This document shows positions 1-64,000 of a stretch of 64,000 nt of DNA, piece after piece. Source of the stretch: Alphaproteobacteria bacterium (GTDB taxonomy: Bacteria > Pseudomonadota > Alphaproteobacteria > UBA828). The notes beneath the pieces are model-generated. The model made no database searches, was not told the origin of the DNA, and saw only the letters and a list, made by a program, of their open reading frames with translations. The position numbers and the translations under genes are program-made. Where the stretch lies: assembly GCA_963422645.2 (NCBI GenBank), contig CAXXVO010000011.1:1-64000 (forward strand), in the 5' to 3' direction. The stretch's first letter is position 1, and every line of letters starts with the position of its first letter.

Positions 1-240
1 CGTCGCTTCGTCAGTCACGACCGAAGCGCATCGGCACGCGCCCTCCCTCACAGAACGCGCACCGATCATCGCCGGGTCTGCTCCCGGCGACGCCGATGCG
101 CGCTGGATGAAAGCTTAGACGAATCGGGTGCTTCCGCGCTTCCCCAACACTGGGGAGATTTGGCGGTTTTTTTGCGGGGTGTCTGGGATTTACCGGAAGG
201 AGGACCAGGTCACAGCGCCGAACCGCGGCCGCTCCCACCT

Positions 241-369
241 TCAGCGCCGGGACTCCGGAGCGCCGGCCAGCGACAGCACAAGCCGCAACAGCTCCGCCTG
301 CCGCGACAACCCGTGCCTGGCGAACATGTGCTTCACATGCGAGCGGATCGTGCTTTCGGCGACATCCTG
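241..369 (-). pseudogene. C-terminal fragment of a LuxR-type HTH transcriptional regulator
   Basis: Manual translation of the minus strand gives QDVAESTIRSHVKHMFARHGLSRQAELLRLVLSLAGAPESRR*, a LuxR-like HTH tail. The 5' part is missing and the fragment abuts the element at 370. Confidence 0.7.
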
Positions 370-460
370 TGTTGTTCGGCGTGCAATTTTGCCCCCCAGT
401 ATCGAGCAACTTCAATAGCTTATCGCGCCGATCGGCGCGCAACCCACGCGCCGAACAACA
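370..460. mobile_element. 91-bp miniature element with IS21-like ends
   Basis: Perfect terminal inverted repeats TGTTGTTCGGCG...CGCCGAACAACA. The left end TGTTGTTCGGCGTGCAATTTTGCCCCCC resembles the IS21 end at 51722 (TGTTGTTAAGCGTGGAAAAGTGACCCCC). No flanking direct repeat. Confidence 0.75.
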
Positions 461-1181
461 CACGACCTCGCTCTTGCGACATCCAGTCAGCAACAAGAGC
501 CGGATGATGTCCGCTTGCCGCGCCTGTGAGGGCCGCGCACTGCCATAGTCGTCCAGCGCGCGGTGTAGGCAACGGACTTCCGCGCGACAGGAAGCGGGTG
601 AGCTTCGGACGGGGGTTCCGCTTGATGCCCCGGGCCGGGTTCGTCTGGAGATGACCGCAGTCGACCGCACGGTTCAGCAATCTGTGGAGCAGGCTCAAGG
701 CGTGGTTGGCCCCACCCGGCGCAGTCCGGCTATACTCATCGAACCAGTGAGTCACGCTGGCACGGGTGATCCGATCCAGCGGCAGCGACCCGAAGGCCGG
801 CAGCAGGCGAGCCCTCACGACCAAGCGCCCGCCCTTCCTGGTGGACGGTTTGCATCGGTCGAGGCGCAAGCACGCCGAGTCCGCGACGAATTCCCCGAAG
901 GTCGGAACCGGGGCGCGCGCCGTTCGGTCCAGCCGTGCCCCGGTCTCGATGGCGAGGCACCTGCGGCGCGCCTCCTCGACGCTCGTCAACGCGGCCGACC
1001 CGAGCGTGATCCTGCGGGCGCCGTCATCGCCCCTCCGGCAATACACGAAGCTCCGGTGTCCCGACGGCCGCACACGCACACCGAGACCTGCATGGCGCGC
1101 GTCCCAGATCGTGTACTCGCGGGACGCTGGTATCAGTTTCGCAACGGTGGCGTCGGTCAGGCGCCTCTTCTTCGCCGTCAT
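461..1181 (-). pseudogene. Tyrosine recombinase/integrase B (arm-binding N-terminal domain), frameshifted and truncated
   Basis: N-terminus LTDATVAKL..IWDARHAGLGVRV is an arm-type domain. Frameshift near 581 (RFLSR continues as EVRCLHRAL...LLLLTGCRKSEVV in another frame). Cut off at 460 before the HxxR and Tyr motifs. Confidence 0.85.
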
Positions 1182-2181
1182 GCCTCAGCACTCCAGAGCT
1201 GCGCCGACGGTATCGACTGCCCGGCGCACCATTGAATCGGCGAGGTGGGTGTACTTGAGCGTCGTCTCCGGATCGCGGTGCCCGAGCAGCCTGCCGATCG
1301 TCAGCACCGTCTCGCCCTGCGTCATGGCGATGCTGGCGTACGAGTGACGCAGATCGTGAAGGCGGACATCGCGCAGGTATGCTTCCGCTCTCACGCGATA
1401 CCAGAACTCGTCGATCCGCGACGCAGTCAGATGGCTGTCCGTCCGCGGCGAGGGAAAAATCCAGATCGTCCTGCGGGGCAGGCCGTCGAGGATCGCGCGC
1501 GCGGCGGACAAGAGCCAGACCGTGCGCGGCCCAGTCTTGCTGTCCGGCAGAAACATCTTGCCCTCGCGGTAGAAACGCCACTTCAGGGTGACGATTTCGC
1601 TCTTGCGGCAGCCGGTGAGCAGCAGCAGCCGTACGATCGCCACGGCCTGCGGGTGGTCGGCTTCATGGCGTGCCAGCACCTCGCCCAGCCGGCGGATTTC
1701 CGGGGTCGACAGGAAACGCTCCCGCCCCTGACGGCGATAGCGCCTGATGCCCGCGCACGGGTTGGTTCCTTCCTGCCGGTATCCGTAGACCTCGGCCTGG
1801 CGCATGATGACTGACAAGATGGGGGCTGACCGGTCGGCCGATGCTGGGGTATTGTGGAGCGATGCGAACCAGCGCCGGACGTCGTGGACGTCGATGTCGG
1901 CGATTGGGCGCCCCTCGAACCAGGGTAGGATATGGTTGCGGTAGTAGTTCCGGTTGACCTTGATGGTCGAGGGCTTCCGGTTCCGGACGTAGCGCCGGAA
2001 CACTTCGTCGGCGACGGCCTCGAACAGGATGTCAGGCGCTGCTTCCGAGCCTTCTTCGATTTCTTCACGGATCGCGGCAAGCAGGGTCCTGGCCCGGTCG
2101 CGGGCTTCGTCCGCACGGATGGACCCGGCCTGACCGACGATCTTCCAGACCCGCCGGCCGCGGTGCTGACTATGTATGAAG

Positions 2182-4069
2182 GTAACTGCCCAGGTTCTTG
2201 CTGTGAAAATTCTCTGGGATTCGGCACAACGCTACCCACGCGACGCCCGTGTGCTCCTCTGGGGTCGCCGGGTTTCACAGCTCACGATGCCCCTCTTGCG
2301 GACTGCGACCGGTAAGCTACCCCGATGTGGCCCGAAGTCCGCCCGCGCGACGGGCACCGATTTTCATTCTATGGGGTGGTCCAGCACGGCGTCGACCATG
2401 ATCGTTTATGAGAATGGCTCCGCTGTTGGAGAACCCGTGCCAGGTGAGCTTACGCGCACTTGACGGTGGCGATGAGCCGATCCGATGGGCTGGTCAGGGC
2501 TTCGATGATATTCCAGCCCTGCTTTCTGGCGGTGGTGATGACGCTGCGCAGGATGGCGAAGTTCTCGGCCCCCTGCGCGGACCGGAAGCCCCCGGAGATC
2601 TTCTGGCGCAGCTTCATCATCCGAAGGTCGCGCTCGGCCTCGTTGTTCGTGAACCCGACCTCGAGGTCGATCAGGAACCGGAGCACCGCGCATTTGTGGT
2701 CGCGCAGCCTCAAGGCCGGATTGTGACCGATCCTTCGCTTCCGGCGCTTCTTCCTCTTGCCAGGCGAGAACGGTGGTTGGCTCTCGTGAAAGGCCAGCGC
2801 ATCGGCGATGATCTCGTCGTATCGGCGCTCGATCAGCGCCACAAGCCTCGCCGGAACGGCGATATCCTTGTCCAGCGCGATGCGGGCGGCGCGATTGGCT
2901 CGGCGCAGGAGCTGCTGCATCCGCCGGGCCCAAGCCTCCCCTTCGATGTCCACCAGCGCCTGCAACTCCCGCAGGTGATGGGCGTTGCACAGGCCGTGCT
3001 CCACCCCTTCCATCGCGAAGTACGGCTTCCAGTGATCGTGCACGACGATGCCGGAGACACCCGAGAGCAGGGCGCCGCGCTTGCCGCTGACCCGGTACGC
3101 CGCCAGCAGCGGCGTGCAGATCACATGAAGCCACTGCGTCTGACCGCCGATCCGCAAGCCGGTCTCGTCCATGTGTTTCACCCGCGCCGTGCCCGCCGCC
3201 AGGTCCTGTATGTGCAAGGCCGCGTCCCGCAGCCGCTCGGCCGCCCTCTCGCTCATCGTCGCCAACGTCGCAGCCGTCACCGGCGCGCCGAAGAGCTCGG
3301 CCATCACCTGCGACAGCCGATCCTCCGGCAGGAAGTGAGCGTGCTGAAGGTAGACCGCCACCCCGGCAATGCGCGGGCCGTACTGCACCGGCGCCGACAC
3401 CCCGTCGGGGAACGCCGCCCGGGTCACCGTCCCGCAATGCCCGCAGCACTTGGCATGCGCCCGGTGCTCGGTCACCTCCAGGGGGCTCGGCTCGGGCAGA
3501 TCGAACACCTGGCGGGCGACGGGCGTTCCCGCCCTGGCCGCGTCCGAAAGCGGCGAACCGCATCCCTTGCAGGAAGCCGGGACGTGATCCTTCACCCGAT
3601 CCGGGTGATCGGCGCGGCGCAGCGTCTTGCCCTTGTGGCCGGGCTGGCCACCGGGCTTGCGGCCCGATTTGCCGCGCAGGCTTCGGGTTCGCCGCTTCGA
3701 ATTCGGCTTCCTCAGCCCATCGCTCGAAGGCGGCTTGCCGCTGTTGCCGCTGTTGAGGCCGAGACGGCGCTCCAACTCCTCGATGCGCTCGACGAGACGC
3801 GCGACTTGCTCTTCCAGCCGCGCGTTCTGCTGCCGAAGCCAGGCATTTTCCTCCCGAAGCCGGGCGTTCTCCTCCTCCAGGCGGGCGATCTTCTGCGCGG
3901 GCGTTTCGGGCGCTGCTCCCGTCGAAGGGCCGCGCGGCGACTCGGGATTGCTCATGTCGTTGTTGAGTCATTTCCCGAAATTCCCGTCAAGCCCTTTCCA
4001 CCAACTCCGAACGAGAAACGCCTCAATCCACTGGCCCAAAATGACAAATCAGACGACCTGGGCAGTTAC
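2182..4069 (-). mobile_element. IS66-family element (single-ORF, ISBst12-like)
   Basis: 14-bp TIR GTAACTGCCCAGGT at both ends. 8-bp TSD GTATGAAG at 2174-2181 and 4070-4077. Confidence 0.95.
2450..3955 (-). CDS. tnpC: IS66 family transposase
   Basis: Coiled coil, NSGKPPSSD, CxxC zinc fingers, HMDETG, CNAHHLREL, TNNEAERDLR and KISGGFRS motifs. Confidence 0.95.
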   Translation of the reverse strand: MSNPESPRGPSTGAAPETPAQKIARLEEENARLREENAWLRQQNARLEEQVARLVERIEELERRLGLNSGNSGKPPSSDGLRKPNSKRRTRSLRGKSGRKPGGQPGHKGKTLRRADHPDRVKDHVPASCKGCGSPLSDAARAGTPVARQVFDLPEPSPLEVTEHRAHAKCCGHCGTVTRAAFPDGVSAPVQYGPRIAGVAVYLQHAHFLPEDRLSQVMAELFGAPVTAATLATMSERAAERLRDAALHIQDLAAGTARVKHMDETGLRIGGQTQWLHVICTPLLAAYRVSGKRGALLSGVSGIVVHDHWKPYFAMEGVEHGLCNAHHLRELQALVDIEGEAWARRMQQLLRRANRAARIALDKDIAVPARLVALIERRYDEIIADALAFHESQPPFSPGKRKKRRKRRIGHNPALRLRDHKCAVLRFLIDLEVGFTNNEAERDLRMMKLRQKISGGFRSAQGAENFAILRSVITTARKQGWNIIEALTSPSDRLIATVKCA

Positions 4070-4326
4070 GTATGAAGTATCGCTTGGCACCTGAGGGCAG
4101 GACCCTTATGCCGAAACCCTTGAGGTCGCGGTCGCGGACGTTGTAGGTGGACCTGCGAGGCTTGAGTGAATGGACACGGCGTTCGTTGAGGCGCACGGTT
4201 GTCATTGGTTCTCCTCCTGCGCTCTGTTGCAGCCGGGGAGAAATCACGGACTGATTCCGCGATTTCCAGCCCAGACAGGAGGAAAAAGCAACGCTATATC
4301 AGTAGGTTAGAACCATCGGTGCGATA

Positions 4327-4403
4327 CGGGGTGTGGCGCAGACAGGTAGCGCATCTGCTTTGGGAGCAGAGGGTCGCCGGTTCAAATCCGGCCACCCCGA
4401 CCA
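4327..4403 (+). tRNA. tRNA-Pro(TGG)
   Basis: 77-nt cloverleaf: acceptor CGGGGTG/CACCCCG, anticodon stem TCTGC/GCAGA with loop TTTGGGA, GGTTCAAATCC T-arm and encoded CCA. Confidence 0.95.
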
Positions 4404-4436
4404 GCGTCAGGCGGAATCTCTTTTCGCCGTCAGGCC

Positions 4437-4781
4437 TCAGCCGATGGCGAAGCTCTCGCCGCAACCGCAGGTGCTGGTGACGTTGGGGTTGTTGAAGACG
4501 AATGTGGCGCTGAGCTTGTCCTCGCTGAAGTCGAGCTCGGTGCCGATCAGGAACATCACTGCCGCCGGGTCCACCACGACCGTTACGCCCCGCTGCGCGA
4601 TGACCTCGGCGCCAGGCGAGGCCTCCTCCGCATAGTCCATGGTGTAGGACATTCCGGAGCAGCCGGCGTTCCTGACCCCGATCTTGATCCCGAGGGCAGG
4701 GGCGGCGTCGGGCGGCCTGAGCGACATCAGGTGGTTGATGCGCTCTGCGGCGCGCTCGCTGATGGTGAGGATGTCCTTCAT
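4437..4781 (-). CDS. sufA: A-type Fe-S carrier (HesB/IscA/SufA)
   Basis: GCSGMSY and CGCGESF motifs; last gene of the suf operon. Confidence 0.9.
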   Translation of the reverse strand: MKDILTISERAAERINHLMSLRPPDAAPALGIKIGVRNAGCSGMSYTMDYAEEASPGAEVIAQRGVTVVVDPAAVMFLIGTELDFSEDKLSATFVFNNPNVTSTCGCGESFAIG

Positions 4782-4807
4782 CTTGTATTCCGCGCGTCCG
4801 ATGGGGG

Positions 4808-5359
4808 TTACATGAAGCCGAGTTCGAGCTGGGCGGCCTCCGACATCATGTCGGGGTTCCAGGGTGGATCCCACACGAGATCGACCTCCACATCGCCGAT
4901 CCCCTCCACCATGGCCGCGACAGCGTGCTGGACCATGCTGGGCATGCTGCCGGCCACAGGGCAGCCGGGCGTGGTCAGTGTCATCGATATGCGGGCGTCG
5001 TTGGTCTCGTTCAAGGCTACGTCGTAAATGAGGCCGAGCTGGTAGATGTCCACCGGTATTTCCGGGTCGTAGACCGAGCTCAAGGCCCGCGCGATCTGCC
5101 CCGCGAGCGGGTGGTCGGGGCTCAAGCCCGGCGGTGTCGGCAGGGTGTCGGCGGTCTCGGGCGCGGCCTCGACCAGCTGCGGCACGAGCCCGCCGCCGCC
5201 GATGGCACCGGGCGGCCCCTCCGGAGACCAGGCTTCGTAGCTCTGCGGCCCGCCGGCGGGCGACGGGGGCGGCGCGGGGGGAGTCTCGACCGCTTCGGGC
5301 GGAGCAGCCGTCTCAGGCTCCGCCTCGGGCGGCCGCTTCCTGCGGAACAGGTTCATCAT
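4808..5359 (-). CDS. sufT: DUF59/SufT Fe-S assembly protein with Pro-rich N-terminal extension
   Basis: VYDPEIPVDIYQLGLIY, MTLTTPGCPVA and WDPPW motifs. Start overlaps the sufU stop. Confidence 0.85.
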   Translation of the reverse strand: MMNLFRRKRPPEAEPETAAPPEAVETPPAPPPSPAGGPQSYEAWSPEGPPGAIGGGGLVPQLVEAAPETADTLPTPPGLSPDHPLAGQIARALSSVYDPEIPVDIYQLGLIYDVALNETNDARISMTLTTPGCPVAGSMPSMVQHAVAAMVEGIGDVEVDLVWDPPWNPDMMSEAAQLELGFM

Positions 5360-5823
5360 TCCGTGGTGACCTCCTCGACCTCGCCCTCGCCCTCGAGCGC
5401 CGCCTTCATCGTGTGCCAGGGCAGGGTCGCACACTTGACGCGCATCGGGAACTCCCGCACGCCGGCAAGCACGATCAGCTTGTCCAGATCGGGGGTCTCG
5501 AAGCCCGCCTCGCAGGCAGGCTCCGTCGACGCCACCAGTGCGTGGAACTCGGCGAACATGGCCTCCACGACGTCGATCGACTTGCCGCGCAGCAATTCGG
5601 TCATCATCGAGGCCGACGCCATCGAGATGGCGCAACCCCGGCCCTCGAAGCCGATGTCCGTGACCACACCCTTAGCCACGTCGACGTAGATTGTCACCGT
5701 GTCGCCGCAGAGCGGGTTGTGACCGTGGGACTCGCCGGTCACCGCCGGCGGCTTGCCGAAATTGCGCGGCGACTTGCCGTGATCGAGGATTACCTCCTGA
5801 TAGAGCTCGCGCAACTCGGACAT
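5356..5823 (-). CDS. sufU: SUF system NifU-family protein
   Basis: LYQEVILDH, NPLCGD, GCAIS and RVKCATL motifs. Confidence 0.92.
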   Translation of the reverse strand: MSELRELYQEVILDHGKSPRNFGKPPAVTGESHGHNPLCGDTVTIYVDVAKGVVTDIGFEGRGCAISMASASMMTELLRGKSIDVVEAMFAEFHALVASTEPACEAGFETPDLDKLIVLAGVREFPMRVKCATLPWHTMKAALEGEGEVEEVTTE

Positions 5824-7088
5824 CAGCCGAAAATCTCCCGCACCTCGTCGAGCCCATCGACCAGGCGGTCGACGTCGGCACGCGTGTTGTAAAGGCCGAA
5901 GGAGGCCCGCACAGTGCCGGCGATGCCGAAGTGGTCCATCAGAGGCTGGGCACAATGATGGCCGACCCGCACCGCAACCCCGGCCCGGTCGAGGATCGTG
6001 CCGATGTCGTGGGGATGCACGCCGTCCATAGTGAAGGAGACGATGGCGGCCTTCCCCGGCGCCGTGCCGTAGAGGCGCACGCTATTCAGCGCGCTGAGCC
6101 GCTCGGTCGCGTAAGTGAGCAGGTCGTGCTCGTGGGCAGCGACAGCCGCCGGGTCGAACGAGGCGACGTAGTCGATTGCGGCATGAAGGCCGACCGTGCC
6201 GGCGATGGGCGGCGTGCCGGCCTCGAAGCGCGCAGGCGGCGGGGCGAAGGTCGTGCGCTCGAAGGTGACACGCTCGATCATGTCGCCGCCGCCCTGGTAG
6301 GGCGGCATGGCGGCGAGCAGCGCCTGCTTGCCGTAGAGCACGCCGATGCCGCTCGGCCCGTAGAGCTTGTGGCCCGAGAAACAATAGAAATCCACGTCCA
6401 GCGCCTGCACGTCGACGGGGCAGTGCACGATGCCCTGGGCGCCGTCGATCAGGACAAGCGCACCCTGGTCGTGCGCGATGCGCACGATCTCGTCCACCGG
6501 CAACACGGTGCCGAGCGCGTTGGAGACGTGGGTGAGAGCCACCAGCTTTGTGCGCGGCCCGACCAGCGCCTCGTAGGCATCGAGCGGGAAGGTACCGCGC
6601 TCGTCGGTCGGGACCACCTTGAGCACGATGCCGGTGCGCTCGCGCAGCAACTGCCAGGGCACGATGTTGGCGTGGTGCTCCAGCACCGAGAGCACGACCT
6701 CGTCGCCCTCACCGAGGAAGGCCCCGCCCCAGCTCGTGGCGACCAGGTTGATGGCTTCCGTCGCCCCCTTGGTGAAGACGATCTCGCTCGCCGAGCGGGC
6801 GTTGACGAAGCGCTGCACCCTGGCGCGCGCGCCCTCGTAGGCGTCGGTCGCCTTTGCGCTCAACTCGTAGACGCCGCGATGGATGTTGGCGTACTCGGCC
6901 TCGTAGCAGCGCGATAGCGCATCGATCACCTGACGCGGCTTCTGGGCGCTCGCGCCGCTATCGAGAAAGGTCAGCGGCTTGCCGTGAACGGTGCGCGAGA
7001 GGATCGGGAAATCCGCGCGCACCCGCTCCACGTCGAAGGGCGCGGCGGCTGCCGAGGGTTCGAGGCGCCGGGCGGGGGCGGTGTTCAC
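5823..7088 (-). CDS. sufS: Cysteine desulfurase
   Basis: FLDSGASAQKP, FSGHK (PLP lysine) and RVGHHCAQP. GTG start inferred from overlap with the sufD stop. Confidence 0.93.
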   Translation of the reverse strand: MNTAPARRLEPSAAAAPFDVERVRADFPILSRTVHGKPLTFLDSGASAQKPRQVIDALSRCYEAEYANIHRGVYELSAKATDAYEGARARVQRFVNARSASEIVFTKGATEAINLVATSWGGAFLGEGDEVVLSVLEHHANIVPWQLLRERTGIVLKVVPTDERGTFPLDAYEALVGPRTKLVALTHVSNALGTVLPVDEIVRIAHDQGALVLIDGAQGIVHCPVDVQALDVDFYCFSGHKLYGPSGIGVLYGKQALLAAMPPYQGGGDMIERVTFERTTFAPPPARFEAGTPPIAGTVGLHAAIDYVASFDPAAVAAHEHDLLTYATERLSALNSVRLYGTAPGKAAIVSFTMDGVHPHDIGTILDRAGVAVRVGHHCAQPLMDHFGIAGTVRASFGLYNTRADVDRLVDGLDEVREIFG

Positions 7089-8407
7089 GACCGGCCTCCG
7101 TCCATCCAGGCGGCAACCTGTTCGGACAGCACGGCACGGGTCGGCTCGTGGCCGATCTCCTCCTGCAGTTCGCCCATGAAGCCTTCGACGATCAGCTTGC
7201 GCGCGGTGTGCAGGTCGAGGCCGCGCGAGCGCAGGTAGAAGAGCTGATCGTCCTCCGGCTCGCCCGCCGTCGCCCCGTGGCTGCACTTGACGTCATCGGC
7301 GTAGATTTCCAGCTCGGGCTTGGTGTCGATCTCGGCCTTGCGCGAGAGCAGCAGCGTGCGGTTGAGTTGGTGGCCGTCGGTCTTCTGGGCGTCCTGGCGC
7401 ACGATGATCTTGCCCTGAAAGACTCCGCGCGCCCTACCGTCGAGCACGCCCTTGTAGACCTCGCGGCTCTCGCAATTGGGCAGGGCGTGGTCGATCACCG
7501 TGGTGTTGTCGACGTGCTGGCTGTCGCGTGCCATGTAGCCGCCGCGCAGTTGGCAATTCGCGCCCTCACCGTCGAAGCGGACGTGGATTTCGTGGCGCGT
7601 GAGGCGGGCGCCGAGCGTCAGCAGATGGCTCTCATAGCGGGCCTCACCAGCCAGCGCCGCCTTGGTGAGCGCGGTGTGATAGGCGTTCTCGCCTTCGATC
7701 TGGAGCTTGACGTGACTGAGCCTGGCGCCTTCGCCGACCTGGATGTCGGTAAGCGGGTTGGACCACGTCGGCGTACCCGCCGGCCCCTCGTGGCACTCGA
7801 TCAGGTTGAGGCTGCTCCCTGCGCCCAAGCGCACGATGACGCGCGGGTGGTAGGCGAGCGGCGCGCTTCCCGGCGCGGCGACGAAGCGCAGCCTGATCGG
7901 CTCGTCGATGACGGCGCCGGGCGCGCTCTCGACGATGCAGCCGTCGGCCGCGAAGGCCGCGTTGAAGGCCGCCATGAGATCGCCGTTGAGGGACTCTGCG
8001 CGGCCAATCAGACCCTCGATCCGGGCCGGATCGTCGGCCAGGACTTGGGCCAGCCCGCGCACGTGCAGGCCCTCCGGCAGGCCTTCGAGCCGCGAATGGC
8101 CCAACGACAGCCGCCCGTTGACGAAGACCAGCGAGGGCCCCTCCAGTGCATCGAGGGCGCCAGGCCCGAGATCGGCTGGCCCAACCTCGGTCTCGATCGA
8201 TGCCGGGGGCGAGAATTCGAGTTCGGCGAGCGGTGCGAGGCTGGTGTACTTCCACGCCTCCATGCGGGTACCCGGCAACCCATCGGCGCTGAGCCGGCGG
8301 CCCTCGTCGCGCAGCGCGTCGAGCCAGGGCAGGCCCTCGCCCGGCAGCGCCGCCGCTACGGCGCCGGGTGCCGGATAGTCGAAGGGAATGGTCCGTGGCG
8401 CGGGCAT
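7085..8407 (-). CDS. sufD: Fe-S cluster assembly protein SufD
   Basis: EAWKYT, QKTDG and PELEIYADDVKCSHGAT motifs. Confidence 0.93.
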   Translation of the reverse strand: MPAPRTIPFDYPAPGAVAAALPGEGLPWLDALRDEGRRLSADGLPGTRMEAWKYTSLAPLAELEFSPPASIETEVGPADLGPGALDALEGPSLVFVNGRLSLGHSRLEGLPEGLHVRGLAQVLADDPARIEGLIGRAESLNGDLMAAFNAAFAADGCIVESAPGAVIDEPIRLRFVAAPGSAPLAYHPRVIVRLGAGSSLNLIECHEGPAGTPTWSNPLTDIQVGEGARLSHVKLQIEGENAYHTALTKAALAGEARYESHLLTLGARLTRHEIHVRFDGEGANCQLRGGYMARDSQHVDNTTVIDHALPNCESREVYKGVLDGRARGVFQGKIIVRQDAQKTDGHQLNRTLLLSRKAEIDTKPELEIYADDVKCSHGATAGEPEDDQLFYLRSRGLDLHTARKLIVEGFMGELQEEIGHEPTRAVLSEQVAAWMDGGRS

Positions 8408-8423
8408 GGCCGGTCGCTCCCGC

Positions 8424-9194
8424 TCAGGCCGCCGCGCTCGGCTCGAGCCCGAGCACGGCATAGCCGCGGCTCTCGAGCTCCAGCGCGAGCTCGCTTCCGC
8501 CCGAGCGCACGATGCGGCCGCCCGCGAGCACGTGCACCTTGTCGGGCACGACGTGGTCCAGCAGCCGCTGATAGTGGGTGATGACTACCATCGCCCGCTC
8601 CGGCCCGCGCAGTGCGTTGATGCCGTCGGCGACGACCTTCAGAGCGTCGATATCGAGGCCGGAATCGGTCTCGTCAAGGATGGCGAGGGAGGGTTCCAAT
8701 AGCGCCATCTGAAGCATCTCGTTGCGCTTCTTCTCGCCGCCGGAGAAGCCGACGTTGAGGGCGCGCCGCATCATGCCGTCGTCGATGCCGAGCGCCGTGC
8801 GCTTGGCCTTGACCAGCTTGAGGAACTCCATCGCGTCGTATTCCTGCTCGCCGCGATGCTTGCGACCGGCATTGACCGCCGTCTTGAGAAAGGTCGCGCT
8901 GCCCACGCCCGGTATCTCCACCGGATACTGGAAGGCGAGAAAGACGCCGCTGCACGCCCGCTCCTCGACACTCATGGCGAGCAGGTCGTGGCCCCGGTAG
9001 GTGATCGAGCCCTGCGTCACCTCGTAGCCCTCGCGGCCGGCAATCACGTAGGCGAGCGTGCTCTTGCCCGAGCCGTTCGGCCCCATCACCGCATGCAGCT
9101 CGCCCTCGTTCACCGAGAGGTCGAGGCCGTTCAGGATCGGCTTGCCGTCGACGGTCGCGTGCAGGTTTTCGATCGCTAGCATGGGATTCGACAT
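8424..9194 (-). CDS. sufC: Fe-S assembly ATPase SufC
   Basis: GPNGSGKST, FQYPVEIPGV, FSGGEKKRNE and DETDSGLD motifs. Confidence 0.96.
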   Translation of the reverse strand: MSNPMLAIENLHATVDGKPILNGLDLSVNEGELHAVMGPNGSGKSTLAYVIAGREGYEVTQGSITYRGHDLLAMSVEERACSGVFLAFQYPVEIPGVGSATFLKTAVNAGRKHRGEQEYDAMEFLKLVKAKRTALGIDDGMMRRALNVGFSGGEKKRNEMLQMALLEPSLAILDETDSGLDIDALKVVADGINALRGPERAMVVITHYQRLLDHVVPDKVHVLAGGRIVRSGGSELALELESRGYAVLGLEPSAAA

Positions 9195-9233
9195 GTCTGT
9201 TCTGTTCCGTACTGTCCGTCCTGGCCGACCGTC

Positions 9234-10693
<1,460 letters not shown>

Positions 10694-10697
<4 letters not shown>

Positions 10698-11158
10698 GAG
10701 GCGTGCTCCCGGCCCGCGCTCTGTGCCGGCGCAGGCAGCTCGCCCACGCCCTCTGCGGCTTTGGCCATGTCAGCCAATGTCACCTCCTCCAGCGCCACGC
10801 GGATCGCGTCACTGATCTTCTGCCAGGGCCCACGCACCGAGCAGAAGCTCTCCAGCTCGCAGATGCCGGAGGGGCCGTCGAGGCAATCGGCGAGCGAGAT
10901 CGGCCCGTCCACGGCGGCGACCAGGTCCGCGACCGAGACCTTCTCAGGCGGGTATGCCAGCACGTAGCCGCCCTTGGCCCCGCGGTGCGAGGTCAGGATG
11001 CCGGCCTTCGCCAGCAATTTCAGCAGCTTGCTCGCGCTCGGCTGGGGCACGCCGGTACGCGCCGCGATGCTCGCAGCGGTGTGCCGGGCGCGCGGTTCGC
11101 GCGCGATATGGGTCATGGCCACGACACCATAGTCGGCCATGCGGCTGACGCGGATCAT
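10694..11158 (-). CDS. Rrf2/IscR-family SUF regulator
   Basis: Winged-helix SHRGAKGGY motif and three Cys ([15 protein letters not shown]); first gene of the suf operon. Confidence 0.9.
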
Positions 11159-11215
11159 GCTTTACCCCCCTCGCAATCGCCCCGCTCGCGCTCCCGCCCG
11201 GGCAGGCGTGATGGG

Positions 11216-11244
11216 CATATAGGACGAATTCAGTCCGCTTTCAA
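11216..11244 (-). promoter_or_regulatory. Putative sigma70 promoter of the suf operon with a palindromic operator
   Basis: Minus strand reads TTGAAA-N17-TATATG; the spacer contains GGAC-N7-GTCC. Confidence 0.55.
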
Positions 11245-11310
11245 TAGGGAATATCACCGAGTTGTCAATTGACGCGGATAAGGCGATGCGTGCGGCTCCG
11301 CAGGCCCGAT

Positions 11311-11667
11311 TCAGGACGGCTCGGTACCCGCCTCTCTCAACAGCCTAGCCACATCGCGGCGCAGGATGGGGAGCTTTGCTTCGACCACATCCCACACCAG
11401 ACGGTCGTCCACATCGGCATAGCCGTGGATGAGGATGTTGCGGAATGCCACGATGCGACGGTATTCGCCGATTCTACCAGCTATCTCTTGGTCGAGCCTC
11501 GCCAGCCGAGCGGTGGCCTCGCCGACAATCTCGAACTGGCGTTCTACCGCCGCGCGCAGCATGGCGTCGCGCTCTTAGTCCGCGAACGCCTTGTCCGCGG
11601 TGAACTCCCTCAGCAGCTCGACGGCGCGCCAAATGTCGTACAGATATTTCTGCGCCTCAGGCTTCAT
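11311..11667 (-). pseudogene. HepT/DUF86 HEPN RNase toxin with a premature stop
   Basis: MKPEAQKYLYDIWRAVELLREFTADKAFAD*ERDAMLRAAVERQFEIVGEA...FRNILIHGY. In-frame TAA at 11575-11577; RxxxxH motif present. Confidence 0.88.
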
Positions 11668-11965
11668 AGAGCGGTGCGCTGGTCTGCTCGACCGATTGCC
11701 GGAAATAGGGATTCTTGATGGCAGAGCCTACGACCAACTCGACGGGACCGCCGAGAAGCCGCTCCAGATCTTCCAGAAGGCCGAAATAACTGTCCGCATA
11801 GGAACCGGCCGGAAGCGGCTGAAACTCCACGACAAAATCGAAGTCGCTCGTACTGGATTGGTGCCCGCCGGTTGCCGCCGAGCCGAAGAGCGCGAGACTC
11901 ATGACGTGGTGCCTGCCGCACAACCGCTCGATATCGGCTGCGCGCTCGGCGACTGCGGCGATCAT
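11657..11965 (-). CDS. MNT minimal nucleotidyltransferase antitoxin
   Basis: LFGSAA...SDFDFVVEF (GSx10DxD) motif; overlaps the HEPN gene. Confidence 0.9.
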   Translation of the reverse strand: MIAAVAERAADIERLCGRHHVMSLALFGSAATGGHQSSTSDFDFVVEFQPLPAGSYADSYFGLLEDLERLLGGPVELVVGSAIKNPYFRQSVEQTSAPLYEA

Positions 11966-12133
11966 TGGTGCCTCTCGCGTCTCGCCAGACGATCCAGAGA
12001 ACGAAACACATATGAGTTTACAGGACGCATTGGCAAATGCCTTCGTCGAAACTCTTACCTCATTCCGCAGCCCTTCGAGTCTCCCGTTCGGCGCGGGAGC
12101 CTGCTATGAGGGCGCGACAGAAGCGGAGGAGCC

Positions 12134-14089
<1,956 letters not shown>

Positions 14090-14276
14090 CACTGTAACGC
14101 ATGCCGGTGGCGTTCCGTGCACGACCGGTTCGACCATTGACACCCCGAAAACAAACGTTCACTTTGCCGCCCACCGGCGGAGGGAGACCGCGCGGGAATC
14201 CACGCGCGGGCTGCGACGTTTGCCCCGCCCCACCCAATTGACGCCATCGTCCGACACTCGCAAGGAGGAGCACCGC

Positions 14277-15925
14277 ATGTTCTCTATGCCCAAGAAGGCG
14301 CTGTACAAGCCGATCAGCCGACGCAAATTTCTCGAGCTCGGAGGCGGTGTCGCAACCGTGCTCGGTGCAGGCTCGATCGCGGTCGGCATGAACTCGGTCA
14401 TTACGCGCCGGCCGGTCTATGCCTCGTCGTCCGACGACGCCAAGTGGCGCCAGTACGAGGGCTCGAAACTCGTCTTCATGTCCGAGAACACGCCGCCTTC
14501 CTTCGCGATCCGCGACAACATCCAGGCGTTCTACGATCTCACCGGCATCGAGGTGGAGATCCTGACCGACGGCCTGCCGACCGTGCAGCAGAAGGTCGGC
14601 ATCGACCTCAGGAGCGGCCAGGCCGACTATCACCTCAACTACGTGCAGGACAAGCCGATCGGCTCGCCCTTCGCCGACTTCTACGCCGACCTGAACGAGT
14701 TCTCGGTGGACGACACGCTGCCGCTCGACCCGCAAGGCTACGGCAGCGACGTCTGGTTCGAGAATTTCCTGGATGCCTGCGGCGTCTACTACGAACGCGG
14801 CCCGATCCGCGCCTTCCCCTATGACTGCGCGGTCTCTTGCACCTTCTACCGGCAGGACCTGTTCGAGCAGCTGACCAAGGACTTCGAGGCCGACTACGGC
14901 TATCGCCTCGAGTTCACCGACGACACCACCTACAAGAACATGGTCGATATCGCCGAAACCGCTTATGCACAATGCTCCGGTGAATCGCACATGTAGCGCC
15001 TGGCGGGCCTGGAATAGTCGACATTGGAGGCAACATCGTGTGCCACCGGAGTTATGTGCATAAGCGGTTCGCCGAATTCTTCCGCAAGATGCACGAGCGC
15101 GATGCGTCCATCCCTTACGGTTACGCGCAGCATCACGGCTCGTTCGGCTGGACCACGCAGCTCGACATCCAGCGGCACATGTACGCGCAGAACCAGTGGC
15201 TCGACTTCGCGGTCGACGACACGCTGGGCTCGAAGAACCCCGGCCCGACCAACTGGGGCGACGCCCAGTCGGTCAGCGCGATGGACGGCTACAGGGCGCT
15301 CGCCGAAGTCTCCCATCCCGACAACCTGACCAACGGGACCCTGGAGCTGAACACGGTCTACGCCGCCGGCGGCGTCGCCATGCAGATCCAGTATCACGAG
15401 TTCGCGGCCTCGGTTGAGGATGCCGAGCAGTCCGTCGCGGCCGGCGGCAAGACGGCTTACGCCATGGGGCCCAAGGGCGCCGTCGAGTGGAACACCGACG
15501 GCAGCGACAATGTCGTCAACGCCACCAACTGCGGCATCGGCGGCATCGGCATCAACGCCGGGGCAGACATGGACCTCCAGCGTGCGGCGTTCATCTTCGC
15601 GAGCTGGGCCTGCAGCCACGACACGCAGCTCATGGTCCTGCAGGGCGTCGGCGGCACGCCCACCCGCAAGTCCGTCCTCGACGTGCCGGAGGTCCAGGCA
15701 GCGCGCAACCGGCCCACCACCATGCCGAACGCGCTCACCTTCGAGGCGGTCTACGACAAGGGCATCCACTCTCCGAACATGGTGCTCGGGCCGAAGCTGC
15801 CGAAGTCGAACGAGTATCACGAGATCGTTCGGGTCGGCACGCAGCAGTGCATCTCCGGCGAGCTTTCGGCTCAGGAGGCGTGCGAGTCCATCAGGGACGA
15901 GCTGGACTCCATCCACGACGTCTAG
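14277..15925 (+). pseudogene. CUT1-type ABC solute-binding protein (Tat signal) interrupted by a MITE
   Basis: SRRKFL twin-arginine signal. Removing 14958-15076 rejoins the two ORFs as ...MVDIAEFFRKMHER... Confidence 0.88.
14958..15068. mobile_element. 111-bp MITE
   Basis: 25-bp TIR with 22/25 identity (ACCGCTTATGCACA-NNN-CTCCGGTG). 8-bp TSD TCGCCGAA at 14950-14957 and 15069-15076. Confidence 0.93.
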
Positions 15926-16044
15926 GTAACACCGCTCCGCTCGAGGGGCGCCGGCATCCCGGCGTCTCTCGGGCGGTTTGCGGATTCTGATCAACGCAGG
16001 CAGCAGCCGGCCGCGGGCGGCGAAACGACGCGGAGACCCAGCGC

Positions 16045-17019
16045 ATGGCCAACATCGCGAACATCGATGTCGCGGATGGCGTCGTGCGCGGTGTGCGGAC
16101 GATCGATTACGTGCCGGAGAACTTCAACCACCGGCCGCCGCGCTATTACCTGCTATGGCTGATGCTGCCGGCGATCCTGCTGCTGGCGGCGATCTCGCTC
16201 TATCCCCTGGTCTGGCTGATCTACATGTCCCTGCACGAGGTGCAGCTCGCGCCGGGCAAGTCGGACGTATGGGCCGGCATCGACAACTTCTCCCGGCTCG
16301 CGAGCGACAAGAAGTTCCAGCGCGGCTGGCTCACCCTCTTCAAGTACAGCGCGCTCTGCCTCTCAGTGGAGATCAGCCTCGGCGTTCTGGTGGCGGTCAT
16401 CCTCAACAACAATCGTTTCGAGAAGATCCTCGTTACCATTTTCCTGATGCCGATGATGATGGCGCCCGTCGTCGCCGGCTTCCTCTACATGTTTCTCTAC
16501 AACGGCACCTTCGGCTGGTACTTCTGGCTGCTGCAGAGCATCGGCCTGCTGGAGAGCGGCTCGATCCTCGGCAACAAGTTCTGGGCGATGTTTGCGATCG
16601 TCGCGACCGACGTCTGGCAATGGACCCCGCTCATCGCGCTCATCACGCTCGCCGGCCTCAAGCGCGTGCCGCAGGAGCAGGTTGAGGCTCACATGGTGGA
16701 TGGCGCGGGACCCATCCGTAACTTCTTCAGCGTCGCGCTGCCCAATCTCTACCCCTTCCTGCTGATCGCGATCCTGCTCCGCTTCATGGACAACTTCAGG
16801 TTCATCGACACGATCCTGATCATGACCGGCGGTGGCCCCGCCAACGCGACCAAGATCCTGCCGACCTACTTGTTCGACGTGTCGTTCAAGTTCTTCGAGC
16901 TCGGCCGGGGCGCTGCAATCGCGTTCACCCTGCTGCTGCTGACGATCCTGCTGGGCCTCGTCCTGACCATGGTGTTCGAGGACCCGACCCGCAAGATCAG
17001 AACACAGGGCAAGGACTAG
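16045..17019 (+). CDS. Carbohydrate-type ABC transporter permease
   Basis: Multiple TM segments, DVWQWTP and EAA-like motif EAHMVDGA. Confidence 0.92.
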   Translation: MANIANIDVADGVVRGVRTIDYVPENFNHRPPRYYLLWLMLPAILLLAAISLYPLVWLIYMSLHEVQLAPGKSDVWAGIDNFSRLASDKKFQRGWLTLFKYSALCLSVEISLGVLVAVILNNNRFEKILVTIFLMPMMMAPVVAGFLYMFLYNGTFGWYFWLLQSIGLLESGSILGNKFWAMFAIVATDVWQWTPLIALITLAGLKRVPQEQVEAHMVDGAGPIRNFFSVALPNLYPFLLIAILLRFMDNFRFIDTILIMTGGGPANATKILPTYLFDVSFKFFELGRGAAIAFTLLLLTILLGLVLTMVFEDPTRKIRTQGKD

Positions 17020-17022
17020 GCG

Positions 17023-17901
17023 ATGGCGTCGCGCGAGATCGTCACCTATCGGTCGCCGCTGCGCACCGCGCTGAAGACGCTTGCGATCATTTTTCTGGTC
17101 TTCTTCTTCGTCTGGACCACCCTGCCGCTGCTGATCATGGTGGTTTCGTCCTTCAAGGACCTGCTGGACGCGTTCAAGCTGCCGGCGGTCGGCGATTTCG
17201 GCGGGGTCGGCGTAATGTTCGACTTCAAGCCGACCAGCACGCACTACGTCGAACTCTTCACCGAGAAGCACTTCGGCACCTACCTGCGCAACAGCCTGAT
17301 CGCGTCGTTCGGCTCGGCGGCGGTTTCGGTCTCGCTGGGCTCGATGGCAGCCTACGCGCTCTCGCGGGCGGAATTTCGCGGCAAGCGCGACCTCCTCTTC
17401 TGGATCATCTCGACCCGCATGGCGCCGGTGGTGGCGGTCATGGTGCCGCTCTACGTGATCTTCCGCTCGTCGGGGCTGGTCGGCACCCTGCCCGGCCTGA
17501 TCCTCGCCTACACCACCTTCAACCTTCCCTTCGCCATCTGGATTCTGAAGGGCTTCTTCGACAACGTGCCTTATGCGATCGAGGAAGCGGCGCAGTGCGA
17601 CGGCTGCACCCGCTGGCAGGCGTTCAGGCTGATCATCCCGCTGGTGGCGCCGGGGCTCGGCGCCTTCATCGTGCTTTGCGTGCTCTTCGGCTGGAACGAC
17701 TTCCTGTTCGCCACGATCATCGGCTCGGGCGGCGCCAAGACCCTGCCTGTGGCGACCGCCGAGCTGGTCCAGCCGGTCAAAATTCAGTGGGGCATGATCA
17801 TGGCCGCCGGCGTCGTAACGACGGTGCCGATGATGTTTCTCGGCCTTCTGATCCGGCGTTATCTCGTCGCCGGGCTGACCATGGGCGCGGTCAGGGAATA
17901 G
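17023..17901 (+). CDS. Carbohydrate-type ABC transporter permease
   Basis: IEEAAQCDGC (EAA loop), WNDFLFA and LTMGAVRE motifs. Confidence 0.92.
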   Translation: MASREIVTYRSPLRTALKTLAIIFLVFFFVWTTLPLLIMVVSSFKDLLDAFKLPAVGDFGGVGVMFDFKPTSTHYVELFTEKHFGTYLRNSLIASFGSAAVSVSLGSMAAYALSRAEFRGKRDLLFWIISTRMAPVVAVMVPLYVIFRSSGLVGTLPGLILAYTTFNLPFAIWILKGFFDNVPYAIEEAAQCDGCTRWQAFRLIIPLVAPGLGAFIVLCVLFGWNDFLFATIIGSGGAKTLPVATAELVQPVKIQWGMIMAAGVVTTVPMMFLGLLIRRYLVAGLTMGAVRE

Positions 17902-17938
17902 GGCCGGAGAGCGGGAACATGCCTGTCTGGGGGTACTG

Positions 17939-19033
17939 ATGGCTACGGTTACGATCTCCGACGTCTGGAAGTATTACGGCAAGACCATGGCCGTAAAGGA
18001 GCTCAATCTCGAGATCCGGGACAACGAGTTCATGTGCATCCTCGGGCCCTCCGGCTGCGGCAAGTCGTCGACGCTGCGCATGCTCGCCGGCCTGGAGTTC
18101 ATCTCCTCCGGGGACATCTATTTCGACGACGTGCGGGTGAACGACCTGCCGCCGCGCGATCGCGACATCGCCATGGTGTTCGAGAATTACGCCCTCTACC
18201 CCCACAAGACCGTGTTCGACAACATGGCGAACCCGCTCAGGCTGCGGCGTACGCCCAGGGACGAGATCGAGCGCCGCGTGCGCCGCGCCGCAGAGATTCT
18301 GGAGATCGACCCCCTGCTCGGCCGCAAGCCGGTGGAGCTCAGCGGCGGGCAGAAGCAGCGCACGGCCATCGGCCGCGCCATCGTGCGCGAACCCAAGGTC
18401 TTTCTCTTCGATGAGCCCATCGCCCATCTCGACGCCAAGCTGCGCTCCCACATGCGGGGCGAGCTCAAGCACCTGCAGCGCGACCTCGAGACCACGACCG
18501 TCTACGTCACCCACGACCAGCTCGAGGGCATGTCGATGGCGGACCGGATCGCGGTGATGCACGAAGGTGTGCTGCAGCAGCTCGGCACGCCCGAGGAAAT
18601 CTACAACCAGCCTTCCAACGAGTTCGTGGCGGGCTTCGTCGGCGAGCCGCCCATGAACTTCCTCGACTGCACCTTGGAGCAGACCAACGTCGGGCTCACC
18701 GTCGTGCATTCGGGCTTCCGGCTCGCGCTCACCGAGCAGCAGGCCAGTCTGCTCACGGCCGGCGGAGCCGAGGCCAACGTGCGCATCGGCATCCGCCCCG
18801 ACAATCTGGCCATCGAGCCGGGTGCCGACGGCTCGCTGGATGTGCCGGGCGAGATCTTCGTCACCGAGCCGCTCGGCGGCGACATGATCGTCGAAGTCAC
18901 CATCGGCGGCGACCGGGTGATGGTGAAGACCAAGATCGGTCCCATGGGAGGGCCCGGCGATCCCTGCCGCATCGGCTTCGATGTGGACAAGCTACACGTC
19001 TTCGACATAAGCACCGGCGTCGCCTATTTTTAG
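17939..19033 (+). CDS. MalK-type ABC ATP-binding protein
   Basis: GPSGCGKS, LSGGQKQR and YVTHDQ motifs; C-terminal TOBE-like domain. Confidence 0.95.
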   Translation: MATVTISDVWKYYGKTMAVKELNLEIRDNEFMCILGPSGCGKSSTLRMLAGLEFISSGDIYFDDVRVNDLPPRDRDIAMVFENYALYPHKTVFDNMANPLRLRRTPRDEIERRVRRAAEILEIDPLLGRKPVELSGGQKQRTAIGRAIVREPKVFLFDEPIAHLDAKLRSHMRGELKHLQRDLETTTVYVTHDQLEGMSMADRIAVMHEGVLQQLGTPEEIYNQPSNEFVAGFVGEPPMNFLDCTLEQTNVGLTVVHSGFRLALTEQQASLLTAGGAEANVRIGIRPDNLAIEPGADGSLDVPGEIFVTEPLGGDMIVEVTIGGDRVMVKTKIGPMGGPGDPCRIGFDVDKLHVFDISTGVAYF

Positions 19034-19072
19034 GGCCGAACGCCCCCACGCAGGCAGAGAGGAGCCACTCGT

Positions 19073-20041
19073 ATGCAGCTCAGCAAAGACCAATTGTTGA
19101 CGGCCTATAGGACCATGCGCACGATCCGCGAGTTCGAGGAACGCCTTCACATCGAGTTCGCGACCGGCGACATCCCGGGTTTCGTGCACCTCTATGCCGG
19201 CGAGGAGGCGAGCGGTGTCGGCGTGTGCCTGCATCTCGACGATCGCGACCGCATCGCAAGCACCCATCGCGGCCACGGCCACTGCATCGCCAAGGGATGC
19301 GACGTGGACGGCATGATGGCGGAGATTTACGGCCGCAAGGACGGCCTCTGCGCCGGCAAGGGCGGCTCCATGCACATCGCCGACCTCGACAAGGGCATGA
19401 TGGGCGCGAACGGCATCGTGGGCGGCGGCCCGCCGCTCATCTGCGGCGCGGGCCTCGCGGCGAAGCAGCTCGGCACCGGCGGTGTCGCCATCGCCTTCGT
19501 CGGCGACGGCGGCTCGAACCAGGGCACCACCTTCGAGAGCCTCAACCTGGCCTCGGTCTGGAACCTGCCCTGCATCTTCGTGATCGAGAACAACGGCTAC
19601 GCGGAATCGACCTCGTCGAAGTGGTCTATCGCCTGCGACGATGCCGCCGACCGGGCCAGCGGCTTCAACATGCCGGGCGTCGTGATCGACGGCCACGACT
19701 TCTTCGCGGTCCACGAGGCCGCCGGCGAGGCCATCAAGCGCGCGCGCGAGGGCGGCGGCCCGAGCCTGCTGGAATGCAAGCTCAACCGCTACTACGGGCA
19801 CTTCGAGGGCGACGCCCAGACCTACCGCGGGCCCGATGAGGTCAAGAAGCTCCGCGAGACGCGGGACTGCCTCGCCATGTTCCGCGAAAAGGTGACCGGA
19901 GCCGGCCTGCTCGACGCGGCCGATCTCGACGCGATCGACAGCGAGGCCGAGGCCCAGGTCGACGGCGCGGTCGCCAAGGCCAAGGTGGCACCGTCGCCGA
20001 CGGCCGCCGATCTTCTTACCGACGTCTACGTGTCCTACTGA
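19073..20041 (+). CDS. acoA: Acetoin dehydrogenase-like E1 alpha subunit (TPP)
   Basis: GFVHLYAGEEA, THRGHGH, GDGGSNQG and YYGHFEGD motifs. Confidence 0.9.
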   Translation: MQLSKDQLLTAYRTMRTIREFEERLHIEFATGDIPGFVHLYAGEEASGVGVCLHLDDRDRIASTHRGHGHCIAKGCDVDGMMAEIYGRKDGLCAGKGGSMHIADLDKGMMGANGIVGGGPPLICGAGLAAKQLGTGGVAIAFVGDGGSNQGTTFESLNLASVWNLPCIFVIENNGYAESTSSKWSIACDDAADRASGFNMPGVVIDGHDFFAVHEAAGEAIKRAREGGGPSLLECKLNRYYGHFEGDAQTYRGPDEVKKLRETRDCLAMFREKVTGAGLLDAADLDAIDSEAEAQVDGAVAKAKVAPSPTAADLLTDVYVSY

Positions 20042-20056
20042 GCGAGGGAAAGAATC

Positions 20057-21070
20057 ATGGCACGCACAGTTACCTACCAGCAGGCAATCAACGAAGCCCT
20101 CGCCCAGGAGATGGAGCGCGACGAGACCGTTATCATCATGGGCGAGGACGTGGCAGGCGGTCTCGGCACCGATGGCGAACGCGACGCCTGGGGCGGGCCG
20201 CTCGGCATCACCAAGGGGCTCTTCGGCAAGTACGGCGATCGGGTCATGGACACCCCGATCTCCGAGTCCGCGTTCATCGGTGCCGCCGTCGGCGCGGCGA
20301 CCGCAGGGCTCCGCCCGGTGGCCGAGCTGATGTTCATCGACTTCATGGGCGTCTGTTTCGACCAGATCTTCAACCAGGCTGCGAAGTTCCGTTACATGTT
20401 CGGCGGCAAGGCCGAGACCCCGGTAGTGATCCGCACCATGTACGGTGCCGGGCTCCGCGCCGCGGCTCAGCATTCGCAGTGCCTCTATCCAGTGTTCACC
20501 CACATCCCCGGGCTCAAGGTCGTGACCCCGGCGACCCCTTACGACGCCAAGGGCCTGTTGATTCAGGCGATCCGCGACAACGACCCGGTGATCTTTTGCG
20601 AACACAAGGCGCTCTACACGCTGGAAGGCGACGTGCCGGAGGAGCCCTACGCGCTCCCCTTCGGCGAGGCCAACATCGTGCGCGAGGGCGATGACGTCTC
20701 GATCGTGACACTCGGCCGCATGGTCCACGTGGCGTTAGAAGCGGCGGAAGCACTCGCCGGCGACGGCATCGAGTGCGAGGTCGTCGACCTGCGCACCACC
20801 TCGCCGCTGGACGAGGAAACCGTCATTGAAAGCGTGGAGAACACCGGGCGTCTGGTGGTGCTCGACGAGGCGCACCCGCGCTGCAACATGGCCACCGACA
20901 TCGCGGCGATGATCTGCGAGAAGGCCTTCAACTCGCTCAAGGGGCCGATCAAGCAGGTGACCGCCCCGCACACCCCGGTGCCCTTCTCGGATACGCTCGA
21001 GGATCTCTACATCCCCAACGCCGCGGCGGTGCAGAAGGCCGTGAAGGCAGTGATGGAGTCCAGCAAATGA
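20057..21070 (+). CDS. acoB: Acetoin dehydrogenase-like E1 beta subunit
   Basis: DTPISE, NQAAKFRYMFGG and AAQHSQ motifs. Confidence 0.9.
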   Translation: MARTVTYQQAINEALAQEMERDETVIIMGEDVAGGLGTDGERDAWGGPLGITKGLFGKYGDRVMDTPISESAFIGAAVGAATAGLRPVAELMFIDFMGVCFDQIFNQAAKFRYMFGGKAETPVVIRTMYGAGLRAAAQHSQCLYPVFTHIPGLKVVTPATPYDAKGLLIQAIRDNDPVIFCEHKALYTLEGDVPEEPYALPFGEANIVREGDDVSIVTLGRMVHVALEAAEALAGDGIECEVVDLRTTSPLDEETVIESVENTGRLVVLDEAHPRCNMATDIAAMICEKAFNSLKGPIKQVTAPHTPVPFSDTLEDLYIPNAAAVQKAVKAVMESSK

Positions 21071-22176
21071 GCGACGGCATTCGCACCCTTTGCATGCCCA
21101 AATGGGGCCTCTCCATGAAGGAGGGGAAGGTCGCCGGCTGGCTCGTCGGCGAAGGGGACTCGATCACACCGGGCGATGAGATTGTCGACATCGAGACGGA
21201 GAAGATCTCCAGCGCGGTCGAGGCAGCCGACCCCGGTGTGTTGCGGCGTTGCGTCGCCCAGGAGGGCGACGTGCTGCCGGTGGGCGGCCTGCTCGGCATC
21301 GTCGCCGACGAGAGCGTCGCCGATGCCGATATCGATGCGTTCGTCAGCGACTTTCTGGCCAACTTCGTGCCACCCGAGGACGACGACGAGGACAGCGGAC
21401 CGGCGACCGAGACCGTGGAGGTCGCGGGGCGCGCGATTCGTTATCTCACGCGGGGCGAAGGCGGCACGCCGGTCATCCTGATCCACGGCTTCGGCGGCGA
21501 CCTCAACAACTGGCTCTTCAACCACGAAGCGCTCGCCGCCAAACGCGTGGTCCACGCCCTCGACCTGCCGGGGCACGGCAGCTCCAGCAAGGACGTGGGC
21601 GACGGGTCGGTCGACTTCTTCGCCGATATCGTCACCGGCTTCGCCGATGCGCTGGAAATCGAGTCCGCTCATCTCGTGGGCCACTCCATGGGCGGTGCCA
21701 TCGCGCTCGCCGTGGCCCGCGCGACGCCGGAGCGCGTCGCGTCGATCACCTTGATCGGGAGCGCCGGCCTCGGTCCCGATATCGACGGGGACTATCTCGA
21801 AGGCTTCATCTCAGCCGAGCGCCGGAAGGACCTCAAGCCCCACGTCGAGAAGCTCTTCAGCGATCCTGCGCTGGTCACCCGCCAACTCATCAACGATCTG
21901 CTCGCCTTCAAGCGGATCGACGGCGTCACTGCCGCGCTTGGGACAGTCCGGGACGCCTTCGCGCCCGGCGGCGCCCAGGCAGAGGCGATGCGCGATGTGG
22001 CGGGCAGCGTGCCGACCCTCGTCATCTGGGGCGCCGGCGACCAGATCATCCCAGCCTCCCATGCCGACGGCCTGCCGGAGGGCGTGGACTGCACGGTGAT
22101 GGAGGGCCAGGGCCACATGGTGCAGATGGAGGCCGCCACCGAAGTGAACCGGCTGATCGACGAGCGCGTCGGCTGA
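21067..22176 (+). CDS. acoC: AcoC (lipoyl domain plus alpha/beta-hydrolase-type acyltransferase)
   Basis: MPKWGLSM, lipoyl Lys in ETEKI, HGFGGDLNNWLFN and GHSMGG. Confidence 0.92.
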   Translation: MSDGIRTLCMPKWGLSMKEGKVAGWLVGEGDSITPGDEIVDIETEKISSAVEAADPGVLRRCVAQEGDVLPVGGLLGIVADESVADADIDAFVSDFLANFVPPEDDDEDSGPATETVEVAGRAIRYLTRGEGGTPVILIHGFGGDLNNWLFNHEALAAKRVVHALDLPGHGSSSKDVGDGSVDFFADIVTGFADALEIESAHLVGHSMGGAIALAVARATPERVASITLIGSAGLGPDIDGDYLEGFISAERRKDLKPHVEKLFSDPALVTRQLINDLLAFKRIDGVTAALGTVRDAFAPGGAQAEAMRDVAGSVPTLVIWGAGDQIIPASHADGLPEGVDCTVMEGQGHMVQMEAATEVNRLIDERVG

Positions 22177-22201
22177 CCCTTCGGAGAATCCCCTTCGAGC
22201 G

Positions 22202-22242
22202 ATGGGCCGCGTCCGCCACGGCGGAGGCGGCCCATTCCTTTT
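22202..22242 (+). terminator. Putative intrinsic terminator after acoC
   Basis: Hairpin ATGGGCCGC-TCCGCC/GGCGGA-GCGGCCCAT followed by TCCTTTT. Confidence 0.55.
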
Positions 22243-22290
22243 GGCACCGGACATGGCGCCCAAGCTCGCTCGCTTGGCTATACTGCGCGA

Positions 22291-22809
22291 ATGGGCGAAT
22301 CGCAGGCACCGGCCGCCGGGCGGCCGCCGCAGCTCTTCTGCGGCGATATCGACATCAGGATCGCGGGCGACGGCACGTGGTTCCACGAAGGCTGCCCCAT
22401 CGGCCGGCTCCCGCTGGTCAAGCTCTTCGCGAGCGTGCTCAGGCGCGAGGACGACGATTACTGGCTGGTCACGCCGGTGGAGAAGGCGCGCATCGTGGTC
22501 GACGACGTGCCCTTCATCGCGGTCGAGATGGAGGCCGAAGGCAAGGGCGCGGGCCAGCGCCTGCGCTTCCGCACCAATCTGGACGAGTGGGTGAGCGCCG
22601 ACGCCGCGCATCCCCTCACCTTTCGCTCCCTGCCGGGGTCGGACGAGAAGGCGCCCTATCTCACCGTCCGCGAGGGCCTGGAGGCGCGGGTGGCGCGCGC
22701 CGCCTACTATCCGCTGGTGGAGCTCTGCGTCGAGCGGGAGATCGAGGGCCGCCCGGTGCTCGGCGTCTGGAGCGAGGGCGTGTTCTTTCCCTTCGACGAC
22801 TCGGCCTGA
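22291..22809 (+). CDS. DUF1285 family protein
   Basis: CGDIDIRIAGDGTWFHEGCPIGR...LVTPVEK; usual position upstream of Nudix and cca genes. Confidence 0.85.
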   Translation: MGESQAPAAGRPPQLFCGDIDIRIAGDGTWFHEGCPIGRLPLVKLFASVLRREDDDYWLVTPVEKARIVVDDVPFIAVEMEAEGKGAGQRLRFRTNLDEWVSADAAHPLTFRSLPGSDEKAPYLTVREGLEARVARAAYYPLVELCVEREIEGRPVLGVWSEGVFFPFDDSA

Positions 22810-22829
22810 GCGCCCGACGAGCCTCGTCG

Positions 22830-23489
22830 ATGCAAGCCGACATTCTGCGCGCCGTGGCGCAGCAAGCGCCGGGGGCGCCGGATCAGCCGTGGGAGGCAGT
22901 CATCGCCGCGGCGGAACGCGCGCCGGCTGCCCGGGTGCCGGGCTCGCTCCGTTACAGCGAAGAGTCCTGGGGCCGCCTGCCGCCCTCGGAGCCAATCACG
23001 CCCGCTGCCGTGCTCGTTGCCGTCATCGAGCGCGACGGCGCGTTCTCGGTGCTGCTTACCCGCCGCGCCGAGCAGCTCGCGCGTCACGCGGGCCAGATCA
23101 GTTTCCCCGGCGGCCGGGCCGACGCCGAGGATGGAACCCCACAGAGAACGGCGCTCCGGGAAGCCGAGGAGGAGATCGGGCTTCCCGCAAAGCAGGTCGC
23201 GATCGTCGGCCGGCTGGATGACTATCTGGTGGGCAGCGGCTACCGCATCACGCCCCTCGTCGGCTTCGTCTCGGAGCCGCCGGACTTCGAGGCGGATATC
23301 CGTGAGGTCGCCGAGGTCTTCGAGGTGCCGCTCTCCTTCGTGCTGGAGCCCGCCAACTACCGGCGCGACAAGATGACCATCGGCGGGGTCGAGCGCCGTT
23401 TTTACGTGCTGCCCTACGAGGCGTATCATATCTGGGGCGCTACGGCGGCGATCCTTGTCAACTTCCGGGATGTGGTGCGCGCATCATGA
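22830..23489 (+). CDS. Nudix CoA pyrophosphatase (NudL-like)
   Basis: LLTRRA..HAGQISFPGG, Nudix box ALREAEEEIG and IWGATA. Confidence 0.9.
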   Translation: MQADILRAVAQQAPGAPDQPWEAVIAAAERAPAARVPGSLRYSEESWGRLPPSEPITPAAVLVAVIERDGAFSVLLTRRAEQLARHAGQISFPGGRADAEDGTPQRTALREAEEEIGLPAKQVAIVGRLDDYLVGSGYRITPLVGFVSEPPDFEADIREVAEVFEVPLSFVLEPANYRRDKMTIGGVERRFYVLPYEAYHIWGATAAILVNFRDVVRAS

Positions 23490-23764
23490 TGAGAACCACC
23501 CTGATCCATATCCTGATCCTGCTCGCGCCGACGATCCTCTACATCGCCTTTCTCATCCTGACGCGACGGGTTCAGATGAGCCGCAGCGGTGCTGCGGCGC
23601 AGCTACGCAAGATGCCGTGGGTCAGGCTTCTCGGCGGCGGCCTCGTGCTGGCGGCGGCGAGCCTGGTGGTATGGGCGTTGACCGTCGGCAGCGACCCCGA
23701 GGGCACCTACGTACCGGCGCGCATCGTCGACGGCGAAATCGTCCCCGGCGAGGTCATCGACTGA
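23486..23764 (+). CDS. Small membrane protein (DUF6111-like)
   Basis: Two hydrophobic segments and C-terminal YVPARIVDGEIVPG; in the operon. Confidence 0.7.
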   Translation: MMRTTLIHILILLAPTILYIAFLILTRRVQMSRSGAAAQLRKMPWVRLLGGGLVLAAASLVVWALTVGSDPEGTYVPARIVDGEIVPGEVID

Positions 23765-23775
23765 GCACTCGTTCG

Positions 23776-25077
23776 GTGGAGAACACCGTCCACGCACCCT
23801 GGATAAGGGCGCCGGCCACCTGCGCGGTGATCGACGCTCTCACGGTCGAAGGCGCCGATGTCCGCTTCGTCGGCGGTTGCGTGCGCGACGCGCTGCTCGG
23901 GCGCGAGAGCGCCGATATCGACATCGGCACGCCCGATCCGCCAGAGCGGGTGTTGGCGCTGCTGGAGAGCGCCGGCATCGAAACCCGCACCGTCCCGCGC
24001 GGCATCGAGCACGGCACGGTTACCGCGCTTGCCGGCGGCGAGCGTTACGAAATCACCACGCTCAGGCGCGACGAGCGCACCGACGGCCGCCATGCCGAGG
24101 TCGCCTTCTCCGACGATTGGCAGGAAGACGCGGCGCGCCGCGACTTCACCATCAACGCCATGAGTGCTGCGCCGGTCGGCGCGCTGCACGACTATTTCGG
24201 CGGGCGGACGGACCTGGAGGCCGGACTCGTGCGCTTCGTCGGCGACCCGGCGACCCGCATCGCCGAGGACCACCTGCGCCTGCTCCGCTTCTTCCGCTTC
24301 TACGCCTGGTACGGCAAGGGCGAGCCCGATTTGGCCGCGCTCGAAGCCTGCAAGGCTGCTGCGCACACGATCCCGTCCCTCTCGGGCGAACGCGTGCAGG
24401 CCGAAATGTTGAAGCTGCTGAAGGCCGAGAATCCCGCGCCCGCGGTTCGCGCGATGTGGAACATGGGAGTGCTCACCGTGTTGCTCCCCGAGGCACATGG
24501 AACTGAGCTCTTTGCCAATCTGGTTAACATCGAGCTCACCCTTTCCATGCCCGCCGACCCTATCAGGCGGCTCGCTGCCCTGATCGCCCCCGCACAACGC
24601 GAAGAGCGCGACGACGCCATCTTCCGTGAAGCACACACCTCCCGCACCGACGCGGTCGCTAAGCAGGTCGCGGCCCGTTGGCGCCTTGACGCCGACGACG
24701 GCGCCCGCCTCGCCGCTTTGTGCAATCTACCCGCAATGTTCGACTTCACTGCTAATCGGCACTCCCGGCAGGTTCTGCTCTACCGGCTGGGCCCGGACTA
24801 TTTCCAGGACGTGACGCTGATGACCTGGGCCCTGCAGGACGACATCAAGAATGATAGTGCGTGGACAAAAATGCTGGATGAGGCCTCGAAATGGGAGGCC
24901 CCGACGTTCCTCTTGAATGGCGCCGACGTGCTGGAGCGCGGCATCCCGGAGGGGCCGGAGGTCGGCCGGCTTCTCCGCCAAGTCGAGGACTGGTGGATCG
25001 AGAACGACTTCACGCCCGACCGCAAGGCCCTACTCGACCGGCTCGACGCCCTCGTCGACGAGCGCCCCAGGGAGTGA
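23776..25077 (+). CDS. cca: CCA-adding tRNA nucleotidyltransferase
   Basis: VGGCVRD, DIDI, RRDFTINA and EDHLRLLRFFRF motifs. GTG start inferred. Confidence 0.9.
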   Translation: MENTVHAPWIRAPATCAVIDALTVEGADVRFVGGCVRDALLGRESADIDIGTPDPPERVLALLESAGIETRTVPRGIEHGTVTALAGGERYEITTLRRDERTDGRHAEVAFSDDWQEDAARRDFTINAMSAAPVGALHDYFGGRTDLEAGLVRFVGDPATRIAEDHLRLLRFFRFYAWYGKGEPDLAALEACKAAAHTIPSLSGERVQAEMLKLLKAENPAPAVRAMWNMGVLTVLLPEAHGTELFANLVNIELTLSMPADPIRRLAALIAPAQREERDDAIFREAHTSRTDAVAKQVAARWRLDADDGARLAALCNLPAMFDFTANRHSRQVLLYRLGPDYFQDVTLMTWALQDDIKNDSAWTKMLDEASKWEAPTFLLNGADVLERGIPEGPEVGRLLRQVEDWWIENDFTPDRKALLDRLDALVDERPRE

Positions 25078-25138
25078 CCGCCCGCCCCCTGGCATCGAGA
25101 TCGAGACGCTTCTATCCGCTCGTACCCTGCTTCCAGCT

Positions 25139-25232
25139 CGTCATGGCCGGGCTTGTCCCGGCCATCCATGCAACCGCCCGCCCATCAACGGAGCAGTCCG
25201 ACAAGATGCCCGGAACATGTCCGGGCATAACG
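25139..25232. repeat. Alphaproteobacterial REP/RPE-like double-hairpin palindromic element
   Basis: GTCATGGCCGGGCTTGTCCCGGCCATCCA...GATGCCCGGAACATGTCCGGGCATAAC between convergent genes. Confidence 0.8.
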
Positions 25233-25247
25233 ATGTGAGGGGCGCCC

Positions 25248-26975
25248 CTACTCCGCCGCTTCGGCGGCGCCGTCGAGGCCGTAGTGCTCCCGCGCCGAGG
25301 CGGAGGAGATATAGCCTTCGGCGACGTCCTCGATCACCTGCTCACGCGAGCGCTGGCTCGGATCGCCCCAACCACCGCCCCCGGGAGTCTGGAAGCGGAT
25401 CGAATCGCCCGGCCGGATGCGGACGTTGCTCCACTTGCTGGGGCTGGCCTTGCCGAAGGCCTCGTCGATCATGTGCCAGCTTGTCGTGTTCGCCTGCTGA
25501 TACCAAGTGCCGGCAAGCCCACCGGGCTGGCCGCCACCTAGCCCCCAGGGCCGGTTGCGGTGGCGGTCCGACATCTGGCTGCCCATGATCTCGATATCCA
25601 GGCTCTTGAGCGTGCGCTGGGTGCTGAGCCCGCCGCGATTCAAGCCGGCCCCGCCGGAATCCTGTACCAAGATGTAGGACTCAGTGCGGAAGGGGAAGCG
25701 GGTCTCGAACACCTCGACCGGCACCACCCGGCAGTTGCCGTTGATCGAATCGGTGGCGTCGTTACCGTCGGCGAAGCTGCGCCCGCCCCAGCCCGAGAGC
25801 TCGATGGCGTAGCACACGAACGCCTCGCCGCTCTCCTCATCGGTGCCGCCGAAGACGAAGTTGGTGTGCGTCGCGCCTTCCGCCGCCATCGTGCGATCGG
25901 GCAGCGCCGGCGCCAGCGCGCCGATCACGGCGCCCGCGATCTTGCAATGGGTCTCGGTGTTGCCGCCGACCTCGGGCCCGGGATAGTCGACGTTGAGCAA
26001 GGTGCCGGGCGGCGAAACCACGCGGATCGGGCGGAAGCAGCCCGAGTTCTTGGGGATGGTCTCGTCGGTGACTTGCAGGATGCCGTTGTAGGCGGCGGAG
26101 TAGGAGACGCCGAGGGTGGCATTGATCGGGCCGAGCGCCTGTGGCGAGGTGCCGGAATAGTCGATCACCACCTCGTCGCCCTGGACGTGAACCGCCACCT
26201 TGATGTCGTAGGGCTTGTTCTCGATGCCGTCGTCCTCGACCTGGTCCTGGAAGCGATAGACGCCGTCCTCGATGGCTCCGATCTCCGCGCGCATGCGGCT
26301 CTCGGAGTAGTCCATCAGGTCAAGCACGTTGCGGCGGAACTGGTCCTTGCCGTACTTGCGGATGAGCTTCTCAAGCCCGCGCTCGCCCACGTCTACGCCT
26401 GCAATCAGCGCGCGCAGGTCGCCGTAGTTGTAACGGGGGGTACGGACATTCGCGAGGAGCAGCTTCCACACCTCCTCCACGTCCTCGCCGCGGCTCATGA
26501 TCTTGACCGGAGGTACACGAAGTCCTTCCTGGAAGATCTCGGTCGCCTCGCCCGCGAAGGCGCCCGGCACCATGCCGCCGATCTCCTGCAGATGGCCGAT
26601 GGTCATGGCGAAGCCCATGAGCTCGTCATCGACGAAGACCGGCTTGATCAGCGTATGCTCGGGGCAGTGCAGGCCGCCTCGGTAGGGGTCGTTGTGGCAG
26701 ATCACGTCGCCGGGCTCGAGGGTCTCCAGCGGGATCTCCTTGACGCAACTCCGCACCAGCAGGGGCACGCCGCCGATCATAGAGGGGCAGTATTCGGCCT
26801 GCGCGATCATCTCGCCTTCGGGGCTCGCCAGCGCGCAGGTGAAGTCCAGCGCCTCGTTGAAGATCGTCGAATACGACGTCTTCATCAGGACGATGCCCAT
26901 CTCGCGGCAGACCGCGGTCATGGTCGAATCGATGATCGACATGGTGACCATGTCGACGTTGGGCTTCTCGGTCAT
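25248..26975 (-). CDS. Hydantoinase B/oxoprolinase family subunit
   Basis: NDPYRGGLHCPE, EIFQEG and TPGGGGWGDP motifs. Confidence 0.92.
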   Translation of the reverse strand: MTEKPNVDMVTMSIIDSTMTAVCREMGIVLMKTSYSTIFNEALDFTCALASPEGEMIAQAEYCPSMIGGVPLLVRSCVKEIPLETLEPGDVICHNDPYRGGLHCPEHTLIKPVFVDDELMGFAMTIGHLQEIGGMVPGAFAGEATEIFQEGLRVPPVKIMSRGEDVEEVWKLLLANVRTPRYNYGDLRALIAGVDVGERGLEKLIRKYGKDQFRRNVLDLMDYSESRMRAEIGAIEDGVYRFQDQVEDDGIENKPYDIKVAVHVQGDEVVIDYSGTSPQALGPINATLGVSYSAAYNGILQVTDETIPKNSGCFRPIRVVSPPGTLLNVDYPGPEVGGNTETHCKIAGAVIGALAPALPDRTMAAEGATHTNFVFGGTDEESGEAFVCYAIELSGWGGRSFADGNDATDSINGNCRVVPVEVFETRFPFRTESYILVQDSGGAGLNRGGLSTQRTLKSLDIEIMGSQMSDRHRNRPWGLGGGQPGGLAGTWYQQANTTSWHMIDEAFGKASPSKWSNVRIRPGDSIRFQTPGGGGWGDPSQRSREQVIEDVAEGYISSASAREHYGLDGAAEAAE

Positions 26976-26977
26976 GA

Positions 26978-29026
26978 TCAGGACTCCTCGGCGATGCGGC
27001 CGATCAGAAGATTGCCGTACTGATCCACCTTCATGGGTTGGCCGGGGCGCAGCACAGTCACCGAGACCGGTTCCTCGATGACCGCAGGCCCGGTGATCGC
27101 GTGGCCGTCGCGCAACTGAGCACGGTTGTAGATCGGCGTTTCGTGGCGCCCGTCGTCGAACACGACCGAGCGCGTGGTCACAACCTCGGGTTCGCCCTCC
27201 GCCTTGCCGATTGTGGCGAGGTCGAGCTTCTCGGTGAGCGAGACGACGGTGGCCTTGACGGTAATGACCTCGATCACCTCGCGCGGAATGTTGAAGCCGA
27301 AGCGCGCGTGATGCATGTCGTGGAACGCCTGCCAGACCTTGGGCGTGGTCTCGTCGGTGAACGAGTCGAACGCGACGGGAATTTCCAGCTCGTAGTTCTG
27401 GCCGAGATAGCGCATCTCCAGCGAGCGGTAGATTTCGATGTTCTTGACGTAGCCCTGCGCCTTCAGCTCGGCGATGCCGGTCTCGATCAGCGCGCTCATC
27501 ACCTCCGATGCGCGCACCTGGTCGAAGCGCTTGGACGTCATCTGCACCGTGCGCTGCACGTCGACGCGGGCGTCGGTGAGGATGAAGCCGAAGGCCGAGA
27601 ACTGGCCGGGATAGTTGGGAATGACGCCAGACGGGATGCCTGCGTCGTTCATCAGATCGGCCGCGTGCAGCGGGCCTGCGCCGCCGAAGGCGAGCAGCGC
27701 GAAATCGCGGGGGTCGAGACCGCGCTCGATCAGCACCGAGCGGAGCGCGCCCACCATGTTGTTGTTGGCGATCTGCACGATGGCCAGTGCCGTCTCCTCG
27801 GCGGTGCGCCCAAGCGGTCCGGCGACGCTCGCGATCGCCTTCTCCGCCGCCTGGAGATCCAGGGCCATTTCACCACCGAGGAAGTTCTCGGGGTTGATGC
27901 GGCCGAGCAGCAGGTTGGCGTCGGTGACCGCCGGGCGCTCGCCGCCGGCGCCGTAGCAGGCGGGGCCGGGGTTAGCGCCCGCGCTCTCGGGCCCCACGCG
28001 CAGCATGCCGCCCTTGTCGATCCAGGCGATGGAGCCGCCGCCGGCGCCGATGGTGCGGATATCGATCATGGGGATCTGGATGGGGACGCCGAACTCCACC
28101 TCGTAATCGGTGGTGAAGTTCTCCTGACCGCCAACGATGGTCGACGTGTCGGTCGACGTGCCGCCCATGTCGAGGGTGACGAGGTGGCTGATCCCGCTCA
28201 GCTTGGCGACATGCTTGCCCGCAATCACGCCGCCGGTGGGGCCGGACACGGTCATCTGGATCGGCGTGCGCTGCGCCGCCTCCAGAGTCATCTCGCCGCC
28301 GTTCGACTTGATGACCACGGCCTGATCGGTGACCCCGCTCTCCCTGAAGAGCTCCCGCAGGCTCGCGACCTGACTGTTCACCACCGGCTTGACGTAGGCG
28401 TCGGCGATGGTGGTGGATGCGCGCTCGTATTCCTTCCACTTCGGCAGCACGTCGTAGGAGATGGAGATCGGAATATCCGGCAGCTCCTCCTCCAGAATCT
28501 CCTTGGCGCGCCGTTCGTGATCAGGCGTCACGTACGAGAACAGGAAGTTGACGGCCACCGCCTCGATGGAGCCTTCCTCCCTGATCTGTTGCGCGATAGC
28601 GCGGACCCCGTCCTCGTCGAGCGGCACATGGACCGTGCCGTCGGACATGATCCGCTCGTTCACTTCGTAGCAGTGACGGCGCTTCACCAGCGGCTTCGGC
28701 TTGATCCAGGTGATGTCGTAGTGGCTGCGCCGGTTTCCCCGCTGGATGAAGGGAATGTCGCGAAAGCCCTCGGTGGTCACGTAGGCCACCTTGGCGCCCT
28801 TGCGCTCCAGGATCGCGTTGGTGGCGACCGTGGTCCCGAGCCTGATGTTTCGGATGTCCGACGGCGCCTCGAAACGCCCGAGGCCGCCCAGGATGCCTTC
28901 GTTGGGGTCGTGAGGCGTCGACAGGATCTTCCAAACATCGATCGCCCTGGTCTCAGAATTGTAGCTCACGAAATCAGTGAATGTACCACCCACATCGATC
29001 CCGACCAGATAATCTGTCAACGCCAC
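26978..29026 (-). CDS. Hydantoinase A/oxoprolinase family subunit
   Basis: GIDVGGTFTD, TTVATNA, DMGGTSTD, IGAGGGS and PGPACY motifs. Confidence 0.93.
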   Translation of the reverse strand: MALTDYLVGIDVGGTFTDFVSYNSETRAIDVWKILSTPHDPNEGILGGLGRFEAPSDIRNIRLGTTVATNAILERKGAKVAYVTTEGFRDIPFIQRGNRRSHYDITWIKPKPLVKRRHCYEVNERIMSDGTVHVPLDEDGVRAIAQQIREEGSIEAVAVNFLFSYVTPDHERRAKEILEEELPDIPISISYDVLPKWKEYERASTTIADAYVKPVVNSQVASLRELFRESGVTDQAVVIKSNGGEMTLEAAQRTPIQMTVSGPTGGVIAGKHVAKLSGISHLVTLDMGGTSTDTSTIVGGQENFTTDYEVEFGVPIQIPMIDIRTIGAGGGSIAWIDKGGMLRVGPESAGANPGPACYGAGGERPAVTDANLLLGRINPENFLGGEMALDLQAAEKAIASVAGPLGRTAEETALAIVQIANNNMVGALRSVLIERGLDPRDFALLAFGGAGPLHAADLMNDAGIPSGVIPNYPGQFSAFGFILTDARVDVQRTVQMTSKRFDQVRASEVMSALIETGIAELKAQGYVKNIEIYRSLEMRYLGQNYELEIPVAFDSFTDETTPKVWQAFHDMHHARFGFNIPREVIEVITVKATVVSLTEKLDLATIGKAEGEPEVVTTRSVVFDDGRHETPIYNRAQLRDGHAITGPAVIEEPVSVTVLRPGQPMKVDQYGNLLIGRIAEES

Positions 29027-29304
29027 TCTCCCACGCGTTAAAGCGCGCGCCGGGCCAATCGGACTCGACGACGCACCGGTTCGATCATATCCCGGCCTCC
29101 CCGTGTGCCGGACGGCAGAATGTTATGGGGAGAGCGGCCCTGAGGCAACCGCGCCTCCCCCCCGCGCCTCCCCGCTCGCGATCTCGGACTCTCAAGCTCC
29201 GTTGCCAGACACCCGCCTGCTTTGCGTGAGCTCGCCATGCCTTGACTCCGGGCAGCGCATCAAAGATTGACGGGCCTCGGTCAGCACTCCCGTGGAGTCG
29301 CATC

Positions 29305-29624
29305 ATGCACTGGCTCTTTCTCGCCTTCGCCATAATCTTCGAGGTCGGCGGCACGACCTCCATGAAGCTGAGCGAGGGGCTGACCAAGCCCGTCTTCACG
29401 GCGCTAATATTCATCCTCTACGGCGCCAGCTTCGTGTTGTTCGCGCTTGCACTGAAGAAGCTCGACCTCGGCCTGTCCTACGCAATCTGGGCAGGCATCG
29501 GAACGGCGGTAATCGCCGTGATCGGCTACGTCTGGTTCAAGGAGCCGATGGGGCCGCTCAGAATCGGCTCCATCACCCTCATCATCATCGGCGTGGTCGG
29601 GCTCAACCTCTCCCGCGGCGCACA

Positions 29625-29628
<4 letters not shown>
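29305..29628 (+). CDS. SMR-family small multidrug transporter
   Basis: Four TMs, conserved TM1 Glu ([14 protein letters not shown]) and YAIWAGIG. Confidence 0.9.
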
Positions 29629-34097
<4,469 letters not shown>

Positions 34098-34106
34098 CTG
34101 CCCGCG

Positions 34107-34943
34107 TCAGAACACGTCGCCGAAGACCCGGCTGATCCAGGACTCCTCGTCGACCTCGGGCTTGAGATCGGAGTCGACGAGCAGGGCATAGCTGTGCTGG
34201 TACCACCGGCTGCCCGGGTAGTTGTGGCCGAGGACGGCGGCCGAGGTCTGCGCCTCGTTGGGCACGCCGAGCGCCAGATACGCCTCGGTCAGGCGGTGCA
34301 GCGCCTCCGGCGTGTGACTCGTGGTCTGGTATTGTTCGACGACCATGCGGAAGCGCCCGATCGCCGCGATGGGGTTCTCGCGGCGCAGGTAGTAGCGGCC
34401 GACGGTCATCTCCTTGCCGGCGAGATGATCGCGCGCCAGATCGATCTTGAGGCGGACATCGCGCGCATAGACGCTGTCGGGAAAACGGCGCGCCACCTCT
34501 TCCAGCGCCTGCAACGCACGCGCCGTCGCCCCCTGATCGCGGCCTACGTCCGAGATTTGTTCGTAATGGGACATGGCGACCAAGTAGTAGCCATACGCGG
34601 CGTCGCGATGGCCCGGGTGCAGCTCGACGAAACGTTCGGCTGCGGCGATGGCCTCGTCGTAGCGATTGCCCTGGTAATAGACGTACGCCGACATGATCTG
34701 CGCCCGCGTCGCCCACACGGAATAGGGGTGCTGGCGCTCGACCTCGAGGAAGCCCGTCGCAGCGTCCTCCAGGTCGTCGTCCAGCAGGCTGTCCATCGCC
34801 TCGTTGTAGAGCTCCTCGACGGAACGTTCGACGTAGGCCCCCTCGTCTCCCGTCGCACAGCCCACGAGCAGTGCCAAGACCAGCCCGATCGACGCTACAA
34901 GCGCCACCGGGGTGGCGGGAACCAACGTGCGCATTCGCCTCAT
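34107..34943 (-). CDS. bamD: Outer membrane assembly lipoprotein BamD
   Basis: Lipobox LVGC, EVERQHPYS, DHLAGKEM and AAVLGHNYP motifs; upstream of recN. Confidence 0.95.
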   Translation of the reverse strand: MRRMRTLVPATPVALVASIGLVLALLVGCATGDEGAYVERSVEELYNEAMDSLLDDDLEDAATGFLEVERQHPYSVWATRAQIMSAYVYYQGNRYDEAIAAAERFVELHPGHRDAAYGYYLVAMSHYEQISDVGRDQGATARALQALEEVARRFPDSVYARDVRLKIDLARDHLAGKEMTVGRYYLRRENPIAAIGRFRMVVEQYQTTSHTPEALHRLTEAYLALGVPNEAQTSAAVLGHNYPGSRWYQHSYALLVDSDLKPEVDEESWISRVFGDVF

Positions 34944-36361
34944 GACTGGCCTTGCCCCTCATGCTCGACCAACTCGTCGGCCGGCTCTTCAATACTCTCC
35001 TGCCTCGCGGCTTCTTCGGCGGCGGCGGCAGCGGCGGCCTCCGCGATGCGGTCTTCCCGCACCTCTTCCAACGCCTCCACCAGATCGCGCGTGATCTGCG
35101 GTACCATGCGCAGCCCATTCTCCCTCAAGAAATGCCCGGTCGCCTCGATAGTGAGCTGGCCGGCGACTCCGTCCACCGCCGCATCATAGTATCCCAGCGA
35201 CTTCAGCAGCCGTTGCGCGTAAATGGCGGAATCGCGGAATCCGTTCGCAGGCCTCGGCAGGGCAACGCCGAAAGTGGGCTCCTCCGCTGCGTCCTCGGCG
35301 TCTGCTTGGGCCAGGAACTCGGTGCTCAGCGAATCCGCCTTGGCACGCTCCTGCGGCGATATCAGGCGGCTGAGCCGGTCGCGGTAGTTGATCGCATCTT
35401 CGCCGGCGGGGCCTTCGGCATGGGCGGCGAGGCTGAACCAGGCCATCGCCCGGATCAGATCTCGCTCGACGCCGAGGCCATTGGCATAGAGAAGGCCGAG
35501 GCCGTTCTGCCCCAGCGCGTCGCCCTGCACGGCAGCGGCCTTGTACCAGTGGTAGGCCTGTTCGAAGTCACGGGTCACGCCCCGGCCGAGGTAGTGAAGC
35601 GCCGCCAGATTGCTCTGGGCGATGGCGAGACCCTTGCGCGCCGCACGGCGGTACCACACGACCGCCTTGTCGTAGTCCCGGACGCCGAGCAATCCCTTCT
35701 CGTAGATGAAGCCGAGATTGTTCATGGCCCGCGCCTCGCCGGCGTCGGCGGCGCGAGTGTACCACTCCCGCGCCTGCCCGATATCCCGCGGTGTACCCAG
35801 CCCTTCGTCGTAGAGGGTCGCCAGATTGTACTGGGCGTCGGTCAGGCCCTGCTCGGCCGCGCGATGGTACCAACCCGCAGCCGTCGCATGATTCTGGGTG
35901 ACTCCGAGCCCGCGGTCGTAGGCGACGCCAAGCTCGTACTGGGCCTCGGCGAGACCGCGCCGCGCGGCGGTTTCGAGAAGCTTGATCTGCTCCTCATCCG
36001 GCTCGGGCTCGAGCACACCCGTGCGTTGCAGACGCGCCAATGCGAGCCGGGCAAGGTCGACCCGTCGCGATGCCGCGGCGCGGTACCAGCGCGCCGCCTG
36101 CTCGGCATCAGCTTCCACGCCAAGGCCGTTCTCGTAGAGCGTACCCAGGTTGAACTGCGCGTCGACGTCGCCGGCGTAGGCGAGCGTGGACCAGATGGCG
36201 CGGGCCGCGCCGTAATCTCCCTGCCGAAACGCTTCATAGGCCTCGAAGAAGTCCGCCGCCGCTGCCTTCGGTGTGGCGCATGCAGACATGCAAAGCGCTG
36301 CCGCCCCCACGCAGGCAGTCAACGCGAATGTCCGGAATGCTCGCAAGGAGTCGCGGTCCAT
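34940..36361 (-). CDS. Secreted Sel1-repeat protein with a C-terminal peptidoglycan-binding domain
   Basis: About six AQxNLxxxYxxGxG repeats and QRLLKSLGYYDAAVDGVAG..T; hydrophobic N-terminus. Start uncertain. Confidence 0.85.
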   Translation of the reverse strand: MDRDSLRAFRTFALTACVGAAALCMSACATPKAAAADFFEAYEAFRQGDYGAARAIWSTLAYAGDVDAQFNLGTLYENGLGVEADAEQAARWYRAAASRRVDLARLALARLQRTGVLEPEPDEEQIKLLETAARRGLAEAQYELGVAYDRGLGVTQNHATAAGWYHRAAEQGLTDAQYNLATLYDEGLGTPRDIGQAREWYTRAADAGEARAMNNLGFIYEKGLLGVRDYDKAVVWYRRAARKGLAIAQSNLAALHYLGRGVTRDFEQAYHWYKAAAVQGDALGQNGLGLLYANGLGVERDLIRAMAWFSLAAHAEGPAGEDAINYRDRLSRLISPQERAKADSLSTEFLAQADAEDAAEEPTFGVALPRPANGFRDSAIYAQRLLKSLGYYDAAVDGVAGQLTIEATGHFLRENGLRMVPQITRDLVEALEEVREDRIAEAAAAAAAEEAARQESIEEPADELVEHEGQGQS

Positions 36362-36457
36362 GCCGTTGGCGGAACCCGATCGTTGCTGCGCGGCGCACGG
36401 CGCCGCAGCCCCTGCCTCACCTTGCACGCCTGTTCTCGATCGTCAATAAACTGTTGC

Positions 36458-37240
36458 ATGCGCCTGCGGATATTCCAGATCGATGCGTTCGCCGATGCGG
36501 TGTTCGGCGGCAATCCGGCTGCGGTGTGCCCCCTGGAATCGTGGCTCGACGATGCCAAGCTGCAGGCCATCGCGAACGAGAACAACCTGTCGGAGACCGC
36601 TTTCTTCGTGCCGGATAAGGGTGCCTATGCGTTGCGCTGGTTCACGCCCTTGGCCGAAGTCGATCTGTGTGGTCACGCGACCCTCGCCAGCGCCTACGTC
36701 GTGTTCCATCATCTGCAGCGTGACGCCGATTCGGTCGCCTTCGAGACCAGGAGCGGCCGCCTCGAGGTGACCCGCGGCGACGACGGTCTCACCATGGATT
36801 TCCCGGCGCTGGCCGCGCACCCCGTCGAGTCGCCGGCCGGCCTTGCCGAGGGTCTCGGTGCCGCGCCCGAAGCAGTGTTTGCCGACATGGACTATCTCGC
36901 GCCCTTCGAAACCGAAGCCGAAATCAGAGCGATCCAGCCCGACATGACGGCGTTGGCCCGCCTCGACGAGCGGCGCGGGGTCATCGTGACCGCGCCGGGC
37001 GAGAGCGCGGACTTCGTCTCGCGCTTCTTCTGCCCCCGACTCGGGGTTCCCGAAGACCCGGTCACCGGGTCCGCCCATTGCATGCTCGCGCCGTTCTGGG
37101 CGGAACGCCTGGGCAAGACGGTCCTTCACGCCCGTCAGGTCTCGGCGCGCGGCGGGGCGGTGCGGTGCACGGTCGCAGGCGACCGTGTCCGGCTCGCCGG
37201 CCGCGCCGTGCAGTATCTCGAGGGGACGATCGCGGTCTGA
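36458..37240 (+). CDS. PhzF-family isomerase
   Basis: IDAF..FGGNPAAV, EVDLCGHATLA and EDPVTGSAH motifs. Confidence 0.93.
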   Translation: MRLRIFQIDAFADAVFGGNPAAVCPLESWLDDAKLQAIANENNLSETAFFVPDKGAYALRWFTPLAEVDLCGHATLASAYVVFHHLQRDADSVAFETRSGRLEVTRGDDGLTMDFPALAAHPVESPAGLAEGLGAAPEAVFADMDYLAPFETEAEIRAIQPDMTALARLDERRGVIVTAPGESADFVSRFFCPRLGVPEDPVTGSAHCMLAPFWAERLGKTVLHARQVSARGGAVRCTVAGDRVRLAGRAVQYLEGTIAV

Positions 37241-37272
37241 GCCCGAGAGGCCTGTACCGACCGTTCCGCCCC

Positions 37273-38433
37273 ATGAAGCCCAGCGTCCGTCCCGACAACC
37301 CGCTCTTCTCCTCCGGGCCCTGCCCCAAGCGCCCCGGTTGGTCCGTCGACGTCCTTTCGGGCGCGCTCCTTGGCCGGTCTCACCGGGCAAGAGAGCCATT
37401 GGCGCGGATTCAGGAGCTGCTGGAGCGCTCGCGCGCGCTTCTCGGCCTGCCGGACGAGTGGCGCATCGGGATCGTGCCGGGCTCCGATACGGGCGCCATC
37501 GAGATGGCCATGTGGTCGCTGCTCGGCCCGCGTGGAGTCGACCTTCTGCGCTGGGACAATTTCGGCGCGCTCTGGGCTTTTGACGGCGAGCGCGAGCTGC
37601 GCCCGCTGGATGCACGGGTAATCGACGCGCCTTACGGCCGCCTGCCCGATCTCGCGCAGGTCGACCCGAAGCGCGACACGGTGTTCGTCTGGAACGGCAC
37701 CACGTCTGGCGTACGGGTGCCTGACGCAGAATGGATCGCCGCCGACCGTGCAGGGCTCACGCTCTGTGACGCCACCTCCGCCGTCCTCGCCTATCCAATG
37801 GACTGGACCAAGCTCGATGCGACCACCTACTCGTGGCAAAAGGTGCTGGGCGGCGAGGCCGGGTTCGGCATGCTGATCCTGGGTCCTCGGGCGGTGGAGC
37901 GGCTGGAGAGCGAGGCGCCGCCCTGGCCGGTGCCCCGGGTGTTCCGGCTCACGTCCGGCGACGGCAGGCTCAACGAGGGCATATTCCGGGGCGAGACCAT
38001 CAACACGGTCTCGATGATGGCGGTCGAGGATGCGCTCGACGCGCTCCGCTGGATCGAATCGATCGGCGGCCAGCACGGCATGATCGCACGGTCACAAGCC
38101 AATTTCGGTGTCATCGATGCATGGGTCGCCGAGCGCGAGTGGGTCGACTTCCTGGCGGAGGCGCCGGAGACCCGCTCGCACACATCGGTGTGCCTCAGCA
38201 TCGCCGACCCCTGGTTCAACGACCTCGGCACCGACGAGCAGTGGGACGCGATCAAGCTCATGTGCGCGCTGCTGGAGTCGGAGAGCGCCGCATATGATAT
38301 CAAGACCCACCGGGCCGCTCCGCCGGGGCTTCGCATCTGGTGCGGCGGTACGGTTCAGCGCGGCGATCTCGAAGCACTGACTCTGTGGCTCGATTGGGCC
38401 TGGGACGAGATGCGCCGGCAGGGAGCGGGCTGA
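37273..38433 (+). CDS. serC: Phosphoserine aminotransferase (alphaproteobacterial/Methanosarcina type)
   Basis: FSSGPC, GRSHR, WNGTTSGV, SWQKVLGGE and GLRIWCG motifs. Confidence 0.93.
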   Translation: MKPSVRPDNPLFSSGPCPKRPGWSVDVLSGALLGRSHRAREPLARIQELLERSRALLGLPDEWRIGIVPGSDTGAIEMAMWSLLGPRGVDLLRWDNFGALWAFDGERELRPLDARVIDAPYGRLPDLAQVDPKRDTVFVWNGTTSGVRVPDAEWIAADRAGLTLCDATSAVLAYPMDWTKLDATTYSWQKVLGGEAGFGMLILGPRAVERLESEAPPWPVPRVFRLTSGDGRLNEGIFRGETINTVSMMAVEDALDALRWIESIGGQHGMIARSQANFGVIDAWVAEREWVDFLAEAPETRSHTSVCLSIADPWFNDLGTDEQWDAIKLMCALLESESAAYDIKTHRAAPPGLRIWCGGTVQRGDLEALTLWLDWAWDEMRRQGAG

Positions 38434-38460
38434 ACCGCCCAGCCGCAGGGACCGGACGCG

Positions 38461-40041
38461 ATGCCGAGAGTCCTGATAGCAGACGAGGTCAGCGAGGTCG
38501 CCGTGCAGGCGTTCGCAGAGCGCGGCATCGAGGTCAGCGTGCGACCGGGGCTCGCGCCCGCGGCGCTGGCCCAAATCATCGGCGACTATGAGGGCCTGGT
38601 CGTCCGCTCCGCGACCAGAGTGACCCCGGACCTGCTGTCGCAGGCGATCCGGCTCAAGGTCATAGGCCGGGCGGGCACCGGCGTCGATAACGTCGACATA
38701 GACGCAGCAACCAAGCGCGGCATCGTGGTCATGAACACGCCCCACGGCAATTCCGTGACCGCGGCCGAGCACACCATCGCCATGATGTGCGCGCTTGCGC
38801 GGCGCATTCCGCAGGCCGACCGCTCCACCCGCAAGGGCAATTGGGAGCGCGGCCGTTTTATGGGCGTCGAGCTTCGCGACAAGACGCTTGGAGTCGTGGG
38901 CTGCGGCACCATCGGCGCCATCGTCGCGACCCTCGCCCAAGGGCTCAAGATGCGGGTCATCGCCTTCGACCCCTACCTCGCGCCGGACCGCGCCGCCTCC
39001 CTCGGCGTGGTCCTGGCGACGATGGACGAGTTGCTCAACGACGCCGACGTCATCACCTTGCACGTCCCGCTCACGGACGAGACGCGGGGGATCATCGACG
39101 CCGACGCGCTGGCCAGGACCAAGCCGGGCGTTCGCATCGTGAACTGCGCGCGGGGCGGGCTGGTCGTGGAGGCGGACCTCATGCGTGCCATCGAGAGCGG
39201 CCATGTGGCAGGCGCGGCGCTCGACGTGTTCGAGGAGGAGCCGGCGCAGGAGGACAACCCGCTCTTCGCCCTGGACGAGGTAATTGCGACCCCTCACCTC
39301 GGCGCCTCCACGGTCGAGGCGCAGGAGAATGTGGCGCACCAGATCGCGCAGCAGATGGCCGAGTACCTGCTGACCGGAACGGTCCTGAACGCGGTCAACA
39401 CGCCCTCGGTCGCGCCTGAAGACTTGGCGAAGCTCGGCCCCTACCTGACCCTGGCCGAGCAAATTGGGAGCTTTGCCGGCCAGATCGCTGAAGGCCGCAT
39501 CCGCGGCGTCACGGTCGCCTACGAAGGTCAGGCCAGCGCGCTCGATTCGCGGCTGCTCACCGCCGCCGCCCTCCAGGGCCTGCTCGCCCCGCGTCTGGAC
39601 AATATCAACATCGTCAACGCCCCCTTCATCGCCCGCGAGCGCGGCATCGCGGTGCGCGAAATCAAGAGCGCGACGACGGCGGATTATCAGACCCTCATGC
39701 GCGTGGAGGTTCTGTCGCAGGATCAGCCGCAGGCGGTGGCTGGCACGCTCATCGGCCGCGGCGGGCGGCGAATCGTGGAAGTCGAAGGAATCGAGGTCGA
39801 GGCCGAGCTCGGCCCGCACATGCTCTACTTCACCAACGAGGACAGGCCGGGTCTGATCGGCACGGTGGCCACCGTCCTCGGCGAGGCCGGCATCAATATC
39901 GCCACCTTCAACCTGGGGCGCAGGGAGCCGGGCGGCGATGCGATCGGCCTCATCGGCGTGGATTCGGTGGTGCCCGACGACGTGGTCGCCAAGCTGCAGG
40001 CCCGCGCCGCGGTCATCGACCTCAAGCGCCTGAACTTCTGA
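38461..40041 (+). CDS. serA: D-3-phosphoglycerate dehydrogenase
   Basis: GRAGTGVDN, GCGTIG, TPHLGAST and a C-terminal ACT domain. Confidence 0.95.
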   Translation: MPRVLIADEVSEVAVQAFAERGIEVSVRPGLAPAALAQIIGDYEGLVVRSATRVTPDLLSQAIRLKVIGRAGTGVDNVDIDAATKRGIVVMNTPHGNSVTAAEHTIAMMCALARRIPQADRSTRKGNWERGRFMGVELRDKTLGVVGCGTIGAIVATLAQGLKMRVIAFDPYLAPDRAASLGVVLATMDELLNDADVITLHVPLTDETRGIIDADALARTKPGVRIVNCARGGLVVEADLMRAIESGHVAGAALDVFEEEPAQEDNPLFALDEVIATPHLGASTVEAQENVAHQIAQQMAEYLLTGTVLNAVNTPSVAPEDLAKLGPYLTLAEQIGSFAGQIAEGRIRGVTVAYEGQASALDSRLLTAAALQGLLAPRLDNINIVNAPFIARERGIAVREIKSATTADYQTLMRVEVLSQDQPQAVAGTLIGRGGRRIVEVEGIEVEAELGPHMLYFTNEDRPGLIGTVATVLGEAGINIATFNLGRREPGGDAIGLIGVDSVVPDDVVAKLQARAAVIDLKRLNF

Positions 40042-40101
40042 CAGCAGCGGACCTTCGGCTTAGCCGATGGGCCTGCGGCAAGGAAACGACGGATCGACGA
40101 C

Positions 40102-41508
40102 ATGGGCCTCGGGCTGACGATCATCGCCATCGTGCTGGCGGCTCTCGCGGGCGCGGTGGTCTGCTTTGTCACACTCGTGCTCCCATCGACGCGGAGAGCG
40201 GCGCGGGAGCGGGAGGCGCGTGCAACGGAGACCGCCCGCCTCGCTGCCGCTGCCGAGCGTGTGCCAGGGCTCGAAGGAGAGAACACCACGCTGCGAGACC
40301 GGCTTCAGGACATCGACAGGAAGAAGGCGGCGCTCGAAGCGGCGTTGGAGGCAGAGCGCAAGAGCCACGAGGCGCGTGTCCAGGAACTCACGCGGATGGG
40401 CGCCGAGCTCGAGAAGAAGTTCGCGGGCCTGGCCTCGGAGGTGCTCGGCAAGAACAGCGAGAGCTTCCTGAAGCTCGTGAGCGAACGGTTCGAGAAGCAC
40501 AGCGCGGGCGCCAAGGACGACCTGGAGAAGCGCCGCGTCGCGATCGAGACCCTGGTCAAGCCGCTGGGCGAAAGCCTTACCAAGTTCGAGCACAAGGTGG
40601 ACGCGATCGAGAAGGCGCGCGAGGGCGCCTACCGGGCCATCAGCGAGCAGGTGAAAAGCCTGGCGGAGGGGCAGACGGGCCTCCGCACGGAAACCAGCCG
40701 CCTCGTGCAAGCGCTCCGGCGGCCCCAGACCCGCGGGCGCTGGGGCGAGTATCAGTTGAGGAACGTGCTCGACATGGCGGGCATGACCGAGCACGTGGAC
40801 TTCGTGGAGCAATCGACCATCGAGGGCGAAGAGGGCCGGTTGCGGCCGGACGTGATCATCCGCGTTCCCGGTGGCAAGTCGATCATCGTCGATGCGAAGA
40901 CTCCGCTCGACGCCTATCTCAGCGCCGTGGAGGCGCCCGACGAAGAGGCGCGCGAGCGCTTCATCGGCGATCATGCGCGCCAGGTCCGCGACCACGTGCG
41001 CGCGCTCTCATCGCGGGACTACTGGAAGGCCCTGCCCGAGACGCCCGAGTTCGTCGTGATGTTCGTGCCCGGCGAATCATTCTTCACCGCAGCGATCGAG
41101 AGCGATCCCGAGTTGTTCGAGAATGCCGTGCGCCAGCGGGTCCTCATCAGCACACCGACCACCCTCATCGCGCTGGTAAAGACCATCGCCTATGGCTGGC
41201 AGCAGGAGAAGCTGGCTGAGAACGCGCAGGTGGTGGCGTCTCAGGGCCGCGATCTTTACGAGCGGATCAAGGTCTTCGGTGGGCACATGGGCGATCTCGG
41301 CAAGTCACTGCGGCAGACGGTGGACCGCTACAACAAGGGCGTAGGCTCGCTCGAGAGTCGCGTGCTACCCGCCGCGCGCAAGTTCGAGACGCTGGGCGTT
41401 ACCCCAGCCTCGTCCTCGATCCCGACGCTGGAGCCGGTCGAACTCGACCCCCGCGAGGCTCAGGCGGAGGAGCTGGTCGAGCCGCCGGCCGAAGAAGCGG
41501 CCGAATGA
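40102..41508 (+). CDS. rmuC: DNA recombination protein RmuC
   Basis: N-terminal TM and coiled coil; RGRWGE, RPD, VDAK, FVVMFVP and PTTLIAL motifs. Confidence 0.93.
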   Translation: MGLGLTIIAIVLAALAGAVVCFVTLVLPSTRRAAREREARATETARLAAAAERVPGLEGENTTLRDRLQDIDRKKAALEAALEAERKSHEARVQELTRMGAELEKKFAGLASEVLGKNSESFLKLVSERFEKHSAGAKDDLEKRRVAIETLVKPLGESLTKFEHKVDAIEKAREGAYRAISEQVKSLAEGQTGLRTETSRLVQALRRPQTRGRWGEYQLRNVLDMAGMTEHVDFVEQSTIEGEEGRLRPDVIIRVPGGKSIIVDAKTPLDAYLSAVEAPDEEARERFIGDHARQVRDHVRALSSRDYWKALPETPEFVVMFVPGESFFTAAIESDPELFENAVRQRVLISTPTTLIALVKTIAYGWQQEKLAENAQVVASQGRDLYERIKVFGGHMGDLGKSLRQTVDRYNKGVGSLESRVLPAARKFETLGVTPASSSIPTLEPVELDPREAQAEELVEPPAEEAAE

Positions 41509-41530
41509 CGTTCAACAGAGACGGCTCGTC

Positions 41531-42931
41531 TCAGCACTCCGGCATGTTCACGGCGAGGCCGCCGAGGCTGGTTTCCTTGAACTTGGCGCTCATTTCCCGC
41601 CCGGTCTCGCGCATTGCCTCGATGCAGTTGTCGAGCGGCATGAAGTGGGTGCCGTCGCCCCTGAGCGCGAGCGAGGCGGCGGCGACGGCCTTGGTCGCGC
41701 CGATGCCGTTGCGCTCGATGCACGGCACCTGGACGAGGCCGGCGACGGGGTCGCAGGTCATGCCGAGATGGTGCTCGAGCGCGATCTCGGCCGCGTTTTC
41801 CACCTGAGCCGGCGTGCCGCCGAGCACTGCGCAGAGACCGGCGGCGGCCATGGCGGCGGCGGAGCCGACCTCAGCCTGGCAGCCGGCATCGGCGCCGGAG
41901 ATCGACGCGTTGGCCTTGATCAGGCCGCCGATCGCCGCGGCGGTGAGCAGGAATTCCCCGATCCGCTCCGTCTCGGCGCCAAAGCAATGGTCGAGGTAGT
42001 AGCGCAGCACGGCCGGGATCACGCCGGCGGCGCCGTTGGTGGGCGCGGTGACCACCTTGCCTCCGCCGGCGTTTTCTTCGTTGACCGCCATGGCGTAGAC
42101 GGTGAGCCAGTCGGAATAGACGTGCGGCTGGGCGCTGTTGGAGCCCTGCTCATCACAGAGCTGTTCGAAGAGCGCACCCGCCCGCCGCTTCACGCGCAGC
42201 CCGCCGGGGAGCTCGCCCTGGCCTGAGATCCCGCGATCGATGCAGGCGTCCATGGCACCCCAGAGCGCCGCGAGCCCGGCATCGACCTCGTCATCGGAGC
42301 GTGTGGCGCGCTCGTTCGCCAGCATCATCTCGGCGATGGAGTTGCCGCTTTCTTCCGCCATCCGCAGCATGGCCGCGGCGTTCTTGAAGGGGAAGGGGAC
42401 CTGCCCGTCCTGATCGTCTCCGGCGTCCTCCGCCCCCCGGGCGAGCTCTTCGGCCGTCACGATGAAGCCGCCGCCGATCGAATAGTAAATCTGGCTCAGA
42501 TAGCCCACGCCCTCGGCGTTGACTGCATGGAATTCCATGCCGTTGGGATGGCCCGGGAGCGGCGGGCCATAGTCGAAGAAGATGTGGTGGTGCGGATCGA
42601 ACACGATCGTGATGCCGCCGAGCGAAGGCAGAGTCTTGCTCCCCCTGAGGACCGCCACGTCAGCCTCGGCCTTGTCGATATCGATATCGCCGGCGCGGTG
42701 GCCGAGCAATCCGTACACGATCGCCCGATCCGTCGCATGGCCCCTGCCGGTGAAGGCCAGTGAGCCATGGAGCGAGACGTGAATTCGCAGCCATGAGTCG
42801 GGCGGCGGGTCCGTTGCGACCCGCTCCGCCAGCAGCGCGAGGAATGACTCGGCAGCCGCCATCGGCCCCATGGTGTGGGACGAGGACGGGCCGATCCCGA
42901 CCTTGAAGATTTCGAAGACGCTCAGGTGCAT
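41531..42931 (-). CDS. sdaA: Fe-S L-serine ammonia-lyase
   Basis: [27 protein letters not shown] and VPCIERN motifs. Confidence 0.96.
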
Positions 42932-45226
42932 CGTGACGATGCTCGCCGATTGGCAGGGTCCCGCTGGCTTGCAGGCGACCTTCTACCGTCAAGTGGCGAC
43001 GGCGGCGACCCGTTGCAAGACACCCATGCATGCCGCAGTCGCATGGGTGGGCCACCCACTCCTCATAGCGATCGGATCCCATAGTAATGTAATTGTCGGA
43101 TACGCGGGTGTCGGCGAAGATGCGGCGAGACCGGCGCCCGAGGGAGTCGAGACTGGCCCCTTCAGGCGCGCCGGCGCGAAGCAAGCGTCGCGCCGCGGCC
43201 AACACGGCACGCGGGCGGGACGCAGGAGGAGAGCCATGCGGCGCATCGGAGTGGATGTCGGCGGTACCTTCACGGACCTGATTCTGGTCGACGAGACAGC
43301 AGGCGCGATCACGGTCGACAAGGTGCCGTCCACGCCTGACGATCCGGCGCGGGCGGTGATGACGGGCGTGGACGCGCTCTGCGGCAAGGCCGGTGTCAGC
43401 CTCGAGGCGGTGGACCTGCTGCTGCACGGCACCACGGTGGCGACCAACATTGCCATCGAGCACAAGGGCGCCGAGGTCGGCCTGATCACGACCGAAGGCT
43501 TCCGCGACATTCTCCACATCGCGCGCCACAAGAAGCCGCACAACTTCTCGCTACAGCAGGAGCTGCCGTGGCAGTCGCGGCCGCTGGTCAGGCGCCGCCA
43601 CCGGCTCACGGTCAAGGAGCGGGTCACCGCACCCAGGGGAGAGATCGTCGTGCCGCTGGACGAGGCGGAGGTGCGCGAGCGCGCACGGGCGCTGCGTGAG
43701 GCCGGCGTCGACGCCATCGCCGTCTGCCTGCTGCACGCCTACCTCAATCCGGCGCACGAGCAGCGCATCAAGCAGATCCTGCAGGAGGAGTGTCCCGACG
43801 CCTATCTCTCCGTCTCCAGCGAAGTGCTGCCGCTCTATCGCGAGTTCGAGCGCTTCTCGACCACCTGCCTCAATGCCTATGTCGGCCCCCGCGTCGGGAG
43901 CTACGTCGGGCGGCTGGAGTCCGGCTTGAAGGACGCGGGGCTCGCGCGCGGCGTCCGCCTCATGCAGTCCTCAGGCGGCATGACGACCGCAGACAGCGCA
44001 GTCGGCGGCCCGGTCAACCTGATGATGTCCGGGCCGGTGGCAGGGCTGATCGGCGGCATCTGGGCCGGCAAGATGGCCGGCTACGACAATGTGTTCACGC
44101 TCGACATCGGCGGCACTTCGGCAGACATCGGCGTGGCCGCCGACGGCGCGCTCAGGATGCGCCACCTGCTCGACACCAAGGTCGGGGACTATCAGGCGAT
44201 GATCCCGATGGTCGATATCGACACCATCGGCGCGGGCGGCGGCTCCATCGCCTATGTCGACGAGGGCGGCATCTACCGCGTGGGCCCGCAATCGGCCGGT
44301 GCCGATCCAGGCCCTGCCTGCTACGGACGGGGCGGAGCCGAGCCCACCTCCACCGATGCGCAGGTGGCGCTCGGCCGGCTCCGCACCGACCGCGGCCTGG
44401 TCGGCGGCAGCATGACCCTGCACGCGGACCTTGCCCAGGACGCGCTGCAAGGGCTCGCGGGCACGCTCGACATGTCGTTGGAGGAGACCGCGCTCGGCGC
44501 GCTCCAGATCCAGAAGTTCAGCATGGTGCAGGCCATCGAGCTCAACAGCGTGCGGCGCGGCTACGACCCGCGCGACTTCACCCTCGTCGCCGCGGGCGGC
44601 GCCGGCCCGCTCTTTGCCTGCGACATCGCGGTGGAGCTGGAGATCCCGAGGGTCCTGGTGCCGCCGCATCCCGGCATCCTCTCGGCCACCGGCCTGCTGG
44701 CCACCGACATGCAGCACGAGTTCGTCACCACCGAGCGCCAGCCGCTGGCGACGCTCGACCGCAACCATCTGGCCGAGCGCTTCGAGGAACTGACGAGCCA
44801 GGCGCTGGGGGGGCTGGAGGCCGACGGCGTACCCGAGGGCGACCGCCTGATCCGCCGCCTCGCCGACTGCCGCTATGCCGGCCAGGGCTACGAGGTCCGC
44901 TTCGACGCGCCGACGGGCGAGATCGACGACGCCTGGATCGAGGAGCTGGCCGAGCGCTTCCATCGCGCCCACGACGCCGAATACGGCCATCGCTTCGATG
45001 CCCCCGTCGAGATCATCAACATCCGCGCGGTCGCCATCGGCCGCATCCCGGACCTCGACTGGCCGGAGATCGAAAGCGGCGACGGCACGGCAACGCCACT
45101 CTTGCGCCAGCCGGTGGTGTTCGAGGTGGAAGGCAAGGGCGAGACCCACGAGACGCCCTTCTACGACCGCGCCGCGCTTTGCGCCGGGGACCGGATCGCG
45201 GGCCCCGCGATCGTCGAGCAATACGA

Positions 45227-45859
45227 TCAGACTTCCTGACCTCTGCTGATTTTAGGTGACACGAGCCGCGCGGATTCCGAGGCCCCGTCGATGTCGTAGA
45301 CTATGCGCAGACGGGTGCCGGGGAAGACCGTTTCGGTGGCGTTCAGGTCGCTCAGAACCGCATCGATCCAACGGTCGCAGGCGTCGTTTGCGAGGCCAAG
45401 AATGTGGACCCGCAGGAGGCCATTGCCAGGATCCGGCAGGATGTCGGCATCGGCGGTGAGCAGCGCTTGAAGCAGTTTCCGGGGATGGGGCTTGTGGCCC
45501 TGCGCCTGCATGACGGGAAGCATCATGCGGGTTTCGGCGCGGTAGGCGATCATCCGGATGACGTCGAGGAGGAGGCGCTCGCGCGCGGGCAAGGCATCGA
45601 GCTGCTCGGCTTCGTCGAGGTCGCCGGCCCGGCAGTGCTTGGGCGTCTCCCTGCGGCTGGCCCTGACGATGTCGCGGACATCCTGGAGGTCCCTGACTTC
45701 CCTCCTGAGTTCCGCCGTCGGCTGCTTCTTCCGGGCCGTGTCGGCGATGCGGTTGCGCAGGCGGCCAAGCTGGCGGTCGAGGCGATGGATTGCCTTGTCA
45801 TAGGCCCGCCGCAGCGGGTTGACGACCATGGCGGCGGGATCGAGAGGCTCGAGCTCGTG
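45227..45859 (-). pseudogene. C-terminal remnant of the outer element's putative transposase (unclassified/ISNCY-like)
   Basis: The ORF ...VVNP...MIAYRAET...LNATETVFPGT...GQEV* runs into the TIR, and its stop codon is completed by the TSD base. The 5' part is absent. Confidence 0.7.
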
Positions 45860-45909
45860 TGTAGCCGGCCAGAAGTCTTTGCGAATCGCGGCCAGAAGTC
45901 TTTGCGAAT
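45860..45909. repeat. TG-initiated end with two 21-bp direct repeats (putative transposase-binding sites)
   Basis: TGTAGC followed by CGGCCAGAAGTCTTTGCGAAT at 45866-45886 and 45889-45909, exactly where the outer transposase breaks off. Confidence 0.7.
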
Positions 45910-46063
45910 GGCCTGGAAAACGTAACTACCCAGGTACCCCAATCCTGAGTTGAGGACGGTGATTATGGCGGCGGCCGCGGCCTGGTTCTGCCACCGCGAT
46001 TGGTTCTTGACCTCATAGAGTTGCGGGACTATGGACTGCTCTCTCGCGTGACGGGAGCGGTCC

Positions 46064-46729
46064 ATGGGGTATTTCGGCTCGAAGGCGACAGCAGGTCTGT
46101 GCCAAGCGCTGATTGCGCTGATGCCGCCGCACTCCGTCTACATCGAAAGCCACCTTGGGGGCGGGGCGCTGATGAAGCGCAAGCCGCCGGCCGTGCGTTC
46201 GATCGGCATCGACCGCGATGCGCAGGCGCTCGAGGCCTTCGTCTGCGACTACCCGGTCGATCTGGTTCACGGCTGTGCCCATGACTTCCTGGCCTCGTTC
46301 CCGTTCCTGGGCCCGGAGCTGGTTTACAGCGATCCGCCCTATCTGCACGCGACCCGCCGCTCGGCGCAGCGCTACCGCTTCGAGTACGAGGAGGCCGGCC
46401 ACGTCGCGCTTCTCGCGCTGCTCAAGGCTCTGCCCTGCCAGGTCATGATCTCGGGCCATCCGTCGGCGCTCTATGACGAGGTGCTGGCGGGATGGCGCCG
46501 GCTGGCGCTGCAGGTCACGACCCAGGGTCTGGTGCGAACCGAGGTCGTCTGGTTCAACTACGCCCCCGACCGGATGCATTGGGCCAGCCACGCAGGCCGG
46601 AACTTCACCGACCGCCAGCGCATCAAGCGCAAGGCAGCCAACTGGGGCCGGCGCTACCAGGCCTTGCCGCCGGGCGAACGCCTCGCCGTGCTCGCCGCCA
46701 TGATGGCCGTCGAGGCCGAAGACACGTGA
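46064..46729 (+). CDS. Dam/D12-class DNA adenine methyltransferase
   Basis: Motif X YFGSK, motif I-like ESHLGGGA, catalytic DPPY and EVVWFNY. Confidence 0.85.
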   Translation: MGYFGSKATAGLCQALIALMPPHSVYIESHLGGGALMKRKPPAVRSIGIDRDAQALEAFVCDYPVDLVHGCAHDFLASFPFLGPELVYSDPPYLHATRRSAQRYRFEYEEAGHVALLALLKALPCQVMISGHPSALYDEVLAGWRRLALQVTTQGLVRTEVVWFNYAPDRMHWASHAGRNFTDRQRIKRKAANWGRRYQALPPGERLAVLAAMMAVEAEDT

Positions 46730-48264
46730 CGGTGTCGCACTGGCACGAAGACCTCGCCGCCCGTAACGAGGCCTTCTGCTGCCTGAAGGAGCTTCTCGAG
46801 CCATCATCCCTCGCAACCACTGTCGTCGTTGCCGTCCGGGAATGGGGGCAGGGGCTGCTGCGATCAGCCACCGCGCTCGCCCGGGAAAATGCCGCACTCG
46901 AGCAGGAGAACGCGGCCCTGCGCGAGCGCATCGCCGAACTCGAGCGCAGCGCGGCCCTCAACAGCACCACAAGCAGCAAGCCCCCCGCCAGCGACGGGCT
47001 CAAGAAGAAAAGCGGAGCCCAGAGGCGCACCCAAAGCCAGCGCGGAAAGTCCGGCGGGCCCAGTGGCGGCCAGCCCGGCCACAAGGGAACCACCCTCGCG
47101 CGGAGCGACAGCCCGGACCGTGTCGTCGATCACCACCCCTCCACCTGTTCCGGCTGTGGCGTCGAGCTCTCGGACGCCGACCGGCAAGGCGCGCCCGCCT
47201 GTCGGCAGGTCTTCGACGTACCCGAGCCGCAGCCTCTCGAGGTCACCGAACACCGCGCCCATCGCTGCCTCTGCGGCGCATGCGGCACGCTGACACGAGC
47301 CGCCTTCCCGCCGGGCGTCACCGCCCCGGTCCAGTACGGCCCTCGCATCACCGCTTGGGTGAGTTACCTGCTGTACGCCCAGTTCGTGCCCGAGAAGCGT
47401 CTGGCCGAACTCATGAGCGACATCTTCGCGGTGTCCATCTCCACTGCCACGATCGCCGCCATGGGCCGGCGCACAGCGCAGCGCTTCGAGGGCTTCCTCG
47501 ACCATGTCGCCGATCTGATCCGCACGCAGGCGCCGGTCAAGCACCTCGACGAGACCGGCCTGCGTATCGCCGCCCGTACCCGCTGGCTCCATGTGCTGTG
47601 CACCCCGTTGCTCACCGTCCTGCGCATCGGCGAGGGACGCGGCGATGTCGAAAAGAACCTGAAAGGCATCCTCGTCCACGACGACTTCGCCCCCTACTTC
47701 ACCATCAAGGGCGTCCGCCACGGCGCCTGCAACGCACATCACCTGCGCGAACTCCAGGCCCTGATCGACATCGAGAAGGAGGAATGGGCGGCGAGCATGC
47801 ACCGCCTGCTTCAGCGCGCGCGCAGGGCCGCCCGCTTCGCCCGTGAGAAAGACCGTCAAGTCCCCGCCTCCCTGGTGGCCCGCATCTCAAGGGCATGGGA
47901 CCGTATCCTCGAAGAAGCCATCGCCTTCCATGAGGCCCAACCGCCGCTCCAGATCGCAAAGCGAGGGCGAAAGAAACGCCGCATCGGCCACAACCTCGCG
48001 CGCCGCCTTCAAAAGCATAAGGAGGGCTGCCTGCGCTTCCTCACCGACCTGCGCACGCCGTTCACGAATAACGAGGCGGAGCGTGACATCCGTATGAACA
48101 AAGTGCATGAGAAGATCTCAGGCGGCTTCCGCTCCCTGCAAGGCGCCTGCAACTTCGCCGGAATGCGCAGCGTCATCGTCACCGCTCGAAAGCAAGGCTG
48201 GAACATCCTGCAAATCCTGGCGCACCCGGAACCGATGCAGCTGATCCCTATACTGCGCTCCTGA
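46726..48264 (+). CDS. tnpC: IS66 family transposase
   Basis: SSKPPASD, CxxC, HLDETG, CNAHHLREL and TNNEAERDIR motifs. GTG start overlaps the methylase TGA. Confidence 0.93.
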   Translation: MTVSHWHEDLAARNEAFCCLKELLEPSSLATTVVVAVREWGQGLLRSATALARENAALEQENAALRERIAELERSAALNSTTSSKPPASDGLKKKSGAQRRTQSQRGKSGGPSGGQPGHKGTTLARSDSPDRVVDHHPSTCSGCGVELSDADRQGAPACRQVFDVPEPQPLEVTEHRAHRCLCGACGTLTRAAFPPGVTAPVQYGPRITAWVSYLLYAQFVPEKRLAELMSDIFAVSISTATIAAMGRRTAQRFEGFLDHVADLIRTQAPVKHLDETGLRIAARTRWLHVLCTPLLTVLRIGEGRGDVEKNLKGILVHDDFAPYFTIKGVRHGACNAHHLRELQALIDIEKEEWAASMHRLLQRARRAARFAREKDRQVPASLVARISRAWDRILEEAIAFHEAQPPLQIAKRGRKKRRIGHNLARRLQKHKEGCLRFLTDLRTPFTNNEAERDIRMNKVHEKISGGFRSLQGACNFAGMRSVIVTARKQGWNILQILAHPEPMQLIPILRS

Positions 48265-48544
48265 ACTTCTCCGGCTCATCCTGAGTATCGCTGTCCTCTC
48301 ATCTTGTTCGCGACGCGGCGTTCATCATCCTCTCGCGCTCAAGAGAGTAGGCACCCCCGCGGCGTGGGGGCGTTGACGCAAAAGGAACTGGCTTGTTCCA
48401 TAAGAGAGAGGGGGTACCTGGGCAGTTACTGGAAAACAGGCTGATTTTCGGGGCTGATTCGGGCTGGAAAAACGGCCTCTGCATCGGCCATGCACGGGCC
48501 GTTCAGGGGCGCGGAATTCGGTGTGCACGGCCCCTGCAAGGGTT

Positions 48545-49087
48545 CTATTCCGCCTTCTCCTCCGCCTCGGGCGCGGGGGGCTGGGCGGGCCCGGCTTCGG
48601 GCGGGCGCCAGTGTCTGTCGTCGGCTGCGTCGAAGCGCTCGAGCGCGCCCGCGTCCATGGTTTCGATGCGCTTGCGGAGCGCGCGGCAGAGCCGGCGCAG
48701 GCGGTCGCGTTCGGCGTCCTGCTCCTCGGTGGCGGCGCCGCGCAGCCGCCGTCTGGCCTCGTGCTCCCAGCTCCTCGCCCCGTAGGCCTTCCGGATGCGG
48801 CGGGTTGCCTCCCGGTCGACCCCTTGCGCCCTTTCTTGCCGGAGGTCTTCGGCGGCGGCGCGCTCGCCCGCTTCGGCGATCATGGCCCATGCCGGCTTGG
48901 GGCTGGCGTCCGGGTCGGGGCCGTAGTCCGGCAGGCCGGGGATCGGGTTCCAGCCGTAGGCCTTCCATGTCGCCTCGTCGAACATCGTGTCGATGCCGCC
49001 GGGGAAGGAGCCCGGCAGGAAGCCGTGGGGCGGACGCAGGCCGTCGTGCGCCATGAGCCGGCGGATCGCGTCCTGGATGTCGATCAC
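48545..49087 (-). CDS. Hypothetical protein, possibly a phage tail-fibre chaperone-like protein
   Basis: Lies 4 bp downstream of the oxygenase. PKPAW plus helical region plus terminal DDRHW resembles small phage tail-associated proteins (recollection only). Confidence 0.5.
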   Translation of the reverse strand: MIDIQDAIRRLMAHDGLRPPHGFLPGSFPGGIDTMFDEATWKAYGWNPIPGLPDYGPDPDASPKPAWAMIAEAGERAAAEDLRQERAQGVDREATRRIRKAYGARSWEHEARRRLRGAATEEQDAERDRLRRLCRALRKRIETMDAGALERFDAADDRHWRPPEAGPAQPPAPEAEEKAE

Positions 49088-49091
49088 CGTG

Positions 49092-49715
49092 TCATCCTCC
49101 GTCGGGCCGGGCGAGGGACGAGAACCTCTCTCCGTTCGACTGCGCCCACCATCGCACGAGCGAGCGGCGGATGCCGGCGGTGGCGGGTGCGACCCTGTGC
49201 CACCAGTCTGCGGGGAAGAGGACGAGCGATCCCGGCGGCGGGTCGATCCGTACGGGGCGGCGTTTCCGGCCCGGGTCCTGGAAGACCATGTCGCCGCCGG
49301 CTGCGGCGCGTTCGACGATGAGGCTTGCGGAGACGGTCCGGTCGAGGGTGTCGGGAACTCCCCGCCCTGCGTACTGGTCGACGTGCCAGAGGCAGGCCTG
49401 TCCTGCGAAGTAACAGTTGCAGACGGCGGGCGAGGGCGTGTCCGCGCGTGCGTTCAGCACCTCGCGGGCGTAGTTGCGGGCGAGGGCGTCCAGGGCGTCG
49501 GTGCAGTCTGCCGGGAGCATCCCGTCGGGCAGCCATGCCTCGTAGCAGTCGTCCGCGCCGGGGCCCCGGCGCGCGAGCGCGAGCCCGTTGACGGCTCGCT
49601 CGACCTCGGCCATTGCTCGAGGGCCGATGGCTGCGCGGACGACGCGAATGGGGGGGGTGGAACCCTCTCCGGGCTCGACCGGGGTTGATTCGCGGGGGTC
49701 TCTCACGCCGGGCAC
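49092..49715 (-). CDS. 2OG-Fe(II) oxygenase (prolyl-4-hydroxylase-like)
   Basis: Y..G....WHVD (HxD), GGDMVF, PGSLVLFP, HRV (distal His) and G.RRSLV (2OG-binding Arg). AGGAG RBS upstream. Confidence 0.85.
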   Translation of the reverse strand: MPGVRDPRESTPVEPGEGSTPPIRVVRAAIGPRAMAEVERAVNGLALARRGPGADDCYEAWLPDGMLPADCTDALDALARNYAREVLNARADTPSPAVCNCYFAGQACLWHVDQYAGRGVPDTLDRTVSASLIVERAAAGGDMVFQDPGRKRRPVRIDPPPGSLVLFPADWWHRVAPATAGIRRSLVRWWAQSNGERFSSLARPDGG

Positions 49716-49865
49716 CGCCGTCGAATCTCCTAGGACGCCCGATGGGTGTAGGTGACCGACCAGGGGCCTCGTGATCCTGCGTCCATCGCCAGGGTCGTGA
49801 ATCTAGCGCGGACGTAGACCGCGCCGGAGAACGGCGCCTGCCATACTATATAGTGAATATTGGAT

Positions 49866-51190
49866 CACTAGTGTCCCAAGAAAATTGGAGAGACCCTTGT
49901 TAAGTTATTGACAAAGCGCGATTAAGCGCCATTTCGCGCTGTTACCGACTTGAAGTGGCCGGCGCGAGTGCCGAGGCTGGGTTCTCCGATCCAGAGGGAG
50001 CCCGGTCATGTCCACGGGACAACTTGTCTTCTCGCAGGTGATGGACCATCTGCCCCTGCATTCGTTCCGCAAATGCGTCGAACAATACGATGGTAATCGG
50101 TACGTCAAATCGTTCTCATGCCTGAGCCAGTTTTTCTGCATGGCCTTCGCACAATTGTCCTATCGAGAAAGCCTGCGCGACATCGAGATTTGTCTGCGTG
50201 CCCAGAATAACAAGCTTTATCACATGGGAATTCGGGGACCGGTCTCGCGCAACACTTTAGCGAACGCCAACGCGCAACGCGACTGGCGCATCTATGCCGA
50301 GTTCGCCCAGGAACTGATCGACATCGCACGCCCACTCTATGCCGGCGAGGACCTCGGTCTTCAACTCGACAATACCGTGTACGCTCTCGACGCGTCGACC
50401 ATCGATCTGTGCCTGTCGGTCTTCCCCTGGGCTCTGTTCCGCTCAACCAAGTCGGCCGTCAAGCTTCACACTCTCCTTGACTTGCAGGGCAGTATCCCGG
50501 CCTTCATTCACATCTCCGACGGCAAGCTCGGCGATGTGAATGTCCTGGACATCATCATTCCGGAGCCCGGCGCCTTCTACATCATGGATCGCGCCTACCT
50601 CGACTTCAAGCGCCTCAACGCCCTGGATATGGCGGGAAGCTTCTTCGTCATCCGCGCAAAGGCCAACACGAAATACCGGCGCCAATACTCCCGTACCGTC
50701 GACAAAGACGCCGGACTGCGTTGCGATCAAACCATCGTCCTGACCGGAAAGGCGAGCAAAAGCCGCTACCCAAAGCCGCTCCGCAGGGTCGGCTACAAGG
50801 ATACTGAAACCAACAAGACCTTCAACTTCCTGACCAACAACTTCGCTGTTCCGCCCCTCACCGTCGCAGAGCTCTACCGCTATCGCTGGCAGGTCGAACT
50901 CTTCTTCAAATGGATCAAGCAAAACCTCCGCATCAAGGCCTTCTTCGGCACCTCCGAAAATGCCGTAAAGACCCAAATCTGGATCGCAGTCTCCGTCTAC
51001 GTCCTGATTGCCATCATCAAGAAGAGGTTGAGACTCGATGCCAGCCTCTACACAATTCTACAGACCCTGAGCCTCACCCTGTTCGAAAAAATCCCGCTCA
51101 ATGCGCTACTTACGCATAAGGCACTCCCGGTGGGCCAGAGCCGCGAAGATAAGCAACTGATTCTATTGTAGTTTTAATGGGACACTAGTG
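49866..51190 (+). mobile_element. IS4-family element
   Basis: TIR CACTAGTGTCCCA. 9-bp TSD ATATTGGAT at 49857-49865 and 51191-51199. Confidence 0.95.
50008..51171 (+). CDS. IS4 family transposase (DUF4372-like N-terminus)
   Basis: LDASTI, MDRAY and [15 protein letters not shown] (YREK) motifs. Confidence 0.95.
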
Positions 51191-51346
51191 ATATTGGATA
51201 GGTATTTGTCGAAATGCCGCGTCGGCGACGAGAATAGCCTGCTCGAGGCGACCTCGAAGGTGACGTAGTGCTTGCCGGAGGTCCCATCCACGCGCAGGCC
51301 GGTATTAGTCGGCCTTCTCCGGTTGAACGTGGGCGCCGGGATCACG

Positions 51347-51516
<170 letters not shown>

Positions 51517-51840
51517 CTGGCCCGCTCCTGCCGGATCGGTCAGCCCCCAGACATAGTTCAACGTCCCGGAGCCGTGCCATTCGCCGCTATTATAGCCAAG
51601 CGAGAGCACCCCTCGGCTGAAGCTTGCCCGGCCAAGCGTGGGCGACCAGTTTGCATCGGCGCCGGTGACACCCTGCAGCTGCTTCCGCGCTGTGCTCAGC
51701 GCGGCCACCCGCACCGATACCTGTTGTTAAGCGTGGAAAAGTGACCCCCTATTGGGGGTGATCGGCGTCCAAAATTGACCCCCTTGGATTTGTGTCCATG
51801 AACACACCTCGTCGTTTGGACGGACGGGGTGGTGGGGGAG

Positions 51841-53355
51841 ATGCTGGTTGTGGAAACGATCGCGAAGATCCGTCGGGATCATCTGGTGAAGGGCGTTCCG
51901 ATCAAGAAGCTCGCCCGGGATTTGAGGGTTTCCAAGAACACGATACGCAAGGTGGTGCGGGGCGATGCGACCTCGCACAGCTACGAGCGCAAGATCCAGC
52001 CGATGCCGAAGCTTGGGCTGTGGGTGGAGGAGCTTGAGCGCCAGCTGAAGGCCAACGAGAAGAAGGCACGCAAGGATCGGCTGTCTCTTCTGCGGATTCA
52101 TGAAGACCTTGTGTCGCTGGGCTACAAGGGCGGCTATGACGCGGTTCGCCGCTATGCCAGGGCCTGGCGGCGCCGGTGGCGGCTGTTGTCGCCGGCGCAG
52201 GCCTATGTGCCGCTGATCTTCGATCCCGGCGAGGCCTACCAGTTCGACTGGAGCCACGAGTACGCGCGTCTGTCGGGCGCGACGACCAGGGTGAAGGCGG
52301 CGCACATGCGGCTGTGCCACAGCCGGATGTATCTGGTCCAGATCTTTCCCCGCGAGAGCCAGGAGATGGTCTTCGAGGCGCACGAGCGTGCCTTCCGCTT
52401 CTTCGGCGGGGTCTGCCGGCGGGGCATCTACGACAACATGAAGACGGCGGTGAGCACGATCTTCGTGGGCAAGAAGCGGGACTACAACCGCCGCTTCCAG
52501 GAGCTGTGCTCGCACCATCTGGTGGAGCCTGTGGCGTGCACGCCAGGGGCTGGCTGGGAGAAGGGGCAGGTCGAGAAGCAGGTGGGTGACCTTCGCGGCC
52601 GCCTGTTCGTGCCCATCCCGCGGGGCCGCTCCTACGCCGAGATCAACGAGTGGCTGATGGATCGGTGCATCGAGGACGCCAAGAAGCATCCGCATCCGAC
52701 AATCCCGGGCAAGACGGTGTGGCAGGTGTTCGAGGAGGAGCAGCCCTTCCTGATGGCGTATCGCGGCCCCTTCGACGGCTTCCATGCCAGCGAGGTGTCG
52801 GTCTCGAAGACCTGTCTGGTGCGCTTCGACAACAACCAGTACAGCGTCGCGGCCCGCGCCGTCGGCCGGCCGGTGGACGTGCGGGCCTATGCCGATCGGA
52901 TCGTCATCCGCCAGGACGGCGAGACCGTTGCCGAGCACCCCCGCAGCTTCGGGCGCGGCCGGTTCGTCTACGATCCGTGGCATTACGTGCCGATCCTGAC
53001 GCGGAAGCCCGGCGCGCTACGCAATGGCGCGCCCTTCAAGGACTGGCAGTTGCCCAACGCGCTCGGCCGCCTGCGAACCCGGCTCGCGGGCCACGACGAC
53101 GGCGACCGGCAGTTCGTCAAGGTGCTCGCGGCGGTGCTGGAGGACGGACTGGAGGCGGTTGAGGCGGCCTGTGCCGAGACGCTCGACTGCGGTGCCTGCA
53201 GCGCCGACGTGGTGCTCAACATCCTCGCCCGGCAGCGCCAGCCGGCACCGCCGGCAATCATCCCGACGCCCGAGGGCCTGCAGCTTCGCCACAAGCCGGT
53301 AGCCGACTGTCAGCGCTACGACAGCCTGAGGGAGGCCGGTCATGGAGCGTCATGA
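51841..53355 (+). CDS. istA: IS21 transposase
   Basis: N-terminal HTH; [12 protein letters not shown] and WEKGQVE DDE motifs. Confidence 0.95.
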
Positions 53356-54070
53356 TGTGCTGGAGATGATGACCCAGCTGAAGCTCGCAGGTATGCGCGC
53401 CGCTTACGACGACATCCTTGCCGACGGGCTCAAGCGCCGCCATCCGGTGCAACAGATCATCGGTACGCTGCTGCAGGTCGAGATCGCCGACAAGAGGGCC
53501 CGCTCGATCAAGTACCAGATGGCCTCCGCCAAGCTGCCGACGGTCAAGGAGCTGGCCGACTTCGACTTCGCCGCCTCGCCGGTCAACGAGCCCCTGATCC
53601 AGGAGCTCGCCGGCGGCGGCTTCCTCGAGGGCAAACGCAACATCGTGCTGGTCGGCGGCACCGGTACCGGCAAGACCCATCTCGCCGTCGCCATCGCGCG
53701 GTCCTGCATCCGCAAGGGCGCGCGCGGCCGGTGCTACAACGTCGTCGACCTGGTCAACCTCCTCGAGGCCGAGCTTCGCGCCGGACGCCAGGGCCGCACT
53801 GCAGACCAGCTCGTCCGCCGCGACTTCGTCATCCTCGACGAGCTCGGCTACCTGCCCTTCGCCCAGGCCGGTGGGCAGCTGCTCTTCCATCTGATGAGCC
53901 GGCTCTACGAGCGCACCTCGATCGTCATCACCACAAACCTCGCCTTCGGCGAATGGCCATCCGTCTTCGGCGACCCCAAGATGACCACAGCGCTGCTCGA
54001 TCGCCTCACCCATCATTGCGAGATCATCGAGACCGGCAACGAGAGCTGGCGCTTCAAGAACCGCTCCTGA
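53342..54070 (+). CDS. istB: IS21 helper ATPase
   Basis: [16 protein letters not shown] and ALLDRLTHH motifs. Confidence 0.96.
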
Positions 54071-56315
54071 CCCGCCGCCGGCCTCCCTTGCGGCCCGGTT
54101 GCCCCGGTGGGCCAACAGGGACCCCCCACGCGGCTTCGCTCCGCGTAGCGCAGGGCGCCACACGAAGCCGCGCGGGTCCCCCCTATTGGCTACCGGGACA
54201 ACCTCCGCCGTGCCACTCAGGGGGGTCAATTTTGCACGCCGATCGGGGGTCAGTATTGAAAGCCGATTGACACTCGGGCGCGACACCCAGCGAAAAACCG
54301 CCTGAAACAACCGAAATGTATCAGAATTCAAGGAGTTCCCGGCACGCTGCCCAGAACAGCCAGCATCACGAGGTCAGGAAGTCTGACGATACGACCGTGG
54401 TGATCCCGCCCCGCTGCGAGGCGGCGATAGACGCGCGCGGCAACATCGTGATCGACTGCGCAAGCGCCGTGGCACAGCACGGGCACGACCTGGCTGCGCC
54501 GATCATGCAGCGCGTCATCGGCGGCGCCTTTACCGCCATCGCGCAGGAGATGGCGGGCGTGCTCTACCGCATGTCCTATTCCTCGATCATCCGCGAATCG
54601 GAAGACCTCGGCGCCGGCATCTTCGACCGCGACGGCCTCATGCTGGCGGAATCGGAATCGACGCCGATGTTCATGGGCGCGATGCCGCGCATCGTCCAGA
54701 ACGTGATCGAGCTGCTCGACGGCGACATCCACGAAGGCGACATCATCTTCCACAACGACCCCTACTACGGGGCCACGCATTCGCCGGACTGCGCCATCGT
54801 GATGCCGATCTACCGCCGGGACGAGCTGGTCGGGTTCGCGGGCGCGTCGGCCCACCTGCTCGATATCGGCGGCGCCTATCCGGGGCTCAACATCGACGCG
54901 GTCGACATCTACGCCGAAGGCAACATCTACCGGGCCGTGAAGCTCGCGATAAAAGGTGTGCGGCAGGATGGGCTCTGGAAGCACATTCTGGAGAACATGC
55001 GCACGCCGACGCCCAACGAGGGCGACATCCAGGCGATGATCGCAGCCTGCGAGCTCGCCAAGCGACGCTATATCGATCTCATCGAGCGCTACGGGCAGGG
55101 TGCCGTCGACGCGGCCGGCCAGCACTGGATGAGCTATTCGGAGCAGATGCTCAGGCGCGAGATCGCCAAGATTCCCGACGGCGAATACGAGACCGGGCTC
55201 GGCTATCTCGACGACGACGGGGTCAACCGGGGCCGCAAGCTGCCGGTCAAGGTCAAGGTGATCATTGAAGGCGACGAGATCACCTACGACCTCACCGGCT
55301 CCAGCGACGAGGTGCCGACCGGCTACAACGTTCCCTTCGAGGGCACGACCTGCTCAGCCATGTCCTTCATCACGCGGATGATCTTCCTCGATACCGTGAC
55401 GCACCCGGTCTACGTGCCGCAGAACGAGGGTATGACCCGGCCGATCAACGTGATCGCGCCCAAGGGCTCGATCTTCAATCCCAATTTCCCGCGCTCCTGC
55501 TTCGCCCGCTTCTGCCAGATGCAGCGCGCCGTCGACCTGGTGCTCCGCGCGCTCGCCCCGGTGGTGCCCGAGAAGGTGACCGCGGGCAACTCGGCGCACC
55601 TGCACTTCATCTCCTACTCCGGCTTCGACACGGATCAGGGCGAGTACTGGGTCTATCTGGAGGTCGACGAAGGCTCCTACGGCGGCCGCCCGGATCGTGA
55701 CGGCATGGACGCCGTGGATTGCCTCATCGCCAACACCCGCAACAACCCGATCGAGGAGCTGGAATGGCGCTTCCCGATCCGCACCGAGCGCTACGAGCTG
55801 CGCAACGAGTCCTGTGCCGCCGGCAAGTGGCGGGGCGGCATCGGCATGGTGCGGGTCAACAAGATGCTGGTCGACACCATCGTCACCTGCGAGGGGGAGC
55901 GGCACGAATCCGACGAGCCTTGGGGAGTCTTCGGCGGCATGCCGGGGCTGAACGCCTCCGTGGTGCGAAACCGTGGCGGGGCGGACGAAGAGGCGTGGCC
56001 GTCGAAGTTCACCGGCTTCCGGCTCGCCGCAGGCGACAGCATCGAGATCACGGTGCCCAATTCGGGCGGCTACGGCGATCCGCTGGAGCGCGACCCTGCG
56101 CTCGTGCTCGCGGACGTGTTCGACGGCTTCACCACCATCGAGCGCGCGCGGAACGACTACGGCGTCGTGATCGAACCGGCACCGATGCGGCTCGATGAGG
56201 AGGCGACCCGCCGGCTACGCGCCGAACGCTCCGGCGCAGCACGCCAACCGGCGCCGGCCTGAGGAAAGGACCGAGGGGCTTCCCCGACAAGGCCGAGGCT
56301 ATCCCGCCTGCGCCC

Positions 56316-58787
56316 CAATGGCATTCATTTGGCGCGAAGATTGTTCCGGGGTTTTTTGGTGGTGTCGTAACGAGTTGATTTCTTGTGTGGATTGTCGGTC
56401 TCGGCGTTTCCCGCACGAGGGGGATTGACCGGCGGCGTGTGCTTTGGCACACTGTGGCTGTCCCCCTGTCAGTGGAGCCGGCCCATGGACCCCCGCATCA
56501 CCGCGCTGAAGTCGACGACCTTTTTCGGCAGACGTCTGACCCGCCGGCAGATTGCCGACATCCAGGAGACGGTGGCGCTGTTTCCGGCGATCAGCCGCAA
56601 CGAGCTCGGGCACACGATCTGCGAGCATTTGAACTGGCGCGCGCCGAGCGGGCGGAACCGTGTCGCGGTCTGCCTGCGGATGCTGGAGGAGTTGGAGCGG
56701 CTGGGCATCCTGACCCTGCCGGCGCGGGACGAGGCGCAGGTGCGGGGGCCGCAGGAGGCGATGGCCCGGAGCGAGCGGACGGCGCCGGCCGCGGCGATCG
56801 CGGAGGACCTGGCCGCGCTGATGCCGCTGCGCCTGTCGATTGCGGCGGGCAAGGAGGAGGGCGGGCTGTGGAACGAGTTCGTCGCGCGCCACCACTATCT
56901 CGGGCTGCATCGTCTGGTCGGCGCGCATCTGCGCTATTTTCTCCTGGACCGCCACGGGCGGCCTCTGGGCTGCCTTCTGTTTGCCCGGGCGTCGCTGAGC
57001 TGCCCTGCCGCGACGAGTGGATCGGGTGGCCGGCGGAAGGCTTCCGCAAGCACCTCGATCTGGTCGTGGGTCACACGCGTTTCCTGATCTTTCCCTGGGT
57101 CCGGGTCGACAACCTGGCGTCGAAAGCGCTGTCGATGGCGCTGCGCCAGCTGCCCGGCGACTGGGAGGCGCGCTTCGGAGCGCGCCCGGTTCTGGTGGAG
57201 ACCTTCGTGGACCCCAGCCTCTTCGACGGCGCCTGCTACCGCGCGGCCAACTGGCGCTGTCTCGGCGAGACCGGGGGCGGCAAGGGCAAGACCCGCAAAA
57301 GCGTCTACGTCTACCCGCTGACGCCGGACTTCCGCTCGATCCTGCTCGAAGGCCCGCGGCCGGCGCGGCGCGGGAACAGGACACGGCCGGCAGCGCTGGC
57401 GCCGGACGATCCCTTCGTGGCGCTGTGGCAGGACCTGATCGGCGCACTGGCGGCGGTGGCCGCCGATCACGACCGGGTGTGGCAGAGCCGCCGGCGGGTC
57501 CTCGACACCCTTCTCGTCATGCTCTTCATCTTCCGGCTGGCGTTCTCGAACGGCCGCGCGGGCTACGCCACGACGCTGGCCGGGCTGTGGGAGCAGTGCC
57601 GGGTCCTGGGCGTCGCACTGCCGCAGCCGGCGCCGGTCTCGGCCTCGGCGATGTGCATGGCGCGGGCCAAGGTCGACGAGGCGGTGTTCAAGACGCTGCA
57701 CGCCGAGATCCTCAAGCGCGCCGACGGCCCGGCCTGGAAGGGCCACCGCGTGTTCGCGGTCGACGGCTCCAAGCTCAACCTGCCGCGGCCGCTGCTCAAG
57801 GCCGGCTACCGCACGCCCTCCGAGGCGGCCCACTACCCGCAGGGCCTGCTGAGTTGCCTCTACCGGCTGCACGCGAACATCCCGGTGGACTTCGACCTGG
57901 TCGCGCACGGCGACGAAAGAAGGGCCGCCCTCGCCCACCTCAAGGCGCTCTCGGCCAACGACATCGTGGTCTATGACCGCGGCTACTACTCTTGGGAGAT
58001 GCTGCACGCCCATGTCGCCCGCGGCCTGCACCCCGTGTTCCGGATCAAGAAGAAGGCAGGCGCCGCCCTCGACGCCTTCATCGCCGACGGCCGCACGGAC
58101 GCGCCGATCACCGTCGCTCCCGGAAAGGACACCCTGAGAAAGCTGCGCCGCAAGACGCCGCACGTCGACGCCACCCCGCTGCGCCTGCGACTGGTCCGCT
58201 ACCGCATCGGCAGCACGGTCTTCATCCTCGCCACCACCCTCCTCGACCCCAAGGCCTGGAGCGTCGCGGAACTGGCCGAGCTCTATCACGCGCGCTGGGG
58301 AATCGAGGAACTCTACAAGACCTCGAAACAGGCCATGGCCGTCGAGGCCTTCCACAGCCAGACCGAGCGCGGCGTCCGCCAGGAGCTCTTCGCCCACTTC
58401 AACCTCATCGCCATGACCCGGCTCTTCACCAACCGCAGCAACGCAAGCCTCGACGCCGAGCGCCCTGCCGACGGCAAGCCGGCGATGAAAGCCAACTTCA
58501 GCAACGGCCTCGCCACCGTCGCGCGCAACCTCGAAGCGCTGCTGCTGCGCCATACGGCGATGGTCGCCGAAACCCTCAGCCATGTCCTCTCCTGCATCAA
58601 CCAGGCGCGTCAGCGCCCGCGCCCCGGCCGGTCCTGCGAACGCAGGTCGCGCAAACCCCGCGGCAAGTGGGCACGCGCAAAGCGGGCCGTCGCCTGAACA
58701 CCTGAACGACAGAAACGCACGCAACCGACAGCGCAAGAACACGACTCCTTAAGTGAACAGTCGAAAACCGCTAAGTGAATGCCATTG
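56316..58787 (+). mobile_element. IS4-family element with a DUF4338-fused transposase
   Basis: TIR CAATGGCATTCA(T/C)TT. 10-bp TSD GCCTGCGCCC at 56306-56315 and 58788-58797. Confidence 0.93.
56485..58697 (+). pseudogene. DUF4338 (DruA/Mom-like GNAT) plus IS4 DDE transposase fusion, frameshifted near 57000
   Basis: N-terminal part has HHYLG, RDEWIGW, RFLIFPWV, NLAS, ETFVD and GACYRAANW. C-terminal part has AVDGS, YDRGY and YHARWGIEELYK. One missing base near 57000 separates the frames. Confidence 0.85.
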
Positions 58788-58853
58788 GCCTGCGCCCGGC
58801 GTGTGATAAGAGAGCAAAACGCAAGCTGATCGCACGATGTAGGGAGAGGACAC

Positions 58854-60302
58854 ATGATGGGCGGTATTTCCGAAGCTTACGGCTCACTCGACGGCATGGG
58901 GCTCGCCGCCCTGGTCAGGAAGGGAGAGGTCTCGCCGAGCGAGGTGCTCGAAGAGGCGATAAGCCGCGCCGAGGCGGTCAATGGAACGCTCAACTTCCTC
59001 ACCTACAAGGCTTACGAGGAAGGCCGCAAGATGGCGGCCGACCCGGCGCTCCCCAATGGCCCTTTCAAGGGCGTGCCCTGGCTCGTGAAGGAGATCGCGA
59101 CCGATTGGACTGGGCTGCAGAACACCAACGCCTGCCCCTACTTCAAGGACATCGTCTCGACCAGCGACAGCGAGCAGGTGAAGCGCGTCAAGAAGGCGGG
59201 CTTCGTGCTGCTCGGCAAGTCAAACTCGCCGGAGGCCGGCTGGGCGCTCTCCACCGAGCCCAAGATGTACGGCCCGACCCTCAATCCCTGGGACACGTCG
59301 CGCACGCCCGGCGGCTCCTCCGGCGGCTCGGCGGCGGCGGTCGCGGCCCGCGTGCTGCCGCTGGCCGAGGCGAGCGACGGCGGCGGCTCCATCCGCACGC
59401 CCGCGTGCCATTCCGGCCTGGTCGGCCTCAAGCCCGCGCGCGGGCGCATCACGATGGCGCCGGGCGCGGACTTCTGGTACGGCGGCGTCACCTTCCTCTG
59501 CGTCTCGCGCTCGGTCCGCGACACGGCCGCTTTCTTCGATACCGTGGGTGGGCCGCTCCCCGGCGATCCCTACTACGCAGTGATGCCGGAGACCCCCTAC
59601 CTCGACGAGATTGGCAAAGACCCAGGCTCGCTCTCGATCGCCATGGTCACCGCCTCGCCCGAGGGCTGCACTCCGGTGGACGCAGAAGTGCGCGAGGGGA
59701 TCGAGAACACCGGGAAGCTGCTGGAGAGCCTCGGCCATCGGGTCACGCCGGAGGCCGTGCCCTACGACTTCTGGCCGCTCTACGACGCCTACATGCGGAT
59801 CGGCGCCGTGGTCACGGCGGCCTGGTTCGATGGCTCCGCCGAACTCGTCGGCCACACCCTCAGGCAGGACGAGACCGAGAACCTCTATTGGACAACCATC
59901 GAGAGGGGTCGCAGCACCTCGGCGGTCGATCACCACAACGATGTCGCTCAACTGCGCGCCATGTGCCGCGACATCGTGGGCCGCATGGCCGCCTACGACG
60001 CATGGCTCTGCCCGGTGGTGCCGATGGTGGCGCGCAAGATCGGCTACTACGACATGTCCCGCGATTGCGACGACTACAACGCGAACATCATGGGGCCGGA
60101 TTGCGCCTTCACCCAGCCTTTCAACGCGACCGGCTCTCCCGGCATCTCGTTGCCGCTACACTGGACGGCCGACGGCGTGCCGGTGGGCTCCCAGCTGGTC
60201 GGGCGCGACCTCGACGAGGCACTGCTCTTCCGCCTCGCCGGCCAGCTCGAACAGGCGCAGCCCTGGATTGATCGCATTCCGCCGGTCAACGCGGGGGCGT
60301 GA
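58854..60302 (+). CDS. Amidase-signature family hydrolase
   Basis: Catalytic Lys (VKEI), PGGSSGGS and SDGGGSIR motifs. Confidence 0.93.
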   Translation: MMGGISEAYGSLDGMGLAALVRKGEVSPSEVLEEAISRAEAVNGTLNFLTYKAYEEGRKMAADPALPNGPFKGVPWLVKEIATDWTGLQNTNACPYFKDIVSTSDSEQVKRVKKAGFVLLGKSNSPEAGWALSTEPKMYGPTLNPWDTSRTPGGSSGGSAAAVAARVLPLAEASDGGGSIRTPACHSGLVGLKPARGRITMAPGADFWYGGVTFLCVSRSVRDTAAFFDTVGGPLPGDPYYAVMPETPYLDEIGKDPGSLSIAMVTASPEGCTPVDAEVREGIENTGKLLESLGHRVTPEAVPYDFWPLYDAYMRIGAVVTAAWFDGSAELVGHTLRQDETENLYWTTIERGRSTSAVDHHNDVAQLRAMCRDIVGRMAAYDAWLCPVVPMVARKIGYYDMSRDCDDYNANIMGPDCAFTQPFNATGSPGISLPLHWTADGVPVGSQLVGRDLDEALLFRLAGQLEQAQPWIDRIPPVNAGA

Positions 60303-60352
60303 TCGCTCCCTCGACCGGTCAGACAACGAGACACCACAGGAGGCCAAGACCC

Positions 60353-61488
60353 ATGAGAAAATCACTTAGCCTGTTGACGGCAGCGGTTGCAGCGATGGCG
60401 CTGGCAACGGCTGCCCATGCCGAGACTCTCAAGGTCGGCATGATCACGACACTCTCCGGCGGCGGTGCCAGCCTCGGCATCGACGTGCGCGACGGCTTCA
60501 TGCTCGCCGTCAAGCAGGCCGGCGCCGATATCGAGGTGATCGTGGATGACGACCAGCGCAAGCCGGCGCCGTCCAGCTCGCCGACAAGATGATACAAAGC
60601 GACAAGGTGGACGTGCTGACCGGCATCATCTGGTCGAACCTCGCCATCGCGGTCGTGCCCGCGGCGGTGCAGCAGGGCAAGTTCTACCTCTCGCCCAACG
60701 CTGGCCCTTCGCTCCTCGCCGGCGAGCGGTGCCACGCGAACTACTTCAACGTTGCCTGGCAGAACGACAACCTGCACGAGGCCGCAGGCGCCTATGCAAA
60801 CAGCGCAGGGTTCGCCAACAGCTTCATCCTCGCGCCAAATTACCCCGCCGGGAAGGACGCCCTGACCGGGTACAAGCGGCTCTACGAGGGCGAGATCGTG
60901 GGCGAGGTCTACACCAAGCTGGGCGCGAACGAGTACGCGGCCGAGATCGCACAAATTCGCGCTTCGGGCGCCGAGAGCGTGTTCTTCTTCCTGCCCGGCG
61001 GCATGGGGATCGCCTTCCTCAAGCAGTATGCGCAATCCGGGCTCGACATCCCGCTGGTCGGCCCCGCCTTCTCCTTCGACCAGGGCATTCTACAGGCGGT
61101 GGGCGAGGCCGCAGTCGGCGTGAAGAACACCTCGCAGTGGTCCAAGGATATCGACAATCCGACCAACAAGGCCTTCGTCGAGAGCTTCCAGGCCGAATAC
61201 GGCCGCCTGCCCTCGCTCTACGCGAGCCAGGGCTTCGACACGGCGAACCTGCTGGTCTCGGCCATGGGCAAGGCGAGCGTCTCGGATGCCGATGCCTTCC
61301 ATGCGGCGTTGGAGGCGGCCGACTTCAGCTCCACGCGCGGTGCCTTCTCGTTCGCGTCGAATCACCATCCGGTGCAGGACATCTACGTGCGCGAAGTGAT
61401 CAAGGAAGGCGATGTCTTCACCAACAAGATCATCGGCACGGCGCTGACCGACCACGCCAACGCCTATATCGAAGACTGCGCGATGTAA
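60353..61488 (+). pseudogene. Branched-chain amino acid-type ABC solute-binding protein, frameshifted near 60568
   Basis: Signal peptide and KVGMITTLSG...DDQRKP, continuing in another frame as AVQLADKMIQSDKVDVLTGIIWSN. Could be an assembly indel. Confidence 0.8.
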
Positions 61489-61504
61489 CCTGCGTGCACG
61501 CGGG

Positions 61505-61536
61505 GAACGGGCCGTTTAGCGCGGCCCGTTCTTTTT
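61505..61536 (+). terminator. Intrinsic terminator/attenuator hairpin after the solute-binding gene
   Basis: GAACGGGCCG-loop-CGGCCCGTTC followed by TTTTT. Confidence 0.7.
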
Positions 61537-61551
61537 ATCCGGGCTAACGAG

Positions 61552-62475
61552 TTGGCGGTCTCGCTCATCGTCGAGCAGCTCCTGAACGGCCTTCAGTTCG
61601 GCTTCATGCTCTTTCTGATGGCCGCAGGGCTGACGCTCATCTTCGGCGTCATGGGCCTCATAAACCTGGCTCACGGCTCGTTCTACATGATCGGCGCGTT
61701 CGCCTGCGCGGCGGTCGCAGCCGCAACCGGCTCCTACTGGGTGGGGCTCGCGGCGAGCCTGGCGGCGGCCGCGGCAGCCGGCGCCGTCGTCGAGATCGTC
61801 GTGATCCGGCGGCTCTACCGCCGCGACCATCTGGATCAGGTGCTCGCGACCTTCGCACTGATCTTGGTCTTCTCCGAAGGCACCCGCTGGGTGTTCGGCT
61901 CCTTTCCGCTCTATCTCACCGTGCCCGAGATTCTCTCGGGCCCGGTCGCGCTGCCGGGCGGGATCGACTACCCGCTCTTCCGCTTCGCGATCATCCTGAT
62001 CGGACTGCTGATCGCCGTCGGCCTCCACCTCCTGATCACGCGCACGCGCCTCGGCATCCGCATCCGGGCCGGCGAATCCGACCGAGAGATGATCGCCGCC
62101 CTCGGTGTCGACATCCGCAAGCTCTACACCACCGTGTTCGCGCTCGGCGCCGCGCTGGCGGGCTTCGCGGGCGCGCTGGTGGGCACGCTTCAGTCAGTGC
62201 AGGTGGGCATGGGTGAGCCCGTGCTGATCCTGGCCTTCGTCGTCATCATCATCGGTGGCATCGGCTCCATCGGAGGCGCCCTGGTCGGCGCGCTGCTGGT
62301 GGGGCTTAGCGATACCCTCGGGCGCTTCCTGCTGCCGGTCGCGTTTGGCACGTTCATGGAATCGTCGAGCGCCACTAACGTCGGCTCGGCGCTGGCCTCG
62401 ATGTTCATCTACATCCTGATGGCGCTGGTTCTCTTCCTACGCCCGACCGGCCTGTTCGGACTCAAGGCGCACTAG
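61552..62475 (+). CDS. Branched-chain ABC permease (LivH-like)
   Basis: GLTLIFGVMGLINLAHG and FVVIIIGGIGS motifs. Confidence 0.92.
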   Translation: MAVSLIVEQLLNGLQFGFMLFLMAAGLTLIFGVMGLINLAHGSFYMIGAFACAAVAAATGSYWVGLAASLAAAAAAGAVVEIVVIRRLYRRDHLDQVLATFALILVFSEGTRWVFGSFPLYLTVPEILSGPVALPGGIDYPLFRFAIILIGLLIAVGLHLLITRTRLGIRIRAGESDREMIAALGVDIRKLYTTVFALGAALAGFAGALVGTLQSVQVGMGEPVLILAFVVIIIGGIGSIGGALVGALLVGLSDTLGRFLLPVAFGTFMESSSATNVGSALASMFIYILMALVLFLRPTGLFGLKAH

Positions 62476-62476
62476 G

Positions 62477-63457
62477 ATGAGCCGCGAGGCGGCCATCAGC
62501 CTCCTGATCGCGGCCGGGCTGCTTGCCGCGCCGCTGCTCGGCAACGCCTTCGACGAACCCTTCGTCATCACGCTGGCGACGAAGGTGGCGATCCTCGGGC
62601 TTGCCGGCACCGGGCTCAATATCGCCCTCGGCTACGGCGGAATGGTCTCGCTCGGCCACGCGGCGTTCTTCGGGCTAGGCGGCTATGCGGCCGGCATCCT
62701 CGCGAGCCACGCGCTCAACTACGAGCCCCTCTTCACCGCGCCGCTGCTGGTCGAAGGCACGACGCAGATGCTGATCATCTGGCCCGTCGCAATCGTCGTC
62801 AGCGGCGTCGCGGCGCTGGTGATCGGCGCGCTCTCCTTACGCACCACCGGCGTCTTCTTCATCATGATCACCTTGGCCTTCGCCCAGATGGTCTACTACT
62901 TCGCCATCTCGTGGCCGGCCTACGGCGGCGAGGACGGGCTCTCGATCTACATCAGGAACGAGTTTCCGGGGCTCAACACGCTCAACCCGCTCCACTTCTT
63001 CGTCATCTGCTACGTCCTCCTCATCCTTGCGATCGGCTTTTCCTTCCTGCTCTCGCAGTCGCGCTTCGGGCTCGCGCTGGGCGGCGCGCGGCAGAACGCG
63101 CAGCGGCTGGCAACCGTGGGCATCAGCCCCTTCCGCGTGAAGCTCACCGCCTTCGTGATCTCGGGCATGATGGCGGGGCTCGCCGGCGCGCTCTATGCCG
63201 ACCTCAACCGTTTCGTGAGCCCGTCGATGCTGTCGTGGCACACCTCGGGCGAGATCATGGTGTTCGTAATCCTGGGCGGCACGAGACGGCTGTTCGGGCC
63301 TGCCGCCGGCGCCGCGCTCTATATCGTGCTGGAAAACACGCTGGGCGACGTCAGCGAGCACTGGCTTCTGCTGCTCGGCGCGCTGCTGGTCGCGCTGGTG
63401 CTCTTCGCCCGCGGCGGAATCATCGGCATTCTCGCAGGCCAACCCCGCCATGCCTGA
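62477..63457 (+). CDS. Branched-chain ABC permease (LivM-like)
   Basis: GMVSLGHAAFFG, FIMITLAFAQ and VILGG motifs. Confidence 0.92.
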   Translation: MSREAAISLLIAAGLLAAPLLGNAFDEPFVITLATKVAILGLAGTGLNIALGYGGMVSLGHAAFFGLGGYAAGILASHALNYEPLFTAPLLVEGTTQMLIIWPVAIVVSGVAALVIGALSLRTTGVFFIMITLAFAQMVYYFAISWPAYGGEDGLSIYIRNEFPGLNTLNPLHFFVICYVLLILAIGFSFLLSQSRFGLALGGARQNAQRLATVGISPFRVKLTAFVISGMMAGLAGALYADLNRFVSPSMLSWHTSGEIMVFVILGGTRRLFGPAAGAALYIVLENTLGDVSEHWLLLLGALLVALVLFARGGIIGILAGQPRHA

Positions 63458-64000
63458 GCCGATCCTCCAGACCGAGAAGCTCTCCAAACGCTTCGGCGCG
63501 GTGGTCGCGAGCGACGAGGTAACGCTCGACCTCAAGCCCGGCGAGATTCACGCGCTGATCGGCCCCAACGGTGCGGGAAAGTCCACCGTCATCAAGCAAA
63601 TCGCGGGCGAGATCCGGCAGGACGGCGGCTCGATCCGCTTCGCCGGCCGCGACGTCGACCGCCTGGACATGGTGGCGCGCGCCCGGCTCGGGCTAGCGCG
63701 GACCTTCCAGGTCTCATCCGTCGCGCCGGAGTTCTCGACGCTGCAGAACGTCATGCTGGCGATCCAGTCGGTGGAGCGGAAGACCTTCCGCTTTGTCAGG
63801 CCGGCACTCAGGGACACCCCGCTGGTCGAGCAGGCGATGTCCCATCTCGTGCACCTCCTGCTGGACGACAGGGCCGAGATCCGCGCGGGCGATCTGTCGC
63901 ACGGCGAGAAGCGGGCGCTGGAGATCGCCATCGCGCTCGCGCTCAGGCCCAAGGCGTTCCTGCTCGACGAGCCCATGGCGGGCATGGGGCCGGAGAACAC
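63450..64000 (+). CDS. Branched-chain ABC ATP-binding protein (LivG-like), runs off the window end
   Basis: ATG at 63450; IGPNGAGKST, ARTFQ, LSHGEKR and LLDEP motifs. Confidence 0.9.
   Translation, partial: MPEPILQTEKLSKRFGAVVASDEVTLDLKPGEIHALIGPNGAGKSTVIKQIAGEIRQDGGSIRFAGRDVDRLDMVARARLGLARTFQVSSVAPEFSTLQNVMLAIQSVERKTFRFVRPALRDTPLVEQAMSHLVHLLLDDRAEIRAGDLSHGEKRALEIAIALALRPKAFLLDEPMAGMGPEN

Follow-up and report, generated by a model that had tools for sequence, protein, structure and literature searches.

Results and Discussion

The window, that is the whole stretch of 64,000 nucleotides analysed here, contains at 56316–58787 a 2,472-bp IS4-family insertion sequence in which a DruA module with a GNAT-fold domain precedes the transposase. 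It is practically certain that this is an IS4 element and that the copy at this place is defective, and a real kinship of the GNAT domain with Mom of phage Mu is very probable. As the best overall explanation we tentatively propose a transposase-tethered Mom-like acyltransferase that might mark a DNA base, a reading to which we give a little less than even weight. By the common view an insertion sequence codes for little besides its transposase; here a module that appears constrained like the catalytic core, and whose closest match is a DNA-hypermodifying enzyme of a phage, is found on several unrelated transposase families.

The element, its copies and its lesion

A preliminary description made from the sequence alone had proposed an element bounded by terminal inverted repeats and flanked by a target duplication of 10 bp, which was confirmed with exact coordinates. 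The stretches 56315–56334 and 58769–58788 form an imperfect inverted repeat of 20 nt with 90% complementarity (18 of 20 positions matching), comparison of the genome copies places the termini at 56316 and 58787, and the 10-bp duplication GCCTGCGCCC is present on both sides. The genome contains 10 full-length copies of 2,472–2,478 bp with identical termini and 99.6–100% identity, besides many fragments, and nine of the ten possess a 10-bp target duplication of their own, far above chance. Terminal inverted repeats, a target duplication and multiple copies with different flanks, as expected of an IS4-family insertion sequence, are present. The features of the copy in the window are the following:

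56306–56315 (no strand): left target-site duplication, GCCTGCGCCC, from copy comparison
56316–58787 (+): complete IS4-family element of 2,472 bp, defective copy, from alignment of 10 full-length copies
56316–56334 (no strand): left terminal inverted repeat, paired with 58769–58788
56485–56724 (+): codons of the helical domain (aa 1–80), possibly winged-helix-like, from AF2 (pLDDT 86–95) and weak fold matches
56821–57353 (+): GNAT-fold Mom-like domain (aa 113–290), split over two frames here, from AF2, fold searches and Pfam
56890–56904 (+): HHYLG, GNAT-domain motif
56996–56998 (+): lesion, three letters here and four in 8 of 10 copies, frame shift −1, from alignment of 10 copies
57006–57029 (+): CRDEWIGW, GNAT-domain motif
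57075–57098 (+): TRFLIFPW, GNAT-domain motif
57111–57131 (+): NLASKAL, GNAT-domain motif
57198–57212 (+): ETFVD, GNAT-domain motif
57234–57254 (+): CYRAANW, GNAT-domain motif
57375–58697 (+): IS4-type DDE transposase part (aa ~298–737) and stop codon, from Pfam, NCBIfam and the Robbsia alignment
57753–57770 (+): FAVDGS, transposase motif
57966–57986 (+): VVYDRGY, transposase motif
58769–58787 (no strand): right terminal inverted repeat, paired with 56315–56334
58788–58797 (no strand): right target-site duplication, GCCTGCGCCC, from copy comparison

A gene for hydantoinase B and one for an amidase flank the element. Six copies in the genome are interrupted inside the GNAT domain by another element, and five of these are ~99.3–99.6% identical to the copy in the window. 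A plasmid search did not find near-identical DNA of the element, and none of the 725 matching plasmid records covers ≥80% of its protein.

The first frame of the gene starts with the ATG at 56485, includes HHYLG and ends after the lesion at the stop codon 57085–57087, and the gene continues in the −1 frame, which contains the five other GNAT-domain motifs, to the stop at 58695–58697. An indel had been suspected near 57000, and the other copies indeed revealed the exchange of three for four letters at 56996–56998. The same lesion is found in one other copy (C15:366888), so that it occupies two loci with different target duplications, and at both the open reading frame amounts to 200 aa. The presence of an identical complex change in two separately assembled copies speaks for a real lesion over an assembly error; contigs from four public runs showed the four-letter, intact-frame form exclusively, a comparison limited by the loss of minority variants from assembled contigs. 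What had been described as one frameshifted ORF thus holds for this place, where the shift is probably real, and not for the element as a whole: the continuous 737-aa gene is intact in six of the ten full-length copies, and the frameshift is a defect of the copy at 56316–58787. A programmed frameshift was ruled out on the same grounds, with the lesion being restricted to two copies. The copy in the window is dead and could move solely with transposase supplied by intact copies. GNAT-broken copies have nonetheless spread or persisted.

Architecture of the fusion protein

The intact 737-aa protein consists of three parts, namely a helical domain (aa 1–80), a GNAT-fold domain (aa 113–290) and an IS4 DDE/YREK transposase (aa ~298–737). 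The first two jointly correspond to the Pfam family DruA/DUF4338 (PF14236), which the intact domain matches with 114.4 bits (gathering cut-off 27), bearing out the earlier assignment of the module to DUF4338. In the copy at 56316–58787 the match is divided, with profile positions 21–111 in the first frame (30.1 bits) and 107–226 in the second (70 bits). About 280 aa with a set of listed motifs had been said to precede the transposase; the motifs were all located and the length had to be corrected to about 300 aa. For the N-terminal part, fold searches gave weak matches with Z 4.5–5.7, including Fur and MexR, which bind DNA through a winged helix, and with aa 1–105 alone the best Z was 5.7 and none of 48,161 PDB representatives reached Z ≥ 8. 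For the modelled helical domain a winged-helix reading is at most suggestive.

The transposase part matches DDE_Tnp_1 (PF01609) with an E-value of 5.5e-21 and the NCBIfam IS4 model NF033592 with 157.7 bits (cut-off 115). IS4 is defined by the signature Y-x2-R-x3-E-x6-K around the catalytic Glu, which is found here as YHARWGIEELYKTSK at 58284–58328, and the proposed DDE/YREK transposase is borne out by these matches. With IS4-family elements of the NF033592 type, the nearest named ones among the matches being the Robbsia andropogonis transposase and ISPa1635, the element shares the DDE_Tnp_1 core with YREK, short imperfect terminal inverted repeats, the 10-bp duplication and many copies per genome. 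The Robbsia transposase shows 40.7% identity over aa 298–729 and does not possess the module, and ISPa1635 (~30% identity) likewise lacks the N-terminal ~300 residues, so that in comparison to both our element adds a helical and a GNAT domain.

Probable relationship to phage Mu Mom

In the AF2 model (pLDDT 90.4) strands and helices follow one another as in a GNAT, and Mom was its best match in three PDB searches, in agreement with the fold suggested earlier. Foldseek ranked Mom (8bv8_B) first with an E-value of 2.1e-5 at 18% identity, with 118 others at E ≤ 1e-3. Among 999 Foldseek-ranked chains VIA-align gave Mom a Z of 15.2 (rmsd 3.3, 162 residues aligned; runner-up 13.2), and among 48,161 PDB representatives, independently of Foldseek, a Z of 14.9 (161 aligned; runner-up 12.4). 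Z ≥ 8 was reached by 732 of the 999 chains and 199 of the 48,161 representatives, and the 50 chains listed among the 999 are all acetyl- or acyltransferases or complexes containing one. In a viral fold library phage Mom was ranked third (E 1e-7). As a separate observation, this viral search also matched several ‘endonuclease-like’ phage proteins of 500–700 aa.

The sequence signal for this kinship is weak but consistent. Using hhalign, 34 DruA-domain against 34 Mom-family sequences gave P 0.0011 over 150 columns at a probability of 20%, compared to P 0.25 over 21 columns for a control with reversed sequences, and the comparison to a single Mom sequence was weak (E 0.041, 50 columns). The Pfam family Mom (PF25680) is the sole near-significant one other than DruA, with 14.2 bits (E 0.034) and thus below its cut-off of 27.1. 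A profile search of the PDB sequences yielded no match at E ≤ 10 and a single-protein search a chance DARPin match alone (E 0.06).

The proposed active site of Mom comprises H58, Y59, R111, S124, D149, R151 and Y159, and S124 is reported to be essential, while D149A greatly lowers the activity and H58A, Y59A and Y159A do so drastically (PMC13219725). In the hhalign alignment five of these seven residues are identical, as H137-Y138, S213, D243 and Y252 of the element align with H58-Y59, S124, D149 and Y159. The parallels to Mom that had been drawn from the motifs (HY and G..Y.A.N[FW]) were recovered in the actual Mom sequence, where both proteins show a stretch ...SFAD/TFVD...G..Y.A.N[FW]..G. 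In 244 domain sequences H137 is conserved in 243, Y138 in 189, S213 in 240, D243 in 204 and Y252 in 237, and further polar residues of catalytic type are near invariant (R176 in 244, R199 in 243 and E239 in 241 of 244). The column of the essential R151 contains R or K in 189 of the 244 relatives and Leu in this element, whereas the essential R111 falls into an alignment gap with the near-invariant R199, its putative equivalent, 4–6 residues upstream. The HTH-like insertion of Mom (residues ~175–209), which is needed for Mom activity, is mostly gapped and without counterpart, the DruA domain having ~12–20 residues there. With the Pfam score below the cut-off, the essential insertion absent and Leu at the R151 equivalent, the GNAT domain is not a member of the Mom family. 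Other differences are a conserved extra insert RD.WIGW between strands 3 and 4, the added N-terminal domain and the fusion to a transposase, while Mom is free-standing.

In GNATs the acyl-CoA binding loop Q/R-x-x-G-x-G/A lies between strand 4 and helix 3. This glycine motif is absent from our domain, where the loop reads WVRVDNLAS (family consensus PWV.V.NLAS), and a glycine-rich CoA loop likewise appears to be missing in Mom. Fusions of Mom-type domains to DNA-cleaving domains in one protein also occur in jumbo phages, but the partner there has a restriction-endonuclease fold and is read as part of a modification-restriction pair, whereas it is a DDE transposase here (PMC7824862).

Distribution of the module

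Besides IS4-like transposases the module is fused to those of IS50/Tn5-like, IS66 (C-terminal), IS630, ISAzo13 and ISAs1 elements, and occurs in at least five IS families. The best 120 relatives are all transposase fusions, and among 34 scanned module proteins 22 contain a transposase domain, DNA-handling enzymes being the most frequent partners; others are a nucleotide cyclase and MORN repeats (P0146, P0231). The module is an accessory, widespread add-on of transposases. Pairwise comparison of 118 full-length fusions gave mean identities of 63% within the GNAT domain, 62% within the DDE core and 40–42% within the linkers, and judged from these alignments the module seems as conserved as the DDE core.

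Possible function

DruA of type I Druantia belongs to the same Pfam family (PF14236, formerly DUF4338), whose domain is termed a GNAT domain in print (PMC10853773). One could therefore think of a phage-defence gene captured by the insertion sequence as cargo, acting in defence and not in transposition. The family name and the weak matches of 23 of 34 stand-alone relatives to the PADLOC DruA model (best E 5.6e-7) point in this direction, but the two frames of the copy in the window match no PADLOC model at E ≤ 0.1 and the intact domain none at E ≤ 0.01. Moreover, the domain forms an in-frame fusion with the transposase instead of being carried alongside, the partner genes DruB–E are absent beside the element with its hydantoinase and amidase neighbours, and the fusion recurs in every one of the 120 best relatives. 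We consider such a cargo role very improbable; a described mechanism of DruA was not found in the literature.

An active acyltransferase could also tune the transposase or the host physiology by acting on something other than DNA, with tRNA, a host protein, its own transposase or a small molecule as candidates. GNAT substrates are very diverse, hundreds of GNAT chains match at Z 11–13, and the module is also joined to the cyclase and the MORN repeats; the Mom study mentions GNAT toxins that acetylate charged tRNA, and its authors state that Mom substrates are not predictable from structure (PMC13219725). Yet the DNA-modifying Mom stands 2–2.5 Z units over every other GNAT and has aligned catalytic residues, the majority of the scanned module proteins have a transposase domain and the preceding small domain weakly resembles DNA-binding winged helices, and we regard a non-DNA substrate as rather unlikely. 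Somewhat less likely still is a pseudo-enzyme, a GNAT-shaped scaffold that binds DNA or a host factor or assembles the transposition complex without any chemistry. It would fit the Leu in place of R151, the lack of an aligned R111, the persistence of elements with a broken module and, judging by the Robbsia element, a related DDE transposase that functions without it, but is at odds with the near invariance of the catalytic-type polar residues in 244 sequences. Tn5-like fusions retain their own end-binding domain, and because these transposases keep this DNA-binding domain the module is no replacement for it.

In the preferred reading of a DNA-marking enzyme, the GNAT domain would be a functional acyltransferase joined to the transposase. 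Since the usual glycine motif for the CoA pyrophosphate is absent, as in Mom, the acyl group may come from an aminoacyl-tRNA or from another donor that is not acetyl-CoA, and the acceptor would be a base in the DNA held by the transposase, either the element ends or the target. Mom itself takes glycine from Gly-tRNA(Gly) and attaches it to the N6 position of adenine in double-stranded DNA. The mark might control or protect transposition, akin to the Dam methylation that controls IS10 and IS50. Catalytic activity of the domain within its family is fairly probable, and DNA adenine as its substrate is possible, with clearly less confidence.

If the domain is active on DNA, this would be the first base-modifying activity borne by a transposase and a second example of Mom-type chemistry, as well as a functional lead for DruA. 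We found no paper that links DUF4338 to Mom or discusses the transposase fusion, literature coverage being incomplete and priority thus uncertain. A doubtful but far-reaching extension would be a Mom-like enzyme that is tethered to the transposases of at least five IS families and writes a bulky adenine mark, with DruA as the DNA-marking enzyme of type I Druantia. If true, the bulky mark (from an activated amino acid or some other acyl group) on the handled DNA would be the insertion sequence's own epigenetic switch or shield, and type I DruA would correspond to the methylase of type II Druantia.

The interpretation in the preliminary description is partly supported. It had also assigned an adenine methylase to an IS66 element, which is a 225-codon open frame at 46052–46726; it has a DPPY motif and a weak Dam-family match (E 9.6e-5), whose 22 bits lie below the cut-off (114.85), PF01555 found no match on the contig and ten frames scanned within 46000–49715, near the IS66 transposase, gave no Pfam match at E ≤ 0.01. 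The idea of a general strategy gains support from elsewhere, namely from the DruA module on transposases of five IS families, with self-modifying insertion sequences as the hypothesis.

The insertion sequence and its copies

The segment from 56316 to 58787 is a bounded mobile element of the IS4 family, whose ends pair as a 20-nt inverted repeat (18/20 matching) and which carries the 10-bp direct flanks GCCTGCGCCC on either side. Using BLAST with the element against its own genome (5.9 Mb, 23 contigs) we obtained 36 matching pieces, including ten full-length copies of 2,472–2,478 bp with 99.6–100% identity. Nine of these ten have their own 10-bp duplication, and thus repeat pairing, flanks and genome copies all confirm the inverted ends and target duplication proposed in the preliminary description. 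The sole full-length copy without a target duplication (C5:639223-641696; C numbers denote contigs of this genome) has a left flank whose last 13 letters are identical to those of the left flank at the copy C3:135105, which may reflect copy–copy recombination or a preferred target. The gene start and the neighbours of the element are:

54316-56262, hydantoinase B gene, 3' end facing the element
56485, ATG start of the transposase gene, frame broken near 56996
58854-60302, amidase gene on the other side of the element

Alignment of the ten copies revealed three letters at 56996-56998 in the window copy versus four in eight of the ten, resulting in a −1 frame shift that limits the first frame to 200 codons. 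The copy at C15:366888 shows the identical lesion with a different target duplication, and that at C3:135105 has a 2-nt insertion at another point of the GNAT domain. An uninterrupted 737-aa ORF is present in six copies, and one further copy codes for a protein of 711 aa whose tail is shorter. Contigs from four public sequencing runs (three organism labels) all show the four letters of the intact frame at this position, and one contig of run X1 spans the left junction of the window insertion with zero differences. The suspected indel near 57000, shared by two separately assembled copies, is probably real and, as the frame is intact in six sister copies and in the public contigs, a defect of the window copy; programmed recoding as its source is ruled out. 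Copies with a broken module (the first ~300 aa) persist and have spread, which makes the module dispensable in cis. All protein analyses were based on an intact sister copy (L004:1670-3883, protein P0003), whose numbering is used below.

Domain structure and relationship to Mom

Toward the C-terminus the protein is an IS4 transposase that carries the YREK signature and matches PF01609 as well as NF033592 (157.7 bits versus a cut-off of 115). An IS4 transposase from Robbsia without the N-terminal module shows 40.7% identity to aa 298–729, placing the start of the transposase proper near aa 298. Since Pfam DruA/DUF4338 scores 114 bits on the N-terminal ~300 aa, the proposed order of a DUF4338 domain ahead of a DDE/YREK transposase is correct. 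In the AlphaFold2 model of aa 1–300 (53 sequences in the alignment, mean pLDDT 90.4) a small helical domain (1–80) and a poorly ordered linker precede strands and helices in a GNAT-like order (113–290). Modelled alone, the helical domain reached a pLDDT of 84.3 and gave only weak fold matches (Z 4.5–5.7), including Fur and MexR, both winged-helix DNA-binding proteins.

A Foldseek search of the PDB ranked the phage Mu DNA-modifying enzyme Mom (8bv8) first (E 2.1e-5, 18% identity), followed by ordinary acetyltransferases. VIA-align on the 999 Foldseek-ranked chains gave Mom a Z of 15.2 (rmsd 3.3, 162 aligned) versus 13.2 for the runner-up and at most 12.6 for the others, and a Foldseek-independent search of 48,161 PDB representatives again placed it first (Z 14.9 versus 12.4). 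The expected structural match to Mom within a GNAT fold was thus recovered in three PDB searches, and in a viral fold library a phage Mom was third (E 1e-7). The same library (BFVD) also returned several phage proteins (500–700 aa) whose annotations read endonuclease-like or homing endonuclease. Aligning 34 DruA domains with 34 Mom relatives by hhalign gave P 0.0011 over 150 columns (probability 20%) versus P 0.25 over 21 columns for the reversed control, suggesting a weak but consistent sequence link. The Pfam Mom model scored 14.2 bits on the module (E 0.034), under its cut-off of 27.1, and a profile search of PDB sequences with the module found no match. Our conclusion is that module and Mom are sisters inside the GNAT fold and that the module is not a member of the Mom family. 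DUF4338 has been termed a GNAT domain in print (PMC10853773) and jumbo phages have been described to combine Mom-type domains with restriction-fold nucleases in one protein (PMC7824862), but no paper on a transposase fusion or a Mom link of DUF4338 was found in our literature searches.

According to a 2026 paper (PMC13219725), Mom takes glycine from Gly-tRNA(Gly) and attaches it to N6 of adenine in dsDNA. The active-site residues given there are H58, Y59, R111, S124, D149, R151 and Y159, of which R111, S124 and R151 are essential, as is an HTH-like insertion. Our alignment used the annotated Mu ORF, whose numbering is 10 lower than in that paper. H137-Y138, S213, D243 and Y252 pair with Mom H58-Y59, S124, D149 and Y159, while N256, W257 and G261 lie opposite a conserved N, F and G downstream, so that the parallel to Mom seen earlier in the HY and G..Y.A.N[FW] motifs is reproduced by hhalign. 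Over 244 domain rows from both homologue searches these residues are mostly kept (H137 243, Y138 189, S213 240, D243 204, Y252 237), and R176 (244), R199 (243) and E239 (241) are other near-invariant polar residues. Three points speak against a Mom-like active site: the column of R151 shows R or K in 189 of the 244 rows and Leu in this element, R111 falls into an alignment gap, the invariant R199 preceding it by a few residues on that strand, and the HTH-like insertion has no counterpart in the hhalign alignment. The DruA domain instead brings a conserved insert of its own, RD.WIGW, and an additional domain at the N-terminus.

Distribution and fusion partners

The fusion is common, with 1,643 clusters at E<=1e-3 (8,000 candidates); all 120 fusion matches listed contain both Pfam domains and are named 'IS4 family transposase' by NCBI. 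As sole query the module found 7,023 representatives at E<=1e-3.

Pfam partners of the DruA domain in 34 proteins, chosen from the best 150 of 7,023 by unusual length or domain position and thus not a random sample
10/34, Tn5/IS50-type transposase that retains its DNA-binding domain
7/34, DDE_Tnp_1
3/34, IS66 transposase, module C-terminal or toward that side (at the C-terminus in the two full-length proteins)
1/34, IS630-type transposase
1/34, ISAzo13-type transposase
1/34, nucleotide cyclase (adenylate/guanylate cyclase domain; protein set P0146/P0231)
1/34, MORN repeats (same set)
9/34, DruA domain without partner
1/34, no Pfam match whatever

An ISAs1 transposase–DruA fusion occurs in the window's own genome (C3:34776-36191), and on a Thiodictyon plasmid a DUF4338 gene annotated as 'stand-alone' is actually a transposase fusion interrupted by an IS91. 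Further DruA-domain genes of this genome are three frames of ~1,040–1,160 codons with the match near the C-terminal end (C13:253028-256498, C6:339338-342655 and C8:580346-583471, the last one weak and under the cut-off); the C13 frame, the one scanned, showed no further Pfam or NCBIfam family. A 593-codon frame of this kind is also present (C16:209195-210973).

Possible function of the module

Among 118 full-length fusions the mean pairwise identity is 63% for the GNAT domain, 62% for the DDE core and 40–42% for the linkers, and judged from these sequences, selection acts on the module as strongly as on the catalytic core. This constraint, the kept catalytic-type residues, the joining to unrelated transposases at either terminus and the dispensability for DDE chemistry, given that a module-less relative exists, fit a working enzyme with a general role in transposition, as opposed to the recognition of ends in a single family. 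By kinship with Mom its reaction would most likely be acyl transfer to a DNA base, with an aminoacyl-tRNA as possible donor. Dam controls IS10 and IS50, and by analogy the module might mark ends or targets of transposition.

An acyltransferase acting on a substrate other than DNA would share the GNAT fold with the acetyltransferases ranked behind Mom, and we give this reading about one chance in four. A pseudo-enzyme scaffold, with which the Leu in the R151 column could be reconciled and the near-invariant polar residues less easily, seems slightly less probable again. That the module is captured defence cargo we regard as very improbable; PADLOC defence models gave no match to the first ~300 aa.

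Neighbouring mobile elements

A pile-up of mobile elements at 45227-54070 separates the hydantoinase A gene (42870-45239) from the hydantoinase B gene and includes a Transposase_29 fragment and an IS66 element:

46052-46726, +, 225-codon open frame with DPPY motif, the 'IS66 methylase' of the preliminary description
46492-48264, +, IS66 transposase, start overlapped by this frame
50008-51171, DUF4372+DDE_Tnp_1 transposase
51829-53355, rve/Mu-transposase-C protein

As the 225-codon frame showed a weak Dam-family match (E 9.6e-5, 22 bits versus a cut-off of 114.85) and no match in a Pfam scan, the proposed pair of adenine-modifying insertion sequences in the window is possible, both activities being putative. 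Also amid the insertion sequences is an ORF of 207 aa (49092-49715, −) whose product has a 2OG-Fe(II) oxygenase domain (E 3.7e-10).

Six IS copies are interrupted at the identical point by a 2,818-bp element with a large serine recombinase (~720 aa), its loci including C10:178473-181290, C5:335247-338064, C6:280324-283141 and C14:17828-20645. The insertion point is at IS positions 880-886, within the VLVETFVD codons of the GNAT domain, with GTGGAGA common to both junctions; the corresponding window site (57195-57201) is uninterrupted. The element looks site-specific, with conserved GNAT coding sequence as attachment site. It also adjoins diverged IS relatives (C6:342645, C8:597539), and its end is also a loose end in the public runs X1 and X2.
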